64,000 nucleotides of DNA, taken from positions 37,318 to 101,317 of the forward strand of contig JAPPLU010000037.1 of assembly GCA_028874075.1 (NCBI GenBank). Reading direction: 5' to 3'. This DNA comes from Chloroflexota bacterium (GTDB taxonomy: Bacteria > Chloroflexota > Dehalococcoidia > Lucifugimonadales > UBA3495). The first letter of the stretch is position 1. Each line of letters begins with the position of its first letter. Both the position numbers and the translations under genes were made by a program. This document shows positions 1 through 64,000 of the stretch, one piece after another. The notes beneath the pieces were generated by a model. That model saw nothing but the letters and a program-made list of their open reading frames with translations. It did no database searches and was not told the DNA's origin.

Positions 1-399
1 GGTGAGAATGAATACCAGGAAGTGCTGGGCGCTTTCGAGTTGATGAAGGCCTGGAATGGCGTCGACGGTCGCAAGCTGGGGCTGGTGGGCTACTCCTTTG
101 GAACCGGAGTTATCCTGGGGAGCAAGGACGTTCAGAAAAAGGCCAAGTCAATCGCCCTGGTATCGCCCAACATACGGGCCCTTTCGGATACTCCTCTAAA
201 GAAGGCCAAGACTCCTACCATGATCATCACCGGCAGCCGGGACAAGCTGGTAGAGGCCGAGAACCTGCAAGAAAATCTGGACGAATTCGAGAACGCGCCC
301 AAGTTTGAAGTTGTAAACGGAGCCGACCATTTCTGGGGCGGTATGGAACGTCAAGCGGCAGGGCCGGTGGCCGAGTTTTTTGCCGAGAGCCTGAAGTAG
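1..399 (+). CDS. alpha/beta hydrolase (dienelactone-hydrolase-like), C-terminal part; gene runs off the left edge
   Basis: Frame is open from nt 1 (GENEYQE precedes listed ORF 22..399). It has a GYSFG nucleophile elbow and a late GADHFW His, as in DLH-type alpha/beta hydrolases. Confidence 0.6.
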   Translation, partial: GENEYQEVLGAFELMKAWNGVDGRKLGLVGYSFGTGVILGSKDVQKKAKSIALVSPNIRALSDTPLKKAKTPTMIITGSRDKLVEAENLQENLDEFENAPKFEVVNGADHFWGGMERQAAGPVAEFFAESLK

Positions 400-406
400 C
401 CAACTA

Positions 407-1246
407 ATGGAGACCCCGGCCAATCGCGAAGCATGCCCTTCGGGTAACCCGCATATTGCAGCCGGTGGATCAGAGGAAGCTACGTCGACACAAACTGGCG
501 GCGAAAGCCTGGCGGAGGCTGGCCCACCTAGCGTTGACAGGACGGAGCCAACCGGGGAAGTCTCGGAATCGGGAAACAGTGGCCAGCCTACTGAAGCGCT
601 TCCCGAAGAAAGTAGCAGCGCAGTATTTCGTAAGCGCCCCATCTTCCTGGACTTTGACCTGCTGCAGTTGGCGGCAATTTTCTTCCTGCTGGACCAACTC
701 ACCAAGTTTCTGGTCCGGGCGTTTTTGCCCTTTGGGTCTTCTTATCCCGCCACCGGCTTTTTCCGATTCACCCATGCCGAAAACACGGGCAGCGCCTTTG
801 GCCTTTTCCAGGGGCATAACACCCCGCTGATCGTAATTTCCTTCGTCGGCATATTTGTGCTGGCGATGATCTATCAAAGCCAGCCCAGACCTACCAATCT
901 GCTCAGGCTGAGCCTGGGACTGCAGATTGGCGGCGCGCTGGGAAACCTGGTGGACCGCTTCCGGCTGGGAGCGGTGACGGACTTCATTGACGTGGGTCCC
1001 TGGCCCATTTTCAACCTGGCGGACTCTTCGATCATTTGCGGGCTATTGCTGCTGGGTTGGATAATCCTGCAGCCTGGGCGAAGAGCGGCCAACCCAGTTA
1101 CGGAAACTGTCAGAGACTACAGCCTGAAGCGGCGGGGCCGGTGCGCTCGCTGCGGTCGGTTTCATTCCGGCCGGCGGGCCGGTTGCCGCACATCTGGGTA
1201 CGTCGCAGGGGGCCGCCGGCTCTCGCGCAGGGCATTAAGACGGTAG
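407..1246 (+). CDS. lspA: lipoprotein signal peptidase (signal peptidase II)
   Basis: Core LLDQLTK...FRFTHAENTGSAFGLF...GGALGNLVDRFRLGAVTDFIDVG..PIFNLADSSI is the LspA signature including both catalytic Asp regions. The roughly 90-aa low-complexity N-terminus and the Arg-rich C-terminal tail are atypical, so start and end are uncertain. Confidence 0.85.
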   Translation: METPANREACPSGNPHIAAGGSEEATSTQTGGESLAEAGPPSVDRTEPTGEVSESGNSGQPTEALPEESSSAVFRKRPIFLDFDLLQLAAIFFLLDQLTKFLVRAFLPFGSSYPATGFFRFTHAENTGSAFGLFQGHNTPLIVISFVGIFVLAMIYQSQPRPTNLLRLSLGLQIGGALGNLVDRFRLGAVTDFIDVGPWPIFNLADSSIICGLLLLGWIILQPGRRAANPVTETVRDYSLKRRGRCARCGRFHSGRRAGCRTSGYVAGGRRLSRRALRR

Positions 1247-1255
1247 TGTTTCAAG

Positions 1256-2185
1256 ATGCAGAAGGATCTGGAAACCAGGGTGAAGGAGTTCATCGCGTCG
1301 GGGGACAGTGCCCGGCTGGACCGATTCCTTTCCGAGCGGGAAAGGGATATGACCCGCAGCCGCCTTCATTCGCTGATCAGCGAAGGCTGGGTGAGCATAA
1401 ACGGGCAGCAGGCAAGGCCGGCCCAGCGTGTGAAGGGCGGCGACCGTGTTGTGATGACGATACCGCCGATCAGGGAATATGACGTCTCGCCCCAGTCCAT
1501 ACCCGTGAACCTGGTGTACCAGGACTCCGAAATTGTGGTAGTGGACAAGCCCGCCGGCCTCTCGGTTCACCCTGGTCCGGGCCATCCGGATGGGACGCTG
1601 GTGAATGCCCTGCTGGCGCGCTGTCCTGACATCCAGGGCGTTGGGGGGATCCACCGCCCGGGCATAGTGCACCGGCTGGACAAGGACACATCCGGCCTTA
1701 TGGTGGTAGCCAAGACGGAGAGGGCGCACCAGAGTCTTTCGGGTCAAATAAAAGAACGGGAAATCCGGAAGGGCTACCTCGGACTTACCGTAGGAATGCC
1801 GCCGCAAGATAAGGGTACGGTGGATGTCCCGATAGCCCGAGACCCAAGGCACCGCCAGCGCATGGCCGTTGTCCTGGGCGGCCGGGAATCTCGTACTCAC
1901 TATAGGGTGTTGGAAGAGCTGAGGGGCCACGCCCTGCTGGAACTGGACCTGGAGACGGGCCGGACCCACCAAATCCGGGTGCACCTGGCCTACCTGGGTT
2001 ACCCCCTATTTGGAGACGGGGTCTACGGCAAGCGAAGCCCCGACCTGGCCCGGCATTTTCTCCACGCGAATGCGCTGGGCTTCAGGCATCCCCGTTCGGG
2101 CAAGGATGTTTCTTTCAAGTCAGATTTGCCCACGGAATTGCAGCAGGTATTGACGGCCCTGAGGCAATGTCAGGCGGACGTTTAA
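1256..2185 (+). CDS. rluD: RluA/RluD-family 23S rRNA pseudouridine synthase
   Basis: N-terminal S4-like RLDRFLSE...SRSRLHSLI and the catalytic motif HRLDKDTSGLMVVAKT. It sits in the conserved lspA-rluD neighbourhood. Confidence 0.9.
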   Translation: MQKDLETRVKEFIASGDSARLDRFLSERERDMTRSRLHSLISEGWVSINGQQARPAQRVKGGDRVVMTIPPIREYDVSPQSIPVNLVYQDSEIVVVDKPAGLSVHPGPGHPDGTLVNALLARCPDIQGVGGIHRPGIVHRLDKDTSGLMVVAKTERAHQSLSGQIKEREIRKGYLGLTVGMPPQDKGTVDVPIARDPRHRQRMAVVLGGRESRTHYRVLEELRGHALLELDLETGRTHQIRVHLAYLGYPLFGDGVYGKRSPDLARHFLHANALGFRHPRSGKDVSFKSDLPTELQQVLTALRQCQADV

Positions 2186-2313
2186 CGCGCCGGAAAAGGG
2201 GTGCGCTTGAATTTTCGCCTAACTAGTCACTCTAAACCCGTAATATGTACCGTGCTAGAATATGCTGGATGCGCCGCCGGCGTAAGAACTACGTACCTGA
2301 GGAAGCGACCTGA

Positions 2314-4029
2314 ATGACATCCCCGGAAAGCACTTCGGAAAGCACTTCAACTGACTTCATCCGGGCCATCGTGCAAGATGACCTGGAATCCAACAAGTAT
2401 GACGGAAGGGTGGTAACCCGCTTTCCCCCCGAACCCAACGGTTACCTTCACATCGGTCACGCCAAGTCAATCTGTCTTAACTTCGGCGTGGCTTCGGAAT
2501 ATGATGGTGGCGTGTGCCACTTGCGCTTCGATGACACTAACCCGTTGCGTGAGGACATAGAGTACATTAATTCCATCCAGGAGGACGTACGCTGGCTGGG
2601 CTTCGATTGGGGGTCTCACCTTTACTATGCTTCGGACTATTTCGACGCGCTCTACAGCTTTGCCGAGCAGCTTATTCTGGACGGCCGGGCCTACGTGGAC
2701 AGCCTGTCTGCGGACGAAATACGTGATTATCGTGGTACGCTGACGGAGCCCGGGCGGGAAAGCCCTTACCGTAACCGGTCGGCGGAGGAAAACCTGGACC
2801 TGTTTCGGCGGATGAGGGACGGCGAATTTGAGGACGGCGCTCATGTACTGAGGACCAAGATAGACATGGAGTCGCCCAACCTGAACATGCGCGATCCCAC
2901 GATCTACCGGATCAGGCGTGCCACCCACCATCGTACAGGCGACAAATGGTGCATCTATCCGATGTACGACTACGCCCATGCTCTGTCCGATTCAATTGAA
3001 AACATCACCCATTCCCTATGTACCCTGGAGTTTGAGGACCACCGCCCCCTGTATGACTGGACGCTGGAAGCGCTGGACGTCTACCGTTCGCAGCAAATCG
3101 AGTTTGCCCGACTCAACCTGACCAATACGGTAATGAGTAAGCGCCGCTTGCTGCAGCTGGTGGAGGGTGGCTACGTGTCCGGTTGGGACGATCCCAGGAT
3201 GCCAACCATCAGCGGGCTGCGTCGTCGGGGCTATACTCCGGAGGCCATACGCACCTTTTGCGAGCACGTGGGCATTTCCAAACGGGACACGGTGGTGAAC
3301 ATGGCCCTGCTGGAGCACTGCATACGTGAAGACCTGAATCTGCACGCGCCCAGGGTTATGGCGGTTTTGAATCCTCTGAAAGTGGTCATCGACAATTTCC
3401 CTGAAGGCGAGGTTCTTGAGTTCGACGCTGTGAACAACCCGGAGGACCCGTCAATGGGGTCGCGCAAGGTGCCCTTTTCCCGTGAGGTCTATATTGAAAG
3501 GGATGATTTCCGCGAGGACCCTCCGTCGCGTTTCTTCCGCTTGGCCCCGGGCCGGGAGGTCCGGCTGCGATATGCCTGCTATATCACGTGCCAGGAAGTG
3601 GTGAAAGACCCAGAGACAGGCGAGGTAATAGAACTTCACTGCACCTATGATCCGGAGTCGGTAGGCGGTTCGACGCCTGACGGAAGGCGAGTACGGGGCA
3701 CCCTGCACTGGGTTTCAGCCCGCCACGCCCTGCAGGCTGAAGTGCGCCTGTACGATTACCTTTTGCGGGATGCGGACGAAGGGGATGAAGACAGCCGGGA
3801 CTTTATCTCGCTGCTAAACCCGGACTCGCTTCAGACTCTTATTGATTGCAAGGTGGAGCCGGGATTGGCAGACGCGGAGTTGGGAAGCCGGTACCAATTC
3901 GAGCGGCAGGGTTATTTTTGTGTTGACACCAGGGATTCCGGACCGGGGGCTCCGGTATTTAACCGTACCGTTTCTTTACGGGATTCCTGGGCCAGGATTG
4001 AGCAATCGCAGTCCCGCGGGGGAAGCTAA
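2314..4029 (+). CDS. glnS: glutamine--tRNA ligase
   Basis: Class I HIGH motif ([14 protein letters not shown]) and KMSKS variant (VMSKRRL). Length of about 570 aa and a C-terminal anticodon-binding beta-barrel region are typical of GlnRS. Confidence 0.92.
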
Positions 4030-4134
4030 CGGCGTCCAGAGCATTGGAAAAGGCAAGGTCGGCGATTCCGGGGCAGGATAGAATCCGTTTCCCGTTCAGA
4101 TGGTCGACAGCCCAGGCGCTCCAGGAGGATAGTT

Positions 4135-5619
4135 TTGGCCAATGAAGTCCGTGTAAGGTATGCCCCTAGTCCCACGGGAATGCCCCATATTGGCAATATA
4201 CGCACGGCCATGTTCAACTGGCTCTTTGCCCGCCACCACGGGGGCAAGTTCGTTGTCAGGATTGAAGACACGGACCAGGAGCGGCTGGTGCCCGGCGCAG
4301 TGGACGGAATCCTGGACGGCCTGGAATGGCTGGACATCGACTGGGACGAGGGTCCCAGGGTGGGCGGCGATTTCGGCTCCTACTTCCAGTCTGAGCGCCT
4401 GCCCCTTTACCACGCAGAGGCAGAACGGCTGATTGCCCAGGGCGACGCCTACCGCTGCTACTGTACGCGGGAACGCCTGGTCGAACTTCGGTCCCGGCAG
4501 GAGCGGGACAAGGTGGCCCTGGGTTACGACGGGCGCTGCAAGCACCTGGGCGGCGGGGAACGTCGCATCCTGGAAGACGAGGGCGCGCCCTACGTGGTGC
4601 GATTCGCCATGCCGGACAGCGGGATAACTCACCTTCACGACCTCATACGCGACGACGTGGAGTGGCAAAACGAACTGGTGGACGACTTTGTCCTCCTGAA
4701 GTCCGACGGCTTTCCCACCTATCACCTGGCGGTGGTGACCGACGACCATTTCATGGAGATTAGTCACGTGCTAAGGGCCGAGGAGTGGCTGTCCAGCGCT
4801 CCCCGCCACCTGCAACTGTACCGGGCGCTGGGCTACGAACCACCCGAACACGGCCACCTGCCCATGATCCTGGGTCCCGACCGGGCGAAACTGTCCAAGC
4901 GCCACGGCGCCACGTCCATTTTGGAATACAGGGACGATGGCTTTTTGCCCGAAGCTCTGCGCAATTTCATGGTGCTTCTGGGCTGGTCGCTGGACGACAA
5001 GACCGAAGTTATGCCCATAGAGACCATTACCGAGAACTTTACCCTAGACCGGGTGGGCAAGCCGGCCGCCATTTTCGACCGGGAGAAACTTTCCTGGATG
5101 AACGGCGTCTACATTCGCGAAATGACGGCTGAGGCTCTGGCAGATGCCATGCTCCCCTTCCTGGAGCAGGGACTGCCGTCCAACCTGCTGCCGGTGGACC
5201 GAGAATACCTGCTCAGCATTGTGCCCCTGGTTCAGGAAAGAATAAAGGTGCTCACTGAAGCGCCGGAGATGGTTTCCTACTTTTTGGAAGAGCAACCCGT
5301 ATACGACTCCGCCAACCTGGTGCAGCGCGGTATGACAGAGGAAGAGACGGTTCGGGCCCTGGAGAGATCAATCCTGGCCCTTGGCGACTGCGATTTCAGC
5401 ACCGAAGCGCTTGAAGGACTGCTGCGGTCCCTGGGGGAGGAACTGGAACTTACGCCACGCCGGTTCTTTGGTACATTGCGCTGGGCGGCCACGGGGCGCA
5501 ACGTATCGCCGCCGCTCTTTGAGACGCTGGAGGTACTGGGAAGGGAGCGCGTAGGGCCCAGACTGCAGTGGGCGCTGGACAGTCTTTCAGGTAAAGAACG
5601 TATCGGCAGCGGAGTTTAG
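4135..5619 (+). CDS. gltX: glutamate--tRNA ligase
   Basis: RYAPSPTGMPHIGNIRTA (HIGH) and KLSKRHG (KMSKS); 494 aa, bacterial GluRS architecture. Confidence 0.92.
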   Translation: MANEVRVRYAPSPTGMPHIGNIRTAMFNWLFARHHGGKFVVRIEDTDQERLVPGAVDGILDGLEWLDIDWDEGPRVGGDFGSYFQSERLPLYHAEAERLIAQGDAYRCYCTRERLVELRSRQERDKVALGYDGRCKHLGGGERRILEDEGAPYVVRFAMPDSGITHLHDLIRDDVEWQNELVDDFVLLKSDGFPTYHLAVVTDDHFMEISHVLRAEEWLSSAPRHLQLYRALGYEPPEHGHLPMILGPDRAKLSKRHGATSILEYRDDGFLPEALRNFMVLLGWSLDDKTEVMPIETITENFTLDRVGKPAAIFDREKLSWMNGVYIREMTAEALADAMLPFLEQGLPSNLLPVDREYLLSIVPLVQERIKVLTEAPEMVSYFLEEQPVYDSANLVQRGMTEEETVRALERSILALGDCDFSTEALEGLLRSLGEELELTPRRFFGTLRWAATGRNVSPPLFETLEVLGRERVGPRLQWALDSLSGKERIGSGV

Positions 5620-5709
5620 CCGGTCGGACACCACACCTTTTCCACTTGGCGGCAGGATGGGCCCCTCCCAGTTGTATAACCACCAGGCGGAGTAAGTAAG
5701 CAGGGATAG

Positions 5710-5756
5710 AAAAAAGTTGCCGTGCCAACCTAGAGGCTGGCGCGGCAATTTTGCTT
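5710..5756. terminator. bidirectional intrinsic terminator between gltX (+) and the LigB-like gene (-)
   Basis: 10-bp stem ttgccgtgcc (5717-5726) / ggcgcggcaa (5739-5748). An A-run lies upstream (5710-5715) and a T-run downstream (5749-5752). Confidence 0.55.
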
Positions 5757-5779
5757 CATCTGGTTCGATTGGTGGCCGT

Positions 5780-6751
5780 TCAGTTCCAGACTGCCGCCAC
5801 CCGGTAGGCCAACTGGGTGTGGGACTCGCGGACATCTACGATTTCCGCGGGCGTGTCGCCCAGTATGCCCAGGGCAATAATCCAGTTGAGAATTTCGTGA
5901 TCCCCCGACTCTTGTAACTCTTCAGGTGTAAGCTCGGCCAGTTTGTGGCCCTGGCCAGTGCGCAACCATTCCAGATTCCGGCGGTCGGTCTCGATATCGA
6001 TGGCACAACACCGGAACTTGTGGGCCAGGAAGCTGTGCGACCAGCTGGATGATGCTACCACAGCCACCCTTTCGTCCCTGGTATCCAGGAACCTGCGGAT
6101 GCCCTGGCCCAGCTCGTAGCACCGCTTTGGTGTCGGACGCGGCGGATAGTCCGGCCCCGCTTCTTCACCATAGCAGTTGACGAACAGCGGCAGCAGTGGG
6201 AACTTTCCGTCCGGGTCAAGGAAGACCAGCGGGTTAATGATCGCGTGGGCCAGGCCCCATTCCCAACCCTTGAGTTCGCTGGACGATGACATATCGAAGC
6301 CGTCGCGAATCAGGAAGTTGCGCATATCCCGGGAGAAGTCCTTGGGACATTGGAAAGTGAACTTCGTTTCCGGCGCCGCGTTCCAAAGGTTGGTTCGGGC
6401 AGCGGCGCGTTGGAAGGGATAGCCGTCCACCTCTGCGCCGGTGTAAAGGCAGAAGGGAGGCAGGTTGTCCTGCCTGAAGTTCTCCGCCTGATCGTCGCCA
6501 ATGATCATCAGAACATCCGGCTCCCATTCGTGAAGACGGTCGCGCAAAATGTGAAACGCTGCTACCACCTTCTTCTGGTCGTCAATGTCCTGGCTAAGCC
6601 CGTTGTCCTGCCCCAATTCCTCCAGCAATTGGGCCGGCGCTTCGTAGTCGGGTATTCGGGCGAAGACTCGTTCCCTTCCCCTGGCCCACACTTCGGGAGG
6701 AGTCAGAATGATGGGCCCGTGAGAGCAGCCCAGCCCCAGCAATTCAGCCAT
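5780..6751 (-). CDS. class III extradiol ring-cleavage dioxygenase family (LigB-like)
   Basis: N-terminal LGCSHGP, IIGDDQAENF, a later SSSWSH and a C-terminal GDHEILNW resemble the LigB/PCA-4,5-dioxygenase-type catalytic subunit pattern. Substrate unknown. Confidence 0.55.
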   Translation of the reverse strand: MAELLGLGCSHGPIILTPPEVWARGRERVFARIPDYEAPAQLLEELGQDNGLSQDIDDQKKVVAAFHILRDRLHEWEPDVLMIIGDDQAENFRQDNLPPFCLYTGAEVDGYPFQRAAARTNLWNAAPETKFTFQCPKDFSRDMRNFLIRDGFDMSSSSELKGWEWGLAHAIINPLVFLDPDGKFPLLPLFVNCYGEEAGPDYPPRPTPKRCYELGQGIRRFLDTRDERVAVVASSSWSHSFLAHKFRCCAIDIETDRRNLEWLRTGQGHKLAELTPEELQESGDHEILNWIIALGILGDTPAEIVDVRESHTQLAYRVAAVWN

Positions 6752-6961
6752 GTTGTCCTCCGGTCAGACGTAACAATGCAATACCTTGCTTCTCCGCAAT
6801 TGTAGGTACGCCGGAAAGGAAGTGTCAATTTTGCATTATGTTTGTGGGGTTATAGCAGAAACCCTCCGAGAAGGAACCTGTAGGGTGTTGAATACGTAGC
6901 ATGTCTTTGATGATTGTCGCCGTCGGCCCATTGCGGGCCGGCATTTCCAAAGCCTTTAGCC

Positions 6962-7780
6962 TTAGTCTTCAATCAATAGGCCGCAGTGTGGGCAATAGCG
7001 CGCTTCCTGGTTCCTCTTTTGAATTTCGTCCAAGAATCCTGAGCCAAGGATGCCTGCCGGCAACGCAAACATGCCGATGCCCATCACTGCAATGATGCCG
7101 GCCATGACCTTGCCCAGGGGCGTTACCGGCGATACGTCGCCGTATCCGACGGTGGTCAGGGTGATGATGCTCCACCACATGGCCTCGGGAATGCTGGCGA
7201 AGGCATCGGGTTGAGCACGGTGTTCCGCATAGAACATCATCGACGAAGCCAGCACAAGCATTACGGCCAGGACTATCACGACCGTTGCAAGCTCCATCGC
7301 CTTGCTCTGTAGCACCTTGCCAAGGGTACGGATGCCCTCAAAATAGCGACCCAGCCGGGCGGCCCATGCCAGCAAACGCAACGCTCTCAGACTTCTCAGA
7401 TCCTCCAGCCCAAGGAAGGGGAGGAAGAAGGGCAGCAAGGCCAGCAGGTCTATTATCAGCAAAGGAGTGAAAGCGAAACGCAGGCGGCCAAAGAATGGGT
7501 GGGAGTAATGAGGCTCGGAGGTGCATGACCAGATGCGAAGGAGGTACTCCACCGTAAAGATTATCATTGAGGCAATTTCCAGGATCGGGAAGAACCAGGG
7601 AGCCGCGTTATAGACGGAGTCGACAGTCTCCAGAATTTGGGCGGCCGTATTGACAATGATCAGAGTAATGATGAAATAGTCGATCGCCCGGTCCAGGCGA
7701 TCACCCGACTGGCCGACCTCAAGCAGTTCGTGGACTTTGTTTCGGATTCTTTCCAGGGAATTGATAAAGTCACCCCCCAA
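6962..7780 (-). CDS. voltage-gated-type potassium channel (6-TM ion transport family)
   Basis: K+ selectivity filter TLTTVGYGDVSP and an S4-like Arg repeat LRSLRALRLLAWAARLGRY. The only in-frame start is TTG at 7780 with a weak RBS, so the start is uncertain. Confidence 0.85.
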   Translation of the reverse strand: MGGDFINSLERIRNKVHELLEVGQSGDRLDRAIDYFIITLIIVNTAAQILETVDSVYNAAPWFFPILEIASMIIFTVEYLLRIWSCTSEPHYSHPFFGRLRFAFTPLLIIDLLALLPFFLPFLGLEDLRSLRALRLLAWAARLGRYFEGIRTLGKVLQSKAMELATVVIVLAVMLVLASSMMFYAEHRAQPDAFASIPEAMWWSIITLTTVGYGDVSPVTPLGKVMAGIIAVMGIGMFALPAGILGSGFLDEIQKRNQEARYCPHCGLLIED

Positions 7781-7863
7781 TTCCCAAATTATTTTTTAGC
7801 CTCAGGTGGCGATGTGTTTAGAATGAAAGAGCAGACTGGCTGCCAAGAAGATGAAGATTTTTC

Positions 7864-7889
7864 CAAATTTCAAACTTTTTTGAAATTTG
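7864..7889. promoter_or_regulatory. perfect 11-bp inverted repeat (caaatttcaaa-cttt-tttgaaatttg) abutting a TTGACA box
   Basis: Read directly. The arms are 7864-7874 and 7879-7889, and TTGACA is at 7892-7897. It lies in the 450-nt divergent region between the K+ channel gene and the MBL gene. Confidence 0.4.
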
Positions 7890-8231
7890 CCTTGACAACC
7901 CCTAATGGGGCGCCTCTTAACCTGTTACTCGTGGGGTAATTTCGCCTGAAACCGTTGGACTGATCCTTCCCGGTCGGGTGCGGCATTTTTCTTAGAGACC
8001 CGATTGCCTCTATTGTTGAATCTACCTGCTCTCCGGCGAGGCAACAGGTTCCGCCAACTGAGGCTGACTGGCTTACCCCGTTGAGGGGACCGGCTGCTAG
8101 TTCAATTGCCAGGAATCTTGCTCAGCCCGAGTGCTAATGGCTAAGGCAGCAGGAATAGTAGCTGAATTCTTGTGGGAAGGCATTGGTGAAAAGGTACGGT
8201 TTGGACGGACTTTTGGAGGTGAGGTGGGTAT

Positions 8232-9080
8232 ATGGGTTTAACGAAAGCAAACATTCTTTGCGATGGGACCTTCAAAGTGGACGGCGGTGCGCTGTACGGC
8301 CAATTGGCCAAGATGGTCTGGGAAACGATGACTCCCACCGACCGCAAGAATCGGGTGACGCTGGGCCTTAACTGCTGGCTGCTGCGCATCGCCGACAAAT
8401 GGATCCTGGTGGATACCGGGGTGGGGAGCAACCACGACGAGAAAGATCGAGATCACTACGGCCTGGGTACCAACCGCCTGTTCAAGGAACTTAAACTGGC
8501 AAACCTGACGCCAAAGGACATAGACATCGTTGTTCTGACCCACATGCAGTTTGAGCACAGCGGCGGCGCCACCCGAATGGACCGGACCGGGGCCATTGTC
8601 CCTACCTTTACAAGGGCAACCTACATGGTGCAGCGGTCGTCCTGGGAAGAAGCCCTGAACCCCAGCGAACGGGGCAGGTTCGCCTACCGGGCGGATCACT
8701 TCATGCCGGTAGCAGAACGCGGGCAACTGGAACTATTGGATGGAGATACCGAAATACTGCCCGGACTGCAGGTAATTGAGTGCGACGGGCCGGCCGTGGG
8801 GCACCAACTGGTCCTCTTCAATCATGGTGGCGAACGCCTGGTCATCCTGGGGGACCTGGTGCCAACTCCCTTTCACCTTAACCTGCCGGTGATATCCGCA
8901 TTCGACTACTCGCCACAGAATTCCCTTGAGCAAAAGCGAGGAATCCTGACGGACGCCGAAAAGTATGGGTGGCTGCTGGGGTTCTCCCACGGGCATGATG
9001 TCAAAAGTGGATACTTGGAAAGGCGGGGCGAGATGGTGTACGTCACGCCGGTAGACCTGACCGTAGGGAGTCGCGGCTAG
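8232..9080 (+). CDS. MBL-fold metallo-hydrolase (lactonase-like)
   Basis: WILVDTGVG...VVLTHMQFEHSGG (a variant of HxHxDH reading H-M-Q-F-E-H), later His/Asp ligands (GHQLV..GD, SHGH). RBS GGAGGTGAGG lies upstream. Confidence 0.8.
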   Translation: MGLTKANILCDGTFKVDGGALYGQLAKMVWETMTPTDRKNRVTLGLNCWLLRIADKWILVDTGVGSNHDEKDRDHYGLGTNRLFKELKLANLTPKDIDIVVLTHMQFEHSGGATRMDRTGAIVPTFTRATYMVQRSSWEEALNPSERGRFAYRADHFMPVAERGQLELLDGDTEILPGLQVIECDGPAVGHQLVLFNHGGERLVILGDLVPTPFHLNLPVISAFDYSPQNSLEQKRGILTDAEKYGWLLGFSHGHDVKSGYLERRGEMVYVTPVDLTVGSRG

Positions 9081-9132
9081 AATGAACTTTTCATAGCAGT
9101 GTATTCTTAAGATACCGGTACCTGTTTGTTGT

Positions 9133-9166
9133 TGGCCCCGCCAAACCGGCGGGGCCAGCTTTCGTT
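9133..9166 (+). terminator. intrinsic terminator after the MBL gene
   Basis: 10-bp GC stem tggccccgcc / ggcggggcca with loop aaacc, followed by gctttcgtt. Confidence 0.55.
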
Positions 9167-9229
9167 AGAGATTCAATTTCCAAACGTCAATGGAATGTCG
9201 TTGAACGCCGCATTTCCGGTGGACATAAC

Positions 9230-10627
9230 CTAGTGGAGAGGTCTGGCCGTTACCAGATCGCCGTTCATTTCGATTAGCAGCGACGGCGTGATTTTGTTGC
9301 TCAGATCGGACGACCACATTTCATCTTTGGATGGTTCCATTTCGACGCGGACGTAGTTATCTGTCAGGCCTCTTGGGTTACTGTCTTTACCTGCCCGCCC
9401 TTCCCAAAGCACGGGCCTGGTGGAACCCAGGAGGTTTGCCCTGAACTCCTGAAAAGAGGTGCGGGCGGTCTGCATTATCTGCCGCATACGTTCCCGCTTG
9501 ACCTGATCGGCGACATGGCCTTCGAGGTAGACTGCCGAGGTGCCAGGCCGCCTGGAATAGGGGAAAGCGTGAAGGTCGCTGAATGCCATCTCCGATGCAA
9601 AGGCCAGGCTGTCCTGAAACTCTTTGTCTCCCTCTCCCGGGAAGCCCACTATAACGTCGGTAGTAATGCCGGCGTCGGGTACCATGGATCTAATCAATTG
9701 CACGGTCTCAGCGAACTGGGACGTTGTATAGCGCCGGCGCATGGCCTTCAGGATAGTGTCGCTGCCGCTCTGCAGGGGGACGTGGAAATGGGGGCAAAGC
9801 CGGCGGTGGTTCGTCCAAATGTGGAGCAGTTCTTCGTCGATCTCCTGGGGTTGCAGGGAAGAAACGCGCAGCCGACGGATGTCTGTTTCCTCCAGTATCC
9901 GGCGAATGAGTTGGTTTAGATCCGCGCCGGGTAGGTCGAACCCGTAGGTGCCCAGTTGGGTGCCAGTGAGAACTGCCTCCTGGCACCCTTCTTCAACGGA
10001 TCGTCTCACTTGCCGGATGATCTGTCCTGGAGGAATGCTTCGTTCCCGCCCTCTTACTCTTGGGACAATGCAATAGGCGCAGACCTGGTCGCAACCTTCC
10101 TGAATCTTCACCATGGCCCGGGTCCGCCCCGGCAGGTTGCCGGCGGCGTCTTCGTCGTAGGGCCACGAGGAGCTGTCGCGAAAAAGTTCCGCAGTGGTAC
10201 CTGAACGGTCCCGGTGGGCCTCGATGGCCAGGGCTGCCAGGTCGTCCTTTTCTTCGTTCCCAACGACCAGATTAACCGCGGGCATTTGGGCGAGTTCTTC
10301 GGCAGCGCGCTGGGGATAACATCCGGCGGCCACTACAATAGCGTGGGGATTGGCGCGGCGGGCGGCCCGAAGTGTCTGCCGGGCCTTGGAATCGGCGGTG
10401 GCGGTGACGGTACAGGTGTTCAGGACGTAAATGTCGGCTTCACTAACGTCTTCAACTACCCGATAGCCGGCTTGGCGAAACCGGCGGGCAAGGTTGCTGC
10501 TGTCGGCCTGGTTGAGCTTGCAGCCGTGGGTGTGAATGACGACGTTTCCGGAGCAACCCGGCGCCTCAGCCGGGTTGCCGGAGGCCAAAGTGATGGGCTT
10601 GACTTCCCGACCTGGGTGATGAGACAT
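9230..10627 (-). CDS. mtaB: radical-SAM methylthiotransferase, MtaB/MiaB family (tRNA t6A or i6A methylthiolation)
   Basis: N-terminal UPF0004 domain (THGCKLNQADS), radical SAM CDQVCAYCIVP and a C-terminal TRAM-like region. I prefer ATG 10627 over the listed 10648. Confidence 0.85.
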   Translation of the reverse strand: MSHHPGREVKPITLASGNPAEAPGCSGNVVIHTHGCKLNQADSSNLARRFRQAGYRVVEDVSEADIYVLNTCTVTATADSKARQTLRAARRANPHAIVVAAGCYPQRAAEELAQMPAVNLVVGNEEKDDLAALAIEAHRDRSGTTAELFRDSSSWPYDEDAAGNLPGRTRAMVKIQEGCDQVCAYCIVPRVRGRERSIPPGQIIRQVRRSVEEGCQEAVLTGTQLGTYGFDLPGADLNQLIRRILEETDIRRLRVSSLQPQEIDEELLHIWTNHRRLCPHFHVPLQSGSDTILKAMRRRYTTSQFAETVQLIRSMVPDAGITTDVIVGFPGEGDKEFQDSLAFASEMAFSDLHAFPYSRRPGTSAVYLEGHVADQVKRERMRQIMQTARTSFQEFRANLLGSTRPVLWEGRAGKDSNPRGLTDNYVRVEMEPSKDEMWSSDLSNKITPSLLIEMNGDLVTARPLH

Positions 10628-10634
10628 GAGATGA

Positions 10635-11048
10635 CTAGCTCCCACCATCCTGCGCGGCCAGGTTGGTGTCCACGAGGTCCCACAGCCTTTCGATGGCGCC
10701 CCCTATGTCCTCAAGAACGCGGTAAACCCGGTCCACCCGGCGGCGGGTTTCCCGGGATCTTTCCAGGGAGTCCGTAAGGGATGCCAGTTGATCGAAGGCT
10801 TCGCGGACTCGCCTATCCCTCAACTCGCTGCCCAGAGTTTGCGCATATGCCTTGACCGATGGATCGTCCTCCACGTTCACGCCACGACTGAGGGCCGCGC
10901 CCTTGACGGCGAGGGTCAGGCTGCCCCACAGCAGTTCCTCGGAACGGGTCCACTTCCCGCCACGCAGTTCGTTCATTGCGGCGTTGAGCAGCCTGATACT
11001 CTGGCCGCGGTACCGATTGATTCGCGTCAGGTCGTGGTATGTAGTCAT
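10635..11048 (-). CDS. hypothetical helical protein, PaREP1/HEPN-like resemblance
   Basis: 137 aa. The segment LRGGKWTRSEELLWGSLTLAVKGAALSRG resembles the archaeal PaREP1 pattern (..A.EKLWGA.ALAVKA.A). No RxxxxH motif is present. Its stop lies 7 nt before the mtaB ATG. Confidence 0.4.
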   Translation of the reverse strand: MTTYHDLTRINRYRGQSIRLLNAAMNELRGGKWTRSEELLWGSLTLAVKGAALSRGVNVEDDPSVKAYAQTLGSELRDRRVREAFDQLASLTDSLERSRETRRRVDRVYRVLEDIGGAIERLWDLVDTNLAAQDGGS

Positions 11049-11123
11049 GATCCTACTGTTGCCGGTTACTTTTGCATAATTCGCTTAGACGGTCAGGCGG
11101 AGCTGGGTGGCAACTTCTCTCAA

Positions 11124-12776
11124 CTATCCTACCACTGCGTCCAGCCCGTGAGGCGGTGTCTGGAAGGGAGGACGGAGGTTTGGCATAGGGACCTCGATCA
11201 CTGCCGGCCTTTCTGCGCGCAGGGCGTCGTGAAGGGCCGGACCCAATTCCCGCCGGTCTGCCAACCTGATGCCCAGGGCGCCATAGACTTCGGCCAGCTG
11301 GGCGAAGTCGGGATTGAGCAGTTCCGTCCCGATGGCGCGGCCCTGGTAGCGATTCATCTGGTCGGCGCGGGAAGCACCTAGCAGTCCGTTGTTGAATACC
11401 AGCGTTACCAGGTTGATGCCTTCCTGGACGGCGGTGGAAAGTTCGCTGCTGGCGTACATAAACCCGCCGTCGCCAATGGTTGCCACCACTTGACGGTTGG
11501 GGTTTCCCACCTTTGCGCCCAGGGCGGTGGGGAAGGCGTAGCCCAGGGTGGCGAAGTAGCTGGACGTAAGGTAGGAACGGGGTTTGAGCACCGGAAATGC
11601 CAGATGGCCCCAGTAGGCAACTTCCGTGGTGCCGGCCACCATTATCGCGTCATCGTCCAGTTCGGCCCGGATGGTCTCAATGAGGTCTACCTGCAGCGGC
11701 GCCAGCTCCCGGGTATCCTCGGCGGCCTTGCGCCGGATTTCATCCAGCTCGGAGTCCTGCCACTGGCTGGCGCCGGTTGCGCCGCCCCATTCGGCCAGTA
11801 TGTCGTTGACGCCGAGCTTGGCGTCAGCAACCATGCCCACCCGGGACTCGACGTTTCGGCCAAGTTCCTCGGGGTCGGCGTCAATGCGAATGACCACCTG
11901 GTCGGGTCGAAGGGACCAGGGGGTGCGCGGGTTCATGTTCATGCGGCTGCCGATGGCAAGGATGACATCCGATTGGGGCAGAGTGTAGTAGGCAGCGCCG
12001 TGACCGTAATAGAAAGTGCCCACGGACAGGGAATGGTTTTCAGGAATGGATCCCTTGCCTTCCGGTGTAGTGATCACCGGCGCATTGAGAGCTTCCGCAA
12101 GCTGAGCCAATTCTCCGGTGATATCCGCTTCCCGGCAGCCCCCGCCGGCCCAGATCAGGGGGCGTTCTGCCTTCGCCAGCAATTCCACCGCCTCCTTCAC
12201 CCTGGCCGGGTCCGGAGACTGTTTTATAGTCCCCTCCCGTTCCAGCAGGTCAATGTCGTAGGAGCCTGGCAGGATGTCAAAAGGTACTTCTATCTCCACC
12301 GGCCGGGGACGGCCGTCGAGCACCTGCTGCATGGCCATGTGCACCAGGTTTGGAATCTCTTCGGCATTGGTAGTGCGGGCGTTCCACTTGGTAATGGGCC
12401 TGAACACGTCAAGCTGGTCGTTCACTTCGTGGAGAGCGCCACGATTCTGGCCCAGCATGGCACTATCGACCTGCCCGGAAATCAGCATGACCGGTGATGA
12501 GGTGGCGTAGGCGGTGCCCACCGCGGCGGCGGCATTGAGGGCGCCGGGGCCCGGCACAACCAATGCCACGCCGACGCGGCCGGTGGTTCGGGCATATCCG
12601 TCGGCCATGTAAGCGGCGGACTGTTCGTGGCGGACGGTGATCAGGCGAATACCTGGCTGCTCGTACAGGGCGTCGTATATCTCCATGATCTGGACACCGG
12701 GCAGGCCAAAGACCACTTCCACACCTTCCCTGGCCAGGGACTGGATCAACGCCTGGGCGCCGGACAGGTTTGCCAT
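11124..12776 (-). CDS. thiamine-pyrophosphate enzyme, acetolactate-synthase-large-subunit-like
   Basis: Three-domain TPP layout with N-terminal GVEVVFGLPG and the C-terminal TPP motif IGDGGFMYASSELSTAV...NN. No small subunit is adjacent. Confidence 0.85.
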   Translation of the reverse strand: MANLSGAQALIQSLAREGVEVVFGLPGVQIMEIYDALYEQPGIRLITVRHEQSAAYMADGYARTTGRVGVALVVPGPGALNAAAAVGTAYATSSPVMLISGQVDSAMLGQNRGALHEVNDQLDVFRPITKWNARTTNAEEIPNLVHMAMQQVLDGRPRPVEIEVPFDILPGSYDIDLLEREGTIKQSPDPARVKEAVELLAKAERPLIWAGGGCREADITGELAQLAEALNAPVITTPEGKGSIPENHSLSVGTFYYGHGAAYYTLPQSDVILAIGSRMNMNPRTPWSLRPDQVVIRIDADPEELGRNVESRVGMVADAKLGVNDILAEWGGATGASQWQDSELDEIRRKAAEDTRELAPLQVDLIETIRAELDDDAIMVAGTTEVAYWGHLAFPVLKPRSYLTSSYFATLGYAFPTALGAKVGNPNRQVVATIGDGGFMYASSELSTAVQEGINLVTLVFNNGLLGASRADQMNRYQGRAIGTELLNPDFAQLAEVYGALGIRLADRRELGPALHDALRAERPAVIEVPMPNLRPPFQTPPHGLDAVVG

Positions 12777-13175
12777 TGTTCACCTCGAGCGGGGTCACGA
12801 ATACTTCCGGTTATGATGATTACCCGGAGGCCGGTGTGTCAATGGGAACCGGACGAGGCGCAAGGGAGATTGCAAAGTCATGCCAATCCGCCGGAAGCGG
12901 ACTTCCTCCTTGACGGGGGAAGGTCAGGATGGGGTGGGACTCTCGCCAATTGATTAACTCCCTCTCACCCTAACCCTCTCCCACCAGGTGCGAGGGAACT
13001 TTGCAATCGTCCTGAACGAGGCGACAGGCGCGCTTGTTAGAAGTAGCTTAACCTCCGTTCGGTCAAACCAGGGTGGAGGAGTTTCAGAGTCAACGCAGAT
13101 TCATCCTGGCTCAAGGCATGGCCCAAGGGTGGAAGTCCTGTTATGTCATGGCGAACCAGCGGGCCCAGAGGAAGG

Positions 13176-13559
13176 TCAGGTCCGGTTCCTGTGTTGGTGG
13201 CGGGAGTTCACATAGCAGCAGATGGTCGTACTTCGTCTCCCAGGCCCAAGGCAGCAGGGCCAGCAGCCACGCCAAAGGCGGACGTTCCGCATACGCCGGG
13301 GTTCGGGAATGTCTCCCGCTTCCCTGACCTCGTCCAGGTAGTTGTGCAGGTGAAGCCAGGTGGTGAGACGGAAACCCCGGTCGGCGATGCGGCGGATGAT
13401 TTCCAGCGGCCTGGGAGGGTCCTGGCGGTCGGCTACGGCGCGGGCGTAGTCGTGATGGACTTCTTCTGATACCCGGCGCATCCGGTAGATGGTCAGTTCC
13501 CTATGGTACTTGCGCTGCAGGGCGCGGATTTCTCTTCTGATTTCGCTGAGGGTTCTCAA
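13176..13559 (-). CDS. hypothetical Arg-rich protein (orphan ORF)
   Basis: AGGAG sits 9 nt before TTG at 13559. The product MRTLSEIRREIRALQRKYHRELTIYRM... has no family I recognise. The last 40 or so codons look out of frame (see findings). Confidence 0.35.
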   Translation of the reverse strand: MRTLSEIRREIRALQRKYHRELTIYRMRRVSEEVHHDYARAVADRQDPPRPLEIIRRIADRGFRLTTWLHLHNYLDEVREAGDIPEPRRMRNVRLWRGCWPCCLGPGRRSTTICCYVNSRHQHRNRT

Positions 13560-14089
13560 GGTTGTATATCTCCTTTTGTTTTCTACCCACGAAGGACGCG
13601 AGGGGGCACGAAGTCGGAATTTTCTTGAAAGTGTCCCAATCTGTCCCATTTTGTTCCATTTGGGGTTTGCACTCGTGCCCTGGCCCCCTCCCACAGAGCG
13701 AGGGGAGCGCTTGCTATGGCCGGGGCGGGCACAAGGGGTTGCGCCATCAAGGGCAGGGTTGGTCGCGCCGGCATCCTCTCTTTCCTAGCATGTATTCTTA
13801 TGATGGTGGGGGGTTACGCAGGGTGGCAAGGGGGAAGTGCCAGTCATCCGGCAAGGGGGGGAATGACGGAGGTGGGCCACCGCCTCTCTTGTCAGTGCTC
13901 CGGAAAAGTCCGCAGCGGCGGACCGGTTCTACCAGGGCGAGGTTCACTTCGGCGCCGGAACAAGCGCCTTCCTCGAATCAGGATGCGATTGCTCCAGGGA
14001 GGGTTCTCTTCAATACACCGAAATCCACGATTGTGGTATAACATTGGCAATTGTAAATCCGCTAGAAAACGTGGAAGGGGCTACCCAGT

Positions 14090-15640
14090 ATGAAATATGA
14101 CGTGATAATCGTGGGAGGAGGGGCGGCGGGCTGTGTCCTGGCGTCCAGGCTCTCGGAGGACCCGGACCGGTCGGTGCTGCTTTTGGAGGCAGGACCGGAC
14201 TACCCGGACTTTGACAAGCTTCCCGTCGACCTGAAGGAAGGGAACAATATGTGGCGGTCGGCGTATGGCCCGCACAACTGGGGGTACACCGCGACGGCTA
14301 CTCCCTTGCAAGCGGACCAGGTGCAGTTGCCAAGGGGACGGGCCATTGGCGGTTCCACTTCCATTAACGGCCAGGTCCTTTTCCGGGGTGTGCCCGGGGA
14401 TTACGACAACTGGGCGGCCTGGGGCAACGATGAATGGGCCTATCTCAAGGTTCTGCCGTATTTCCGTAAGCTCGAGACCGACCTGGACTACCCGGGCGAT
14501 GACTTTCATGGGAGCGACGGGCCCATTCCGGTACGCCGCTACAAGCGAGAGGAGTGGCTTCCCCACGCAACTGCCTTTTATGACGCCTGCGTAGACCTGG
14601 GGTTCCGCCAGGATCCGGACCAGAACCATCCCGATTCCAGCGGCATTGCGGCCCGTCCGCTCAATAATATCGACGGCGTGCGGATGAGCACGGCCATTAC
14701 TTACCTGAATCCGGTGCGTAACCGCCTCAACCTGACGGTCCGGGGTGACGTTACGGTGCGCCGGGTGGTTTTTGAAGGGAAGCGAGCCGTGGGCATTGAA
14801 GCCGAGAGCGGCGGAGAGACTTTCGTTGTGGAAGGCGAGGAGATCATCGTCAGCAGCGGGGCCATTGCTTCGCCGCAGATTCTCATGCTGTCCGGCGTGG
14901 GACCGGCCGACCACCTGCGGGAGTTTGGCATCGAAGTGGTCCACGATATGCCTGGCGTGGGCGAAAACCTGCGCGATCATCCTTCCTGTTTCACCCTGTT
15001 CCGGGGCAAGGGTGATCCGCCTGAAGAACTAGCTCCCAGCATACAGGTGGGACTGCGGTTCAGCCTGGAGGACTCGCCCACCACCGGCGACATTCAGCTG
15101 GCGCCCATCCTGATGAACAGCGAGCACCGGCCGGCCAACGTGGTCATTGAGAGCAGCGACTTTCACTTTGGGTTCAGCGCCGCCATCCAGAACGCGGTCA
15201 GCGCGGGCCGGCTGCGCCTGGCCTCCACCGATCCGAGAGTGCAGCCGGACCTTAACTACGACTGGCTTTCCAGTCCCTATGATCGGGAGCGAATGCGGGG
15301 CGCCATCAGGACGGGCCTGCGCATCGCCGACCATCCGCTGTTCAGCGACACAATCGTGGAACGACTGAACCCTACGGACGCGGACCTGGCGTCCGACGAG
15401 GCCCTGGACAACTGGATGCTGCGGAACGTGGGTACACAGCACCATTCATCGGGGACCTGCAAGATGGGGCCGGCGGACGACCCGATGGCGGTGGTGGACC
15501 AGTACTGCCGGGTGCATGGTATGGATGGTCTCCGGGTGGTGGACGCTTCGGTGATGCCCGACGTGATTCGCGCCAACACCAATGCCACGACAATTATGAT
15601 CGGCGAAAGGGTGGCCGACTGGATCAGGGAAGGGAAGTAA
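14090..15640 (+). CDS. GMC-family FAD oxidoreductase (choline-dehydrogenase-like)
   Basis: YDVIIVGGGAAGCVLASRLSED FAD fold, GGSTSINGQV and the C-terminal HHSSGTCKMG active-site region. Confidence 0.9.
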   Translation: MKYDVIIVGGGAAGCVLASRLSEDPDRSVLLLEAGPDYPDFDKLPVDLKEGNNMWRSAYGPHNWGYTATATPLQADQVQLPRGRAIGGSTSINGQVLFRGVPGDYDNWAAWGNDEWAYLKVLPYFRKLETDLDYPGDDFHGSDGPIPVRRYKREEWLPHATAFYDACVDLGFRQDPDQNHPDSSGIAARPLNNIDGVRMSTAITYLNPVRNRLNLTVRGDVTVRRVVFEGKRAVGIEAESGGETFVVEGEEIIVSSGAIASPQILMLSGVGPADHLREFGIEVVHDMPGVGENLRDHPSCFTLFRGKGDPPEELAPSIQVGLRFSLEDSPTTGDIQLAPILMNSEHRPANVVIESSDFHFGFSAAIQNAVSAGRLRLASTDPRVQPDLNYDWLSSPYDRERMRGAIRTGLRIADHPLFSDTIVERLNPTDADLASDEALDNWMLRNVGTQHHSSGTCKMGPADDPMAVVDQYCRVHGMDGLRVVDASVMPDVIRANTNATTIMIGERVADWIREGK

Positions 15641-15697
15641 GGCGACTTCCTGGCAGCTTAACGAGCAGAACAGAATCAGCAGGACGGTATTTCTGAA

Positions 15698-17119
15698 ATG
15701 ACGACCAGCAATCCCAACGTGAGAATAGAACGAGACTCCATGGGTCAGATGGAGGTGCCTGCCGATGCCCTGTACGGGGCTTCGACCATGAGGGCGGTGC
15801 TGAATTTCCCCATCAGCGACCTGAGATTTCCCCGTACTTTCATCCGCGCCCTGGGCCTGATCAAGCAGTCGGCCGCCAAGACCAACATGTCGCTGGGCGT
15901 AATGGATGAGACTATCGGAAATGCCATCGTCGAAGCGGCGCAGGATGTGATCGACGGCAAGCTGGACAGCCACTTTGTGCTGGATATCTTTCAGACCGGT
16001 TCGGGCACGTCCACCAACACCAACGCCAACGAAGTCATCGCCAACCGGGCCTCGCAGTTGCTGGGGGGCGATCTGGGGTCGCGGATTGTACACCCCAACG
16101 ACCACGTTAACCTGGGCCAGTCCTCCAACGACGTAATACCTACCGCCATTCACCTGGCGGCATTAATAGCTATCAATGAAGACCTGATCCCCGGCCTGGA
16201 GTTTCTGCGGGATGAATTACAGGCAAAGGCGGACGAGTTCTGGCCGGTTATAAAGACCGGGCGGACTCACTTGCAGGATGCCACTCCCGTCCGGCTGGGG
16301 CAGGAGTTTCTTGGTTACGCGGGGCAGGCCGAGAACGGCGTCCGACGCCTTCGCCGGGCCCAGGATGCGCTGGCGGAGGTGGCCCTGGGCGGCACAGCGG
16401 TGGGCACGGGCGTGAACACGCACCCGGAGTTTTCGGCCCGCACCTGCCGGACTCTTTCGGATGTGGCCGGCGTCAACGTCCGGGAGACGGATAACCATTT
16501 CCAGGCCCAGGCCACCCTGGACGGGATAGTGGAAGCCAGCGGGGAACTGCGGACCATTGCCATAAGCCTGCACAAGATTGCCAACGATATCCGGTTTATC
16601 GCCTGCGGCCCCAGGGCCGGCCTGGGGGAGATCACAGTGCCCGAGGTGCAGCCGGGCAGTTCCATAATGCCCGGCAAGGTGAACCCGGTAATTTCCGAAT
16701 CAGTGATCCAGGTGGCGGCCCACGTGGTGGGCAACGATGCTGCGGTAACCCTGGCCGGCCAGGGCGGCTACTTTGAACTGAACACGATGATGCCGGTGGC
16801 GGCCTATAACCTGCTGCAGTCCATATCCCTGCTTGCAGCTTCGGCCAACAATTTTGCCGAGCAGTGCGTCAAGGGCATAGAGGCCACCGACGTGGGTCCG
16901 GCCATGGTGGAAAAGGGGTTGATGCTGGGCACGGCCCTGGCGCCGGCCATTGGCTACGATGCCGCGGCGGCCATCGCCAAGGAGGCCGCTGCCACCGGTC
17001 AGACCATACGGGAAGTTGCTCAGCAGCGAACCGAGATAACCGAGGAACAGCTTTCTGAACTGTTGAATCCGGAAGAGATGACCAAGCCCAGCCTGGAAGT
17101 TCGCGGCGGCGGGGGCTAG
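15698..17119 (+). CDS. fumC: class II fumarate hydratase
   Basis: QTGSGTSTNTNANEV, TGRTHLQDATP and the GSSIMPGKVNP signature. QTGSGT favours FumC over aspartase. Confidence 0.9.
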   Translation: MTTSNPNVRIERDSMGQMEVPADALYGASTMRAVLNFPISDLRFPRTFIRALGLIKQSAAKTNMSLGVMDETIGNAIVEAAQDVIDGKLDSHFVLDIFQTGSGTSTNTNANEVIANRASQLLGGDLGSRIVHPNDHVNLGQSSNDVIPTAIHLAALIAINEDLIPGLEFLRDELQAKADEFWPVIKTGRTHLQDATPVRLGQEFLGYAGQAENGVRRLRRAQDALAEVALGGTAVGTGVNTHPEFSARTCRTLSDVAGVNVRETDNHFQAQATLDGIVEASGELRTIAISLHKIANDIRFIACGPRAGLGEITVPEVQPGSSIMPGKVNPVISESVIQVAAHVVGNDAAVTLAGQGGYFELNTMMPVAAYNLLQSISLLAASANNFAEQCVKGIEATDVGPAMVEKGLMLGTALAPAIGYDAAAAIAKEAAATGQTIREVAQQRTEITEEQLSELLNPEEMTKPSLEVRGGGG

Positions 17120-17209
17120 TCATCGCTTCCATTTGGGAGCCACCCTCCCGCCTCTGGCGGGCCGGCGTAATTTTGTAAGAACCTCAATTCTTAATGAAGG
17201 AGTGGAGAT

Positions 17210-17554
17210 ATGGCACTGGTACGATGCGTAACGGAAATGGGAATGGGTGTGGACGTTCACGGCCTGGACTATACCAACGCAGCCAAGCGGGCCGTTTTTG
17301 ATGCGCTGCACCACAGCAGCCTGGGTTTTCAGCGGCTGATTGGCAAGACGGCGGACGACATGCGGGTTGACGTAACCATTGGGGTGCCGGAACCAGGCAA
17401 GGTGGACGGCGAAGCAGTTGTCGCCACGCTGCCTCACGGCACCGGCTTCATCAACGTAGTACACGGCGGCCTGCAAGTACTTAATGACGAGGGAACCGAC
17501 GGCACCCTGATCGCTAACGCCATCGTCATTGTGAGTTTCGACGACGGCAACTAG
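17210..17554 (+). CDS. Lin0512-family small conserved protein
   Basis: 114 aa. EMGMGVDVHGLDYTNAAKRAV.DAL matches my memory of the Lin0512/TIGR02058 family pattern. Confidence 0.5.
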   Translation: MALVRCVTEMGMGVDVHGLDYTNAAKRAVFDALHHSSLGFQRLIGKTADDMRVDVTIGVPEPGKVDGEAVVATLPHGTGFINVVHGGLQVLNDEGTDGTLIANAIVIVSFDDGN

Positions 17555-17573
17555 GGCAAAGCCCATTCGGTCG

Positions 17574-17610
17574 GGAAAAAGTAAGGGCCCCGGATTGAAG
17601 TCCGGGGCCC
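17574..17610 (-). terminator. intrinsic terminator of the 80-aa gene (shared convergent gap)
   Basis: 10-bp stem gggccccgga (17585-17594) / tccggggccc (17601-17610). On the minus strand it is followed by TTACTTTTTCCC. Confidence 0.7.
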
Positions 17611-17647
17611 CGTTCATTGCCGGTGGGACTTGCCTGCTAAACAGCCA

Positions 17648-17890
17648 CTAGTGTCCCTCGGGAGCGCGGGTGCCGAATACCTTCTGGCCCTTGACGAAGA
17701 TGCACTTGCGGATGTTGTTTTCCAGTTCCGTGGGGTCCTCCACCGCCGGGTAGCGCTCCCGCGCGGCAGGGGTACGGAGATATTCGTACACCTTGGTGAG
17801 AACCTCGTCCTCGGAATCGCCGGTAATTATAGTCTTGTCGCGAGAGTCGGACAGGAAATTGCTGGGCCTCACATAGTAGACGTCTGGCAT
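17648..17890 (-). CDS. hypothetical small protein (80 aa)
   Basis: AGGAGGAG RBS lies directly upstream of ATG 17890 and its own terminator follows. No family recognised. Confidence 0.5.
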   Translation of the reverse strand: MPDVYYVRPSNFLSDSRDKTIITGDSEDEVLTKVYEYLRTPAARERYPAVEDPTELENNIRKCIFVKGQKVFGTRAPEGH

Positions 17891-18015
17891 AACTCCTCCT
17901 CCATTATTACCAGTGATTTCGGCTCCGGCGCCGAACCCAATTTTCTGTAGAAAATCTATACACTAACTAAAGCTACATTGTCAATGCTGACGCTGGGCGT
18001 GGGAAGGCCGCCTCA

Positions 18016-19635
18016 CTATTCTCGCGTATTGCTCGCCGGCTGTCCCCAGCCACCGCCGCCGGGCGTTCGGATGCTCAAGATGTCGCCCGCTTCCACGTCC
18101 AGGGTCTCCTTGCCGGCGAGGTGGACCTCCTCGTAACCGCCCTTGAGCAGGACGTTCTCACCCGGCTGACCGTGATGTCCTCCGTGGAAGCCCGGCGGGT
18201 GAAACTTGCGGCGTTCCGACAGGATGGTAAGCCGGGCCGGACTGAGAAATTCAACGTCCCTAACCAGGCCGTCGCCGCCCTTGTGGAGGCCGTCGCCGCC
18301 GGACCCGCGGCGCAGGGCGTACCGCTTCAATCGCAGCGGAAAGGCAAACTCCAGGGCCTCAATTGGGGTGTTCATGGTGTTGGTCATGTGGGTGTGGATG
18401 CCGGAGATGCCGTCCTTGGTGGGCCGGCCGCCCATGCCGCCTCCTATCGTCTCGTAGTAGACAAAGGGCCGTTCCCGTTCCAGGTCGTGGCCGCCGATCA
18501 GGAGGTTGTTCATGGTTCCCTGGCTGGCAGCAGGAATCAGTTCGGGGAGGGCCTGGGCCATGGCCGTAAGCAGTACGTCGGTGATGCGCTGGGAGGTCTC
18601 AACATTGCCGCCGGCCACGCCTCGCTGCGGTTCCGGATTTACCAGGGTACCCCGGGGGGTGATGACGTTTACCGGGCGCAGGCAACCTTGATTGGCCGGC
18701 GCATCGTCGCCCACCACGCAGCGGACCATATAAAGGCTGGCGGACATGGTAACTGCCTGGGGAGCGTTGATGCACCCCGGGCGCTGCCGGGAGGTTCCGG
18801 TGAAGTCGATGGTCATTGAGTCGCCGGCGATGGTAATGGCTACGGCGATGGGTACGGGTTCTTCGGTAAGGCCGTCGTCGTCCATGTAGTCCACCACCCG
18901 GTATTCGCCGTCGGGGATGCGGCTGATGGCCTGCCGGGTCACGCGCTCCGAATAGTCCAGCAGGGCCGCCATGTGTTCAGCGGTTTCGGCAACCCCGTAC
19001 CTTTCCACCACTTCCTGAAGGCGCTTTTCACCCACCCGGATGGAGGCTATCTGGGCGGCCAGGTCGCCGCGCCGTTCCTCGGGGGTGCGGGAGTTGCGAC
19101 AGATAATCTGGACTACTTCCTGGTTCAGGCGGCCGCCCCGGGCCAACTTGATGGGAGGGAGAATCATACCCTCCTGGTACAGTTCGGTGGACAGAGGGAG
19201 AGAACCCGGGGTCATGCCTCCCACGTCGGCGTGGTGGCCCCGGTTGGAAACGAAACCCACCATTTGCTTTTCACCGTCGACAGTGACGAAGACGGGCGCG
19301 ACCAGTGTGATGTCGGGCAGGTGGGTGCCGCCCAGGTAGGGGTCGTTGAGGATAACCATGTCTCCGGGACGGAGGGAATTGGGGAAGGTGTCCAGGGCAG
19401 CCTGTACCGATGCCGGCATGGCACCCAGGTGGACGGGCTGGTGGGCTGCCTGGGCTACCATCTGTCCTTCCGGATCAAAGATGGCGCAGGAAAAGTCCCG
19501 CCGTTCCTTTATGTTGGGGGAATAGGCGGTGCGGAGCAAGGCCACGCCCATCTCCTCGGAGACGGAGATGAACATGTTCTTGAAGACTTCAAGGCTGATG
19601 GCGTCAACCGGCATATCATCCTCCGGGGCTTTCAC
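18016..19635 (-). CDS. hyuB: hydantoinase B/oxoprolinase family protein
   Basis: 539 aa. [37 protein letters not shown] and [12 protein letters not shown] are typical of HyuB. Confidence 0.9.
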
Positions 19636-19659
19636 AAAGAGAAACGGAGAAGCAGAGAT

Positions 19660-20058
19660 TCATAGAACATCTGAGAGTTTGGCTTCAGGATTTATCAGAC
19701 GACGTATTCCTTCCCTCAGGGTTGGCGAGTGAAAGTTCATCAGCAGGCCCGCCGGCCATCCACCTAACTTAAGGTAAGTCAATACCTGTGCGGAGTGGAC
19801 CGGCAGCAGATGTTTCACAGCTTTTATTTCAACAACGACGTTCTTCTCAACCAAAAGATCTAACCTATACCCGGATTCCAGCATCAATCCCTTATAGCTG
19901 ACGGGCAAAGCCAGTTGACGCTGAAAGTTTATTTTCTGTAACTCCAACTCTCGGCATAGACACTCTTCTCAGGCGGATTCCAGCAAACCGGGCCCCAAGG
20001 TACGATGTACTTCTATAGCTGAACCGATTATAGCCTGTGTAATGGCGTTGACTTCCAT
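19660..20058 (-). pseudogene. GxxExxY-family (PD-(D/E)xK-like) gene interrupted by an in-frame TGA
   Basis: ATG 20058 gives [29 protein letters not shown]-[TGA 19971..19969][18 protein letters not shown]..., in the same frame as listed ORF 19660..19947. The stop replaces the Tyr of the family's G-L-L-E-S-x-Y motif. Confidence 0.7.
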
Positions 20059-20110
20059 GAGTCCCTGTGAAACTCCGTTTCTTTGAGCCTCTTTGTGGAG
20101 GAGAATTGAC

Positions 20111-20941
20111 CTACAGACCTCCCAGCAGGTCCGCTTCGGCGGGTGCATCCTTGGGGGAGACGAGGGTGTAGTATTCGGTGCCCATGATTTCCCGCATCAT
20201 TTCCTGGGGCAACAGGGCGAAGGGGCCGTCCGGGTTAATCTGGGTGCGGTGGCAGTTCAGGGAGTCGATCTTGGTGTCAACGTACTCGCTGATATCCAGA
20301 ACCGTCGTCACTTCATCGTCCGGTGTTCCCACCTTGTCGATGTCCTGGCTGGCGAAGGGTGGGCTGATATCCATTTCCACCATTTTCCGCCACATACGCT
20401 GGAAGTTGCTGCGGGGGAAACAGACGAAATAGAGATAAGATCCTATCATTTCCGGATCATTTGCCGCCAACGCATAGGCGTCCGAAGTGTGGATGCACAT
20501 GGCCTTGTGGTCCGGGTGACCATACCCGCCCGACGGATCGTGGGTTACCACTACATTGGGTCTGGTCTCCTTCATAATTTCTACCAGCGCGCTTACTACC
20601 ACCCTAGGATCGGCCTGGTGCAAGGAGTTGGGATGCTCGTTATCTTCTGTACCCTCCATTCCCGAGTCGCGGTAGTTGAGGAAGCGGATGTCAGTTACGC
20701 CGGTTACAGCCATGGCGTCTATCAATTCCTGCTGCCTAACCTGAGCCAGGGTCTCCGGCGTGGCCAGCGACGGGTCGCTGATTTCTCCAACGTCGCCATT
20801 GGTGCCACAGACCAGGGTTACCTGGGCACCGCGGGCGACCAGCATGGCCAGCGTGCCGCCGCTGCCAAACCCCTCATCGTCGGGGTGGGCGAAGGAAAAT
20901 AACAGGCGCAGGTGGGTCAGGTCTTTAAGGGGAGTTGTCAT
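20111..20941 (-). CDS. PIG-L/LmbE-family deacetylase
   Basis: [16 protein letters not shown] zinc-binding motif and a later HPDH. Confidence 0.85.
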
Positions 20942-20985
20942 GTATGGAGGCCCCCGAAATGCCGTTCAAGGATGATGGATTGAAC

Positions 20986-22986
20986 CTAAACCGGTTCCAG
21001 TACCAGGTTGCCATGGAGGTCTACGACTCCTCCCCAGCCCGGTGGAACTACTATGGTTGTATCCAGCTGGACCAGCAGCGCCGGACCTTCTATTCGGTTG
21101 CCAGGCTGCAGCAGGTCCCGGTTATACAGAGTGGCGGCAAACGCTCCCTGTTGGAATACCACCTCGGTCTCGCCCATTTCGGCTGCTGACCCGTTGACCT
21201 GTCCCTGCTGCTGGACGGCTGCCTGGGGCTTGTCTACCGCCAGTTCCATCTTGAGGCGCAGGTTGACGATCTCCACAGCCTCGCTGCGGTCGGCGTAGCC
21301 AAAGCGCTGTAGGTGAGCCTGATAGAAGCTGTTAGCGATGGCGCGCTGCAGATCGGCGCGGCGGGACAGGGACGGGTAGTCGACGGTCAGCTCAAAAGAT
21401 TGCCCCACGTAGCGGGCGTCCAGGTAGCGGCGGGATTCCATTTCGTCGGCGGGCAGACCTTCCTGCCGCAGTTCGACTCTGGCCTGGCCCTCCATTCCGT
21501 GGAACTCTTCCTCCAGCCTGACCTGGTTGATGTCTTCCCCACGAAGCATAACCGTGCGGGAGTAGTCCTTGACGATGTCGGCAATGGCGACGCCCAGGGC
21601 GGACAGAATACCTGGGTGAGTGGGAACCAGCACCCGGGGGATTCCCAACTCCTGGGCGAGTTCGCAACTGTGCATGGGACCGGCGCCGCCAAAGGGCACC
21701 AGGGTAAATAGGCGAGGGTCGTAGCCCCGTTCCAAGGAAATGGTGCGAATGGCCCGCTCCATGTTGGCATTGACCACCCTGATGATGCCCAGGGCTGCGT
21801 CTTCCGAGGTAGTCCCAATCTCCCGCGCCAGGTCTGAGATGAGAGCCTGAGACCGTTCCCGGTCAAGGGTCAACCGGCCACCCAGAAACTGGGCGGGCAT
21901 CAGCCTTCCCAACGCCAGGTTGGCGTCCGTTACGGTAATGCGGTCGCCCCGGCCGTAGCAGGCAGGCCCGGGGTCTGCACCCGCCGATTCCGGACCGACA
22001 ACGAGGGCGCCGCCTGAGTCGACGCGGGCAATGGAACCTCCCCCGGCGCCCACCGTATGGATTTCTATCATTGGCACGCTGATAGGATAGCCGCCGAGGG
22101 TGGCTGACGTCGTCTCCTTGATGCGCCCGGGGCAGAGGGAAACGTCGGTGGAGGTGCCACCCATGTCGAGCGTAATGATGTCGGGATAGCCGGCCTGGCT
22201 GCCGGTGTGGAAGGCCCCGACAACTCCGCCGGCAGGGCCGCTGAGTATGGTGCGGACGGGCTGTTCCGAGGCCAGCCGGGCGGTGATGCTGCCGCCCGAG
22301 GACTGCATGATGCGCAGACCGCTGCCAAGAGACTGTTCTAGTTCGCCCAGGTACCTGGCCATTACCGGCCCCACGTAGGAATTTACGACCACGGTGCTGG
22401 TGCGCTCATACTCTCGGAATTCGGGTATGACCTGGGAAGAAACGGATATGAAGGGAGCTTCACGCATCTGACGTAGTGCGGAAAGGAGTTTCTCTTCGTG
22501 CAGGGGATTGAGGAAGGAGAAGAGGAAGGACACTGCTACCCCATCCACCTGCGCTTCCTGAAGCAGGCCAAGCAGGGTCTCGACAGCCTCATCCTGCAAG
22601 TCTTCCAGGATTTCACCCTTGTAGTCCACCCTTTCGGGCAGCCCGAAGCGCAGTTCCCACGGGGCCAGGGCAGGGGCCCGGTCCAGGTTCAAGTCGTACA
22701 GGTCGGACCGGCTCTGCCTGCCAATTTCCAGGACATCCTCGAAGCCCAGGGTAGTAACCAGGGCCGTGCGGCCTCCCTTGCCTTCCAGCAGGGCGTTGGT
22801 GGCGACGGTGGAGCCGTGGACGTATTGGGCCGGCCCGGCGTCGATTTCGGCTATGCCCTGGCGTACGCCCTGGGACGGGTCTGCGGGTGTGGAAGGAAGT
22901 TTGTGGACGGACAGGACGCCATCCTGGAGAATGGCAATGTCGGTGAAGGTTCCGCCGACATCGATGCCGACTATGGTTTGAGTCAT
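20986..22986 (-). CDS. hyuA: hydantoinase A/oxoprolinase family protein
   Basis: 666 aa with an N-terminal IGIDVGGTFTDIA ASKHA fold and a second DMGGTSTDV. Confidence 0.9.
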   Translation of the reverse strand: MTQTIVGIDVGGTFTDIAILQDGVLSVHKLPSTPADPSQGVRQGIAEIDAGPAQYVHGSTVATNALLEGKGGRTALVTTLGFEDVLEIGRQSRSDLYDLNLDRAPALAPWELRFGLPERVDYKGEILEDLQDEAVETLLGLLQEAQVDGVAVSFLFSFLNPLHEEKLLSALRQMREAPFISVSSQVIPEFREYERTSTVVVNSYVGPVMARYLGELEQSLGSGLRIMQSSGGSITARLASEQPVRTILSGPAGGVVGAFHTGSQAGYPDIITLDMGGTSTDVSLCPGRIKETTSATLGGYPISVPMIEIHTVGAGGGSIARVDSGGALVVGPESAGADPGPACYGRGDRITVTDANLALGRLMPAQFLGGRLTLDRERSQALISDLAREIGTTSEDAALGIIRVVNANMERAIRTISLERGYDPRLFTLVPFGGAGPMHSCELAQELGIPRVLVPTHPGILSALGVAIADIVKDYSRTVMLRGEDINQVRLEEEFHGMEGQARVELRQEGLPADEMESRRYLDARYVGQSFELTVDYPSLSRRADLQRAIANSFYQAHLQRFGYADRSEAVEIVNLRLKMELAVDKPQAAVQQQGQVNGSAAEMGETEVVFQQGAFAATLYNRDLLQPGNRIEGPALLVQLDTTIVVPPGWGGVVDLHGNLVLEPV

Positions 22987-23058
22987 GGATGCTCTTCAGG
23001 GCCGGATAGAGATTATGGGGGAGATACTACGGCTGGGATTCCTGACCTGCAGTACAAA

Positions 23059-23102
23059 TTACCATCAGCCAAGCACCAGGTAACCATCAGCCAAGTACCG
23101 GG
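23059..23102. repeat. tandem direct repeat, 2 x 22 nt (19/22 identical)
   Basis: The copies ttaccatcagccaagcaccagg and taaccatcagccaagtaccggg lie in the alaX-hyuA intergenic region, 75-115 nt upstream of the hyuA start. Confidence 0.6.
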
Positions 23103-23129
23103 CGGCAGAAATTAACCAGTGAGGCAGTA

Positions 23130-23846
23130 CTAAGCCGGTTCGTCCAGTGCGATTCTCAGCCGCTTGTTGATGCGTCCCTTGCTTTCGTGGCCTACCACCC
23201 TGATTGCCCCCACTTCAGAGGTGTTTGCCACGTGAGTGCCGCCGTCGGCCTGCAAGTCCAGACCGGAAATGTCGATAGTCCTGACCTCATGGATAGTGGC
23301 AGGCAGCAGGTTGATGCGGGTACGGATAAGATCGGGAACTTCTTCGGCCTGAGCTCGAGAAAGGACGTTCACGTGGATGGGGCGGGCGGCAGCCACTTCG
23401 GCGTTGACCTTTTCTTCCACTTCCGTGGCGAATTCGGCGCTCATTTGCTCCAGTTCAAAGTCCATACGGGCCTCGCCGGGGCGCATATCGCCGCCAGTAA
23501 CCTTGGCCCCGTAGTCCCGCCAAACTACCCCACAAAGGATGTGCAGGGCGGTGTGAGTCCTCATCAGCCGGTAACGGGTATCCCAGTCTATTCGGCCGGT
23601 AACCGCAGCCCCCGAGTCAGGAAGGGGGCCGTCAATCTGGTGGACTATCTGGCCGTCGGCGCGCCCCACCCGCTTCACCAGGTAGCGCCGGTTGCCGTCG
23701 TCCAGGGTACCTGTATCGCAGGGCTGGCCGCCCCCACCCGAGTAAAAGGCGGTGCGATCCAGAACAACGCCACCCTCCACCACGTCTGTAACGGTGGCGG
23801 TAAATTCCTGGAGGTAGGCGTCAAGCTGGGCCAAAAGCTCGGTCAT
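23130..23846 (-). CDS. alaX: alanyl-tRNA editing protein (AlaX-type, tRNA_SAD domain)
   Basis: MRTHTALHILCG (HxxxH) plus GGTHV and a C-terminal CxxxH-like zinc motif region; 238 aa. Confidence 0.8.
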   Translation of the reverse strand: MTELLAQLDAYLQEFTATVTDVVEGGVVLDRTAFYSGGGGQPCDTGTLDDGNRRYLVKRVGRADGQIVHQIDGPLPDSGAAVTGRIDWDTRYRLMRTHTALHILCGVVWRDYGAKVTGGDMRPGEARMDFELEQMSAEFATEVEEKVNAEVAAARPIHVNVLSRAQAEEVPDLIRTRINLLPATIHEVRTIDISGLDLQADGGTHVANTSEVGAIRVVGHESKGRINKRLRIALDEPA

Positions 23847-24114
23847 GGGCTATTGTCCTTCCAATGGTGGTCGAAAGCTGTTCAGCATTATACCAAACTA
23901 AAGAACTGGTGAACGCCGGGTGATTCCTCGCAAAATTGTGCACCATATCATTCGGTTTACCCTCCTGGCTCGCCGTGTCTGCTTTTTTTGGTAAAGTTTC
24001 CTAGTTAATGTCATTTGCCTTTTGCATTGCCGTCTCTAATCGCATAAAATTCCCGCCGAAGGCTTTATAAATCAGCTTGAATTTTTGCCTTAAACTTCAT
24101 CAGGTGACCCGCAT

Positions 24115-25254
24115 ATGAAACTCTCCTGCCTGCAAGAAAATCTCAGCCGCGGCCTTTCAATCGTCGGGCGGGCGGTGGCTACCCGCGCCACGCTGCCCAT
24201 AACGCAGAATGTGCTGCTGGAAACCGACCGGTCCATGCTGAAGCTATCGGCAACGAACCTGGAAATAGCCATAACTACGTGGATAGGAGCCATGATTGAG
24301 GAGGAAGGCTCCATTACCCTGCCGGCCCGGTTGCTGACCGAATTTGTCAACTCGCTGCCCAGCGACCGCATAGACCTGGAGCTGGAGTCTGGCAGCGGCG
24401 TGATGGAACTGGTGTGCGGACGCGCCGAAGCCAGGATTCACGGCGCCAGCGCGGACGACTTCCCGCCGATTCCGCAGGTGGAGGAGGGTGTTTCTGCCCG
24501 CATTGGTTCGCAGGACCTTAAGAACGCTATTTCCAGGGTTGTTTTCGCCGCCGCCACCGAGGAATCCCGACCGGTTCTGACTGGGGTGGAGGCCAAACTG
24601 GCGGGTGACCGGTTCACCTTTGCGGCCGCCGACGGTTTCCGCCTGGCGGTGCAGCACGGCACTCTGGCCGAACCGGTGGCGGAAGAGATTGGGGTGATTG
24701 TGCCAGCCAGAACGCTGAACGAACTGAGCCGCTTGCTGGGGGACCAGGACGACCCGGTGGAGATAATGATGGTTCCGGCCCGGGGGCAGGTTCTGTTCAA
24801 AGTGGCCGGCGTAGAGGTAGTGTCCCAACTATTGCAGGGGACTTTCCCGAACTACGACCAGCTTATACCCCAGAATTACGACACCCGCAGCGTGTTCGAC
24901 CTGCAAAAGTTGCTGCGGGCTGCCCGCACGGCAGCCATTTTTGCACGCGACGGCAGCAACATCATCCGTCTGCAAATGACACCCGGCGAAGAGGAGGGTG
25001 TTTCCGGGAAGGCGGTGATTTCCGCCCGCTCGGAAGAGGTGGGAGACAACCAGGGCGAGGTGGATACGGAGTCCATGGAAGGGGGCGAGTCGAAGATTGC
25101 CTTTAACAGCAGGTATCTTCAGGACGTGCTGGCGGTGCTGGAACGGGGGCAGGTGGCCCTTGAGACTACGACGTCTTCCAGTCCGGGTGTGTTCAAGCCC
25201 ATTGGCACCGAGGACTATGTGCACGTAGTGATGCCGATGTTTGTGCAATGGTGA
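24115..25254 (+). CDS. dnaN: DNA polymerase III beta sliding clamp
   Basis: 379 aa. MKLSCLQENLSRGLSIVGRAVATRATLPITQNVLLET is a typical DnaN N-terminus with a three-domain length. Confidence 0.92.
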   Translation: MKLSCLQENLSRGLSIVGRAVATRATLPITQNVLLETDRSMLKLSATNLEIAITTWIGAMIEEEGSITLPARLLTEFVNSLPSDRIDLELESGSGVMELVCGRAEARIHGASADDFPPIPQVEEGVSARIGSQDLKNAISRVVFAAATEESRPVLTGVEAKLAGDRFTFAAADGFRLAVQHGTLAEPVAEEIGVIVPARTLNELSRLLGDQDDPVEIMMVPARGQVLFKVAGVEVVSQLLQGTFPNYDQLIPQNYDTRSVFDLQKLLRAARTAAIFARDGSNIIRLQMTPGEEEGVSGKAVISARSEEVGDNQGEVDTESMEGGESKIAFNSRYLQDVLAVLERGQVALETTTSSSPGVFKPIGTEDYVHVVMPMFVQW

Positions 25255-25584
25255 CGTAATTTCGACGGGCTACTTGGTTGAGGAACGGGTTAACTGACTG
25301 GTCCGGCTAGCCAAGGTTGTTTTCCTGGCAGGAACCGGGGCTAACACTCCCTTGAAATCGCTATAGCCAAGGGGCTGGTGTACGCTCCAACCCCGGACTT
25401 CCTATGGCTTTTCCCTTTCGGTTGCTTGGGACTTGCAAGCAATTCTATTGCATGTACCGCTTTGCAAGTGCCATTCTTGCCGGAATTCGCAACATTTACA
25501 ACGAATAAAGCCAGTGATAAGATTTCAAGGCGCCAATTTCCTTTTAGAATTGGGCGCAATTCTTGCAGGACTATAGTCTGCTGA

Positions 25585-27591
25585 ATGGCTGACCTGGGCG
25601 AAATTTCACTGTGGATAGGTCTGGCCCTTTCCTGTTATGCCCTTTTCGGATCGCTGGCGGGCCAGGTGAGGGGCATCCCCGCGCTGGTGGACAGCGCCCG
25701 TCGTTCCGTTTACGTGCTGGTCCTGGTGATGCTGGTGGCCACACTCAGCCTGGTTGGTTCCTTCATCAACCGGGACTATGAAGTGGCCTACGTGGCGGCC
25801 CACAGCAACAATGCCATGGCCGACATCTATACCTGGGTTGCCTTTTACGCCGGCAACGAGGGTTCCCTGCTCTACATTGCATTTGTCCTGTCGGTAATGT
25901 CAGCGGTCGCCATCAGGTGGGCGCCGGAACGAGTGAAGGACTTCCTGCCCTACACTACGGCCACGTTGATGGTGGTGCAGGTCTTTTTCATCGCTGTCAT
26001 GGCCTTCATGGCCAACCCCTTTACCAAGTTGCCCTTTGTGCCACCGGACGGCGAGGGGATTAATCCTCTGCTTACCCACTTTGGCATGTTCTTCCATCCT
26101 CCGGCGCTGATGGCCGGCCTTATTGGGATGAGCATTCCCTTTGCTTTTGCTTTGGGTTCCCTGGTGGCGGGAAAACAAAGGGATGAGTGGGCCGACTCAG
26201 GACGGCTCTGGGGAATAGTTACCTGGGCCCTGCTGGCCAGCGGACTGTTGCTGGGTTCCTGGTGGGCTTACACGATCCTGGGCTGGGGCGGTTTCTGGTT
26301 CTGGGACCCGGTGGAGAATGCGGCCTTTATGCCCTGGCTGGCGTTGACGGCCTTCGTCCATTCCATCATGGTGCAAAAGCGTCGGGGAATGTTCAGGATG
26401 TGGAATATTGTCCTGATCAACGCGGCTTTCGGCCTGGCCCTTTACGGTATGTTCATGAATCGGGGCGGTCCGACACCTTCAGTCCACTCCTTTGGCGCAT
26501 CTTCGCTGGGCTGGGTATTCCTGCTGTTTCTGGCCGTGGGAGTACTGGTGCCCTTTGCGATTTTCATCTGGCGATATAACCTGCTAAAGAGCGCCCAGAA
26601 CCTGGACTCAATGCTGTCCAGGGAAGCAGCTTTCCTGGTCAATAACCTGCTGCTGCTTGGTATAGCATTCGTCACCCTCTGGGGCACAGTCTATCCCCTG
26701 TTCATCAAACTTGGCGGTGGGGAGGAAATTACCATTGCCCGGCCCTATTACGATCAGGTCAACGGGCCATTGCTACTGGCGCTGGTGCTCCTGATGGGCG
26801 TGGGGCCCCTGTTACCCTGGCGCCGGGCTAATTGGGCCAGCCTGCGCCGGGCCTTGCTGGCGCCCTGTGTGGTGGCGGCGGTGACGGTGGTTGTCCTGGC
26901 CGTTCTAGTTACCCGCCAACCCTTTGCCCTGACCGGTTTCGGGCTGTGCGCGCTGGTAACTACCGGTATTGCCCTGGAATGGTGGCGAGGAATGCAGGCG
27001 CGCCACCGTAACTCTGGCGAGAATTACGCTTTCGCGCTGCTGCGACTAATCGGGGCAAACCGTCCTCGTTACGGAGGCTACATTGTCCACCTGGCGGTGG
27101 TGATGGTGGCACTGGGCGTCCTGGGCGGGTCCTTGTTCGACACCCAGCGGGATGTGGTGCTGGCCCCCGGCGAAACTTACGAGGTATCGGGGTACCAACT
27201 GCGCTACCTGGATACAGTCCAGGCCCCGAAGTCTGACCGGACTGATTATTTCTCTACGCTGGAACTCTACCGAGGGGATGAATTCCTTGGCGAACTGGAG
27301 GCCAGGCGAAGTTTCTATCCGTCTTTCAATATGGCCTCCACCCTGGCGGCCATCCGTTCAACGCCAGTGGAGGACTTCTATGTGGTGCCCAGCGAGAACC
27401 TGCCCGACGGGTCGGTAGGCTTCCGCATCCTGGTGAATCCCCTGGTCTGGTGGATGTGGGTGGCCGGCCCGGTTCTGATCCTGGGGACGGTGGTAGCCCT
27501 TTGGCCCGAAGGCAGCCGGCAGAGGGTGCGCATCGCCCGCCCCGAAACTGTTTCGATCCATCCCGGCGAGACGCGCCCTAACGTGGTATGA
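25585..27591 (+). CDS. ccmF: cytochrome c-type biogenesis heme lyase CcmF
   Basis: WGGFWFWDPVENAAFMPWL (WWD motif), multiple TM segments, 668 aa. Confidence 0.9.
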   Translation: MADLGEISLWIGLALSCYALFGSLAGQVRGIPALVDSARRSVYVLVLVMLVATLSLVGSFINRDYEVAYVAAHSNNAMADIYTWVAFYAGNEGSLLYIAFVLSVMSAVAIRWAPERVKDFLPYTTATLMVVQVFFIAVMAFMANPFTKLPFVPPDGEGINPLLTHFGMFFHPPALMAGLIGMSIPFAFALGSLVAGKQRDEWADSGRLWGIVTWALLASGLLLGSWWAYTILGWGGFWFWDPVENAAFMPWLALTAFVHSIMVQKRRGMFRMWNIVLINAAFGLALYGMFMNRGGPTPSVHSFGASSLGWVFLLFLAVGVLVPFAIFIWRYNLLKSAQNLDSMLSREAAFLVNNLLLLGIAFVTLWGTVYPLFIKLGGGEEITIARPYYDQVNGPLLLALVLLMGVGPLLPWRRANWASLRRALLAPCVVAAVTVVVLAVLVTRQPFALTGFGLCALVTTGIALEWWRGMQARHRNSGENYAFALLRLIGANRPRYGGYIVHLAVVMVALGVLGGSLFDTQRDVVLAPGETYEVSGYQLRYLDTVQAPKSDRTDYFSTLELYRGDEFLGELEARRSFYPSFNMASTLAAIRSTPVEDFYVVPSENLPDGSVGFRILVNPLVWWMWVAGPVLILGTVVALWPEGSRQRVRIARPETVSIHPGETRPNVV

Positions 27592-27646
27592 GCCACTTTT
27601 CAGAACAGCTTCCCAAGGGTGCAACTGACAGCGCCCGGACGTCGCG

Positions 27647-28165
27647 ATGGCCCTGGTAATCGGGGGTATCCTGGCATTGCTGGGCATTGCGGTAGCGGTT
27701 TATCCCTTCGTGCGGCACCGGCTTTGGGGCGAACCCGTGGATCGGGATTCAGGGAATGCTGAGGCTCAGTCTCCGGCTGGCACGGGCCTGGCGGGGGGCG
27801 AACTGGCGGACATCTACCACGCTATTGGCACCCTGCGCCTGGAACGGGAGCTGGGCAACATTCCTGAAGGGCTTTACCGCGAGCAATTGAATGGCTACCG
27901 CTTGAGGGCAGCCCAGGCACTGCGCGACCGCGAACTGGCCCCGAATGAAGATGAAGACTGGGCCCTTGAGGAGGAAATAAGGGTGGCCCGCTCCGGGTTG
28001 TATGGAAGGGGTGAAAGAGGCATTTCCTGTTCCAACTGCGGCAGACCGATAATGGCTGAAGTGGCCGAGTGTCCCGAGTGCGGAGCGACAATCTCCCGCC
28101 CTGGCGCCGGCGCAACTCCTTCATCTGAAGCAGGGTCAGAAAGGTCAATAGATGACGTTTCATAG
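27647..28165 (+). CDS. membrane-anchored zinc-ribbon protein, unknown function
   Basis: N-terminal TM segment (MALVIGGILALLGIAVAVYPFV), a helical segment and a C-terminal CSNCG...CPECG ribbon. It overlaps the next ORF by 14 nt. Confidence 0.5.
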   Translation: MALVIGGILALLGIAVAVYPFVRHRLWGEPVDRDSGNAEAQSPAGTGLAGGELADIYHAIGTLRLERELGNIPEGLYREQLNGYRLRAAQALRDRELAPNEDEDWALEEEIRVARSGLYGRGERGISCSNCGRPIMAEVAECPECGATISRPGAGATPSSEAGSERSIDDVS

Positions 28166-29396
28166 TTTTCTGCATCCTGCCTGGGCCCTACCCCTGGCAT
28201 TTCCCCTGGTACTTTGTCTCTTGCTCATTACCCTGGCTCTTCACTCGGGGACTACCGTTAGCGCACAAGGTTCCGAAACCGTAAAAGTGGAAGGTGTGGC
28301 CATCAACGGTACCGAAGGAAGCCCGATACCCGCGTCCTTTCCGGTGTCCCTGCACACTATCGACCCAGTGGCGGGCCGGGTAGCTACCTACAACGCCACC
28401 ACTGACTCACAAGGGCGGTTCGCTTTTGAAGAGGTCTCTACGGTAGCCGGCGGCAGCTACGTCCTGGTAATGGACTACGAAGGAATGCGGTACAGCGAAC
28501 TGCTGGAGTCCGATGACCTGTCCGATCCGGTTGAATTTGCGGTCTTTGACATAACGGGAGATATCGGCGTAGTAAGAGTCCAACGGCAGGCGATGATAAT
28601 TGCCGACGTTGACGAGCAGAACCGGGAGATTCAGGCGCTGGAAGTTTTGAGCCTCCAGAATGGATCCGACCGGACGCTGCTGCCCGAGTTGACCAACATA
28701 ACCAATCCGGCAGACATCAACTTTCTGAGGTTTTCCCTGCCCGCGGGAGCCACCGAGCTTTCGGTGCAATCGAGCCTGCCTGGCGGCGACACCATACCTA
28801 TGGGCACGGGTTTCGCGGTTACCGCGCCGGTCCCACCCGGCGATCACGAAGTTACCTACACCTACCGGTTTCCCTACGAGGGTGACGCTGCGACTTTCAA
28901 CCAGCGGCTGATTCAGGGCGCGGAGGAATACCAGGTCCTGGCGCCGGCATCGTTGTCCCAGATGCAGGTTTCTCCCCTGGAACCCAGGCCCCGGGTCGAT
29001 GTAGGCGGCGTATCCTACCTGGTGTGGGAAGCGGAACAGGTTCCTCCCGGGCAGGGCGTCGTTTTGCACTTTTCCCGCTTGCCGCAGCCAACCTTGACCC
29101 AACGGGTAGTTACGTATGTCACCAGCTTGGAACTATGGTTGACGACCATTCCGGTGGTTCTGGCCCTCGCCCTAGTTGCGCTGTTGCTGTGGGCCTGGTT
29201 CCGCGCGCCACGATCTGGCCGCCGGGCGCTAGTCGTGGATACAGTCGGTCAATCCCGCCGCCAGTCCCTGGTGCAGGCAGTAGCGGTGCTGGACGAGAGG
29301 TACGAGGGGGGACGGGTGGCCGATGAAGAATACGGTCCCCGCCGCCAGGAATTGTTGGAGCAGCTACGTCAACTTACGCCGCCGGCGGGAGGCTGA
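28152..29396 (+). CDS. secreted, C-terminally anchored protein with a carboxypeptidase-regulatory-like beta domain, unknown function
   Basis: Signal-like N-terminus, VEGVAINGTEG...TDSQGRFAFEEV (CarboxypepD_reg-like), a TM segment at LWLTTIPVVLALALVALLLWAWF and a short cytosolic helical tail. Confidence 0.5.
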   Translation: MTFHSFLHPAWALPLAFPLVLCLLLITLALHSGTTVSAQGSETVKVEGVAINGTEGSPIPASFPVSLHTIDPVAGRVATYNATTDSQGRFAFEEVSTVAGGSYVLVMDYEGMRYSELLESDDLSDPVEFAVFDITGDIGVVRVQRQAMIIADVDEQNREIQALEVLSLQNGSDRTLLPELTNITNPADINFLRFSLPAGATELSVQSSLPGGDTIPMGTGFAVTAPVPPGDHEVTYTYRFPYEGDAATFNQRLIQGAEEYQVLAPASLSQMQVSPLEPRPRVDVGGVSYLVWEAEQVPPGQGVVLHFSRLPQPTLTQRVVTYVTSLELWLTTIPVVLALALVALLLWAWFRAPRSGRRALVVDTVGQSRRQSLVQAVAVLDERYEGGRVADEEYGPRRQELLEQLRQLTPPAGG

Positions 29397-29406
29397 GCAG
29401 GAAGGC

Positions 29407-29964
29407 ATGAGCAAACGCATCTGGCTGCTAGTGGCCGCCGGGGCGCCCCTGCTGGCGTTTTTGGGAATCCTGGTTTGGGCGTCGACGCAAACCGGAGGCC
29501 GCGCCGGGGGTATGGGAGTCAACACCGAGTTCGGTGTGGCTGAGGTGGATAGAGAGCTAGCACCAGACTTCAGCCTCATCCTGCAGGATGGGACACATGT
29601 TGCACTCTCTGACCTGAAAGGCAAGGTAGTCCTGTTGGACTTTTGGGCCTCGTGGTGCGCCCCATGCAGGCAGGAAGCTCCCGTCCTTCAGGAGACTTAC
29701 CTGGAATACGCCGGAGCCGACGTGGAGTTCCTGGGAGTGAACATCTGGGATTTGCCCGACAACGCAGCCACCTACGTGGAGCAGTTTGAAATAAGTTACC
29801 CCAACGGAGTGGACGAGGACGGAAAAATTGCCATTGACTACGGTGTTCAGGGCATTCCCGAGAAGTTCTTCATTGACCGCAATGGGCAGATCCGGCAGAA
29901 ATTCGTCGGCCCCATCAGGGAGTCAGCTCTGAAGGAAACTCTGGATGCCCTGAGTGCGGAGTAG
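29407..29964 (+). CDS. thiol:disulfide oxidoreductase, TlpA/ResA/CcmG family
   Basis: Membrane anchor followed by LLDFWASWCAPCRQEAP (a thioredoxin CxxC). ATG 29407 has a GGAGG RBS, and the listed start 29323 overlaps the previous gene. Confidence 0.85.
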   Translation: MSKRIWLLVAAGAPLLAFLGILVWASTQTGGRAGGMGVNTEFGVAEVDRELAPDFSLILQDGTHVALSDLKGKVVLLDFWASWCAPCRQEAPVLQETYLEYAGADVEFLGVNIWDLPDNAATYVEQFEISYPNGVDEDGKIAIDYGVQGIPEKFFIDRNGQIRQKFVGPIRESALKETLDALSAE

Positions 29965-30192
29965 GCCAGCAGTAAAGGGCTGGTTGTTACGAGTCCGGCG
30001 GTGACGGGTTCACCATGGGGCGGATCCGTTGGTGTCCTGTTTTCCGGAGTCGGTCGGCAACCGGGTTTCTGCTGCTTGAATGCAGCCTCGCTTGCTTTCC
30101 CCCGGCGTAGTTTTCATTTCAAGTGTAGCGGTATAACATAATCTAGTGTTTGGCCTGAAGCCCCTGGCATTGCCGGTGGAAAATCGAAAGGA

Positions 30193-31203
30193 GTGAGTGG
30201 GGAGATGATGCAGGAAGGTTCGGTGGCATTGGCAATGGACTGGGGCGGTACCTGGTGCCGCATCGCCGTGGTCAGTCGCGATGGCAGGATTCTGTGGCAG
30301 TCCCGAGTGAGAAACGCTGCGGGGGCCGAGAAGGAGCAACTGTTGGAAGGCGCCCTGGACTTGATCCAGCAGGCCAGGGACTGGAGCGGGACCGGCAGAC
30401 CCATTTTCGGCCTGGGTGTGGCGGCGGCAGGACCGGTCGAATCGGATTCGGGCACTCTACGGGAACCGCCCAACTTGCCGGCACTGGACGGTGTGTCCCT
30501 TAAGTCTGCCTGGGAATCCAAGCTGGGTTTTCCGGTGCGTGTCGGCAACGACGCCAACCTGGCCGCCTTGGGCGAGTATGCCTATGGAGCCGGCCTGGAA
30601 GCCCGCCAGTTTCGGGCGGAGTCCAATAGCCTAGTCTACATTACCGTCAGCACCGGCATTGGCGGCGGCGTTATCGACAGGGGCAAGTTGTTGCTGGGCG
30701 GCCGGGGACTGGCTGGCGAAGTAGGGCACATGGTAATTGATATGCGTCTCGAGGCGCCGGTATGCCAGTGCGGGAACAGAGGCTGCCTTGAGTCGCTGGC
30801 TTCCGGTACGGCCATTGCCAAAGTGGCGCGGGAGAAGGCAGCCGAGCCCGGAGAGAAGGACGGAATACTGGGGGAACTGGAACCCGGGTTGATTACCGCG
30901 GAACGGGTGCTGGACGCTGCAGGCGAGGGCGACTCGTTGGCTTGGGGCATTCTTGAGAACGTGATAGATTCGCTGTCGGTGGGAATGACCAATCTGCTGC
31001 ACCTTTACAACCCGGACGTGGTTGTCATGGGCGGTGGAGTTACCTTCGGCCTGGTACGAATGGGGCTGTTGCCCAGCATCTACGGGCAAATGCAGCAGAG
31101 GGCCATGACTGATGGTCACCGTAATTTCCAACTCATCCCCAGCCGCCTGGGGGACGCGCCCGGTATGCTGGGGGCGGCCAGCCTGGTGTGGAACGGCGGG
31201 TAG
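30193..31203 (+). CDS. ROK-family sugar kinase (glucokinase-like)
   Basis: GNDANLAALGE, the zinc motif CQCGNRGCLE and GGG. The start could be GTG 30193 or ATG 30205. Confidence 0.8.
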   Translation: MSGEMMQEGSVALAMDWGGTWCRIAVVSRDGRILWQSRVRNAAGAEKEQLLEGALDLIQQARDWSGTGRPIFGLGVAAAGPVESDSGTLREPPNLPALDGVSLKSAWESKLGFPVRVGNDANLAALGEYAYGAGLEARQFRAESNSLVYITVSTGIGGGVIDRGKLLLGGRGLAGEVGHMVIDMRLEAPVCQCGNRGCLESLASGTAIAKVAREKAAEPGEKDGILGELEPGLITAERVLDAAGEGDSLAWGILENVIDSLSVGMTNLLHLYNPDVVVMGGGVTFGLVRMGLLPSIYGQMQQRAMTDGHRNFQLIPSRLGDAPGMLGAASLVWNGG

Positions 31204-31272
31204 TGGCCCGAGGTAACTCTTGCCGGAATGAGACGTGCCGGCTGACTGATCCGCCGATGGGGACACGCGGGG

Positions 31273-32040
31273 CTAGAAAATGTACCTGCCGCCCATTACG
31301 TTCAGCCTGTCTCCCGTTATGTAGCCGGACTCGTCGGAAGCAAAGAACAGGCAGGCCTCGGCGATGTCGTGCACCGTACCCTGGCGCCGCATAGGGATAC
31401 TGGCTACGTGGGAGTCGGAACCGCGGGCCACATCCTGAAATTCGGGATACCATTCAGGGTGGGCGCGGGTAGTGTCGGTGGAACCCGGGTTCACCATGTT
31501 GGCGCGAATGTTGTATGGGGCCATCTCCGCCGCCACTGCGCGGATCAGCCCCAGGAGCCCGGTCTTGGCCGTGGTTACAAGGGCAGTATCCGGCCTTCCC
31601 GTGATGGCTGACTGGCCACCCATGGCGATAATGCTGCCGCTTCGCCGTTCCATCATGCCCGGCAGTACGGCCTTGATCAGGTAGAAGGCGGGGAACAGGT
31701 TGATCTCCATTACCTGCTGCCATTCTTCGTTGGAAATCTCCAGAATGGGCTTGTGCGGGCGGATTGCGACGTTGCTAACCAGGATGTCGACTTTGCCCAG
31801 GGCGGCGATTCCCTGCTCCACTACTCCGGCGGCGGTATTGGGGTCGGAAACGTCCCCCATAGCCAGGTGGGTGTTGACCCCCAACTCCCGGCACTGGGCC
31901 GCTAGCTCTTCGAGTTCCTTCAGGCTTTGGCGCGTGTTCAGTACCAGATCTGCCCCTTCTCGCGCGAAGGTCAAGGCTACCTGCCGACCTATGTTCCTGC
32001 TGGCGCCCGTAATCAGCGCCGTTTTTCCCTGTAGACGCAT
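31273..32040 (-). CDS. SDR-family oxidoreductase
   Basis: MRLQGKTALITGASRNIGRQ (TGxxxxxG). ATG 32040 is preceded by AGGAGG. It is a paralogue of 49301..50053 (shared NPGSxDTxRAxPEWYP). Confidence 0.85.
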   Translation of the reverse strand: MRLQGKTALITGASRNIGRQVALTFAREGADLVLNTRQSLKELEELAAQCRELGVNTHLAMGDVSDPNTAAGVVEQGIAALGKVDILVSNVAIRPHKPILEISNEEWQQVMEINLFPAFYLIKAVLPGMMERRSGSIIAMGGQSAITGRPDTALVTTAKTGLLGLIRAVAAEMAPYNIRANMVNPGSTDTTRAHPEWYPEFQDVARGSDSHVASIPMRRQGTVHDIAEACLFFASDESGYITGDRLNVMGGRYIF

Positions 32041-32359
32041 AAGTCCTCCTTGCAGCCGTCCGGAAAGGGGTGGCGGAATTTGCCACGTTGTAGTGCAGTT
32101 GGAAGGTACCATAGAGTACAAGGGGACGCAATTATTGCCTCCCTGGAAGCAGATTTGCGATTCTGGCGGCTGACTGTACCGTAGGGCCGAGGTTGGGTGG
32201 CTTTTTGGGGTTCTTGAGACACAAGGATACCTTTTTCATCCAGTGAGACCCTATTCGTGCCCGCCCGGCTTAAGCCCAAATCGGGAAGTGGGCCTATTGA
32301 CGGATGACGCTCGAGGTAGTAATCTTGGCCTCAGTCCACTGGGAACTTTTACAATTAAA

Positions 32360-32545
32360 AAGCACCTGAAGGTGTCCGCCGCAGGCGGATGAAAAGGGAA
32401 GCCGGTGAAACTCCGGCGTGGTCGCGCCACTGTAACTGGCAAGAACCTGCCCAATCCTGAATGGAAGCCACTGTCCGCCTCAGGCGGATGGGAAGGCGGG
32501 CAAGTTCGTTAATAGCCAGGAGCCAGGAGACCTGCCTTCAGCTGA
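32360..32545 (+). promoter_or_regulatory. cobalamin (B12) riboswitch aptamer
   Basis: AAGGGAAGCCGGTGAAACTCCGGCG..GCGCCACTGTAA...GCCACTG..GGGAAGGCGG...AGCCAGGAGACCTGCC (B12 box). P1 pairs CTGAAGG (32366-72) with CCTTCAG (32535-41). Confidence 0.85.
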
Positions 32546-32592
32546 GTACCAGGTACGCTTCGCGGTAGGGTGTATGGTGTTTTGAAGAATTC

Positions 32593-32627
32593 AGCCTGAC
32601 CGGGAAGGTCAGGCTTTTTTGGTTTTT
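32593..32627 (+). terminator. riboswitch expression-platform intrinsic terminator
   Basis: 9-bp stem agcctgacc / ggtcaggct with loop gggaa, followed by TTTTTTGGTTTTT. Confidence 0.75.
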
Positions 32628-32905
32628 GGGCGGTCCCTGGCAGCGGCAAGGTTGCCGTTCCAATGTGAAGCAACTCCCGCCCGGCGCGGCAAGCGCCAGG
32701 CATTCTCGATGGGAGTTGGCTGGGTGGTTTCCAATCAGGTCGTGCAGGTCCTCCTCCCCTCATGACCGGTGGGCGCAGCAAGTCTGTGCCCTGGCGACCA
32801 TCCAGCCAACTCGCTGGCGCCGGCTCTGTCTCTCCCTTCTCGGCGCTGGCAATATGGGCTACAAGATATCATAATGGGCTCAACCGGGTCACCGTGGAGG
32901 TTGGA

Positions 32906-33301
32906 ATGTTGCGTCAGCTTCTGGAAGAGTGCCAGCAGGGGTTTAACCAGGTGGGCTTTAACGAAGTTGTACTGATGTTGTCCAACACCGCCGCAACTTC
33001 CGAAGTCTACATGGATATGGACGACTTACGGTTTTCCGAAGACGGGAATATCATCACATTTGTGGCGGAAGGCGGCACTCATCTTCATATGTACCTGGAC
33101 CGTGTAACAGAAGTTCGGCTCCAGCACCGGATGAACGATGAGGGGTTGCCCAGTTATTCCGTCTGGTTCATGGACGAGAACGACGACCCGATAATGCGAA
33201 TTTACCTTCGCAAGTCGGAGAATGAAGAAACAAACCAGCCACGGCACGAACTTTTCCTTGCCCTAATGGAAAAATATGGAACTAAGGTTACATTGGTTTA
33301 G
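32906..33301 (+). CDS. HutX/ChuX (HemS-domain)-like tetrapyrrole-binding protein
   Basis: 131 aa from ATG 32906 (GTGGAGG RBS 5 nt upstream). GGTHLHMYLDRVTEVRL...SYSVWFMDENDDPIMRIYLRKSENEE parallels the HutX/ChuS pattern (H.H..L..V..V..., S..FF...G....K[IV]YL.R.E), as I recall it. Confidence 0.5.
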   Translation: MLRQLLEECQQGFNQVGFNEVVLMLSNTAATSEVYMDMDDLRFSEDGNIITFVAEGGTHLHMYLDRVTEVRLQHRMNDEGLPSYSVWFMDENDDPIMRIYLRKSENEETNQPRHELFLALMEKYGTKVTLV

Positions 33302-33401
33302 TTCAGTCTCGATCGCCGCATTTCCTGCTGCCGATTTCCTGCCTGAGTCAGGCAATCTAAAGTTCGCGCCGTCCCGTGTCCGGCCAAGCATGTGAGGGTC
33401 A

Positions 33402-34763
33402 ATGACCAAGGCCGTAGTTATAGCCGGTGTCCGCAGCGGCGTTGGCAAAACCACTATAGCCACAGGAATCATGGGCGCACTTACTCGTCGCGGCCATCAG
33501 GTACAACCCTTCAAGGCCGGCCCCGACTATATCGACCCCTCCTACCACAACCTGGCATGCGGAGTACCGTCCCGTAACCTGGACACCTGGCTGTTGCCTC
33601 ACCCCACGGTTACTGAACTGTTTCGCCGGGCTGGTGATGACGACAAGGTCTGCGTGGTAGAAGGCGTGATGGGCGTATTTGACGGCCATTCCAGCCTGAC
33701 AGAGGAAGGGTCCACAGCCCAATTGGCCAAGCTTTTGAACGCCCCCGTCATTCTGGTAGTCGACGCCGCCAAGGTGGCCCGCAGCGTGGCGGCCGAGGTC
33801 CTGGGCTACCAGACCTTTGACCCTTCCCTGCGCATAGCCGGTGTGATCCTGAATGGAGTCGGCGGCCTCCGGCACATGGAATTCTGTCAGCCACAGATAG
33901 AGGCTACCACCGGCTTGCCGGTGCTGGGCTACTTGCCAAGACGAGAGGCGTTCGTCCAGCCCGAACGGCATTTGGGTCTAATTCCCACGGTAGAAGGCAC
34001 GGTTGTCCAGGAATGGTATGACGCCCTTGTGGCCCAGGTGGAAGAAACCATCGACCTGGACCGAATTCTGAAAATATCCGGCACCGCAAGCCCGCCAAGT
34101 GGAGACCCGCAGGTCTATCCCTCAGAACCGCAACCGGTAGCGTCCCGCATCGCAATAGCCCAGGACAAGGCCTTCAGCTTTTATTACCAGGACTCTTTGG
34201 ACCTCTTACAAGCCTGGGGGGCAGAACTGGCGCCGTTCAGCCCATTAGCCGATCAAGCTCTCCCCGAAGGCGTGGGCGGCGTTTACATCGGCGGCGGATT
34301 CCCCGAGATGTTCGCCAGGGAGTTATCGGAAAACCGTCCAATGCTGGATTCAATGCGGGACGCTTTGGCCAGGAATATTCCGGTGTATGCCGAATGCGGT
34401 GGCCTGATGTACCTGGGCCGCAGTCTTTCCGATCTGGATGGCGCAGAGTACCCAATGGTGGGGGCTCTTCCAGTCATAACTTCGATGAGTAACCGAAGGC
34501 TGACGCTGGGTTACCGGGAAGTGGAGGCTTGCGAGGAAACGCCGATTCTGAAACGGGGACAACGAGTGCGCGGGCATGAATTTCACTGGTCTGTGCTGAC
34601 GGAACAACCCACTGCCGAACAGGCTGTCTACCGCGTAGTGGACCAGGAAAATCGCCTTGAAGGTTTCAGGGTCGGCAGCGTCTGGGCGTCCTATATTCAC
34701 GTGCATCTGGGAAGCGCGCCAGGCCTGGCTCGCAAGTTTGTCGAAACCTGCGTGTTAGAATAG
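33402..34763 (+). CDS. cbiA: cobyrinate a,c-diamide synthase
   Basis: [20 protein letters not shown]-loop and a C-terminal glutamine amidotransferase with [11 protein letters not shown]. Confidence 0.9.
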
Positions 34764-34836
34764 GCTTACCTGCTTGGTCCGGTTCACCGAGGAACCGATT
34801 GAGGGGCAGGCAAACCAGCCGGAGGATAGTTGCAGA

Positions 34837-35409
34837 ATGAGCACAAACCAGGAGACCCAGGAAGGGCCCCAGTCGGTAAAGGGTCCCCGCATTAACAAGG
34901 GCCTGGTTATTGTCAACACGGGTAACGGCAAGGGCAAGACCACGGCAGCGATGGGGGTTCTGTTCCGCGCCTGGGGCCGCGACATGCGGGTCATTATGCT
35001 GCAATTCATCAAACATACCACTGCCAACTTCGGAGAGCAGCGGGCGGCTCAGAAAATTGGCGTCTCCATGCGGGCCATGGGCGACGGATTTACCTGGCGA
35101 TCCCGAGACCTGGATCAGAGCGCCGACTTGGCCCGAGCGTTGTGGGAAGACGCCAAGGAAGTGCTGGCGTCGGAAGATTACGACGTGGTTGTGCTGGATG
35201 AATTCACCTACCCTATGCACTATGGCTGGATAGAAACGGAAGAAGTTCTTGAGGCACTCCGGAATCGCCCGGAAATGGTTCACGTAATAATCACCGGCCG
35301 GCACGCTCCCGATGCCCTGGTTGACTACGCGGACCTGGTGACGGAGATGAACGTAGTCAAGCATCCCTACCAGAGCGGCATAAAAGCCCAACCAGGCATT
35401 GAGTTTTAG
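34837..35409 (+). CDS. cobO: cob(I)yrinic acid a,c-diamide adenosyltransferase (CobO/BtuR type)
   Basis: [25 protein letters not shown] and LDEFTYPM. I prefer ATG 34837 over the listed TTG 34774. Confidence 0.9.
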
Positions 35410-35467
35410 CTGGCCGGCTTTCCCCGTCGGCGGGGCGCCTGGCCGCAATTGACTTCAGGAGACTTCT

Positions 35468-36544
35468 ATGACCATCTCACCACTGGTTGACACTACCGTC
35501 GACAGCATAACCCCCCTGAATGAGGCGGCCATGGCTGCGGCCCGGGCCAGGCAAGATACATTGACCAAACCCCTGGGCAGCCTGGGTCGGCTGGAAGACC
35601 TGTCTGTCATGCTGGCCGGCATGTTTGGCGATCCGGTACCCCGCATCAACCGAAAGTCGGTAATCCTGGCTGCCGCAGACCACGGCGTTGTGGCCGAGGG
35701 GGTCAGCGCTTATCCCCAGGAAGTAACCCCTCAAATGGTGTATAACTTCCTGCGGGGCGGCGCCGGAATTAATGTGCTGGCCCGCCATGCCGGAGCCGAT
35801 ATTGTAATCCTGGATGCGGGTGTGGCCTCGGACCTGGAGCCTAACCCCCTGCTGCGATCGGTTAAGGTAGCTTACGGCACGGCCAACATGGCGGTGGGCC
35901 CGGCCATGACCCGTGAGCAGGCCATTCGCTGCCTGGAAATAGGTATCGATGCTGCCAGAGAGCAGATTGGGGAAGGAGCGGACCTGATTGCCTGCGGCGA
36001 CATGGGAATTGGCAATACCACTGCATCCAGCGCAATAACGTCCGTTGTCACAGGCGCCGATCCGTCGACGACGACAGGCCGGGGCACTGGCCTGGACGAT
36101 CCGGGCCTGGCCCATAAGGTTGAAGTGATCCGGAGGGCTATCGATGTGAACCAACCGGATCGGGCCGATGGCCTTGATGTCCTAACCAAAGTGGGTGGGC
36201 TGGAAATAGGGGTACTGGCCGGCGCCATGCTGGGAACGGCGGCCAGCAACCGGCCAGTGGTCGTGGACGGCTTCATTTCGGGAGCAGCAGCCCTGATAGC
36301 CTGGCTCATTTCCCCGACGGCGCGGGACTACTTCATCGCCGCCCATCAGTCGGTGGAGCCGGGCCATCGAGTGGGCCTGGATGCCATGGGCCTTACGCCC
36401 CTGCTGGACATGAACATGCGCCTGGGCGAAGGCACCGGCGCCGCGCTGGCCATGCACCTGATAGAAGCGGCGTCCCTCTGCCTGGCAGAGATGGCAACCT
36501 TTGCCGAGGCGGGCGTTTCGGAACGCAGCGATGATGAGGAGTAG
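35468..36544 (+). CDS. cobT: nicotinate-nucleotide--dimethylbenzimidazole phosphoribosyltransferase
   Basis: LTKPLGSLGRLE, GDMGIGNTTASSA and a C-terminal MRLGEGTGAA. Confidence 0.9.
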   Translation: MTISPLVDTTVDSITPLNEAAMAAARARQDTLTKPLGSLGRLEDLSVMLAGMFGDPVPRINRKSVILAAADHGVVAEGVSAYPQEVTPQMVYNFLRGGAGINVLARHAGADIVILDAGVASDLEPNPLLRSVKVAYGTANMAVGPAMTREQAIRCLEIGIDAAREQIGEGADLIACGDMGIGNTTASSAITSVVTGADPSTTTGRGTGLDDPGLAHKVEVIRRAIDVNQPDRADGLDVLTKVGGLEIGVLAGAMLGTAASNRPVVVDGFISGAAALIAWLISPTARDYFIAAHQSVEPGHRVGLDAMGLTPLLDMNMRLGEGTGAALAMHLIEAASLCLAEMATFAEAGVSERSDDEE

Positions 36545-36646
36545 CCGACAAGTAAAGACCGGGCACACTTTCGATGGTGCGCATTGCCCAATTCTCTTGC
36601 AGTCCTCTTGCTTTCAGCACAACGGTTGGACCTAGGGTAGAAACAG

Positions 36647-37447
36647 TTGGCCTCCCTACTGGCTGCCCTGAGCTTCTTGACCATTTTCCCCTCGCCAAAG
36701 AGCGCGGATCTTTCCCAGCAGGTTGTCAGCAACTCCCGCGCCTGGTTTCCGCTGGTGGGCTTGCTTATCGGCATCCTGATGGTGGGGCTGGAATGGTCGT
36801 TGGGATATCTCTTCCCCCCGTACCTGACTGCAGCTCTGCTGGTGGTCTTACTGGTAATCGTTAATAGGGCGCTGCACCTGGACGGCTTGATGGATTCCTG
36901 CGACGGGCTCTTCGGCGGAAATACACCGGAGCGTCGTAGGGAGATTATGCGGGATTCCAGCGTGGGAGCTTTTGCGGTGGCGGGCGCCGGCAGCGTCCTT
37001 CTTCTCAAGTACGGCGCGCTCTTGTCTCTGCTGTCGGTGAGCGTTCCGGGCAAGGAGGCGGCGCTACTGGTTTTTCCGGTCGTCTCCCGGTATGCCATGG
37101 TGCTCCAGTTGATGGTGTATAACTATGTTCGCACGCCCGGCCTGGGGTCTCCCTTTCACGGCAGAGACGCCCGGATTCCCTCCATCGTGGCGGCGATTAT
37201 AGCGGCCCTGGCTGTCGGGATATTGGGAGGCCTGGGCGGAATCTTGATACTGGCGGCAATATGCCTGTTTGCCCTGGCTCTGGGGCAGGTGGCCGTCAGG
37301 TTAATTGGGGGATTGACGGGCGACATATACGGGGCCACAAACGAGCTATCGGAAGTGGCCGCTCTACTAGGCGCAGTTGCGCTGTTGCCCCTGGGATTGC
37401 TTTCTCCCGTAACCCACCAGGTGAGTACTTATCTTGGGGCCTTCTGA
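36647..37447 (+). CDS. cobS: adenosylcobinamide-GDP ribazoletransferase (cobalamin synthase)
   Basis: ALSFLTIFP, HLDGLMDSCDG and GLTGDIYGA in a polytopic membrane protein. Confidence 0.85.
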   Translation: MASLLAALSFLTIFPSPKSADLSQQVVSNSRAWFPLVGLLIGILMVGLEWSLGYLFPPYLTAALLVVLLVIVNRALHLDGLMDSCDGLFGGNTPERRREIMRDSSVGAFAVAGAGSVLLLKYGALLSLLSVSVPGKEAALLVFPVVSRYAMVLQLMVYNYVRTPGLGSPFHGRDARIPSIVAAIIAALAVGILGGLGGILILAAICLFALALGQVAVRLIGGLTGDIYGATNELSEVAALLGAVALLPLGLLSPVTHQVSTYLGAF

Positions 37448-38405
37448 CTTGCCCAGTTACCTGGCCGGCATCCCTCTTGATGTGGGGGTTGTCTTGCTGG
37501 CCATTTTGCTGGACCTAGTCGGCAGGGAATTTCCGGCGCGGCTGCATCCTACGGTCTGGATAGGCAATACCATCCGCCTGGCGGAACAAGCAGCTCCCCG
37601 CACCAGGGTTGGAGGATTGACTGTCGGAGCCCTGATGGCGTTGCTAATTCCCGCCGTCTGGGCGGTGGCAGCCTGGCTGGCAGCGTGGGGCCTGCGGGAA
37701 CTGCACCCACTGGCATACCTGCTGGGTGGCGCGATATTGTTGAAATCCACCTTTGCGGTGGGGATGCTGCACCGGGTCGCTGCCAAGACCCGTTCGCTGG
37801 TTGTGGCTGGGGATATGCCGGCCCTTAGGGAAAATATGCGGTCGTTGGTCAGCCGGGATGTATCGGCGATGGGTTCTGAGCAGGCCGTCGCCGCCACGGT
37901 AGAGTCAGTCTCCGAGAATACGACCGACAGTTTTGTCGGCCCCTGGCTGGCTTTTGCCTTTTTTGGTCTTCCGGGAGCCTTTGCCTACCGCGCCATCAAT
38001 ACGCTGGACAGTATGATAGGCTATCGTGGCGAGTACGAATTCCTTGGCAAGGTGGCGGCCAGGCTGGACGACCTGGTGAACCTGGCGCCGGCGCGACTGA
38101 CTGCCCTGCTTTTGGCTTTGGGAAGCGTCCTGCTGCCTGGGCAGCGGGCCGCCGAGGCGTGGCGCATAATGTGGCGCGATCACTCCCTGACAGCCAGTCC
38201 CAACGCGGGCTGGACAATGAGCTGTATGGCCGGGGCTTTGGGCGTGGCGTTGGAGAAGGAAGGTCATTACCGTTTAGGCGACGCCAGCCGTCCCCTGGAA
38301 GCAGCTGACATCACCCGCGCCGTACATTCCATGTATTTCATTGCGGGAGTGGCGGCGGTGATGGTGGTGGCCCTGATCATCGTAAAGGAACGGTTCCTGG
38401 GGTGA
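37434..38405 (+). CDS. cbiB: adenosylcobinamide-phosphate synthase
   Basis: HPTVWIGN, SENTTDSFVGPW..FG..GAFAYRAINTLDSMIGY and PNAGW. The start is uncertain and the listed ORF overlaps the cobS end. Confidence 0.88.
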   Translation: MGPSDLPSYLAGIPLDVGVVLLAILLDLVGREFPARLHPTVWIGNTIRLAEQAAPRTRVGGLTVGALMALLIPAVWAVAAWLAAWGLRELHPLAYLLGGAILLKSTFAVGMLHRVAAKTRSLVVAGDMPALRENMRSLVSRDVSAMGSEQAVAATVESVSENTTDSFVGPWLAFAFFGLPGAFAYRAINTLDSMIGYRGEYEFLGKVAARLDDLVNLAPARLTALLLALGSVLLPGQRAAEAWRIMWRDHSLTASPNAGWTMSCMAGALGVALEKEGHYRLGDASRPLEAADITRAVHSMYFIAGVAAVMVVALIIVKERFLG

Positions 38406-39517
38406 AGACTGAACCCAAACCTGCCCAACAATCCAGCGGCCGACCGGTACACGGCGGTATCCGGCCGGCTCAATTGCGTACACTCGGGCTGGACTCGTCG
38501 GATGTGCTGGATTTCAGCGCCAGCGTGAGTCCCCTCGGCCCACCTAAGGGACTCTGGGAGGCTTTGCAGGGAGTTGATCTCACGGCCTACCCGGACCCGG
38601 AATGCCTGGAGCTGAAGGAGGCGCTGGCAGAGCTTCACGGGTTAGATGTAGACCATGTCCTTGTGGGAAACGGTTCTACCGAGCTTATACATTTGCTGGC
38701 CCGGTCATATTTGAACCAACCCATCGGTGGGGTCGAACGCTCCGTGCTGACATTTACGCCCACCTACGGCGAATATTCGGGCGCCGGCCTGCTGGAAGGG
38801 GCAAAAATCCGGGAGGTTGCAGCGTGTCGCGAAGCAGGGTTTGCCTGGGACCTGGAACGGGCCGCCGAGTTAATTGCCACCCGGAAACCGGCCCTGGCGT
38901 TCCTATGCAACCCCAACAATCCCACCGGCGTATACCTGGGCAGTGAGGATGTTGCGGGTCTAGTCCTGGCAGCCAAGGGATCGGGAACCCTTTTGGTATT
39001 GGACGAAGCCTATGTAAATTTTGTTGAGGACCGGTGGGATGCCACGTCTTTGCTGGAGGGAAGCGCCAGGAAGAGTGTCGTTCTGCTTCGGTCAATGACA
39101 AAGGACTATGCACTGACCGGCTTGCGGCTTGGTTATGCCCTTGCCTCGCCGGAGGTTGTGTCCAGGCTGGGCAGGCTGCAGCCGGACTGGAGCGTCAACA
39201 GCCTGGCACAAATTGGCGGACTGTACGCATTGGCCGACACCGGCTACCTGCCCGGCGCGCGCCGGGCAGTTGGGGAGGCGAAGGACTTTCTGTTGGAAAG
39301 CTTCAAACAAATGGGATTCCATCCGCTACCGTCTGTTGCCAATTATCTCCTGGTGGAGGTTGGGGATGGAGCCGTGTGGCGGGAAAAACTGATGCGCCGC
39401 GGGTTATTTGTTCGTGATTGCGCTTCCTTTGGGCTGCCAGACTGCATTCGCATAGGGATCAGGGCCATGCCGGACTGCCGGAGACTGGTTGGCGCCATGA
39501 TGGCGGAGGTGGATTGA
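38402..39517 (+). CDS. cobD: threonine-phosphate decarboxylase (class I/II aminotransferase fold)
   Basis: PLP-lysine region SMTKDYALTGLRLGY and NPNNPTG. Its GTG start overlaps the cbiB stop (GTGA), and the cob operon context supports the call. Confidence 0.75.
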   Translation: MKTEPKPAQQSSGRPVHGGIRPAQLRTLGLDSSDVLDFSASVSPLGPPKGLWEALQGVDLTAYPDPECLELKEALAELHGLDVDHVLVGNGSTELIHLLARSYLNQPIGGVERSVLTFTPTYGEYSGAGLLEGAKIREVAACREAGFAWDLERAAELIATRKPALAFLCNPNNPTGVYLGSEDVAGLVLAAKGSGTLLVLDEAYVNFVEDRWDATSLLEGSARKSVVLLRSMTKDYALTGLRLGYALASPEVVSRLGRLQPDWSVNSLAQIGGLYALADTGYLPGARRAVGEAKDFLLESFKQMGFHPLPSVANYLLVEVGDGAVWREKLMRRGLFVRDCASFGLPDCIRIGIRAMPDCRRLVGAMMAEVD

Positions 39518-39604
39518 CGGCAAGGGTGGCCAGGCTTTCCGTTGATTTCTCAATTCAGGCAGGCTTGCACAAGTTGACAGACCGAAACTGAGGAGAACAC
39601 TTCC

Positions 39605-40219
39605 ATGGGCAACATCTATATCGTACGTCACGGCGAAACCATGTGGAACGCCGAGGGTCGCATTCAGGGGCACACCGACGTTGGACTGACCGGGAGGGGT
39701 AAGGAACAGGCGCGAGCAACGGCGCGCCGGCTGGCGGACATACACTTTAATGTGGCTTACTCAAGCGATATGAGCCGCACCCGGGACACCGCCGTGATCA
39801 TCCTGGGCGAAAGGGAAACTCCACTCCATTCGGTGCCGGAGCTGCGGGAGTACAATAAGGGCGTCTTTGAAGGGTTGACCCCGGAGGAATACCGGCAGCG
39901 ATATCCAGACCTGTTCCAGGCCTCTCTGGTCAATGACCTCGATTTCGCACCCCCGGGGGGCGAGACTATCCGCCAGTGCCAGGCCCGTATGACCAGTTTT
40001 GCAGGCATGCTAAAGGACAAACACCTCGAAGAAGATGTGCTGATCGTTGGCCACGGCGGTTCACTGCGTAGTGGCATCGTCTCCCTGCTTGGACTGCCGC
40101 TGGAAGCGAACTGGAAGTTTGTGATGCACAACTGTGCCCTGTCCGTCATTCGGTCCTATCCCGATAATGCGGTAATGCACCTTTACAACGACACGTCCCA
40201 CCTGGCGGGGGTTCAATAA
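39605..40219 (+). CDS. cobC: histidine-phosphatase family, alpha-ribazole phosphatase-like
   Basis: IYIVRHGETMWNAEGRIQGHTD (RHG motif) and a later GHGG, in the cob operon context. Confidence 0.75.
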   Translation: MGNIYIVRHGETMWNAEGRIQGHTDVGLTGRGKEQARATARRLADIHFNVAYSSDMSRTRDTAVIILGERETPLHSVPELREYNKGVFEGLTPEEYRQRYPDLFQASLVNDLDFAPPGGETIRQCQARMTSFAGMLKDKHLEEDVLIVGHGGSLRSGIVSLLGLPLEANWKFVMHNCALSVIRSYPDNAVMHLYNDTSHLAGVQ

Positions 40220-40247
40220 CGCCGGGCGAGTTTGCTCCACAAGAAAG

Positions 40248-41834
40248 TTGAATGCAATGAATCAACATAACACACCGTTAGGCAAGGTCTTAATGGTCCA
40301 GGGAACTGCTTCCCACGTGGGGAAGAGTGTCCTGGTGTCTGCCCTGTGCCGCATCTTCCGCCAGGACGGGTTTCGGGTCGCGCCGTTCAAGGCCCAGAAC
40401 ATGTCAAACAACTCCTACGTTACCCGGGATGGTGGGGAAATAGGCCGTGCCCAGGCGGTGCAGGCGGAGGCCGCAGGTGTAGAAGCACGGGTGGAAATGA
40501 ATCCGGTTTTGCTGAAACCCGAGGCCGACCATATCGCCCAGGTAGTCCGAATGGGGCGGCCAATGGTTTCCGCCAGGGTGAAGGACTACTTCGGCCTAAA
40601 GGCGCAGCTGTGGGAGTCAGTCAGTTCATCCCTGGACACGCTCCGCAGCGAGTATGACATTGTCATCATCGAAGGGGCCGGCAGCCCCGCGGAAATCAAC
40701 CTCAAGGCCACCGAAATTGTCAACATGAGGGTGGCGCTGCACGCAAGCGCCCCGGTGCTGCTCTGCGGTGACATTGACCGGGGTGGGGTTTTCGCGGCAT
40801 TGGTGGGTACGCTGGAACTGCTGGAACCCCGAGAACGGGAAGCGATCAAGGGCTTCATCATCAACAAATTCAGGGGCGATGCCAGCCTGTTGACTGACGG
40901 CCTGACCATGCTGGAAGACCGCACCGGTATTCCGGTGGCCGGCGTTGTGCACCATTACCGGGAAATCCATATTCCTGAAGAGGACTCGGTGGCGCTGGAT
41001 ATCCCCATGAGGTCAGGCGACAGCGGCCAAGGCGCCACGCTGGATATAGCAGTAATCCAGCTGCCGCACATTTCCAACTTCGATGACTTTGACCCCCTGG
41101 CCCGGGAGCCCGGAGTCAATTTGCGTTACGTCAGCAACGCCGGCGAACTGGGCGATCCTGACCTGGTTATCTTGCCGGGCAGCAAGACAACCATCCCCGA
41201 CCTGGCCTGGATGAACTCCCAGGGATTAGGCCGCGCCGTTCAGGATCTCCACAATAGGGGTGCGGCCATTGTTGGAATCTGTGGTGGTTACCAGATGCTG
41301 GGACACCGATTGTACGATCCCGACGGTATCGAGTCACCCATCCCGGAAATGGATGGACTTGGGATTCTGCCCCTGTCCACCGTTTTTGCCGGCACGAAGG
41401 AGACTCACCGGATTCGCGGAGAGGTAGTTGAGGCCACCGGACTATTGAAGTCCGCCGGTGGAGCATCCTTGACCGGTTACGAAATTCACATGGGCCGTAC
41501 CACCGGCGAAGGTGTAGCGTTGCCGTTTTTGATCCATGACCGGACTGACGTTGCGGTGACTCCGGAAACTGCATTCGATGGTGCGATGGATGAGTCTGGA
41601 AGCGTTTTAGGGACATACATTCACGGTTTGTTTCACAATGTGCAACTGCGGCGCGCCATACTGGAAGAACTGGCTGGCCGGAATGGTAGGGCGCTCCCCG
41701 GAGTCGCCGAATTGGAAGCGATGGACACTGAGTTCGACAAGCTGGCCGACTGGGTGCGGGGCAGCCTGGACATGGACTTAATCTACGACATTACGGGGCT
41801 GGACCGAAATTTCGACCGGATCGGGCTCCCGTAG
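40248..41834 (+). CDS. cobQ: cobyric acid synthase
   Basis: LMVQGTASHVGKSVLVSALCR, IEGAGSPAEINL and a C-terminal GATase with GICGGYQMLG. The start is TTG 40248 or ATG 40257. Confidence 0.9.
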   Translation: MNAMNQHNTPLGKVLMVQGTASHVGKSVLVSALCRIFRQDGFRVAPFKAQNMSNNSYVTRDGGEIGRAQAVQAEAAGVEARVEMNPVLLKPEADHIAQVVRMGRPMVSARVKDYFGLKAQLWESVSSSLDTLRSEYDIVIIEGAGSPAEINLKATEIVNMRVALHASAPVLLCGDIDRGGVFAALVGTLELLEPREREAIKGFIINKFRGDASLLTDGLTMLEDRTGIPVAGVVHHYREIHIPEEDSVALDIPMRSGDSGQGATLDIAVIQLPHISNFDDFDPLAREPGVNLRYVSNAGELGDPDLVILPGSKTTIPDLAWMNSQGLGRAVQDLHNRGAAIVGICGGYQMLGHRLYDPDGIESPIPEMDGLGILPLSTVFAGTKETHRIRGEVVEATGLLKSAGGASLTGYEIHMGRTTGEGVALPFLIHDRTDVAVTPETAFDGAMDESGSVLGTYIHGLFHNVQLRRAILEELAGRNGRALPGVAELEAMDTEFDKLADWVRGSLDMDLIYDITGLDRNFDRIGLP

Positions 41835-42392
41835 ATGCCCGGAAGGGTTACCCTGGTGCTGGGCGGCATCCGTTCCGGAAAGAGCGCCTTCGCCGAAGAA
41901 CTGGCTGGCCGGTCGGGGGAACCGGTCCTTTACCTGGCAACCGGCCAGGCGTTTGATGACGAAATGGAGGACCGCATCCGCATTCACCGAGAAAGGCGTC
42001 CAGCCAGCTGGCGAACCCTGGAAGAGCCGCTTGCCCTGTCCGAATCGTTGAACCAGTATTTTGAGGCGAACAGTGGCGTCGGGGTTGCTTTGCTCGATTC
42101 GGTGGACGTTTGGATTTCCAACTTGATGCTTGCCAGGGAAGAAGAGGAAACGGACGCTACGGAAGCGATTGCCCTGGAATCGCTGGATTCAACGTTGACA
42201 CTGTGCCGCCAACTATTAACGCAGGTCGTATTGGTCAGCAGTGAGGTGGGCCTGAGCCCCGTGTCTCCCAACCACCTGGGCCGGCAGTTCCAGGACTTGC
42301 TGGGAACAGTCAATCAAAGGGCGGCGGCCCAGGCCGACGAAGTATTCCTGGTGGTTTCGGGTATTCCCGTGAAGATAAAGCCGCCACCTTAA
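41835..42392 (+). CDS. cobU: adenosylcobinamide kinase/adenosylcobinamide-phosphate guanylyltransferase
   Basis: LVLGGIRSGKSAFAE P-loop and H..RR. Its ATG abuts the cobQ stop (TAGATG). Confidence 0.85.
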   Translation: MPGRVTLVLGGIRSGKSAFAEELAGRSGEPVLYLATGQAFDDEMEDRIRIHRERRPASWRTLEEPLALSESLNQYFEANSGVGVALLDSVDVWISNLMLAREEEETDATEAIALESLDSTLTLCRQLLTQVVLVSSEVGLSPVSPNHLGRQFQDLLGTVNQRAAAQADEVFLVVSGIPVKIKPPP

Positions 42393-42662
42393 AAGCAGGA
42401 TTTTGCCAGGCTATAATGGGCCATAGAATACAAAGACTATACGCAAAATAGAGCAAAGGTTTTTGCTCGCCGGACTATACTAACGAGGCGATGGCGCAAT
42501 CAGTGGAAGTAGAAAGGAATGCTGGTGCGTCAAATAGAAGAGAGAATTGGTCGGAAAGTTTCAGCAGTGGAGTGGAACTCATTGCCACAATGTTAATGGC
42601 TGTGGACATGTAGCTAACTGCTTGAGCCATCCATCCGCATCAAGTGTCGATTCCTGGATCTA

Positions 42663-43586
42663 GTGGATTCAATTACTACACATTCCTCGAACCCACCTTT
42701 CGCCACTGCCACCGTACGCGCCCCCGGGGTGTGCGGTGAGCTGGCCCAGGGACTGTTGGGCAGCAGCTATTTCCTGGTGACCTGTCCCGTCGATTTCTTC
42801 GCCAGAGTCCGGGTGGACTTGTACCAGGAGCCAGTAGGCATCAACGTGCCGCCGCATTGTTCCAAGACCGCTGCTGCAGTCCAGCGGACGCTGGAATACC
42901 TGGGCTATGCTCATCTGGGCGCCCGAATAGCCATTTCCAATCCAATACCTCGCAGCAAAGGATTCGGGAGCAGCAGCGCTGACTTGTCCGCAGCTATCGC
43001 AGCTACAGGACTGGCGCTGGGCATTGAACTCACACCGGCGCAGATCGGTCAACTGGCCCTGAAAGTGGAACCCACCGACGGCGTAATGTTTCCTGGCATT
43101 ATCATGTTTGACCACCGCAATGGGAGCGTGGCGGAACAACTGGGTCCGCCTCCGCCTGTCGAAATAGTCGCCCTTGACTTCGGCGGGGAAGTGGATACGC
43201 TGGCTTTCAACCAGGTGGACCGCAGCGACCAATGGCGGTCAGTGCAATGGGAAACCGATGAGGCCCTGACGCTGGTACGAGAAGGATTGAGGTTGGGTGA
43301 TCCCCGGGCTCTGGGACGGGGCGCCACAAGGAGCGCGCTGGCAGCCCAGCAGGTCTTGTTCAAACCCCGCCTTCCTGAAGTCATCGCCTTTGCGCAGGCG
43401 GTGGGCGCCGTGGGTGTCAACGTAGCCCACAGCGGAACGGCTATTGGAGTGTTGCTGGACGCCACCCAGCGTCGGGGCAAGTCCACGTTCAGGCAGGCCA
43501 GCCAGACCTTTCCCGAAGCGGAAGCCGTTTATCACCTGCGGCTGCTGGGCGGCGGTGTCCAACAAGTCCAGGGTTCCGGCGCCTAG
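42663..43586 (+). CDS. GHMP kinase, PduX-like L-threonine kinase
   Basis: APGVCGELAQGLL..YFLVTCPVD resembles the PduX N-terminus (CPASCGELIQGW..LVSCPVD), and the GHMP motif GFGSSSADLSAAI is present. GTG start. Confidence 0.7.
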   Translation: MDSITTHSSNPPFATATVRAPGVCGELAQGLLGSSYFLVTCPVDFFARVRVDLYQEPVGINVPPHCSKTAAAVQRTLEYLGYAHLGARIAISNPIPRSKGFGSSSADLSAAIAATGLALGIELTPAQIGQLALKVEPTDGVMFPGIIMFDHRNGSVAEQLGPPPPVEIVALDFGGEVDTLAFNQVDRSDQWRSVQWETDEALTLVREGLRLGDPRALGRGATRSALAAQQVLFKPRLPEVIAFAQAVGAVGVNVAHSGTAIGVLLDATQRRGKSTFRQASQTFPEAEAVYHLRLLGGGVQQVQGSGA

Positions 43587-43669
43587 GTTTGGCTATCGTC
43601 TATAATCCGTCTCGATTGTTATTCAGGTCTTGTCAACAATAAAGTCCACCAAGCAAGGAGCATTTCTCA

Positions 43670-44743
43670 ATGGCAGTACACAACCTGGCAATTATTGGCG
43701 GCGACGGCATCGGTCCGGAGGTAGTGGCCGAGGGGAAAAAAGTCCTGGATTACCTCGCCGATAGTGTCCCTGATCTGGGTTTCAATTACACAGAGTTTCC
43801 CTGGGGTTCCGCCTATTACCGGGAGACGGGCAGAATGATGCCGGAGGACGGGCTGGAGCAGGTGGCCGCAAACGAAGCCATCCTGTTCGGAGCCGTGGGA
43901 GACCCGGACATTCCGGACCACATAACGCTTCAGGGTCTGCTGCTGCCCATGCGGCGGGCCTACGATCAGGGTGTCTGTGTCCGTCCCTCTTACCTCCACC
44001 CAGGAGTTACATCACCCCTGGCCGGCAAGAGCGCGGGGCAGGTAGACCTGGTCATTTTCCGAGAGAATACCGAGGGTGAGTATGCGCCGGTGGGAGGACG
44101 CCTCTATCCAGGCACGCCCCACGAAACGGTTATGCAGACCAATGTGTTCACTCGTCGCGGTACCGAGCGCATCATCCGAGCCGCCTTTGAGTACTGCGTT
44201 CGCCGCAACAAGAGGATGAAGGTGACATCCGTAACCAAGTCCAATGCCCAGGCCTTTGGCATGGTGTTCTGGGACGAGGTGTTCGATGCCGTGGCTTCTG
44301 AATACCCCCGGGTGGAGACCGAGTCGCTGCTGGTGGACCGGGTGGCGATGGACCTGGTGCGATGGCCCGAGGACTTCGACGTGATGGTGGCGTCGAACCT
44401 GTTCGCTGACATAATTTCAGACATAGCCGCCGTGGTCACGGGAAGCATGGGCCTGGCCCCCAGCGCCAACATAAACCCGGAACGTGAGTATCCATCGATG
44501 TTCGAACCCGTTCATGGAGCGGCGTTTGACATAACCGGCAAGGGCATTGCCAATCCGCTGGCGACCATTTCCGCAGTGGGAATGATGCTGGACCACCTGG
44601 GAGAATCCGATGCGGCCCGGCAAGTGGATGCGGCAGTAGTCCGCAGCCTGGAAGAACGCCAGGTTATGACTCCCGACCTGGGCGGGTCTGCAACCACATC
44701 ACAGGTGGGGGATGAGGTTGTCAGGTTGCTGGGCGAGAGCTAA
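43670..44743 (+). CDS. isocitrate/isopropylmalate dehydrogenase family, tartrate-dehydrogenase-like
   Basis: IAIIGGDGIGPEVV and NLFADIISD...APSANINPEREYPSMFEPVHGAAFDITGKGIANPLA resemble TtuC-type more than LeuB. Confidence 0.75.
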   Translation: MAVHNLAIIGGDGIGPEVVAEGKKVLDYLADSVPDLGFNYTEFPWGSAYYRETGRMMPEDGLEQVAANEAILFGAVGDPDIPDHITLQGLLLPMRRAYDQGVCVRPSYLHPGVTSPLAGKSAGQVDLVIFRENTEGEYAPVGGRLYPGTPHETVMQTNVFTRRGTERIIRAAFEYCVRRNKRMKVTSVTKSNAQAFGMVFWDEVFDAVASEYPRVETESLLVDRVAMDLVRWPEDFDVMVASNLFADIISDIAAVVTGSMGLAPSANINPEREYPSMFEPVHGAAFDITGKGIANPLATISAVGMMLDHLGESDAARQVDAAVVRSLEERQVMTPDLGGSATTSQVGDEVVRLLGES

Positions 44744-45040
44744 GAATCGCACTCTCTGTCCAGTAGAATTGCGCCCCTTGCAAGGTCAACTCTTCCACCT
44801 CCGTGGCTGAATGCCTGGCTGGTCTTATAGGCAGTTTGGGAGGTTAAATCACAGGCCGACTCCTGGTGCGATGCCTGAGCGGATATGGGGCGCCGCACGT
44901 AGCATACGGCCTGGCTAACGCTCGTCTTGCGTGATGTTGTCCTCGGCTTAAGAGTCAAGAAGCTGCCGGGGAGTGTTGTATGCTGCACTTGCCTGCCGCT
45001 AATCGCCCTATCTGGTACGTTGCCCTGCGCCTGCCAAACC

Positions 45041-45070
45041 TTGTGCTGATTGGGAAAAGCCGCTTATAAT
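45041..45070 (+). promoter_or_regulatory. candidate sigma70-type promoter for ilvE
   Basis: TTGTGC (45041-46), an 18-nt spacer, then TATAAT (45065-70), about 38 nt before the GTG start. Confidence 0.35.
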
Positions 45071-45108
45071 CTCTGCCAGATTGTATTGTCCTGCAAGGGG
45101 GAAATGCC

Positions 45109-46071
45109 GTGAATACAGGTCAGACCAGCAGCCAGGCCGGAGAGTTGTTAGCCTTTTTCCGAGGAGAATATGTTCCTCTGAGCCAGGCCAAGGTCAGCGT
45201 TATGACTCACGCACTGCACTACGGGACGGGTGTATTTGAAGGTATTCGCGGCAACTGGAATGAAGATCAGGGGGTAGTCAATATTTTCCGCCTCCGCGAG
45301 CATTACGAGCGGCTGCTGCGGGGGACTCGCCTGCTTATGCTCGACATTCCCTATTCCGTTGAAGACCTCTGCGAGATCACCGTGGAGCTGGTGGAACGCA
45401 ATGAGCATAACCAGGACATCTATATCCGCCCCCTGGTGTACAAGAGCGCTGAGATGGTGGCTAACCTAAAGCTGCAGGACCTGGAAAGCGATTTTACCCT
45501 CATCACTGTCCCCTTCGGCAACTATCTTGGCTCCGACCTGCTTCACTGCTGCACTTCTTCCTGGCGCAGGGTGGACGATCCCATGATTCCCGCACGGCTG
45601 AAAATCTGCGGCATCTACGTCAACAGTATCCTGGCCAAGACGGAAGCGACGCTGGCGGGCTTCGACGAAGCCATAATCCTCAACCAGGATGGCCATGTCT
45701 GCGAGGGCTCAGGCGAGAACCTGTTCGTCATCTCCAACGGTCAGATGATCACCCCTAACCTGGAGGATAACGTCCTGCCGGGGATAACGCGGGATACGGT
45801 AATCGAACTAGCCGAGACCGAATTGGGGTTGAAGGTGCAGGAGCGTAGCATAGACCGCAGTGAACTGTACCTGGCCGACGAGGTGTTCCTCACCGGCACC
45901 GCGGCGCACCTCACGCCGGTAGTTGAGTTGGACCACCGGCTGATTGCCGATGGCAAGGCCGGTCCGGTATCCAGCAAGCTCCAGAAGATGTACTTTGACA
46001 TCGTCGTTGGTCGGAACGAAAAATATCGCCACTGGTGCACTCCGGCCTCGCCCCGCCTGGTGACTGTCTAG
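45109..46071 (+). CDS. ilvE: branched-chain amino acid aminotransferase (fold type IV)
   Basis: HALHYGTGVFEGIRG, the PLP-lysine region, YIRPL and EGSGENLF..PGITR. Confidence 0.9.
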   Translation: MNTGQTSSQAGELLAFFRGEYVPLSQAKVSVMTHALHYGTGVFEGIRGNWNEDQGVVNIFRLREHYERLLRGTRLLMLDIPYSVEDLCEITVELVERNEHNQDIYIRPLVYKSAEMVANLKLQDLESDFTLITVPFGNYLGSDLLHCCTSSWRRVDDPMIPARLKICGIYVNSILAKTEATLAGFDEAIILNQDGHVCEGSGENLFVISNGQMITPNLEDNVLPGITRDTVIELAETELGLKVQERSIDRSELYLADEVFLTGTAAHLTPVVELDHRLIADGKAGPVSSKLQKMYFDIVVGRNEKYRHWCTPASPRLVTV

Positions 46072-46124
46072 GTAACCAATGCCTCGGCCGCTGACCCCAG
46101 AATCTCCAACCCGTTTCCGGGAGG

Positions 46125-46823
46125 TTGATGGAGATGTCGCTCCAGTCTCCACAGAACTGGGAGCTTCTGGCGCTGGTCGTTTCCCTTGTCATTGTCTCAT
46201 ACCTGGTGGGCAGCCTTTCGCCGGCCTATATGGTAGTTCGCCGGCGCCTGGGACTGGACATAAGACAATTGGGCAACGGCAATGCCGGGGCGGAGAACGT
46301 TTCCCGAGTCGCTGGAATCAGGCCCGCAGTCCTCGTTGCGGCCATTGATGTTGCCAAGGGGCTACTGGTGGTGCTGGTTGCCCGCTGGATTTCGCCTGCT
46401 TCAGCAACGGAACATTTTTTGGCAGGGGGATTGACGGGCGACACGTTCCGCAACGGCGTCATCCTTGCGGCAGGCGTAGCGGCCGTGGTGGGCCACAGTT
46501 GGTCGGTCTACCTGAAGGGCGCAGGAGGGCGCGGCGCTGCCACCGCGGTGGGCGCCCTGTGCGGCATGGTCACCATTCCCGCGTTGTTGGTCGCGGCGCC
46601 CGCTTTTGTGCTGTTATGCCGCCACCGCAGCACCACGTGGGGGTTGGCCACTTTCTTCGTTGGAACGGTATTGGTCACTGCTTCCATGGGCTACTTCAAC
46701 ATTTTTGGCTACTCACTATTGTGGACCGCATACGCGGTTTCCTTGCCGGCGGTGGTGGGAGCAATTCACTTTGCCAGCCTGAAGAGGCAAGCGCCGCCTG
46801 CTCCGGCCCTGCCCGGCCGATGA
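46125..46823 (+). CDS. plsY: glycerol-3-phosphate acyltransferase PlsY
   Basis: YLVGSLSPAY...GNGNAGAENV and GHSWSVYLKGAGGRGAAT in a polytopic protein. Several candidate starts lie at 46125-46134. Confidence 0.85.
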   Translation: MMEMSLQSPQNWELLALVVSLVIVSYLVGSLSPAYMVVRRRLGLDIRQLGNGNAGAENVSRVAGIRPAVLVAAIDVAKGLLVVLVARWISPASATEHFLAGGLTGDTFRNGVILAAGVAAVVGHSWSVYLKGAGGRGAATAVGALCGMVTIPALLVAAPAFVLLCRHRSTTWGLATFFVGTVLVTASMGYFNIFGYSLLWTAYAVSLPAVVGAIHFASLKRQAPPAPALPGR

Positions 46824-46974
46824 CCAGCATCACCCTTGCCCTCCCTCTCTTAACGGTCAATCCAAGCCTGGTTTGCGCCCGGATCGCGACATGGGTTACA
46901 AAGCCAAGTTCGCTTAAGTTGCAGGTGACGCAATTTGCCCACCTCGCAGCGAATGACACCAGGGCCCCAGGCTG

Positions 46975-47878
46975 ATGTGGATAATTATCTCCCTTGCGAC
47001 GGCGGCTACGCTGGCCGTTGTCAACCTTGCCGACAAACGCCTCCTGGACCGGCACCTTCCCAGCCTGGACTGCCTGTACGTCTGGGTTGCCTTCGCCCTG
47101 GTCATTTACATTGTTGCAGCCGTCGGTATCTTCGGCGTTCCCACCGACACATCGGCGCCATACGTTTTCGCGGCGCTGGGTTCGGGGCTAACCCTGGGAA
47201 TTGGTTACGCCCTGCTCTTCGTGGCCCTGAAGATCGACGAAGCATCCCGGGCGGTGGCCATTTCCCAAGTCTACCCCATCGTGGTGGCGCTTCTGGCGGT
47301 GCCGTTCCTTGGTGAGCAACTCAATGCCTTTCAGTGGGCCGCTATATTGCTGGTGGTCCTGGGTACCATCCTCATTTCCCTGCCTGTGTCTCCCGGGGGA
47401 CTGGTTGCTCCCCGTCTGTCCCGTGCGGTTCCGGCGTCGCTTGCCAGCGGCATGTTCATCGGCGTGGGCATTTTCGCCGCCAAGATAGCGCTGGAAGAAG
47501 GGTCATTCGTAACAGTCTTTATATACCAGCAGGTGGGTACACTCCTGGCGTTTCCTGCCCTTTTGCCGTCCGCGGGTGTGTGTGCAACTGGTGAAGGCGA
47601 TGCGCAACACCCAAACGGTAGCCCTGCTGACTGTGGGTGAGGGCCTGCTGCCTCTGGGGGTAGTAGCGGGCGCCCTGATGGCCACCAAACTGGGACCGGT
47701 GTCGCTGGTGAGCGCTTTCCTGGCTACTACGCCCCTTTTCGTGTTTGTCCTGGCGACTGCATTGAGCCAGGGGCGTTGGCAACTCATGCAGGAAGCCATT
47801 CACAGGCAGGCCCTGGTATTGAAACTTGCGGCTATCTCGATGATAGTTGCAGGCGTGAGCGCCCTGGGGCTTTTCTGA
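46975..47878 (+). pseudogene. EamA/DMT-family transporter with a frameshift
   Basis: The first EamA half is in frame 1 (46975..47640) and the second in frame 2 (open from 47513, listed 47576..47878). The overlap contains a gtgtgtgtg tract at 47576-47584. Confidence 0.6.
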
Positions 47879-48067
47879 TTCAAGGGCCAGACCCAGCCAG
47901 CTCTCCTACCCCCTGATTGAAGGAAGTGTTCTACCGTTCGCTCTTCCAAGTGGCGTATTCCGCCGCTGCCCATTTAGCTCCGCCGGAAGTTGGTTTGACA
48001 GTTCTGCCTTGCTGGCCCACAATCCACGTCAAATTTCCCCGCAGCTACTACTGAACCGGAGGTCTCT

Positions 48068-49186
48068 ATGGGCTGGTCCAGTCACCACAAGAACGGGCTG
48101 ATTTACTACAACCCCCAGCAGAGCTACCGGGGCTACACGCTGGTAGCCACCAACCGGGGCGGCTCCTTTGCAAACTTGATCGACATGGAGGGGCGAATCT
48201 GTCACCGCTGGTACCACCCGGAGGAAATTGTCTACGGCTACCTGCTGCCCAACGGCCACCTTCTCTTCCGCAGCCGGACCGCTCGCAACGAGAACGAAGG
48301 TCCCCAGTTTGGCGGACGCTCCATGTCACTGATCGAACTGGACTGGGACGGCAACCAGGTCTGGACGTACCGCAGCCCAGATATGTACCTGCACCATGAC
48401 TTTGAACGATTGCTTAATGGCAACACCCTGGTCCTGCTTTGGGCGCCCGTGCCGTCAGAGTTGGCGGCAAGTGTAAAGGGAGGGTATTCATCGGAAGAAA
48501 ATGAGGAAATGTGGGGCGACGTCGTCCAGGAAATCACTCCTGACGGTGAGGTAGTGTACGAATGGAAATCATGGGACTTCCTGAGTGTGGACGAAGATGT
48601 CATTTGCCCCATGGAAGGCCGGCACGAGTGGTCGCACCAGAATGCCCTGAACGTTACCCCCGAAGGGGACCTACTGGTCAGCTATCGCCAAACCAGCACC
48701 GTTGGCATCGTTGATAAGGCCACCGGTGAGTTCAGCTGGAAATGGGGCCCCGGAGAAGTCAATCACCAGCACCATCCCACCTGGCTGCCAAGCGGCCGGG
48801 TCATGATTTTCGACAACGGCTGCCACCGGCGGGGCGCCAGCCGTTCCCGGATCATTGAAGTGGACCCGGACACAAACGAGATCGGCTGGGAGTACACCGG
48901 CACGCCGGATATATCCTTCTTCAGCTACAACATCAGCAGCGCGGAACGGCAGCCTAACGGTAATACCGTCATCTGCGAAGGCGCGCCAGGCAGAATCTTT
49001 GAAGTAACCCAGTCCAGGGAAATAGTGTGGGAGTACGTAAATCCTTTCTTTGGTGAATCGGGAGGCGGACCCGCGCAGAACGGGGTATTTCGCGCCCACC
49101 GCTACGGTCCTGACCATCCCGCGCTTATTGGGAAAGACCTGGATCCTGATCGCTACGGCAATCTCAACCGACTGTACGGCGCATAA
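48068..49186 (+). CDS. arylsulfotransferase (ASST)-like beta-propeller protein
   Basis: GLIYYNPQQSYRGYTLV...LIDMEGRICHRW...LPNGHLLF...HHD..RLLNGNTLVL resembles the Arylsulfotran_2 family pattern. Confidence 0.55.
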   Translation: MGWSSHHKNGLIYYNPQQSYRGYTLVATNRGGSFANLIDMEGRICHRWYHPEEIVYGYLLPNGHLLFRSRTARNENEGPQFGGRSMSLIELDWDGNQVWTYRSPDMYLHHDFERLLNGNTLVLLWAPVPSELAASVKGGYSSEENEEMWGDVVQEITPDGEVVYEWKSWDFLSVDEDVICPMEGRHEWSHQNALNVTPEGDLLVSYRQTSTVGIVDKATGEFSWKWGPGEVNHQHHPTWLPSGRVMIFDNGCHRRGASRSRIIEVDPDTNEIGWEYTGTPDISFFSYNISSAERQPNGNTVICEGAPGRIFEVTQSREIVWEYVNPFFGESGGGPAQNGVFRAHRYGPDHPALIGKDLDPDRYGNLNRLYGA

Positions 49187-49300
49187 TGGCTGCTGTTGAG
49201 TGGCCGGGGCGATTCAGTAGATACGCTACTGGTTGATGGGTAGGGTCGCTTATGGAGTAGGACTTCTTGTAAGCCAGACAAATGACAGGAGCAGTGGATT

Positions 49301-50053
49301 ATGGGAAAACTGGACGATAAGGTAGCCCTGATAACCGGCTCCGGCCGCAACATTGGCCGGGCCACAGCCCTCAAGTTTGCCGAGGAGGGAGCAGACATCA
49401 TAGTCAACGCCCGCAGCAACCGGGAGGAGGCTGAAGCCGTTGCCGAGGAAGTGCGTGCGCTGGGCCGCCGGGCGCTTCCCGTCCTGGCTGACGTCTCCAA
49501 CAAGGAGCAGGTTGACAGCATGGTGAAAATGGCCCTGGAGGAGTTTGGCCGCATAGATATCCTGCTGAACAATGCGGCAATTCGTCCTCACAAGCCCTTC
49601 CTGGACCTGACCCTGGAAGACTGGGAATACGTGCGGGGCGTGGTACTGGACGGCGCCTTCTACTGCACCCACGCGGTAATGCCTTCCATGGTGGAAAACA
49701 AATATGGACGCGTCCTCTTTTTCACGGGAGATGGAGCCTGGGCCGGCGGCGCCCAGCGGGGCCACGTGTCGGCTGCCAAAATGGGGCTGGTGGGCTTCTC
49801 GCGAAGCCTTGCCACAGAGTTTGCCCCCTACAATGTGCGGGTGAACGTGGTGTCCCCCGGCAGCATTGATACCAGCCGGGCTAACCCGGAGTGGTACCCG
49901 GATGCCCGTCCTCCCAACGCTGCCGGCATACCCCTGGGGCGCCAGGGCAAGACCGACGAAATCGCGGCTGCCTGCCTGTTCCTGGTCAGCGACGATGGGG
50001 GGTTCATAACCGGCCAAACGCTGCACGTGAATGGTGGGGCGGCGTTCTTCTAG
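49301..50053 (+). CDS. SDR-family oxidoreductase
   Basis: KVALITGSGRNIGRATA, NNAA and a YxxxK region. It is a paralogue of 31273..32040. Confidence 0.85.
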   Translation: MGKLDDKVALITGSGRNIGRATALKFAEEGADIIVNARSNREEAEAVAEEVRALGRRALPVLADVSNKEQVDSMVKMALEEFGRIDILLNNAAIRPHKPFLDLTLEDWEYVRGVVLDGAFYCTHAVMPSMVENKYGRVLFFTGDGAWAGGAQRGHVSAAKMGLVGFSRSLATEFAPYNVRVNVVSPGSIDTSRANPEWYPDARPPNAAGIPLGRQGKTDEIAAACLFLVSDDGGFITGQTLHVNGGAAFF

Positions 50054-50157
50054 GGCATCGCGACCTGCCGGCAGGGCATAAGGAAGGGGGCGAGTCAAGC
50101 ACTCACCCCCTTCTCCTCTCTGCAGTTCCATTTTTGGCCGCAGCCGACCCCAATTGG

Positions 50158-50835
50158 TTAATCCCGGAACCGAAACTCTTTCAAGTCCGACGGAATAATC
50201 AAGTCAGCTTCCGTGAGCTCCTGGATTTCTTCCGGGTTCCAGCCCGGGGCGTGTTCCCGCAACTCAAAGCCGTCCGGTGTTATCTTGAACAGGCCAAGGT
50301 CGGTGGCCACCAGGGTTACGACGCCAGGCGCAGTGATGGGGAGAGCGCAACGCTTTAGCATCCGGGGCTTGCCGTCCCGGGTAGTATGTTCCATGGCGAT
50401 GAAGACCTGCTTGGCGCAGGCGGCCAGGTCCATGGCGCCACCAATGCCGCCGCCTTTGCGGTTGGGAATGCGCCAGTTGGCAAAGTCACCGTTCTCGGCA
50501 ACTTCGTAGGCGCCCATTACCGTTACGTCTACCATTCCGCCCCGTATAAGCGCGAAGGAGTCGGCGTGGTGAACAATGGCCATTCCGGGCATAGGCACCA
50601 CATTCTGTCCCCCCGCGTTAACCAGATGCCTGTCCTCTTCACCGGCGGGCGCCAGCGGCCCGTAACCAATGACTCCGTTTTCCGAGTGAAAGATCAGGTC
50701 CTTGGTGGGGTCGACGTAATTGGAGCACAGGGTGGGCATTCCCACCCCCAGGTTCACAATCCAGTCGTCCTGAAACTCCATGGCCAGCCGGTCGCACATG
50801 GCCTGGCGATGTAGCTTGGGTTTCTCTTCAGCCAT
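50158..50835 (-). CDS. 3-oxoacid CoA-transferase subunit B
   Basis: HSENGVIGYGP (catalytic Glu in SENG) and GGAMD. Confidence 0.88.
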   Translation of the reverse strand: MAEEKPKLHRQAMCDRLAMEFQDDWIVNLGVGMPTLCSNYVDPTKDLIFHSENGVIGYGPLAPAGEEDRHLVNAGGQNVVPMPGMAIVHHADSFALIRGGMVDVTVMGAYEVAENGDFANWRIPNRKGGGIGGAMDLAACAKQVFIAMEHTTRDGKPRMLKRCALPITAPGVVTLVATDLGLFKITPDGFELREHAPGWNPEEIQELTEADLIIPSDLKEFRFRD

Positions 50836-50882
50836 TCTGGTTCCTCCTTGAGGGAACTTACAGTTAATGCGAGGGTCCTGGC

Positions 50883-51581
50883 TTAGTCAAAAATGCCGTC
50901 GGGTGGAATCTTTACCAGGCGGTTCACGTAAACGCCGGGGACGTGAATCTTGTCCGGGTCCAGTTCTCCGACCGGCACAATCTCGTCCTCAATTTCGACC
51001 ACCGTGACTCGAGCGGCCATTGCCATAATGGGATTGAAGTTTCGCTGGGCGAGCCTGAACTGGAGGTTGCCGAACTCGTCGGCTCTCCAGGCCCGAATCA
51101 GCGCGTAGTCGGCGTGGAGGGGATATTCGAGCACGTAGGTGCGCCCGTTAATCTTCCGGTGTTCTTTCCCTTCGGCCAGTTCGGTGCCGACGCTGGCGGG
51201 AGTGTAGAAGGCTCCGATGCCCGATGCTGCGGCTCGGATGCGTTCCGCCAAGGTTCCCTGGGGGACAGTCTCAGCGTCAATAGTGCCTTCATTGTACATT
51301 CGGACAAAGGGGCTTATCTGGGAAGGATGAGTGGGTGAAGTGAAGGCGGCGTACATCTTTTTTACCTGCCCGGCTTCAATCAAGGTACCCACATCCACCT
51401 TTTCGTCCAGGGTGCCGCAGTTGTTGGAAATGCCGGTCAGGCCACTGGCGCCCTGGCGATGGAGGGCAGCCAGCAGGTTGCGGGGCACACCCACGCCGCT
51501 GAAGCCGGGCGACATGAAAGTCGAACCATCGGCAACATCGGCGACCGCCTCGTCAAAGGTCTGGTAGATTTTGTTTTTCAT
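50883..51581 (-). CDS. 3-oxoacid CoA-transferase subunit A
   Basis: MKNKIYQTFDEAVADVADGSTFM.GGF and PQGTLAERIRA, adjacent to subunit B. Confidence 0.88.
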   Translation of the reverse strand: MKNKIYQTFDEAVADVADGSTFMSPGFSGVGVPRNLLAALHRQGASGLTGISNNCGTLDEKVDVGTLIEAGQVKKMYAAFTSPTHPSQISPFVRMYNEGTIDAETVPQGTLAERIRAAASGIGAFYTPASVGTELAEGKEHRKINGRTYVLEYPLHADYALIRAWRADEFGNLQFRLAQRNFNPIMAMAARVTVVEIEDEIVPVGELDPDKIHVPGVYVNRLVKIPPDGIFD

Positions 51582-51778
51582 CTATGCCTGCTCCTGGAGG
51601 ACATTGTGCCCTACATACTACCGCAGACCGTCATTCCTTGCCACATTCTGGCCCACTTTAGCGTCTCGCCCAAATGGCCTGAGCCGTCCCACCCCCTTGA
51701 CAAGGAAGCCGATTAGAAGAAAAATCCATTGAGTAAACGTACCAACGTTTCAAATCGCAAACCGAATGGGAGGGCAGT

Positions 51779-52855
51779 ATGGCTGCAGAGCACCGAACAC
51801 ACCTCTACGTAGGAATTGCCGGTGAAGGACCGCTGATTGAGGGCATAGGGGAGCCCAGGCCTCTGGGCAGCGGTGGACTTTATCGCCAGGCCGATGGGGA
51901 GGACAACTGGCAGAGCGCTGCCAAGGGACTGCCCGAAGAGCCCCAGGTGAGGGCTCTTATGGTCCACCCCGAAAATTCCTCGGTGGTTTACGCCGGCACC
52001 CAGTCCGGGGTTTTCCGCAGTGAAGACCGGGGAGACCACTGGGAACGGACCGATTCTCCTGAAGGGGATGTGTGGTCATTGGCGGTACATCCCCAAGACC
52101 CGTCCATAATGTACGCTGGGTACGACCAGTATGTAATTTGCCGCTCCGACGACGGTGGAGCAACCTGGCGGAAGGGCAATACTGCCGACATTTCTTTCCC
52201 CCACATCACGATGAATCCCTACCCCATCTGCAAACGGGTGATTGGGCTGGCCATCGACTCACATAATCCCCAGGACATCTATGGAGCTATCGAAGTTGGC
52301 GGCCTGGTTGCCAGCCGGGACGGCGGGGAGAACTGGGAATCGATTACTGACGGCCATTACACCAGGACGGGCCCAGTGGACCTGCACGGCGTCCAGGTGA
52401 ACCGCAAAGCGCCGGGCCTGGTCTACATCATCACCCAGCTGGCCATGTTCCGCAGCCGGAACAGCGGCAGCAACTGGGAATTTGTCGACATTGAGGAAAT
52501 GTTCCCCGGCGGTAGTTACTGCCGCGACCTGGTAGTGGCTCCGGACGATCCCAACACCATGTACCTGGCTGCCGGCGCCGGTGGTGGTAGTTCGCCCCCG
52601 AGTACCGTCGAGGCCGGTGTGCTGGTGCGGAGCCGCGACGCCGGGGAGACGTGGGAGCGAGTTGAACTGGGTGAAATCGCCCCCAGCCGCATGTTCCAAA
52701 TCGCCATTGACCCCAAGGCGCCCAACAACGTCTACTGCAGCGACCGGGATGGACTGGTTTTCCGCAGCAACGACCGTGGCGAGACCTGGAGCAAGACCCA
52801 GGTTCCCGGCGAAATGTCCCGCGGCCGCCACGTTTATCCCATGGTTTGCGGCTAA
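51779..52855 (+). CDS. BNR/Asp-box repeat beta-propeller protein
   Basis: Six Asp-box repeats: SEDRGDHW, SDDGGATW, SRDGGENW, SRNSGSNW, SRDAGETW, SNDRGETW. Confidence 0.75.
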   Translation: MAAEHRTHLYVGIAGEGPLIEGIGEPRPLGSGGLYRQADGEDNWQSAAKGLPEEPQVRALMVHPENSSVVYAGTQSGVFRSEDRGDHWERTDSPEGDVWSLAVHPQDPSIMYAGYDQYVICRSDDGGATWRKGNTADISFPHITMNPYPICKRVIGLAIDSHNPQDIYGAIEVGGLVASRDGGENWESITDGHYTRTGPVDLHGVQVNRKAPGLVYIITQLAMFRSRNSGSNWEFVDIEEMFPGGSYCRDLVVAPDDPNTMYLAAGAGGGSSPPSTVEAGVLVRSRDAGETWERVELGEIAPSRMFQIAIDPKAPNNVYCSDRDGLVFRSNDRGETWSKTQVPGEMSRGRHVYPMVCG

Positions 52856-52958
52856 CTGGCCCGATGCCAAGCCGAAAGGGAAGGGGCGCCAGAAAAGGAC
52901 GAACCGGCGCTCTTTCCCGTCGGACTGATACTTTTTTGACAGGAAAGCGAGGTTCCCA

Positions 52959-53582
52959 TTGACATCCGCAGCACTAGAACGCGCCACCTACCGGATCTCG
53001 GACCAGGACCTGGAGTACATGGTACTGGACCGGAGCGACCTTCCCGAGGACTTCCAGAGTTACCAGCAGGTGCGGGTGGGCGTCCTGGATAATGAGAACA
53101 TGGCGGCCCACGGGTTCGCGGGGAGTACGGCGGCCAGGTTCAGCCAGGCCGGTCGCATCACCGGCTACATGCGAGAGTTTGGTCCTACATCGGAGATGAA
53201 CGTATTCGACGGGTTCAACTTTGTTGGATCGACGGTGGCCCACCTGTTTGACAAGCCGGAGTCCGTCACTTCGTGGATGACCGACATTTTCCTAAAGGAC
53301 TTCGAAAGCAACGTGGGTGAGAGCGTGGGCGAGGGCCACCAACTAATTTCGGTGGATCGCCTGAATCCTTCGGGCTTTTTCGATGAAGCCGTGGCATTGA
53401 AGGCGGTGCAAGGCGGACCCCAGGGCGTTGTTTCATCAACGGTTATCGATTTCCGGGTGGGAAGAATCCTGGGTGTGGCGTTTGTCGGCACCGTCGGAAA
53501 TCACGACCGCCTTGACCTGACCGGAAAACTGGCCCTGGCCCTGGAGAAGCGGATAGTTCAGGTGGTACTGGGGGCCATTTAA
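52959..53582 (+). CDS. hypothetical protein
   Basis: 207-aa ORF with a TTG start and a GAAAGCGAGG RBS-like element 7 nt upstream. No family recognised. Confidence 0.4.
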   Translation: MTSAALERATYRISDQDLEYMVLDRSDLPEDFQSYQQVRVGVLDNENMAAHGFAGSTAARFSQAGRITGYMREFGPTSEMNVFDGFNFVGSTVAHLFDKPESVTSWMTDIFLKDFESNVGESVGEGHQLISVDRLNPSGFFDEAVALKAVQGGPQGVVSSTVIDFRVGRILGVAFVGTVGNHDRLDLTGKLALALEKRIVQVVLGAI

Positions 53583-53696
53583 GGGTCTAACCCTAACTTC
53601 GCATCTATTGTGGGGTTTGACGGTGTTCGGATATGGGACCCAGACTACGATCCTTTTCCCGACATTGCTTCCATGCCTTCAATGATCTAAAGGGGT

Positions 53697-54785
53697 GTGC
53701 CTATGGCCAATCGTGACCGACTGGTTGAAACGCTTATCGACTTGATCCGGATTGACAGCCCCACCGGGGAGGAGGACGAGATTGACCGGGAAGTTACTTC
53801 CCGGCTTCAGAACCTGGGGTTCGAGGTTCGCCATGACAACTACCAGAACCTTATTGCAACCCTTGATGGGAGTGGCGAACCCCTTATGCTGTCGGCACAC
53901 CTGGACACCGTTGAACCGGGGAGAGGCATCCGGCCGCACCTCGACGGCGATGTTCTGCGTTCAGATGGAACTACCATCCTGGGTGGAGATTGCAAAGCAG
54001 GCGTTGCGATAGTGCTGGAAGCGCTGACCGCCGTGGTAGAGTCGGGAGCTTCTCATGTGCCGGTGGAGGTAGTTTTCTCCCGGGCTGAGGAAGGCGGCCT
54101 CAACGGGGCGCGTAACCTGGATTTCAGCCTGATCGGCGCCAGGCGGGGTGTGGTCTTTGATGGCGAGGGCCCGGTGAACCGGGTGACAGTTTCGGCGCCG
54201 GCCCAAAATGTGGTCAAGGCGGAAATCACCGGCCGGGCTTCTCATGCCGGCCTGGAACCGGAGAATGGGATATCTGCCCTGGTGATTGCCGGGCACCTCC
54301 TCACCAGGCTTCCGTTGGGCAGGATTGATGAAGAGACCACCTCCAACATTGGCTATTTGGAAGGCGGACTGAAACGCAACATAATCCCCGAACGGGCGTT
54401 TCTCGATGGGGAGATTCGCAGCCGAGACCAGCAAAAGCTGGACCACTATACTGACAGCTTCCGAAGAGTGTTCAGCGAGGTAGGGAAGATGTACCCCGAG
54501 GCCCGAATTGACCTGGACATTACCAATACATACCAGTCTTACAGGGTGGAACCGGAACATCCCACGCTGGCGATGCTGTCGCGGGCGTTGGCAGAAGTTG
54601 GGCTGGAGCCGATGCTCGGCGGTAGTGGGGGAGGCTCCGACGCCAACGTGTTCTTTGAGCACGGAATCGCGGCCCTGCCAGTAGGGATCGGAGTCCGCTC
54701 CTTCCATACACGGGAAGAAACAGCCCTGATTCCAGAAGTTCTGCAGGGGGCTGAAATGTGCGAGAAGCTGATGTTGTCCACTTAG
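53697..54785 (+). CDS. M20-family metallopeptidase (peptidase T-like)
   Basis: LIRIDSPTGEE, LSAHLDTV, GGDCKAGVA, EEGGL.GA and GGGSDAN. Confidence 0.8.
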   Translation: MPMANRDRLVETLIDLIRIDSPTGEEDEIDREVTSRLQNLGFEVRHDNYQNLIATLDGSGEPLMLSAHLDTVEPGRGIRPHLDGDVLRSDGTTILGGDCKAGVAIVLEALTAVVESGASHVPVEVVFSRAEEGGLNGARNLDFSLIGARRGVVFDGEGPVNRVTVSAPAQNVVKAEITGRASHAGLEPENGISALVIAGHLLTRLPLGRIDEETTSNIGYLEGGLKRNIIPERAFLDGEIRSRDQQKLDHYTDSFRRVFSEVGKMYPEARIDLDITNTYQSYRVEPEHPTLAMLSRALAEVGLEPMLGGSGGGSDANVFFEHGIAALPVGIGVRSFHTREETALIPEVLQGAEMCEKLMLST

Positions 54786-54856
54786 CAAGGCGAGAACCGG
54801 AGGCCACACTCATCGCACGTAGACTTCGTACTTAACCCCCCGGCTCTCCATTCAGG

Positions 54857-54894
54857 GAAAAAACAGCCCCGGCCATTCACCGAAGGCCGGGGCT
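54857..54894 (-). terminator. intrinsic terminator of the lipoprotein operon
   Basis: 10-bp stem agccccggcc (54865-74) / ggccggggct (54885-94). On the minus strand it is followed by GTTTTTTCCC. Confidence 0.7.
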
Positions 54895-54920
54895 GACCTA
54901 TGCGGTTAGGTTAGTAAGTT

Positions 54921-56624
54921 TTACTGGTTGAGTGTTATGCCGTGCCTTTCCAGGAGTTCTTGGACTCGGCGGTCCGCCAGCCTCCTGAGCTTGTCCGCAT
55001 TGGCGCGCTCCTCGTCCATCCCCCGGTAGACGTCGCTTTCGTAAGGAGCCCAGGTATTTGAGAGGCTGCGCAGGGCCGCGCCCTCTCGTTCCACCGCCTC
55101 GGAGAGCAAGTCGGAACTGGGCCGCAGGTAAGAGACCTGTGAGAGGCCACGCACCCGACTGGCAATTTCACTGAAACGCTGGTTGTAAAGCTGCAGCGCT
55201 GACGAGGCGCCGGCACGGTCGCAATCTCCTTCATTGCGGGTCCAGCCGTCGAACTCGCTGTGGAAGGCGTCCCAGTCGTCCATCAGTTCACCGAAGGCTG
55301 CAACAAAATCGGCCAACGCTTCGCGGTCATTTTCGCTGAAGCCCTCCACCAGGTCTTCAAGGTCCCTGTCTGCCTTTCGGCGAATCGCCCTGGTGCTGTC
55401 CAACGTTTCGTCAAAGGTATCAAAGTGTTCCGAGTAGTCGGGCAATGTCGCTCCGTTATCCTCCGTATCCTCGGAGGTTTGGGCCGAACCCTGTTGGCCT
55501 GAAGACCCCGTAGTGTTCCTGGCTAAGAGTATGGGAGTGGATCCCGGTGTCCCGCTTTGAGCGTTGGGAGGTACTGCCCCGGCGTTCTCCCCCGATGCCA
55601 GGCTGCCCTGGTGGGAGTCTTGCGCCGAACCCTGGGGAGTGCCATTCCCGGGGCTGTTGGTGGGCTCTTCGCTCTCTTCCGAACCCATCATCGCGCCGTT
55701 TGGGCCGCCGTTTTCGGTAGGCTCACCGCCATTATCAGCCTCTTCCCCGTTCTCCTCCATACTGGTTGCTTCCTCTCGGGCGGCCCGGCGGATAGTATCC
55801 AGCAGGTCGCCCAAGGCTTCCGCTTCGGACTCTGCAGCTTCGATCAGCGGGTCCTGTACCGGATCGGTTACTTTGTCAGAGGGGATGTCTTCCAGGGCTT
55901 CTACGACGGCTTCATGCTCGTCTACCAGGTCCCGGAGCCTGCTCACAATTTCACTGGACTCCAACTCCAGGTGTTCATCTTCCAGGGTTCCATAGGAGTC
56001 GTAGAACTCGTCCCACGCTGCTTCCACCGGCGCCAGCTCCTTGGCGAAATCCTTGGCAAGCTGACGGTCATCCGGATCGTCCATTTCTTCCAGTTTATCA
56101 ACGGCTACCTGGGTGGCTCGGAGCATATCTGCCGCGGCGGCCCTGGTAGTCTGGGCGTTTTCCAGCAGCATGGTATTGGAAGGGTTCCAGTTGTCCCGCA
56201 GGCCCCTCAGTGAAGCCTCTTCGCTGGCTGCGGCGGCAATGACGTCGTCGGGCAATTCCCGCGCGATTCCCTTACCTGGAAGGTTGCGAGCCTGGCTAGT
56301 AATTTTTCCGAAGTCGCTGGCAAAAACACGGAGGGCAGTCTCCGCCGCAGCACGGTCACAGGCATTGATACCTGAACGCCAGCGATCAAAGTCTACGTGG
56401 AAAGAGTCCCAGTCCTCACTTATAGCCTGCTGGGATTCAGCATGGTCCTGAATCAGTTCCGACGAAACAGGGATTGGAGTAGGTGACACATTGCCGGTCG
56501 GAGAAGAGTCCGTACTCAGGCTTGGTCCGGATTCCGAGTCAGTGGCCTGGTTACTGCACGCCAACGCCAGCACCGCCAGGAGTCCAAGAGAGAAAAAAAA
56601 CAATGGACGAAGGATTATCTTCAT
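54921..56624 (-). CDS. acidic lipoprotein with an internally duplicated domain, unknown function
   Basis: Signal peptide MKIILRPLFFFSLGLLAVLALAC (lipobox-like). Two homologous modules start DWDSFHVDFDRW...CDRAAAETAL and DWDAFHSEFDGW..CDRAGASSAL, separated by a low-complexity S/G/E/N linker. Confidence 0.6.
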   Translation of the reverse strand: MKIILRPLFFFSLGLLAVLALACSNQATDSESGPSLSTDSSPTGNVSPTPIPVSSELIQDHAESQQAISEDWDSFHVDFDRWRSGINACDRAAAETALRVFASDFGKITSQARNLPGKGIARELPDDVIAAAASEEASLRGLRDNWNPSNTMLLENAQTTRAAAADMLRATQVAVDKLEEMDDPDDRQLAKDFAKELAPVEAAWDEFYDSYGTLEDEHLELESSEIVSRLRDLVDEHEAVVEALEDIPSDKVTDPVQDPLIEAAESEAEALGDLLDTIRRAAREEATSMEENGEEADNGGEPTENGGPNGAMMGSEESEEPTNSPGNGTPQGSAQDSHQGSLASGENAGAVPPNAQSGTPGSTPILLARNTTGSSGQQGSAQTSEDTEDNGATLPDYSEHFDTFDETLDSTRAIRRKADRDLEDLVEGFSENDREALADFVAAFGELMDDWDAFHSEFDGWTRNEGDCDRAGASSALQLYNQRFSEIASRVRGLSQVSYLRPSSDLLSEAVEREGAALRSLSNTWAPYESDVYRGMDEERANADKLRRLADRRVQELLERHGITLNQ

Positions 56625-57907
56625 TTGGTCTCTAACACCCCTGTATTATCGTTGACCAGGCCGGCCCTGAATGAGCCACTCTGAAGCCGGGAGAGCGCTG
56701 TTTCCAGGCCTTCCGCCGTATCCGCCATAATCACCAGCACGTCCCGATCCCTTGAGCTATTGAGGGAAATGACGGCCATATCTTCCAGCGGGATTCCGGA
56801 AGCGAAGGGCGTGGTCAAGGTATCGCTGATGAGGATTCCGTTTGCTTCAAGGTATCGCGCCGCGCTGGAGTGTTCGCTGAAGAGACCCAGGTAGACGGTA
56901 TCACGGCCCACGTTTTCCGACCCCTGCAGCTGGGCGGTAACTCCCTCGCCTGACAACAATCGCTTCAGGGATGCAGCCTTTGTAACCAAGCCGGGATCCT
57001 CTACGAGGATGTCTACTTCGCCCTGGAAAAACCTGGGGAACTGGGTCAACCGGTAAGTTCGGTCGCTCTCAGTGAGGAAGTCCGCGATGTTGGACACCAT
57101 TCTGGCGTTGTCCTTGACGCCGCTGTAGGGAGGGATCATGAAGGTCCAGTCATAAACTGCCAGCACGTTACGATGGGCACCAATGGCAATGGGGGAATAA
57201 GGTTCATTCACTTCGGAAATGCTGGAAATGGTCTGTCCGCCGGTATAAGCCAGCCCTGGCCCCGCGGATTGCAAAGAGCCCGCGTAATAGAACGCAACTT
57301 CGCTGACGCCGGTGGTAATGGGGTCGGCCTCAAATTCCCGAACGAAAATTTCGCGGAAATTAGAGTCGTACTCGTCCAGGTTGTAAAGGAAGTCAGGCTG
57401 GAAAAATACGCCAAGGGGTTCAGACAGGTCATTCATGTGGAAGAAGCGGCCGGGATCCCCTATCAGCAGGACTTTACCGCCGTCCTCTACGAACTCCAGA
57501 ACGGCTGCGATCTCATCGGGCGAAAACCAGGCAACCGGCAGTATTACCAGGAAAGCGTCAGCCTGGCTCAGTTCGTCGGCCAGGGAGCCCCTGCTGTCGG
57601 CATCATAGAAGCTGGAGCTGTACCCCCTTCCAGATACGCGGGAGAGGAGGACATTCAGCTCTGAGTGGCCAAAATTGTTGCGATGTGCCGCATCAATTAG
57701 CAAATGGCCGCGGGCCTCGCTTCCTACGGGGCTGGAAGTAATAACGGGCTGGTCCGGAAAGTTGATACTAGTGACCGGAACGGACTCAATCTCCTGAAAC
57801 GCTATATCGGGGAGAGGCGGAGGCGAATATGTCCCGCGATAGAATACCAGGAACGCCGCCAGGAGAAAGGCAACCAGGAAAACGGGAAGGACGAGAAGTT
57901 TCCACAC
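56621..57907 (-). CDS. membrane-anchored GldG/DUF4350-like protein
   Basis: N-terminal TM segment, then LLIDAAHRNNFG...ADAFLVILPVAWFSPDEIAAVLEFVEDGGKVLLIGDP (the pattern of ABC-auxiliary/DUF4350 domains). It overlaps the next gene by 4 nt. Confidence 0.45.
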   Translation of the reverse strand: MWKLLVLPVFLVAFLLAAFLVFYRGTYSPPPLPDIAFQEIESVPVTSINFPDQPVITSSPVGSEARGHLLIDAAHRNNFGHSELNVLLSRVSGRGYSSSFYDADSRGSLADELSQADAFLVILPVAWFSPDEIAAVLEFVEDGGKVLLIGDPGRFFHMNDLSEPLGVFFQPDFLYNLDEYDSNFREIFVREFEADPITTGVSEVAFYYAGSLQSAGPGLAYTGGQTISSISEVNEPYSPIAIGAHRNVLAVYDWTFMIPPYSGVKDNARMVSNIADFLTESDRTYRLTQFPRFFQGEVDILVEDPGLVTKAASLKRLLSGEGVTAQLQGSENVGRDTVYLGLFSEHSSAARYLEANGILISDTLTTPFASGIPLEDMAVISLNSSRDRDVLVIMADTAEGLETALSRLQSGSFRAGLVNDNTGVLETK

Positions 57908-57908
57908 T

Positions 57909-59000
57909 TTAGTGGTCGGCTCCTACGTATAGGTAATAGAACTGGGGACGGTTCATTTCCAGGGGCAGATTCGGGAACTGCTGTTCGGTGGGGACTCCAA
58001 AGACCCCGTACTCCAGCGGGCGGTTAATCAAGCCGGTGCCGTCCATGTAGGGCGCTATTTCCACCTGCTCGAAGGATTCGGGGTAGTCTGCAGTGTTTGC
58101 AGTCTGGGGCGGTTCCCCCTTTCCAAGCAAGGAATTACGGCTCGCCAGAATGTTAAGCAGATCGACGTCGGATTCAGACAGGGGTTCATTGGCGTCGCCA
58201 GTAGAAGAATAGATGCGCCGCAAGTCCTGAACAAACAGGCGGTTCACTTCAACGTTAACGTTGACCAAGCTGTAATTTCGTATGCCGGCTAGTTCCGCCA
58301 CCTTCTTGTAGGCCTCCGTGTCGCTTCCTATTTCGTCGACAAGGCCTAAAGCCACGGCCTCCATGCCGGTATAGAGCTTGCCGTCCCCAACTTCTTCACG
58401 GGAGATTTTCAACTTGTCGCCCCGTTCTCTGACCACCATTTCAACGAAGGCTTCTTTCAACATATCCAGGTCGGAGATCCAATCTCTGCGCGAAACGCCG
58501 GTGAGCTTATAAGGGCCGGTGAAGGCGAATTGCTCGGGAATCTGGGGAGGGAAAATAGGTCCCGTGCCGGCTACGACTCCAACGTTGCCAACCAGAGATG
58601 AGGTTTTTGCGAAGGTGTGGTTAGCGCCCATAGCCATCATGTAGCCGCCACTGGCCATCATGCCGTTCATGACCATCACGACAGGCTTCTCAGCCCGCAG
58701 CTTGGCGGTCTCATGGTACAGCTGTTCGCTGGCAGAGGCGCCGCCCCCCGGGCTCGCCATCTTGATAACAACACCCTTTATCTCGGGGTTGCGGCGCGAA
58801 TACTCCAGAAACGATGTAATGATTGCTGCGGAGTTTTCGGAGATGCCGGTGAAAGGAATGTCAATGACACCGATCTTGGGCTTCGCCGGCAGTGCGTAGA
58901 AGAAAAGGCCGTAGCCTATTGCAATGCCAACGATGGCCAGGATCGGACCGGCAACAAACCAGCTTGTCAGTATTCGCCCGAGACCTGATAGAACTCGCAT
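57909..59000 (-). CDS. sppA: signal peptide peptidase SppA (S49, 36K type)
   Basis: VVIKMASPGGGASASEQ and MMASGGYMMAMGANHTFA (catalytic Ser region), with an N-terminal TM segment. Confidence 0.85.
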   Translation of the reverse strand: MRVLSGLGRILTSWFVAGPILAIVGIAIGYGLFFYALPAKPKIGVIDIPFTGISENSAAIITSFLEYSRRNPEIKGVVIKMASPGGGASASEQLYHETAKLRAEKPVVMVMNGMMASGGYMMAMGANHTFAKTSSLVGNVGVVAGTGPIFPPQIPEQFAFTGPYKLTGVSRRDWISDLDMLKEAFVEMVVRERGDKLKISREEVGDGKLYTGMEAVALGLVDEIGSDTEAYKKVAELAGIRNYSLVNVNVEVNRLFVQDLRRIYSSTGDANEPLSESDVDLLNILASRNSLLGKGEPPQTANTADYPESFEQVEIAPYMDGTGLINRPLEYGVFGVPTEQQFPNLPLEMNRPQFYYLYVGADH

Positions 59001-59316
59001 TCCTACCTTCGTCTTCCCACTCCAAAGTGCGTGGGAAGAATGCCATGCCTATTGAAAAACTATTGAAACCTTGAATCGCTGGTAATCGATGGTATCCCAG
59101 GCATAACTGGGTGTCAACGACTCTCCTGACAGCACTACCCGTTCTCATGGCGCAGCTCAATAAACGGTTGTAAAGGAATACGCACGGAATATGATGCCGG
59201 ATTCTCCAGACTTCCTGGTTTGGTAACAATGGGAACTGCAAAAAGCCTAGGAGAACATTGTCAAGAAATTGTGAAGTCAGAACAACCAGGAGCCGACGGG
59301 AACTGGCATTGGGTTG

Positions 59317-60090
59317 TTAATCGCTGCCGGCCCGTAGATCGAATTTGCGAAAGGCCAGGACCGACAGACCGACCAGTGCAGCCGTATACCCCGCGGCGAT
59401 GGGAACAAACCAGGCACTGTCCAAAAGGGCGCTCTCCCCCTGCAAGCCCTGGGCGATGCCCCACATTGTCCAGGAAGTAATGGAGCTTATGGGCCAGCCC
59501 AGCAACTCTCCAAGTATGCCGGCCAACGGGTAGGCAATAGCTTCAAGGAAGATGGCCGTGATACCCATACCCACGGTGAATGCAAACGACTGGCGCCAGT
59601 AGCTCAGGACCATGGCGAAAGCCCCGTAGAGAAGTGTGTTGAGGAAGGAAGCCCCAATTGAAGCCAGGTCTGTTCCAATTCCATCCCAACCGGCCGAAAG
59701 GGCGACTGTCAAGACCAGCGCCAGCGCCAGCACAACAAGGTGGAACGTGAGCATCAGGGTTATAGTCAACAGAGCTTTTGAAGTAAGGACTGTGTCCCTG
59801 GTAGCTCCCTTTGCAGTTAAAGTCCGGCAGTATCCGCCCTGCAAATCACTAGCGTGAACGAAGGCCACCGTTATAACCGCCAGAACGGGAGAGACGACCC
59901 AAAGGACCCCGGACGCAAGCTGGAGGAAGCCTGAGGTCAAGGGGAGCGGTATCACTTCCAAGAATTGCATAACACCGAAGGAGAGGGGTAGAACCGCCAG
60001 CAACATCGCGAGGCCATAGAGAACCAGGAAGCTGGGTTTCCGAGCCTGGCGAAAATATTCCCACCGCACTAACGAGATAAGCTGACTCAT
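59317..60090 (-). CDS. ABC-2-type transporter permease
   Basis: 257 aa, six predicted hydrophobic segments. Its start overlaps the ATPase stop (ATGA). Confidence 0.7.
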   Translation of the reverse strand: MSQLISLVRWEYFRQARKPSFLVLYGLAMLLAVLPLSFGVMQFLEVIPLPLTSGFLQLASGVLWVVSPVLAVITVAFVHASDLQGGYCRTLTAKGATRDTVLTSKALLTITLMLTFHLVVLALALVLTVALSAGWDGIGTDLASIGASFLNTLLYGAFAMVLSYWRQSFAFTVGMGITAIFLEAIAYPLAGILGELLGWPISSITSWTMWGIAQGLQGESALLDSAWFVPIAAGYTAALVGLSVLAFRKFDLRAGSD

Positions 60091-61097
60091 TCCACCTCTC
60101 CCGAAGCCTGAGAGGCAGTGTCGCCCACGGCAGCCAGGTATATGTTCTCCAGCGAATCAGCGGGGTTTTCCTTTGCCAGCGGTAGCATCTCCAGGGGATA
60201 AACGCCTATTTCAGAAAGATCGCGGGCTACTTCCCACTCCATGCCTGGATTCGTTGAGACCTCCAAAAGGTGCGGGCTGGCAGAAGTTCCATTACTGGCC
60301 TTTACCTGCCATCCCTTGCCGGCGAGATGCTCCAGGGCCCTGGCATCGTCAGTAGTTCTTATGCTGGTCTTGGTGCTCTCCGATGGGCTGGCCTTAACCG
60401 GCCCCTGGTCAACAATCTTGCCGCGGTAGATTATGGCGTAACGGTGGCAGGTCAGCTCCACCTCGTGCAGCAAGTGGCTGGACATAATAATCGTTCTGCT
60501 GCTTTCCTTTCCCAGAGACTTGATCAACTCCCGAATTTCTACCATTCCCTTCGGGTCCAGGCCGGAAGTGGGTTCGTCAAGGAGCAACAGATCGGGGTTG
60601 CCGAGGAGCGCAGAGGCGATGCCCAGGCGCTGCTTCATGCCGGTAGAGCATTGTCCGAACTTTCGACGGGCGGCAGCCGAGTCCAGCCCTACTTGAGCCA
60701 GCAGTGGCTCTATTTGCTGGGCATTGGATTCCCCGCAGTACATTTCCTGCAGGCAGCGAAGGTTGTCATGACAGGTCAAGTGGGGCCAGAGAACGGGGCG
60801 GGAAATCAGCGAGCCGGTTCGGGCCAAAGCCCTATGATGGTCGGGTTCATCCAACAGTCGGAAATACCCGGAGGTGGGAGCAATAAAGCCGGTAAGAATA
60901 CTCAGAAGAGTTGTCTTGCCGGAGCCGTTGGGCCCCAGGAGGCCCAGGATTGTTCCCTGTGGGACTTCCAGGCTGACCTTGTCCAGCGCGGTCAGTGAGC
61001 CAAACTTCCGGGTCAAGTCCCTGGTAGACACAGCGAGAGGGACAGCGGCCCAGGCCGGATCGTGGTTTACCATTTTGCCCTTGCCCTCAACCTGCAC
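60087..61097 (-). CDS. ABC transporter ATP-binding protein
   Basis: Walker A GLLGPNGSGKTT, signature CSTGMKQRLG and Walker B LLLLDEPTSGLD. The start is GTG 61097 or ATG 61073. Confidence 0.9.
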   Translation of the reverse strand: MQVEGKGKMVNHDPAWAAVPLAVSTRDLTRKFGSLTALDKVSLEVPQGTILGLLGPNGSGKTTLLSILTGFIAPTSGYFRLLDEPDHHRALARTGSLISRPVLWPHLTCHDNLRCLQEMYCGESNAQQIEPLLAQVGLDSAAARRKFGQCSTGMKQRLGIASALLGNPDLLLLDEPTSGLDPKGMVEIRELIKSLGKESSRTIIMSSHLLHEVELTCHRYAIIYRGKIVDQGPVKASPSESTKTSIRTTDDARALEHLAGKGWQVKASNGTSASPHLLEVSTNPGMEWEVARDLSEIGVYPLEMLPLAKENPADSLENIYLAAVGDTASQASGEVE

Positions 61098-61287
61098 CCG
61101 TCCTGGTGGAGTGTCGCCGGCTGCCCGTATTGGGTTGGCGTCCGAGCGGCCTGGCCTGGGCCCTTGTGTGCCAGGGGTCCGAGAATCCAGGGGGGTGAAG
61201 AGGTGGAGTCTCTGCGACCCCTGACATTATATACTACGCACAATAAATAAGTACGGATGTATTATAGCAAGTGCAATTTGCAGTTTG

Positions 61288-61791
61288 CTACCTATTAGGC
61301 GCTGGGTAGTCTTCCAGGTTGAAGGGCTGCCCGTTCAGGTTGATGGTGTCCTCAAACAGCTCAGGCCGGCCGAAAGACTGGCGGGCAAAGCAGCCGTTAC
61401 GGGCATTACGCATCACGCCGGCCACCCGTTCCGGAGAATCACCGGACTCCACGTCGTAGTGAATGGCTATCTTGTCTGCCTTGGCCTGGATAGTCTGCCG
61501 GAGCACCGAGCCTTCGGCTGAGACCGTGTAACCGATATTGGCCTTGATCTGGCCCATGTCCACTTTCATCATTTGAGCGTACCGCTCAAGCTGGGTCATT
61601 TCTCAAAACAGGATGGCTACCGCAAAGTAGGTCATGGGTGAGGGCGCCGTGTTATCGCCCATGGGGGGACCCTCGTCGCACATGATGGTGAATCCCCGGG
61701 CCTCCGCCTGTTTCTTCATGCCGTCCAGGGTCATGGCATCGCCCTGGATGGTGAATGACCTGGAAAAGCGGTCATTGTCCGGTGTGGTCAT
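61288..61791 (-). CDS. OsmC/Ohr-family peroxiredoxin-like protein with in-frame TGA (candidate selenocysteine at codon 63)
   Basis: ATG 61791 with an AGGAG RBS. The product reads ...CDEGPPMGDNTAPSPMTYFAVAILF-[TGA 61605..61603]-EMTQLERYAQMM...NARNGCFARQSF. Listed ORFs 61603..62049 and 61288..61599 are in the same frame. The TGA sits where the first conserved Cys of the OsmC family lies. Confidence 0.65.
61573..61589 (-). promoter_or_regulatory. SECIS-like hairpin downstream of the OsmC-like TGA
   Basis: Minus strand: UGA, 13 nt, then UUGAGCG-GUA-CGCUCAA (7 perfect bp, G-U-A loop). Confidence 0.5.
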
Positions 61792-62021
61792 GGCGTTCTC
61801 CTTTCCGGTTGAATTGGGGGGAAGTATAGCACGGGGTGGGCGCATTGTTGTGGTAGTACGATCATCCTTTGGCATATAGCCGAGGAAGAGGGCAGCATTG
61901 CCTGCTTTAGCCCCTGAGTCAGGCGACAGTCGTAAATTTGGGACCTCTATTGCTGTACAATGTGGGCGATTGCATTCTGCCAGCCATTCCGCAGGACGAG
62001 ACGAACCCACAGGAGGACGAT

Positions 62022-62408
62022 ATGCCCATAATTGACCATTCCCAGGCACCCGAGGTTCCGTGGCGGCCCGGTTACCGCAAGTGGGATGTTGCTGGCCACG
62101 AGCAAGGGGTTACGAGCACATTCAGCATAAATACCGCCGAACCAGGGGCCGGCGCTCCCCTTCACACCCACACCATTGATGAGCTGATTGTGATAGTGGA
62201 GGGTACCCTGGAGGTAAGCATGGATGGTGAAACGCAAACCGTAGGGCCCAACCACACCGTGGTCATTCCGCCTGGAGCCGAGCACGGCTTCCGGGTTACC
62301 GGCAGCGATACAGCGCACCTGTTGGTCTTTTTCCCAGCGCTGAATCCCTATTCCGAGGAACATACCCACTACCTGGAGGGGGCGCGGCCTGCTTCCGTAG
62401 GTGACTGA
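62022..62408 (+). CDS. cupin-domain protein
   Basis: GAGAPLHTHTIDELIVIVEGTLEV...PPGAEHGF (cupin motifs 1 and 2). ATG 62022 is preceded by AGGAGG. Confidence 0.8.
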   Translation: MPIIDHSQAPEVPWRPGYRKWDVAGHEQGVTSTFSINTAEPGAGAPLHTHTIDELIVIVEGTLEVSMDGETQTVGPNHTVVIPPGAEHGFRVTGSDTAHLLVFFPALNPYSEEHTHYLEGARPASVGD

Positions 62409-62489
62409 AGGAGAGATTATCCGGACTTCGCTTTGGGGTAGCTCGCCTGGGGCTTTCATTTCAATTGTGTTCGATGGGAGGAGCAGCGT

Positions 62490-63050
62490 ATGACCTGGAT
62501 CAGACAGGAAGACGTGGGAATGCCTGGCATCATCAGTTCAATGTCCATAAACCCGAAAATGATGGAAGCGGTGCGAAACCTGAACCAGGCCGTCAGTTTC
62601 GGCGCATCGGAGTTGACGCGGGTCCAGGAAGAGTCCATAGCCGTAGCCGTTTCGGTGATGAACCGTTGCCGCTATTGAGCATCCGCCCACGGGGGGTTCC
62701 TCCGTCAACACTCCGACGACCCGGAATATGCCAGTCACATACTGCACGACTACACCACCGCCGACCTGGACCCACAGACCCGAGGAATGCTGGATTTTGC
62801 CGTTAAACTGACCAGGCAACCGACGGAAATGAGGGAATCAGACGTTCTTCAACTGCGGGAACTGGGCCTGACTGACGAGCAGATACTGTCGGTCGTGGCG
62901 ATTACCTGCCTCTTCAACTTTATGAACCGGCTGGCCGACGGCCTGGGTGTGGACATTGAAGCCGACCGGCAACAGGCAATGGACCGCTGGGTTACCGGCC
63001 CGGCCCGCGACCAGGACTGGTTGTGGGCGTTCAAAGAGCAGAGGGTTTAG
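62490..63050 (+). CDS. AhpD/carboxymuconolactone-decarboxylase-family peroxidase-related protein with in-frame TGA (candidate selenocysteine at codon 63, C-R-Y-U motif)
   Basis: ATG 62490 with a GGGAGGAG RBS. The product reads ...IAVAVSVMNRCRY-[TGA 62676..62678]-ASAHGGFLRQHSDDPE...LDFAVKLTRQP...FNFMNRLADGLGV. Listed ORFs 62490..62678 and 62787..63050 are in the same frame with no other stop between them. The family motif is N.C.YC...H. Confidence 0.65.
62689..62705 (+). promoter_or_regulatory. SECIS-like hairpin downstream of the AhpD-like TGA
   Basis: UGA, 10 nt, then ACGGGGG-GUU-CCUCCGU (7 bp including one G.U, G-U-U loop). Confidence 0.5.
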
Positions 63051-63168
63051 CTACCTTAGGCAAAAGGCCTTTAACGTCAACAGGCCTTTATTTGCAGCCT
63101 CGAGAATTCACTCAGAATGAACGTGGCCGCAAGTCAATGAGACTGGGTCAAAAGCCCCGATAAACTTG

Positions 63169-63198
63169 GGGCAGGCACTAAGCCTGCCCTTTTCTCTT
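63169..63198 (+). terminator. intrinsic terminator after the AhpD-like gene
   Basis: 8-bp stem gggcaggc / gcctgccc with loop actaa, followed by TTTTCTCTT. Confidence 0.65.
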
Positions 63199-63226
63199 AT
63201 GGCGATGGGTTATACACAACTGCAAC

Positions 63227-64000
63227 TCAGTCGGGTCGGTCAGTATGGATGCCTTCCCTGCTCCAGTAGTCCCACAGGTTGGCGGCGTTCATCTTCATAA
63301 CCCGGGGTGAAGTGCCGTCCTGCCCTACGTCCATGGGATAGCGGTCGGTCAGGTCAGTCAGGTTTTCCGCGGCTTCTTCGCGGGTCATTCCCCTTTCAAC
63401 CGCCTGGCGTGCGTACTCCTTCCACTCCAGGATGTACTCTCCCTGCTCGTCAAGATAGCTCTTGTCACAGCGGCGGCCGTGGCCGGGGATGAAAATTTCT
63501 TCGTCAAGACGGCGAAGGGACTCCAGCGCCCGCAGCCACTGGTCGGGATTGGCTTCCTGGATATAAGTCTGCACCTTGTGGAAGATGTTATCGCTGGTGA
63601 AAACTACGCCCTCTTCCTTGATGAGAATAGCCGCCTGGTAAAGGGTATGACCGGGCATGTGAATCATCTGGAAGCTGTGGTCTCCCACGTGCAGGGTCAT
63701 GCCGTTGCGGAAGGTGATGACCGGAGCGTTGGGCGTGTAATTCTCCAGCAAGGCAGGCTCCTCCGGCCCCATGCCGGCTACCCGGGCTACATGCTCTTCC
63801 AGGTTGGTATCCAGGATTCGCTGCCTGACTCCCTCGTGGGCGATGACCGGCACGTCAAAGTAGGCATTTCCGGTCCAGTGGTCGCCGTGAGGTTCGGTGT
63901 TGATGATGTAGAGCAACTCACCGTGCCTGGCGATTTCATCCTTCAGTTTAAGGGCATCGCTGGGCTTCTGGGGACTATCGATCATTACGACGCCTTCCGA
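63227..64000 (-). CDS. MBL-fold metallo-hydrolase, N-terminus beyond the right edge
   Basis: INTEPHGDHWTGN (HxHxDH region with the first His as Glu), HMPGHT and IPGHG. The frame stays open to nt 64000 (..SEGVVMIDSP). Confidence 0.75.
   Translation of the reverse strand, partial: SEGVVMIDSPQKPSDALKLKDEIARHGELLYIINTEPHGDHWTGNAYFDVPVIAHEGVRQRILDTNLEEHVARVAGMGPEEPALLENYTPNAPVITFRNGMTLHVGDHSFQMIHMPGHTLYQAAILIKEEGVVFTSDNIFHKVQTYIQEANPDQWLRALESLRRLDEEIFIPGHGRRCDKSYLDEQGEYILEWKEYARQAVERGMTREEAAENLTDLTDRYPMDVGQDGTSPRVMKMNAANLWDYWSREGIHTDRPD

Follow-up and report, generated by a model that had tools for sequence, protein, structure and literature searches.

The locus and its surroundings

Near the end of the stretch of Chloroflexota DNA analysed here (hereafter the window, 64,000 nucleotides in total), an OsmC-like gene is located on the minus strand that contains a single in-frame TGA and very probably codes for a selenoprotein. 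The gene and the elements belonging to it are:

61288 to 61791, minus strand: putative OsmC-like selenoprotein gene of 167 codons, including the UGA predicted to specify selenocysteine (Sec) 63, ending in TAG, with matches to Pfam OsmC and NCBIfam NF041052
61798 to 61802, minus strand: Shine-Dalgarno sequence AGGAG, 6-nt spacer to the ATG at 61791, read directly from the sequence
61603 to 61605, minus strand: in-frame TGA, putative Sec codon, residue 63, opening the UxxT motif (U-E-M-T)
61590 to 61602, minus strand: 13-nt spacer between UGA and hairpin (GAAAUGACCCAGC), which holds the invariant GAR-AUG
61573 to 61589, minus strand: hairpin proposed as bacterial SECIS element; its stem UUGAGCG/CGCUCAA has 7 bp and encloses GUA (alternatively, 6 bp around GGUAC)
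61390 to 61392, minus strand: codon of Cys134, which corresponds to the resolving-type Cys of the OsmC fold, the second of its two conserved Cys

As read from the sequence, the frame extends on the minus strand from the ATG at 61791-61789 to the TAG at 61290-61288 and comprises 167 sense codons. The only stop inside it is the TGA at 61605-61603 (codon 63), which is directly followed by GAA ATG. The ORFs listed at 61603..62049 and 61288..61599 share one frame, and the view of the original prediction that these two pieces represent one gene was confirmed, including frame, start codon, ribosome-binding site, the TGA-GAA-ATG junction and the sizes of the two halves (62 aa and 103 aa). Furthermore, the translations of the orthologues begin at the same MTT... 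as the product starting with the ATG at 61791.

Just past the stop codon of the gene, the intergenic stretch at 61231-61287 is AT-rich, compared to 59% GC for the window, and contains a short palindrome (GCAAAUUGCACUUGC). The search of this stretch with Rfam returned a chance-level match only (JA04, E = 1.2); the stretch may act as a terminator or as the promoter region of the ABC transporter genes that follow downstream. Elsewhere in the window, a cobalamin riboswitch was found on the plus strand at 32353-32553 (Rfam RF00174, 113.7 bits), and downstream of it a cluster for cobalamin biosynthesis/salvage at 33402-41834, which includes cobT (35468-36544), cbiB (37434-38405), cobD (38402-39517) and cobQ (40248-41834).

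Family assignment and the position of the TGA

With U entered as Cys, the 167-aa product matched the NCBIfam model NF041052 with 140 bits (cutoff 95, E = 4.9e-41), and the match spans residues 16-154 of the product and positions 3-144 of the 144 positions of the model. NF041052 is a curated NCBIfam model with the name "OsmC_like_Se, OsmC-related (seleno)protein". The Pfam model OsmC (PF02566) matched residues 45-141 with 47.2 bits (gathering score 27.5, E = 3e-12). Both scores bear out the assignment to the OsmC/Ohr/YhfA family, which had been proposed before from the residue pattern.

Among the solved structures, the closest one by sequence is the OsmC-like protein 3cje, with E = 3e-7 for the single sequence and 2.4e-24 with the family profile. 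In this alignment, GLTGCVMTQ of 3cje pairs with AILF-U-EMTQ of the window product and KKGCF with RNGCF. The U column is occupied by Cys in the PDB entries 3cje, 2opl, 9wo1, 2onf and 1vla (T. maritima OsmC) according to the profile alignment; in 3cje and 2onf both redox columns, U63 and C134, are aligned to Cys. An exhaustive HMMER search with the C-terminal piece of the OsmC-like protein yielded 99 relatives, approximately 20 of them full-length (165-200 aa). In alignment A1, Cys occupies the U column in 19 of the 21 full-length homologues, with the consensus GFCLLTQxxRYA, and the second Cys column (C134) is invariant; at the nucleotide level, the redox codon is TGC in the Cys-form loci L076-L083. 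The alignments to Cys-containing homologues and to the PDB structures therefore assign the TGA to the first of the two Cys positions conserved in the OsmC fold, which we take to be that of the peroxidatic Cys in the characterised OsmC/Ohr enzymes. This agrees with the initial claim that the TGA falls into the catalytic Cys column and that the second Cys is kept. Moreover, the UxxT motif is present as U63-E-M-T66 and is the same motif as published for OsmC-like selenoproteins (PMC1088965, Table 3; PMC2398784, Table).

Conservation of the TGA among orthologues

Related sequences were collected in two ways. When one genome of each GTDB species was scanned, 30 OsmC-like loci were obtained, all from Dehalococcoidia/Chloroflexota/SAR202 MAGs and several of them from sponge metagenomes; the window is approximately 91% DNA-identical to one of them (L001 on OZ219949.1, a Dehalococcoidia MAG) over 5.7 kb. 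A metagenome scan (alignment A2) added 45 further, mostly marine loci, 44 of which cover the TGA column. In all 75 orthologous sequences (the window, 30 genome and 44 metagenome loci), codon 63 is TGA, and none of them has TAA, TAG, TGC or TGT in this column. The protein is conserved on both sides of the TGA down to approximately 57% identity, and at their actual ends the genes in question terminate variously in TAG, TAA or TGA. The complete absence of TGC and TGT from these 75 close relatives argues against a sequencing error. It had been named at the outset that decayed sequence behind the stop in orthologues, or re-sequencing that shows TGC or TGT, would speak against a selenoprotein. The orthologues keep the TGA together with intact, conserved sequence after it, and a Cys codon is found in none of the 75 close relatives.

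A few of the approximately 75 orthologues are damaged elsewhere in the gene. The metagenome locus L061 has an additional stop (CDER*PMG), and L071, P0093, P0094 and P0096 have a frameshift in the C-terminal half. Such extra stops and frameshifts are likely assembly errors or decaying copies.

The codons next to the TGA are conserved as well. UGA GAR AUG (Sec-Glu-Met) is found in all 75 Sec-form sequences, compared to C-[L/V/H]-L-T in the Cys-forms. The invariant AUG two codons past the UGA could represent a codon context for recoding or a fallback site for re-initiation. It is also the reason why gene callers emit the 103-aa fragment. A word-indexed protein search found 96 homologues, nearly all of which are fragments of 92-104 aa that begin with MTQLERY... 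or MMKV..., i.e. right after the TGA, which means that gene callers consistently cut the OsmC-like Sec family at one and the same point. GenBank contains the 103-aa C-terminal piece of the window gene (61288-61599) unchanged as MDE2938170.1, "hypothetical protein OXR67_04530 [Chloroflexota bacterium]". Hence, the public annotation truncates this gene and misses the selenoprotein, and since nearly all database homologues are truncated alike, the selenoproteome of this lineage is systematically under-called.

A hairpin under nucleotide-level selection downstream of the TGA

The sequence UUGAGCG-GUA-CGCUCAA begins 13 nt after the TGA and corresponds to the RNAfold centroid structure; the perfect 7-bp hairpin with GUA loop that had been noted at 61573-61589 was thereby recovered base by base. 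Its folding energy is unexceptional for the base composition (z = -1.6 over 43 nt, -0.4 over 66 nt). The thermodynamic z-score was dropped as a criterion, and the conservation of synonymous sites was used instead. Covariation in the hairpin is not significant: only one change affects both sides of a pair, and shuffling did equally well in 87 of 500 cases. In the hairpin alignment, 95.8% of the cells are paired (27 distinct sequences). In this compensatory change, the loci L060 and L073 have a C-G instead of the U-A pair, brought about by a synonymous change from CTT to CTC plus a change from CAA to CGA, which costs the replacement of Gln by Arg.

At the codon level, the constraint is strong. 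Among the 31 genome-derived sequences, the stem codons are CTT (28/30), GAG (31/31), CGG (31/31), TAC (31/31) and GCT (30/31), and the codons for Leu, Arg and Ala vary freely in the rest of the OsmC-like gene. The normalised synonymous entropy of the hairpin codons +4 to +9 is 0.153 compared to a median of 0.74, the lowest value among 58 windows of six codons in 62 distinct sequences (permutation p<1e-5). GAGCG..CGCUC, a portion of the stem, is favoured already by the conserved peptide E-R-Y-A. Four distinct homologues of the Cys form that encode the same (L/V/I)ERYA peptide served as control: they have TGC at the redox position, use other codons (e.g. CTG GAG CGC TAC GCC) and do not keep the 7-bp hairpin.

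Rfam searches of the whole window at gathering threshold and of 61200-61900 at E<=10 gave no SECIS-type match, only chance matches (JA04, E = 1.2; sR4, E = 8.4). To our knowledge, Rfam holds no general bacterial SECIS model; we treat this null result as uninformative. According to published surveys, bacterial SECIS elements follow the UGA directly on its 3' side as stem-loops whose small apical loop contains G (PMC1088965). The hairpin matches this geometry and is an RNA element under selection at the nucleotide level.

These observations have to be weighed against the possibility that the UGA simply terminates translation and ribosomes re-initiate at the AUG two codons on, so that chains of 62 aa and 103 aa together form an OsmC-like fold without the first Cys. 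The presence of this AUG in 75/75 sequences, the Leu instead of Met at its position in the Cys-forms and the fact that the 103-aa piece is routinely called by gene callers are compatible with such a split gene. However, it would remove exactly the catalytic residue of the family, and it leaves unexplained why the codon is TGA in 75/75 sequences when the real terminators of the same genes are TAG, TAA and TGA, and why the synonymous sites 13-29 nt downstream are frozen. Moreover, the internal AUG is not preceded by a Shine-Dalgarno-like sequence. We regard two separate chains as very improbable and prefer the reading of the UGA as a Sec codon within one 167-residue protein.

The AhpD-like neighbour and gene order

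A second gene with an in-frame TGA lies approximately 700 nt from the OsmC-like gene and is transcribed divergently from it. The features on this side of the locus are:

61938 to 62408, plus strand: cupin-like ORF between the two putative selenoprotein genes, start uncertain, with weak cupin-type NCBIfam matches (E ~1e-5)
62490 to 63050, plus strand: candidate AhpD-like selenoprotein gene (TIGR01926, peroxidase-related), 186 codons, motif C-R-Y-U, 129.7 bits (cutoff 81.8)
62676 to 62678, plus strand: TGA within the AhpD-like frame, in place of the second Cys codon of CxxC, present in 20/20 sequences
62689 to 62705, plus strand: candidate SECIS of the AhpD-like gene, predicted by folding, ACGGGGG-GUU-CCUCCGU, 7 bp, 10 nt past the UGA

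An AhpD-like gene with the same in-frame stop accompanies the OsmC-like gene in 19 of the 30 genome loci, where the stop was read as TGA in all 19, and in the metagenome loci L031 and L032. Its hairpin is conserved in 20/20 sequences; the codons +4 to +9 are nearly frozen, and the G/A variation that does occur keeps G-U or A-U pairing. As a measure of stability, the z-score of this hairpin is not significant. The cupin-like ORF is situated upstream of the AhpD-like gene in the same orientation and is syntenic in 19/30 loci. In 17-22 of the 30 related genomes, the genes follow one another as MBL-fold hydrolase / AhpD-like (Sec) / cupin / OsmC-like (Sec) / ABC transporter.

The OsmC-like/AhpD-like pair is not among the adjacent selenoprotein pairs of the GOS survey (PMC2398784). 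In the more distant marine orthologues L033-L075, no AhpD-like neighbour was found within 1.5 kb, and because of this the linkage may reflect lineage-specific synteny only. The conserved adjacency in SAR202-type sponge symbionts suggests a redox partnership that is accessible to testing.

Capacity for Sec decoding and use of UGA

ARAGORN detected no tRNA genes in the 64-kb window and therefore no tRNA-Sec there; likewise, NCBIfam scans of approximately 37 of its ORFs found no SelA, SelB or SelD. Information on the decoding machinery comes from a close relative. The locus L018 on MPMM01000003.1 (MPMM00000000) is 88% identical and has the same TGA, the hairpin and the AhpD-like neighbour. The MPMM genome is SAR202 bin22 (Slaby et al. 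2017; PMC5649159, Table 2), for which two SelA, one SelB and one SelD are listed (PMC5649159, Table S4). The Sec machinery of bin22 together with the second Sec-type gene in the window supports the Sec-decoding trait indirectly.

TGA terminates 7 of the 24 family-assigned genes of the window. In this organism, UGA therefore serves as an ordinary stop rather than as a general sense codon. When the window was scanned for other pairs of ORFs split by TGA, 162 candidates appeared, nearly all of them spurious overlaps in high-GC DNA; recognisable conserved flanks were seen only for the OsmC-like gene, the AhpD-like gene and a gene of the GxxExxY family.

The latter gene is located on the minus strand at approximately 19663-20058 (TIGR04256, 143 bits, cutoff 35), and its TGA (19971-19969) occupies the position of Tyr in the motif (G-L-L-E-S-A-TGA). 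It is probably a pseudogene, because its TGA is not at a redox position. The interrupted gene is situated between two large genes resembling those for caprolactamase/hydantoinase-type subunits on the minus strand (18016-22986), CapB-like at 18016-19635 and CapA-like at 20986-22986, both of which score far below the equivalog cutoffs.

In some uncultivated bacteria UGA has been reassigned, and under limiting selenium Cys can enter at Sec-UGA codons. Along these lines, the UGA of the OsmC-like gene might specify one of the standard amino acids (Cys, Trp or Gly), either by read-through with a near-cognate tRNA or because the genetic code is altered. We consider this very improbable as well, since TGA ends 7/24 confidently assigned genes of the window as well as several orthologues of the OsmC-like gene itself, in-frame TGAs with conserved flanks occur at the redox Cys of two known selenoprotein families only, and a hairpin constraint of the SelB type is present. 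A pseudogene or a sequencing/assembly error, i.e. a nonsense mutation or a miscalled base in a Cys-type OsmC gene, would be in line with the lone in-frame stop, which resembles a fresh nonsense mutation, and with the GenBank entry of the tail alone as hypothetical protein, but it is effectively refuted by the same TGA in 30 species-level genomes and 44 independent metagenome contigs, by the conservation of both halves with a normalised synonymous entropy of ~0.7 beside unchanged protein sequence, and by the lack of any TGC or TGT allele among the 75 sequences.

The candidate selenoprotein of the original prediction is hence backed by the Cys column, the TGA in 75/75 sequences, the frozen hairpin codons and the NF041052 match. 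We are highly confident that the window gene genuinely encodes a Sec-containing OsmC-like protein.

Proposed decoding and chemistry

If the general bacterial mechanism applies, UGA codon 63 of the 167-residue OsmC-family protein would be read as Sec, with the mRNA hairpin 13 nt past the UGA acting as a bacterial SECIS element. The apical part of this hairpin would be bound by SelB-GTP carrying Sec-tRNA(Sec), and, with the UGA placed in the A site, this complex would deliver Sec to the ribosome, competing with release factor 2. By analogy to the OsmC/Ohr family, Sec63 may then attack a hydroperoxide to form a selenenic acid, which Cys134 would resolve to a selenenylsulfide, and an external thiol or selenol reductant would presumably re-reduce the latter. 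Sec insertion and SelB binding, as well as the activity as a peroxidase and the reductant used, are only inferred here, in part from this general mechanism and in part from the family.

Peroxidase activity is less well established for COG1765/YhfA-like proteins than for OsmC or Ohr proper. The proposed peroxidase step is the weakest link of the mechanism, because this subfamily is uncharacterised as far as we know. It is the subfamily to which the OsmC-like selenoproteins were assigned (PMC1088965, Table 1).

The gene pair invites speculation on the reductant. The OsmC-like (UxxT) and the AhpD-like (CxxU) proteins might form a dedicated relay for the detoxification of hydroperoxides, in which the AhpD-like protein would re-reduce the selenenylsulfide of the OsmC-like peroxidase, similar to AhpD, which reduces AhpC. 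At present we consider such a relay rather unlikely.

Comparison with known systems

OsmC-like selenoproteins with the UxxT motif and a predicted SECIS were described from the Sargasso Sea with three sequences (Zhang, Fomenko & Gladyshev 2005; PMC1088965), and the GOS data contained five Sec forms compared to 161 Cys forms (Zhang & Gladyshev 2008; PMC2398784). They are also named in reviews from 2022 and 2026. The statement in the original prediction that such proteins had been proposed from marine metagenomes was correct, and the window gene is a member of this known family described in 2005 and 2008 rather than a selenoprotein of a new kind. With OsmC-like UxxT selenoproteins catalogued since 2005, the scientific addition is small; its value is practical and lies in annotation, in the sample and in the gene pairing. 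The Sec-form sequences now number at least 75, compared to 3-5 in the original surveys, and with their nearly invariant candidate SECIS they offer clean material for testing bacterial SECIS models.

Compared to the NF041052/UxxT family, the window copy does not differ in anything substantive. It scores above the cutoff, has the UGA at the first Cys followed by E-M-T, keeps the second Cys, and has, right behind the UGA, a stem-loop whose small apical loop contains G; the marine origin is shared as well. What can be added is its origin, a Dehalococcoidia lineage of the SAR202 type that is sponge-associated or marine, and its location beside a second putative selenoprotein gene in that lineage. 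With the two-cysteine organic hydroperoxide peroxidases of the OsmC/Ohr type (PF02566; PDB 1vla and 6mjn; closest structure 3cje), the protein shares the domain, both filled Cys columns (U and C) and the D-E-x-x-x-G-G/D..P.P motif upstream of the first Cys. However, it has a predicted Sec in place of the first (peroxidatic) Cys, belongs to the COG1765/YhfA-like branch and shows low similarity to the characterised enzymes (profile E = 2e-4 to 1e-3 for 1vla and 6mjn).

In E. coli, the minimal SECIS element comprises a stem-loop of 17 nt, which is separated from the UGA by 11 nt. The candidate hairpin of the window resembles the E. coli fdhF-type SECIS in its location within the coding region directly 3' of the UGA (here 13 nt after it), in its length of approximately 17 nt and in the G-U in the apical loop. 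It differs in that it lacks the bulged U and has a predicted loop of only 3 nt, or of 5 nt if the closing G-C pair opens. Finally, the neighbouring gene at 62490-63050 corresponds to the AhpD-like selenoproteins with the CxxU motif (COG2128/TIGR01926; 'AhpD-like 1' of the GOS survey): it has C-R-Y-U, a downstream hairpin and a score above the cutoff of TIGR01926.

Follow-up and report, generated by a model that had tools for sequence, protein, structure and literature searches.

Do two neighbouring TGA-interrupted genes with a cupin gene between them constitute a functional module, or are they separate genes, each for a selenoprotein of a known family, located in a chromosomal region of a Dehalococcoidia (Chloroflexota) genome? 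The question arises from a 64-kb stretch of DNA, analysed here in its entirety and referred to as the window, in which an OsmC-like gene on the reverse strand (61288..61791) is followed by a cupin gene (62022..62408) and an AhpD-like gene (62490..63050), both on the forward strand. The arrangement given in the initial annotation, with a 230-nt divergent gap (61792-62021) between the OsmC-like and cupin genes, was recovered in full. We consider it probable that two genuine selenoprotein genes, independent of each other and each belonging to a known family, lie here on either side of an unrelated passenger cupin, and the evidence for this reading and for its competitors is set out below.

The OsmC-like gene, translated in a single frame, comprises 167 codons with a U63-E-M-T motif and Cys134 as the putative resolving cysteine, and its sole internal TGA lies at codon 63 (61603..61605, reverse strand). 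Profile search matched the protein to NF041052 at 140 bits (cutoff 95) and to PF02566 at 47.2 bits (cutoff 27.5). Alignment with PDB 3CJE superimposed U63-E-M-T66 on C-V-M-T, placing U63 at the first conserved, peroxidatic cysteine position, and paired Cys134, which is invariant in 23 aligned sequences, with the second cysteine of that structure. The TGA was present in all 60 orthologous loci from species-level Dehalococcoidia genomes and is used in all 96 database clusters, every database homologue being split exactly at this site, and no Cys form was encountered among homologues at least 57% identical. One of the orthologous loci, L001 in the complete genome OZ219949.1, encodes an OsmC protein of 99% identity. 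Downstream of the TGA, 47 of 53 conserved codons keep their amino acid with synonymous variation present. Judged by these matches, the protein is an OsmC-related selenoprotein (UxxT) of NF041052, a family known since 2005.

The AhpD-like gene has 186 codons, again with a sole internal TGA at codon 63 (62676..62678, forward strand), and its translation contains the motif C60-R-Y-U63-A-S-A-H67. The protein scored 129.7 bits against the peroxidase-related profile TIGR01926 (cutoff 81.8) and 46.9 bits against PF02627 (cutoff 23); assignment to true AhpD (TIGR00777, AhpC reductase) was ruled out by a score of 15.9 bits, the cutoff there being 191.95. U63 aligned with the second cysteine of the CxxC motif in the structures 3C1L, 2PFX and 2PRR. 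The TGA was present in all 19 orthologues from species-level genomes, and 80 of 93 conserved codons downstream of it keep their amino acid with synonymous variation present. In the wider family the U63 site is occupied by an in-frame stop in 55 loci (TGA in 54 of them) and by Cys in 28, the Cys forms being seen only at 49% identity or less. By profile and motif the protein is a TIGR01926 selenoprotein (CxxU), likewise of a family known since 2005. The initial proposal that in both genes the recoded TGA falls on a catalytic cysteine is thus upheld by its conservation in all 60 and all 19 loci and by alignment to cysteines of solved homologues.

OsmC-like UxxT and AhpD-like CxxU selenoproteins were described from the Sargasso Sea by Zhang et al. 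2005 (PMC1088965) and were also published in PMC2398784 and PMC13188914. With the OsmC-like family (NF041052, PF02566, PMC1088965) the present protein shares UxxT at the first cysteine, the second cysteine and a SECIS hairpin whose loop begins with G; nothing essential differs, and the locus represents a Dehalococcoidia sub-clade that uses TGA throughout. With the AhpD-like family (TIGR01926, COG2128; PMC1088965, PMC2398784, PMC13188914) it is the CxxUxxxH motif and the alternation of Sec and Cys that are shared, and the SECIS located 10 nt after the UGA is alike. A difference from that family is that the closest full-length, non-Sec homologues here have Gly, Asn or Trp, and not Cys, at the Sec position. 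The novelty that the initial annotation had seen in the locus is not supported, both proteins being members of curated, long-known selenoprotein families.

The bacterial SECIS model of Zhang and Gladyshev describes a stem-loop shortly after the UGA with a small apical loop that carries a conserved G, and both genes contain a hairpin that fits it, with a fixed short spacer 3' of the UGA and a G-first triloop. On folding, the OsmC hairpin (61573..61589, reverse strand) reads UGA, 13 nt and UUGAGCG-GUA-CGCUCAA, and the AhpD hairpin (62689..62705, forward strand) reads UGA, 10 nt and ACGGGGG-GUU-CCUCCGU, each with a 7-bp stem. The architecture that had been noted for both genes (UGA, spacer of 10-13 nt, 7-bp stem and G-U-N loop, with UGA-to-loop distances of 20 nt in OsmC and 17 nt in AhpD) was reproduced in every respect, and neither the spacing nor the opening G of the loop varies over 22 and 74 homologous sites, respectively. 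Synonymous entropy within the hairpin was 0.25 against 0.73 outside it for OsmC and 0.17 against 0.62 for AhpD, a lowering of synonymous variation that was significant in both cases (Mann-Whitney p = 0.003 and 0.00016).

Among close orthologues covariation was uninformative because the helices hardly vary, and it became informative only when distant homologues were included in the alignment. With these distant members, compensatory changes of the kind that a conserved helix predicts were found in 4 of the 7 pairs of the OsmC hairpin (94.8% of cells paired) and in 2 of the 7 pairs of the AhpD hairpin (93.8% of cells paired, with both sides changed in 26 cells), and the observed covariation score was reached by none of 500 shuffles for either hairpin. 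An Rfam search of 61200-63300 gave chance-level hits and none to a SECIS model, even at E <= 10; Rfam models may not cover this SECIS type. A pattern scan of both strands of the 64 kb (TGA, 8-16 nt, a perfect 7-bp stem and a GUN loop) gave exactly two matches, namely the OsmC and AhpD sites. This count by itself is unremarkable because shuffled sequences give 0.77 +/- 0.96 matches; the weight of the two matches is that both lie in frame at conserved Cys positions.

In both genes purifying selection acts upstream as well as downstream of the TGA, and since TGA closes 14 of 45 long ORFs there is no global reassignment of this codon. On this comparative evidence both are genuine TGA-recoded selenoprotein genes and not pseudogenes, a possibility that had initially been kept in view and is countered by the conservation of the TGA together with purifying selection downstream. 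No further selenoprotein gene emerged when TGA-bridged ORFs of the window were scored for coding potential, there being no convincing candidate, and the remaining matches overlap longer ORFs of the opposite strand. The statement that selenocysteine machinery is missing from these 64 kb was confirmed insofar as the window contains no tRNA gene and its 30 large ORFs contain no SelA, SelB or SelD domains. Elsewhere, Dehalococcoidia MAGs with 46-49 selenoproteins are recorded in BSepDB (PMC13326102). That the genes are instead pseudogenes through nonsense mutation, or that the TGA is simply read through or decoded as Trp, Gly or Cys, is hardly credible: the fragmentation of both genes in public calls (94+62 and 62+73 aa on contig L064, which is 98-100% identical), the Gly, Asn or Trp of the nearest full-length AhpD homologues and the lack of Sec machinery in the window would agree with it, but they are opposed by a TGA held in every species-level orthologue with strong purifying selection after it, by a covarying structured element at fixed spacing, by the ordinary use of TGA as a stop codon in this genome and by the curated standing of both selenoprotein families.

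In the reading that we prefer, the hairpin at a fixed distance after the UGA would act as a bacterial SECIS in each mRNA and would recruit SelB-GTP-Sec-tRNA(Sec), so that the UGA would be read as selenocysteine; we infer this recruitment from the established SelB mechanism, since the genes for the machinery lie outside the window. By analogy with OsmC/Ohr proteins, OsmC(U) would be a hydroperoxide reductase in which Sec63 replaces the peroxidatic cysteine and attacks the peroxide, Cys134 would resolve Sec63 as a selenenylsulfide, and an external thiol donor would then reduce this bond. AhpD(U) would be a C-x-x-U-x-x-x-H oxidoreductase that cycles via a Cys60-Sec63 selenenylsulfide. The order of a divergent OsmC gene and a cupin-AhpD pair would represent the inherited synteny of one sub-clade, with the cupin carried along as a passenger, and the adjacency of OsmC(U) and AhpD(U) may reflect either a redox partnership or the clustering to which selenoprotein genes tend in general.

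The next question is whether, as the initial annotation had envisaged, all three genes work together as a conserved module, with the cupin serving as partner enzyme or as sensor. The cupin gene (forward strand) is an intact ORF of 128 aa encoding a small metal-binding monocupin with an HxHxxxE...H motif, which in the translation corresponds to H47-T-H49-x3-E53 and H87; it matched PF07883 (Cupin_2) with 57.7 bits against a cutoff of 27.2 (9.4e-16), and its similarity to PDB entries is generic and indicates no particular function. The trio is found in this order in 15 of the 60 species-level Dehalococcoidia genomes, all of them close relatives with an OsmC identity of 84% or more, and in most the ABC and metallo-beta-lactamase genes on the flanks are preserved as well. 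Retention of the order by 15 species-level genomes would favour a module, as would the occurrence of the divergent OsmC-cupin pair in 5 more genomes, where the outer flanks differ; since the pair outlasts these flank changes, the cupin is not obviously a random neighbour. Against a module, 4 genomes have kept OsmC, AhpD and both flanks and lack the cupin, which on that account is dispensable. Moreover, cupin orthologues at 65-70% identity occur in a cupin-TrmI-HD context (L066-70, 3 distinct loci), which makes the cupin look like a passenger, and AhpD(U) stands without the other two genes in L061-63. A cupin-AhpD fusion ("Rosetta stone") was sought and rejected, the 288-308 aa AhpD homologues having low-complexity C-terminal tails and not cupins. 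Crude ORF clustering over the 60 loci yielded no universal neighbour of OsmC(U), and the largest cluster proved to be a spurious antisense ORF of OsmC itself.

The intergenic region adds one point on each side of this question. Two candidate promoter elements, a -10-like box TATACT 5' of the OsmC-like gene (61823..61828, reverse strand) and a -10-like box TACAAT 5' of the cupin gene (61956..61961, forward strand), were compared across 21 aligned intergenic sequences, comprising the window and 20 other loci. The T-A-n-A-n-T positions of the first box are kept in at least 90% of these sequences and so is the second box, which in one sequence reads TAGAAT, so that conserved boxes stand at both sides of the shared region, in favour of a module. 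The spacer, on the other hand, ranges from 115 to 447 nt with no conservation outside the two boxes, and no conserved operator was detected in the 21 sequences. The predicted divergent promoter region is accordingly backed by the two conserved boxes and not by the sigma-70 consensus scan of the 230 nt, which gave no match. As for transcript ends, a consensus scan alone picked out a weak hairpin of terminator type in the gap that separates the cupin gene from the AhpD-like gene (62430..62453, forward strand). The terminator proposed after the AhpD-like gene was found as an intrinsic-terminator-like hairpin with T-run at 63168..63200 on the forward strand, with 9 pairs of which 7 are G-C, the hairpin proper occupying 63168-63190 and the tail reading TTTCTCTTAT.

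Taken together, the gene neighbourhoods indicate that the trio is an inherited, lineage-specific gene order of one sub-clade and not a conserved module. The idea of a co-localised functional trio appears largely refuted and is in our judgement very unlikely to be right, and a role of the cupin as partner or sensor falls with it, given its absence from the 4 genomes and its other context at 65-70% identity. What the comparison of neighbourhoods brought to light instead, beside a trio confined to close relatives, is an OsmC(U)-AhpD(U) pair without cupin on three distant contigs.

These contigs (L105, L117 and L143), whose lineage is probably Binatia or 'Deltaproteobacteria', show the pair in two arrangements and with no cupin nearby, a further point against the trio. 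On L117 and L143 an NF041052 OsmC(U) lies just downstream of a TIGR01926 AhpD(U) on the same strand, with a gap of 184 nt on L117, and on L105 OsmC(U) is one gene away from AhpD(U). The recurrence suggests another explanation, in which OsmC(U) and AhpD(U) would work together as a two-selenoprotein system dedicated to hydroperoxide reduction, their adjacency being selected and the cupin optional. In mycobacteria, AhpC and AhpD are a peroxiredoxin-reductase pair in which AhpD recycles AhpC, and by analogy the CxxU AhpD-like protein would recycle the selenenylsulfide of OsmC(U). The likeness consists in an AhpD-fold protein of CxxC type being encoded beside a thiol peroxidase; the differences are that the peroxidase here has the OsmC/Ohr fold and not that of AhpC, that both partners contain Sec, and that TIGR01926 proteins form a subfamily apart from true AhpD.

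Several observations speak for such a system. OsmC and AhpD are adjacent in 19 of the 60 Dehalococcoidia genomes, including the 4 in which the cupin is missing, and because the pair recurs in a different phylum-level lineage it can be argued that the pairing exceeds passive synteny. The OsmC proteins of L105 and L117 are 29% identical and yet both members of NF041052, and in the sampled contexts about 0.2 chance adjacencies would be expected for this family pair, by a rough and assumption-based estimate, against 3 seen. On the opposite side, even an HMM search detected no AhpD/CMD gene within 6 kb of 41 of the 60 OsmC(U) loci, OsmC is missing from some 45 informative AhpD(U) loci, and it is likewise missing from several contigs (L146, L149 and L118) that have ample flanking sequence and belong to the same AhpD subgroup as L117. 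Furthermore, at least 4 selenoprotein genes are densely clustered on L143, so the adjacency there may be generic clustering.

Such clustering has precedents, since Prx/SelW and Prx-like/AhpD-like pairs of neighbouring selenoprotein genes were reported in GOS (PMC2398784) and the SAO and Tso operons are given in PMC13188914 (section 9). The present locus resembles them in having two redox selenoprotein genes close together, as does L143 with its four or more, and differs in its divergent transcription and in the non-selenoprotein gene that lies between. An OsmC-like/AhpD-like pair is absent from the selenoprotein pairs given in PMC2398784 and PMC13188914. From the distribution of these genes a functional link between OsmC(U) and AhpD(U) is plausible, and a dedicated two-selenoprotein system is a possibility that we entertain with some doubt. 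The fuller proposal, that of an undescribed couple in which AhpD(U) would reduce OsmC(U), put together or kept independently by Dehalococcoidia and by a lineage resembling Binatia, with a cupin added to the Dehalococcoidia version, seems to us rather unlikely.

Overall, the two independent selenoprotein genes with their probable passenger cupin provide a corrected annotation, by which two more selenoproteins, now nameless fragments in public gene calls, are added to a Dehalococcoidia selenoproteome. The comparative data show two minimal bacterial SECIS elements with unusual clarity (7-bp stem, G-first triloop and fixed spacers of 13 and 10 nt), a description that could sharpen selenoprotein gene finders for Chloroflexota. 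The new lead is the recurrence across phyla of OsmC(U) beside AhpD(U), and if the redox couple were true, the long-missing reductant of this OsmC subfamily would be identified.

The region between 61288 and 63050 comprises three genes: an OsmC-like gene on the reverse strand (61288–61791; a single 167-codon frame with one internal TGA, codon 63, at 61603–61605), an intact cupin gene on the forward strand (62022–62408; 128 codons) and an AhpD-like gene on the forward strand (62490–63050; a 186-codon frame with one internal TGA, codon 63, at 62676–62678). Pfam searches assigned them to OsmC (PF02566), Cupin_2 (PF07883) and CMD/AhpD (PF02627), respectively. Family membership was established with NCBIfam models, the OsmC-like protein matching the OsmC-related (seleno)protein family NF041052 (140 bits; cutoff 95) and the AhpD-like protein the peroxidase-related enzyme family TIGR01926 (129.7 bits; cutoff 81.8), the latter protein failing to match the true AhpD model TIGR00777. 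Alignment to solved Cys homologues places both Sec codons at catalytic sites: U63 and C134 of the OsmC-like protein (motif U-E-M-T) correspond to the first and second Cys of 3CJE, respectively, while U63 of the AhpD-like protein (C-R-Y-U-A-S-A-H) corresponds to the second Cys of the CxxC in 3C1L, 2PFX and 2PRR.

Neither selenoprotein family is new, and the window proteins are new members of known families. OsmC-like (UxxT, 3 sequences) and AhpD-like (CxxU, 27 sequences) selenoproteins go back to a 2005 description based on the Sargasso Sea metagenome (PMC1088965). A further count was made in GOS (PMC2398784), and reviews of 2022 and 2026 list both, the 2026 one with the models TIGR01926 and PF02566. 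Broader metagenome sampling of the AhpD-like family gave 55 loci with an in-frame stop at the Sec position (TGA in 54/55) and 28 of the Cys type. One metagenome locus, L081 (match 21–572), carries TAA at the position aligned with Sec63, possibly because the gene is a pseudogene or the alignment is locally wrong. The nearest full-length homologues of AhpD(U), at 47–65% identity (database proteins P0097, P0107, P0141, P0158, P0197 and P0201), retain Cys60 and His67 and have Trp, Gly or Asn rather than Cys where AhpD(U) has Sec; Cys at this site is confined to homologues at ≤49% identity. Another database ORF, P0169, joins the C-terminal portion of one AhpD(U) to the N-terminal portion of another and stops at the TGA of the latter, which implies that some genome has AhpD(U) genes in tandem.

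On sequence evidence, both genes are real selenoprotein genes, as the initial annotation had proposed. A protein search with OsmC gave 96 clusters, essentially all split at the TGA into 92–104 aa fragments starting right after it or N-terminal fragments ending there. Scanning one genome per species yielded 60 OsmC loci, all in Dehalococcoidia or Chloroflexota and including SAR202 and sponge-associated MAGs; TGA stood at the Sec position in 60/60 OsmC orthologues (57–99% identical at the protein level) and likewise in 19/19 of the AhpD orthologues next to them. Downstream of the TGA the amino acid was conserved while the codon varied at 47 of 53 conserved codons in OsmC and 80 of 93 in AhpD, showing that translation continues past the TGA and that purifying selection acts there. 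TGA serves as the stop codon of 14 of the window's 45 long ORFs and so has not undergone global reassignment. As anticipated, the window itself contains no Sec machinery: no tRNA gene lies within the 64 kb, and 30 large ORFs yielded none of the SelA, SelB or SelD domains. Dehalococcoidia MAGs with 46–49 selenoproteins in BSepDB (PMC13326102) are counted here as indirect support for such machinery.

RNA folding reproduced the hairpin architecture described for both genes, namely UGA, 13 nt and UUGAGCG-GUA-CGCUCAA in OsmC, and UGA, 10 nt and ACGGGGG-GUU-CCUCCGU in AhpD. A strict pattern (TGA, 8–16 nt, perfect 7-bp stem, GUN loop) matched exactly twice in the window, at these two sites, with ~0.8 matches expected by chance. 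Folding-energy z-scores were unremarkable for the 61–96 nt around the hairpins, so that thermodynamics alone is no proof of them. Synonymous variation is suppressed inside both (normalised entropy 0.25 in the hairpin versus 0.73 in the rest of the gene for OsmC, Mann-Whitney p = 0.003; 0.17 versus 0.62 for AhpD, p = 0.00016); for instance, 61/61 sequences use CGG for Arg70. The helices hardly differ between close relatives, which makes formal covariation uninformative at that range; compensatory changes became visible once distant homologues were included. In OsmC these affected 4/7 pairs with 94.8% of cells paired (slid controls, 6–47%), and in AhpD, over 71 distinct sequences, both-side changes occurred in 26 cells, all in 2 pairs, with 93.8% of cells paired; neither covariation score was reached by any of 500 shuffles. 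All homologues compared share the spacer length (13 nt in OsmC, 10 nt in AhpD) and the G that opens the loop. In six OsmC orthologues (L009, L035, L042, L045, L054 and L059; sites homologous to 61573–61589), Leu68 CTT to CTG was linked with Ala72 GCT to GCC, always with Gln73 CAG; the helix thereby moves into another register, in which an A is bulged out and stability is similar (-9.8 versus -8.9 kcal/mol).

By analogy with established SelB-dependent decoding and OsmC/Ohr and AhpD chemistry, SelB-Sec-tRNA(Sec) would dock on the hairpin for UGA to be read as Sec; Sec63 of OsmC would reduce hydroperoxides with Cys134 resolving, and the AhpD-like protein would cycle through a Cys60-Sec63 selenenylsulfide with His67 nearby. 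Both genes are currently mis-annotated in public data: on a 98–100% identical contig (L064, 9339–11101; ENA ERZ23495064, NGUY21-1_SAMN17524326 scaffold_337) they are called as nameless fragments of 94+62 aa and 62+73 aa with no Pfam match.

The divergent OsmC/cupin/AhpD layout is present as annotated; its proposed standing as an undescribed three-part module found no support. Among the 60 species-level OsmC(U) loci, the full trio occurred in 15 (OsmC ≥84% identical; most retaining the flanking ABC-ATPase and metallo-beta-lactamase genes). Four loci had OsmC and AhpD but no cupin and kept both outer flanks, five had OsmC and the cupin but no AhpD and kept neither flank, and 36 had neither gene and heterogeneous neighbours (contig ends truncate 2 of these). 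At the other 41 loci, those without AhpD, a search within 6 kb using an HMM derived from diverse AhpD-like sequences revealed no further AhpD/CMD gene. AhpD(U) at 63–67% identity stands alone in three long contigs, and cupin orthologues at 65–70% identity keep a cupin-TrmI(GCD14)-HD order in three distinct loci with no OsmC or AhpD nearby, a conserved context unrelated to peroxide defence. In each of the latter (L066, L069 and L070; cupin at 4001–4387), genes for a TrmI/GCD14-type tRNA methyltransferase and for an HD-domain protein come after the cupin, with a convergent Methyltransf_28 gene downstream. Between OsmC and the cupin, the divergent spacer measures 115–447 nt and holds no shared operator, only two -10-like boxes being conserved (TACAAT, 61956–61961, forward; TATACT, 61823–61828, reverse). 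The census, the lone AhpD(U), the other cupin context and the lack of a shared operator together indicate that the three-gene layout is inherited synteny of one sub-clade, in which the cupin looks like a passenger.

Elsewhere in the window, a cobalamin riboswitch (32353–32553, forward; Rfam RF00174, 113.7 bits) precedes a series of genes for cobalamin biosynthesis or salvage at ~33.4–41.8 kb (CobB/CobQ-like amidotransferases, CobT-type phosphoribosyltransferase, CobD and an aminotransferase). Adjoining class-I Glu/Gln-type aminoacyl-tRNA synthetase paralogues occupy 2314–5619 on the forward strand, one with GlnRS-type C-terminal domains (2314–4029) and one with a GluRS-type anticodon domain (4135–5619). 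Four sizeable ORFs had no Pfam match at E ≤ 1e-5: 414 aa (28152–29396, forward) and, on the reverse strand, 293 aa (49250–50131), 257 aa (59317–60090) and 567 aa (54921–56624), the last apparently part of an operon that also encodes an ABC-transporter auxiliary protein, an S49 peptidase and the ABC ATPase adjoining the OsmC gene.

The OsmC(U)-AhpD(U) pair itself recurs in a distant lineage. In three metagenome contigs (L105, L117 and L143) of an AhpD(U) subgroup 43–45% identical to the window protein, the AhpD(U) gene is closely followed, in the same orientation, by an OsmC gene with an in-frame TGA for the same catalytic residue. A spacer of 184 nt separates the two genes in L117, L143 is arranged likewise, and a DUF302 gene intervenes in L105. 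The OsmC proteins of L105 and L117 share only 29% identity, yet both belong to NF041052 (171 and 151 bits); the AhpD protein belongs to TIGR01926 (147 bits). The near-identical neighbours of L143 carry the names Candidatus Binatia or Deltaproteobacteria, a phylum other than Chloroflexota. A possible partnership of the two proteins, in which the AhpD-like protein might reduce OsmC(U), is favoured by this recurrence across phyla in at least three arrangements, against ~0.2 chance adjacencies on our own rough estimate (a few AhpD(U) and 1–2 OsmC(U) copies per ~3000 genes; ~40 independent contexts). However, L143 holds at least four selenoprotein genes within ~5 kb, and unrelated selenoprotein genes do cluster (2026 review); by our arithmetic, the present genome, if it had ~46 such genes, would be expected to hold ~1 chance neighbour pair. 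This dense cluster, on a probable Binatia contig (1900–6996), includes an AhpD-like C-R-F-U gene (TGA inside 1900–2571), a second AhpD(U) (TGA at 5133), OsmC(U) (TGA at 5725) and a PrdB-like UxxC gene (U-P-Q-C, 6070–6993), with further CMD-like ORFs and an epoxyqueuosine-reductase-like Fe-S protein alongside. The pair is not among the selenoprotein gene pairs in the literature cited here (PMC2398784, PMC13188914). The recurrent OsmC(U)-AhpD(U) neighbourhood is a lead, not a demonstration, and the sole part worth following.

Follow-up and report, generated by a model that had tools for sequence, protein, structure and literature searches.

In the 64,000-nucleotide stretch of DNA that we analysed (hereafter the window), positions 62490 to 63050 of the forward strand very probably encode a 186-residue AhpD-like thiol/selenol oxidoreductase of the TIGR01926/COG2128 family in which the UGA at codon 63 is read as selenocysteine (Sec), a reading to which we assign a probability of about 0.9 on the grounds of sequence comparison. 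The observations behind it are a single reading frame, a family match that runs over the TGA, the placement of this TGA in a CxxC-type motif, its conservation together with the constraint on the flanking codons, and the conservation of a downstream hairpin at the RNA level. The gene is an ordinary member of a long-known selenoprotein family, and one that is routinely mis-annotated.

Reading frame and family assignment

The gene (62490..63050, +) comprises 186 codons and ends with a TAG at 63048-63050, and the TGA at 62676-62678 is the only stop within its frame. As the earlier note had claimed, the open reading frames 62490..62678 and 62787..63050 share this frame and the 108 nt separating them are free of any stop; the read-through translation (MTWIRQEDV...) also came out as quoted there. 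The MTWIRQ N-terminus is kept among close orthologues, and direct reading of the sequence places a Shine-Dalgarno-like GGAGG (62477..62481, +) 8 nt 5' of the ATG at 62490. On the 3' side of the gene we find a terminator-like hairpin with a T-run (63168..63190, +), which is a consensus match only.

The family assignment proposed from the letters alone held up when profile models were applied. The read-through product passes the cut-offs of TIGR01926, 'peroxidase-related enzyme' (129.7 bits, cut-off 81.8; residues 6-154 against positions 23-173 of the 178 in the model), of the Pfam CMD family PF02627 (46.9 bits, cut-off 23) and of TIGR00778, ahpD_dom (43.5 bits, cut-off 27.8), and the TIGR01926 match is continuous over the TGA and the 'spacer' between the two ORFs. 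The score for TIGR00777, the model of canonical AhpD, is 15.9 bits and thus far under the cut-off of 191.95, with only the active-site helices (residues 41-80) aligning. The protein is therefore not an AhpD equivalog, nor does ahpC adjoin it: no AhpC/Prx gene was found in the 4 kb at the end of the window, and the AhpD-like gene is surrounded by genes for a cupin, an OsmC-like protein, a metallo-beta-lactamase-fold protein and an ABC ATPase.

In alignments with the solved Cys-type homologues 3c1l (NHCYYCLTAHG) and 2pfx, and with alphaproteobacterial homologues, the TGA does fall on the second Cys of the redox CxxC motif, which was the placement suggested initially. The relay residues are E48, C60, Y62, U63 and H67, corresponding to a Glu/Cys/His-or-Tyr/Cys/His pattern with a spacing of 12-2-1-4. 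In a set of 47 sequences, made up of the window and 46 Dehalococcoidia orthologues, Glu48 (62631..62633, +; 12 positions ahead of Cys60), Cys60 (TGC at 62667..62669, +; opening the CxxU motif) and the UGA of residue 63 (62676..62678, +; second position of the motif) are invariant (47/47 each), and the histidine of CxxUxxxH, His67 (62688..62690, +), is present in 46 of the 47. An AlphaFold model of one TGG-bearing orthologue (P0001), built on a 22-row alignment, was of low confidence (pLDDT 50.5, pTM 0.39).

Conservation of the TGA and of the downstream hairpin

The 46 orthologues were recovered from different Dehalococcoidia species genomes, share 55-99% amino acid identity, and all carry TGA at codon 63 (46/46); such identical placement indicates that the TGA is not there by chance. 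Furthermore, the spacer was said to be protein-like, which was taken to argue against a dead gene, and both points are borne out: per-site differences at codon positions 1, 2 and 3 of codons 64-99 are 0.08, 0.03 and 0.40, so that the third position far exceeds the first two, and the flanks give the same values, that is, equal purifying selection on either side of the TGA. A dead gene, or a sequencing or assembly error, would have turned a former Cys codon (TGC or TGT) into TGA by one substitution, and single-base variants do exist, since two low-coverage metagenome contigs have TGG (L082) and TTA (L083) at codon 63. However, the same TGA in 46 independent species-level genomes with identities as low as 55%, the equal selection on both of its sides and the conserved downstream hairpin all speak against such an event. 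The orthologues are not copies of one contaminated assembly, as their contigs were drawn from many different studies. The probability of this explanation is, in our view, negligible. Separately, the full-length forms P0001 and P0002, with Trp and Leu at this position, had been considered as gene calls made under an alternative code, which we rejected because the DNA has real TGG and TTA codons.

If the UGA were instead a true stop, the product would be a 62-residue peptide, and the remainder would stay untranslated or be translated from an internal start. Public gene calls indeed split the locus in this way, into fragments of 62 aa and 102-126 aa, and TGA is a normal stop in the lineage. Yet a restart is not conserved: in the window sequence, translation could resume in frame only 37 codons past the TGA, and across the orthologues the first start codon lies 2, 16, 17, 22, 30, 37, 42, 45 or 51 codons past it, so that the stretch up to the start, including His67, would be untranslated while evolving like coding sequence. 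Each fragment would also be without half of a single AhpD-like domain, the TIGR01926 match being continuous over residues 6-154, and the stop would fall exactly on the catalytic Cys position. Termination at this site is thus highly improbable.

Reading of the UGA as Trp, Gly or Cys, either by reassignment of the code or by near-cognate read-through independent of a SECIS, would also yield a full-length product. In the window, TGA ends 28 of the 74 long open frames (at least 200 codons, from a six-frame scan and not curated genes), and it terminates the AhpD-like gene itself in 9 of the 47 orthologues; with TGA this common as a terminator, the code is not reassigned. Which residue is inserted is beyond the reach of sequence, and the TGG-bearing contig L082 retains the hairpin. 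Against read-through with another residue, the corresponding position in homologues is a redox-active Cys, the chemistry of which would be kept by Sec or Cys only, the hairpin is placed and G-looped as a SelB-binding element should be, and the lineage has SelA, SelB, SelD and many selenoproteins. We consider it very unlikely that a residue other than Sec is inserted.

A comparison of Cys- and TGA-containing relatives, as the earlier note had proposed, showed that TGA forms are the rule in Dehalococcoidia. CxxC-type homologues, alphaproteobacterial and other, were found among sequences L052-L080 with Cys at the TGA position (C-x-Y-C in the alphaproteobacterial ones). Cys-type orthologues did not turn up within Dehalococcoidia, where the closest relatives without Sec have Gly, Glu, Ala, Ser or Asn at this position. 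Sec-form homologues with G-loop hairpins of their own occur in Actinomycetes, Acidimicrobiia, Acidobacteriota and Thermoanaerobaculia.

A 7-bp hairpin with a GUU loop, which had been noticed 10 nt downstream of the UGA, was located exactly at 62689..62705 (+). This SECIS-like element, ACGGGGG-GUU-CCUCCGU, has seven pairs including one G.U, with 17 nt from the UGA to the loop, and encodes H-G-G-F-L-R inside the coding sequence; it fits the features of SelB-binding elements described previously, namely their position and a small G-containing loop (PMC1088965). Folded as a single sequence, the hairpin region of the window was no stabler than dinucleotide shuffles (z = 0.04 and z = -0.39), so the hairpin is meaningful only by comparison among orthologues, and an Rfam gathering scan of the window returned a cobalamin riboswitch only, with nothing at the hairpin. 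Among the 47 distinct orthologue sequences, 98.2% of the hairpin cells are paired, in line with the conservation predicted for TGA-containing orthologues, and the hairpin is missing from non-Sec paralogues. The support comes mostly from conservation, covariation being sparse, with two compensatory, double-sided changes. The variants seen include a swap of A-U to U-A in L045, one of G-C to A-U in L082, and G.U pairs.

The nucleotide conservation of the hairpin is partly a protein-level effect, given its overlap with the conserved HGGFLR peptide. It could accordingly be asked whether the stem-loop is only a by-product of protein and codon-usage constraint on H-G-G-F-L-R and not a SECIS, a view that would find support in the highly conserved peptide, the sparse covariation and the unremarkable stability in single-sequence folding. 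Synonymous variation, however, is frozen at codons 67-72 specifically, which form the lowest 6-codon window of the gene: normalised synonymous entropy is 0.116 there and 0.684 elsewhere (Mann-Whitney p = 4e-5). Leu71 is CTC in 46/47 sequences, Gly69 is GGG in 46/46 and Arg72 is CGT in 41/47, whereas the same amino acids vary freely in other parts of the gene, with Arg61 encoded by CGC, CGT or CGG (18/10/17) and Leu93 by five codons. The variants that do occur preserve pairing (G.U, A-U to U-A, G-C to A-U), and the Gly-type paralogues L050, L051 and L070 are without both the hairpin and the GGFL peptide, which suggests that the RNA may constrain the peptide and not the reverse. A by-product is for these reasons quite unlikely. 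As a SECIS, the stem-loop would be bound by SelB-GTP-Sec-tRNA(Sec) and would thereby bring Sec to the ribosome, where its delivery at the UGA would compete with release factor 2. It represents a clear case of a SECIS within a coding sequence in which RNA constraint is seen as frozen synonymous sites, and might serve as a benchmark.

Sec use in the lineage and neighbouring genes

No sel genes or tRNA-Sec were found in the 64 kb window, in which ARAGORN detected zero tRNA genes and a Pfam search of the 20 largest ORFs returned unrelated proteins and no SelA, SelB or SelD. The genome of SAR202 bin22, which carries an 88% identical orthologue (L016), is listed with two SelA, one SelB and one SelD (Table S4, PMC5649159), and BSepDB lists Dehalococcoidia MAGs with 46-49 selenoproteins. 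The host of the window would thus be expected to encode selABCD.

An ORF-TGA-ORF scan across the window gave 121 candidates, mostly spurious, and the AhpD-like gene and an OsmC-related gene (61288..61791, -) were the only convincing ones. The latter has an in-frame TGA at 61603-61605, again codon 63, in the motif U-E-M-T and at the peroxidatic Cys position, and a hairpin (61573-61589, -) that begins 13 nt past the UGA. Its product scores 140 bits against NF041052, OsmC_like_Se (cut-off 95), and 47.2 bits against Pfam OsmC in a match spanning the TGA, which is retained in all loci that have the gene (22/22). To us, this neighbour indicates that Sec is in use, and its product might be a redox partner for the AhpD-like protein.

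The OsmC-related gene lies two genes away from the AhpD-like gene, separated from it by a cupin gene. This Cupin_2 gene (62019..62408, +; PF07883, 57.7 bits) is syntenic in the close clade only and is mentioned as context. Conserved synteny past the close clade was considered and rejected, as no consistent partner gene was found around the distant orthologues L025-L049, where neighbourhood clustering is noisy from GC-rich spurious ORFs.

On the side of function, Glu48, Cys60, Tyr62, Sec63 and His67 would form a proton relay in which Cys60 partners Sec63, and the enzyme might cycle via a Cys60-Sec63 selenenylsulfide, after the model of AhpD from M. tuberculosis and of DR1765, a Cys-type homologue. 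Its putative role would be in oxidative-stress defence, by reducing a peroxidase partner or peroxides themselves. In Corynebacterium glutamicum, OsmC is regenerated by AhpD (review PMC8945050). It is conceivable, although we consider it rather unlikely, that the two selenoproteins constitute a dedicated two-selenoprotein relay for hydroperoxide detoxification in sponge or marine SAR202-like Dehalococcoidia, with the AhpD-like selenol/thiol serving to regenerate its OsmC-like partner, a selenoperoxidase, and that the class is Sec-or-nothing, without a Cys-type orthologue. If true, Sec forms next to a clade of paralogues in which the position has degenerated into Gly, Glu, Ala, Ser or Asn would make an unusual evolutionary pattern.

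On a practical matter, about 100 of the best 120 database relatives are 102-132-residue fragments that start past the UGA. A large conserved group of Dehalococcoidia selenoproteins is thus stored as truncated 'hypothetical proteins', and because this mis-annotation is widespread, antioxidant capacity and selenium demand are undercounted in SAR202 and in sponge symbionts.

Comparison with known AhpD-like and OsmC-like proteins

In M. tuberculosis AhpD the relay consists of E118/C130/H132/C133/H137 and in P. aeruginosa PA0269 of E36/C48/Y50/C51/H55. The spacing is identical to that found here, the distance from Glu48 to Cys60 being equal to those from Glu118 to Cys130 and from Glu36 to Cys48, and His67 corresponds to His137 of the former and His55 of the latter. 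Compared with M. tuberculosis AhpD, the protein of the window has Tyr for His132 and Sec for Cys133, and it shares the Tyr with PA0269. The all-helical CMD/AhpD core is common to the three.

The Cys-type TIGR01926 proteins of known structure, namely Mlr4105 (3c1l), 2pfx, 2prr, 2oyo and DR1765 from D. radiodurans (6k40), can be aligned over about 150 residues with an identity of approximately 35-40% (E = 1e-27 to 6e-23, a range that holds for 3c1l, 2pfx and 6k40). They have Cys instead of Sec and are without a SECIS, with the motif N-x-C-x-Y-C-x-x-A-H-G as against N-R-C-R-Y-U-A-S-A-H-G here. Deletion of DR1765 leads to H2O2 sensitivity, and the CxxC cysteines matter in complementation (review PMC8945050).

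Two selenoprotein families from the Sargasso Sea can also be compared. NF041238 (AhpD_rel_CFYUT, 'hypothetical protein 1') is likewise a CxxU protein of the AhpD superfamily, but its match is weak and partial (58.2 bits against an equivalog cut-off of 175), and of the 357 positions of the model only the C-terminal half aligns; hence it is a different family. The OsmC-like protein of the Sargasso Sea paper (NF041052) has a UxxT motif, as does the OsmC-related neighbour with its U-E-M-T.

The description of AhpD-like CxxU selenoproteins (COG2128/TIGR01926) dates from 2005; they go under the names 'AhpD-like protein' or 'AhpD-like 1' in Zhang, Fomenko and Gladyshev (2005, PMC1088965) and in Zhang and Gladyshev (2008, PMC2398784). 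In the sea they count among the selenoproteins of highest abundance, and reviews of 2022 and 2026 list them as well (PMC9312934, PMC13188914). With this CxxU family known since 2005 and Dehalococcoidia already listed as rich in selenoproteins, our findings leave the current understanding unchanged. The protein of the window resembles the family in its HMM match, in Sec as the second residue of CxxU, in marine origin and in the stem-loop past the UGA with a G in its loop; we see no essential difference, and what we describe here is the Dehalococcoidia version, from a SAR202-like sponge or marine MAG.

Coding continuity across an in-frame UGA

The AhpD-like gene at 62490..63050 (+) is one continuous reading frame with a single internal TGA at 62676-62678. 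The ORF 62490..62678 terminates at this codon, the following 108 nt up to ATG 62787 (hereafter the spacer) are stop-free, and the frame continues from that ATG to a TAG at 63048-63050, confirming the earlier observation that two ORFs share a frame interrupted by this TGA only. A Shine-Dalgarno-like GGAGG lies 8 nt 5' of ATG 62490 on the same strand, and a terminator-like hairpin with a T-run (62430-62453, +; a consensus match only) stands between the cupin stop at 62408 and the AhpD-like start at 62490, so the gene may be its own transcription unit.

The read-through product of 186 residues, scored with U written as C, exceeded the cut-offs of TIGR01926 'peroxidase-related enzyme' (129.7 vs 81.8 bits, residues 6-154), of the AhpD core model TIGR00778 (43.5 vs 27.8 bits, residues 41-79) and of Pfam CMD PF02627 (46.9 vs 23 bits, residues 22-79), and the TIGR01926 alignment was uninterrupted across the TGA and the spacer. 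The assignment to the AhpD-like peroxidase-related enzymes, proposed at first from sequence alone, is therefore borne out by the profile searches. The product did not reach the cut-offs for canonical AhpD (TIGR00777; 15.9 vs 191.95) or for the CFYUT selenoprotein family (NF041238; 58.2 vs 175). In the PDB comparison, about 150 residues could be aligned with Cys-type TIGR01926 members, N-R-C-R-Y-[UGA]-A-S-A-H-G of the window product falling on N-H-C-Y-Y-C-L-T-A-H-G, and thus the UGA stands, as had been suggested, at the second Cys of the redox CxxC. The proton relays described for M. tuberculosis AhpD (Glu118/Cys130/His132/Cys133/His137) and PA0269 (Glu36/Cys48/Tyr50/Cys51/His55) (PMC3141380) have a spacing identical to that of Glu48/Cys60/Tyr62/Sec63/His67 in the window protein. 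Among 47 orthologues (the window gene included), Glu48, Cys60 and the UGA are invariant, position 62 is Tyr or Phe, and His67 is present in 46.

A dead gene, a gene split at the TGA and a reassigned code were weighed as alternative explanations for the internal stop. With the 47 sequences aligned by codon, per-site pairwise differences within the close clade at codon positions 1/2/3 were 0.086/0.049/0.402 for the N-terminal part (codons 1-62), 0.080/0.029/0.396 for the spacer (codons 64-99, hairpin left out) and 0.147/0.082/0.420 for the C-terminal part (codons 100-180), a common signature that points to purifying selection on the protein in all three segments. The spacer, which the earlier note had called protein-like, resembles its flanks in this respect, and a coding-type pattern that is equal on both sides of the TGA and in between argues against a dead or split gene. 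Splitting is further disfavoured by the lack of a conserved restart among the orthologues: the first in-frame ATG, GTG or TTG past the TGA lies 2, 16, 17, 22, 30, 37, 42, 45 or 51 codons downstream, depending on the orthologue. As for a reassigned code, TGA is an otherwise normal stop in the lineage, terminating 28 of the 74 open frames of at least 200 codons found by a six-frame scan of the window (not curated genes) and closing the AhpD-like gene itself in 9 of the 47 orthologues. Taken together, these findings make all three alternatives very unlikely.

Conservation of the UGA codon and of the hairpin

With each species represented by one genome, the locus search yielded 78 loci. The best, from a 'MAG: Dehalococcoidia bacterium' (L004, OZ219949.1), is 99% identical, and the others of the top 46 come from Dehalococcoidia, SAR202 and Chloroflexota MAGs, many of them from sponge and seawater, with 55-94% amino acid identity. 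All 46 (L004-L049) have TGA at the homologous codon, and Cys (C-x-Y-C) occupies the position in alphaproteobacterial and other remote homologues. TGA occurs again (C-[HY]-Y-TGA) in TIGR01926 homologues from MAGs of Actinomycetes, Acidimicrobiia, Acidobacteriota and Thermoanaerobaculia (L062, L064, L065, L067 and L068, at about 3180-3240 each); the Sec form of the family is thus distributed over several phyla.

In a paralogous Dehalococcoidia clade with 46-55% identity the first Cys is retained and the Sec position is occupied by Gly, Glu, Ala, Ser or Asn, as seen in the few full-length proteins among the best 120 database matches. Its members are three remoter loci with a Gly codon, GGG or GGT (L050, L051, L070), and the proteins P0003-P0005, P0008, P0009, P0011, P0014, P0018, P0038, P0045, P0062, P0079, P0082, P0101 and P0105. 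Among the loci and database matches listed, none from Dehalococcoidia is a Cys-type orthologue; there are only these paralogues with non-redox residues, mildly unusual given that a Sec protein normally has close Cys counterparts. Two further proteins, P0001 (L082, 767-814) and P0002 (L083, 339-386), carry Trp and Leu at the Sec position. At the DNA level these are genuine TGG and TTA codons, each a single base change away from TGA, on single low-coverage contigs of one sample, and they may represent recent Sec loss or sequencing errors.

A SECIS-like hairpin, ACGGGGG/GUU/CCUCCGU at 62689-62705 (+), was found exactly where the earlier note had placed it, 10 nt past the UGA. It has a stem of 7 bp including one G.U pair, a 3-nt loop beginning with G and a UGA-to-loop distance of 17 nt; the bSECISearch model reportedly allows 16-37 nt. 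Across the 47 genes the stretch CAC-GGA-GGG-TTC-CTC-CGT is nearly frozen, with GGG for Gly69 in 46/46, TTC for Phe70 in 45/45, CTC for Leu71 in 46/47 and CGT for Arg72 in 41/47, while the same amino acids vary in codon outside the hairpin (Arg61 CGC/CGT/CGG = 18/10/17; five codons for Leu93). Codons 67-72 form the lowest-entropy six-codon window of the gene, with a normalised synonymous entropy of 0.116 vs a mean of 0.684 for 70 other conserved codons (Mann-Whitney p = 4e-5).

In the stem (columns 14-20 x 24-30), 98.2% of cells are paired vs 45-60% when the partner is slid. Pairing is preserved through changes from A-U to G.U in nine sequences including the window and from G-C to G.U once, and through compensatory swaps from A-U to U-A in L045 and from G-C to A-U in L082. 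The loop begins with G in 48/49 sequences, the exception (G to A) being L083, whose TGA became TTA. Both the hairpin and the GGFL peptide are missing from the Gly-type paralogues (L050, L051, L070), which suggests that the RNA element constrains the peptide. In other phyla, the independent Sec forms are followed at comparable distances by stem-loops of a different kind, with a GGUCU or GGG-type loop. The conservation in TGA-containing orthologues that the earlier note had asked for is thus present. In folding stability the window hairpin alone did not exceed shuffled sequence: it gave z = 0.04 and, in a second run in which the minimum-energy fold of its G-rich variant preferred a different pairing, z = -0.39. 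The support is heavy in conservation and light in covariation (two double-sided events), which is a weakness.

The locus is therefore one gene with a UGA in the catalytic CxxC, across which the family match extends, and both UGA and hairpin are conserved. We put the probability that 62490..63050 is a genuine Sec-decoding gene at about 0.9, in agreement with the original reading as a CxxU selenoprotein. By established bacterial Sec decoding, SelB-GTP-Sec-tRNA(Sec) would bind the stem-loop within the coding sequence and Sec would be inserted at codon 63. Judging from the homologues M. tuberculosis AhpD, PA0269 and DR1765, Sec63 and Cys60 would shuttle between selenol/thiol and selenenylsulfide, presumably assisted by a Glu48/Tyr62/His67 relay, and electrons might pass to a peroxidase partner or to peroxides directly; a lipoyl protein, thioredoxin or another donor might supply them.

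A second selenoprotein gene and indirect evidence for Sec use in the lineage

Two genes away, an OsmC-related selenoprotein gene (61288..61791, -) reads MTTPDN...YFAVAILF-[TGA 61603-61605]-EMTQLERY...PAPNR. With U as C, its product scores 140 bits vs a cut-off of 95 for NCBIfam NF041052 'OsmC-related (seleno)protein', the Pfam OsmC match extends across the TGA, and U-E-M-T, within F-U-E-M-T, corresponds to the UxxT motif reported for OsmC-like selenoproteins. A 7-bp hairpin, UUGAGCG-GUA-CGCUCAA (61573-61589, -), starts 13 nt past the UGA, and the TGA is retained in 22/22 loci bearing the gene. Only the close clade (at least 80% identity) shares the order OsmC-like(-)/cupin(+)/AhpD-like(+)/metallo-beta-lactamase-fold(-), and neighbours differ around remoter AhpD-like orthologues, so linkage is weak evidence for a functional pair. 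Since OsmC of C. glutamicum is regenerated through AhpD according to a review (PMC8945050), a peroxidase-reductase pairing would be a reasonable idea.

The window contains no tRNA gene, and its 20 largest ORFs, encoding tRNA synthetases, hydantoinases and cobalamin-biosynthesis enzymes among others, include no SelA, SelB or SelD. Indirect evidence for Sec use in the lineage is positive, given this second selenoprotein gene and two further lines: for 'SAR202 cluster bacterium bin22', the source of L016, Table S4 of PMC5649159 gives SelA (COG1921) = 2, SelB (COG3276) = 1 and SelD (COG0709) = 1, with columns assigned by hand count from the header, and the BSepDB paper (PMC13326102) counts 49 and 46 selenoproteins in two Dehalococcoidia MAGs, both present among our loci (L051, L070), placing them with the bacteria richest in such proteins.

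The sole Rfam match in the window was a cobalamin riboswitch (RF00174, 113.7 bits, 32353-32553, +), about 850 nt 5' of a same-strand ORF run (33402-41834). The ORFs checked there include cobalamin-biosynthesis-type genes: CobB/CobQ-like amidotransferases (33402-34763 and 40248-41834), a DBI_PRT (CobT-like) gene (35468-36544) and an aminotransferase (38402-39517), all on the + strand. Another in-frame TGA (19969-19971) lies in an ORF at about 19660..20148 (-), which resembles GxxExxY (PD-(D/E)XK-like) proteins; here a pseudogene or frame artefact, not a Sec codon, is the probable explanation.

Database annotation and known AhpD-like selenoproteins

About 100 of the best 120 protein matches (P0006-P0120) are fragments of 102-132 residues covering the post-UGA part only, and in three contigs gene callers divide the locus into 62 aa + 102 aa, as in the window (split-annotated loci: L001, 9749-10309; L003, 9750-10309). 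Mis-annotation of the AhpD-like selenoprotein in public MAG protein sets is thus systematic and very widespread. One gene call of 208 residues (P0073) begins in the post-UGA part of an AhpD-like copy and continues into the pre-UGA part of another, which indicates tandem pairs of AhpD-like selenoprotein genes in some relatives.

The 'AhpD-like protein' (COG2128, CxxU) was described in 2005 as a new Sargasso Sea selenoprotein family of 27 sequences with predicted SECIS (PMC1088965). In the GOS selenoproteome, where it counted 299 Sec sequences next to 902 Cys homologues, it ranked fourth in abundance among the families (PMC2398784). Reviews of 2022 (PMC9312934) and 2026 (PMC13188914) list it as 'AhpD-like protein, TIGR01926, CxxU', and it serves as the example family of BSepDB (PMC13326102). 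The window gene agrees with these selenoproteins in every sequence-level feature and hence belongs to this already known family, possibly as a member already catalogued; mildly unusual are the absence of a Cys-type orthologue among the Dehalococcoidia relatives found, the extent of mis-annotation and the adjacent second selenoprotein gene.
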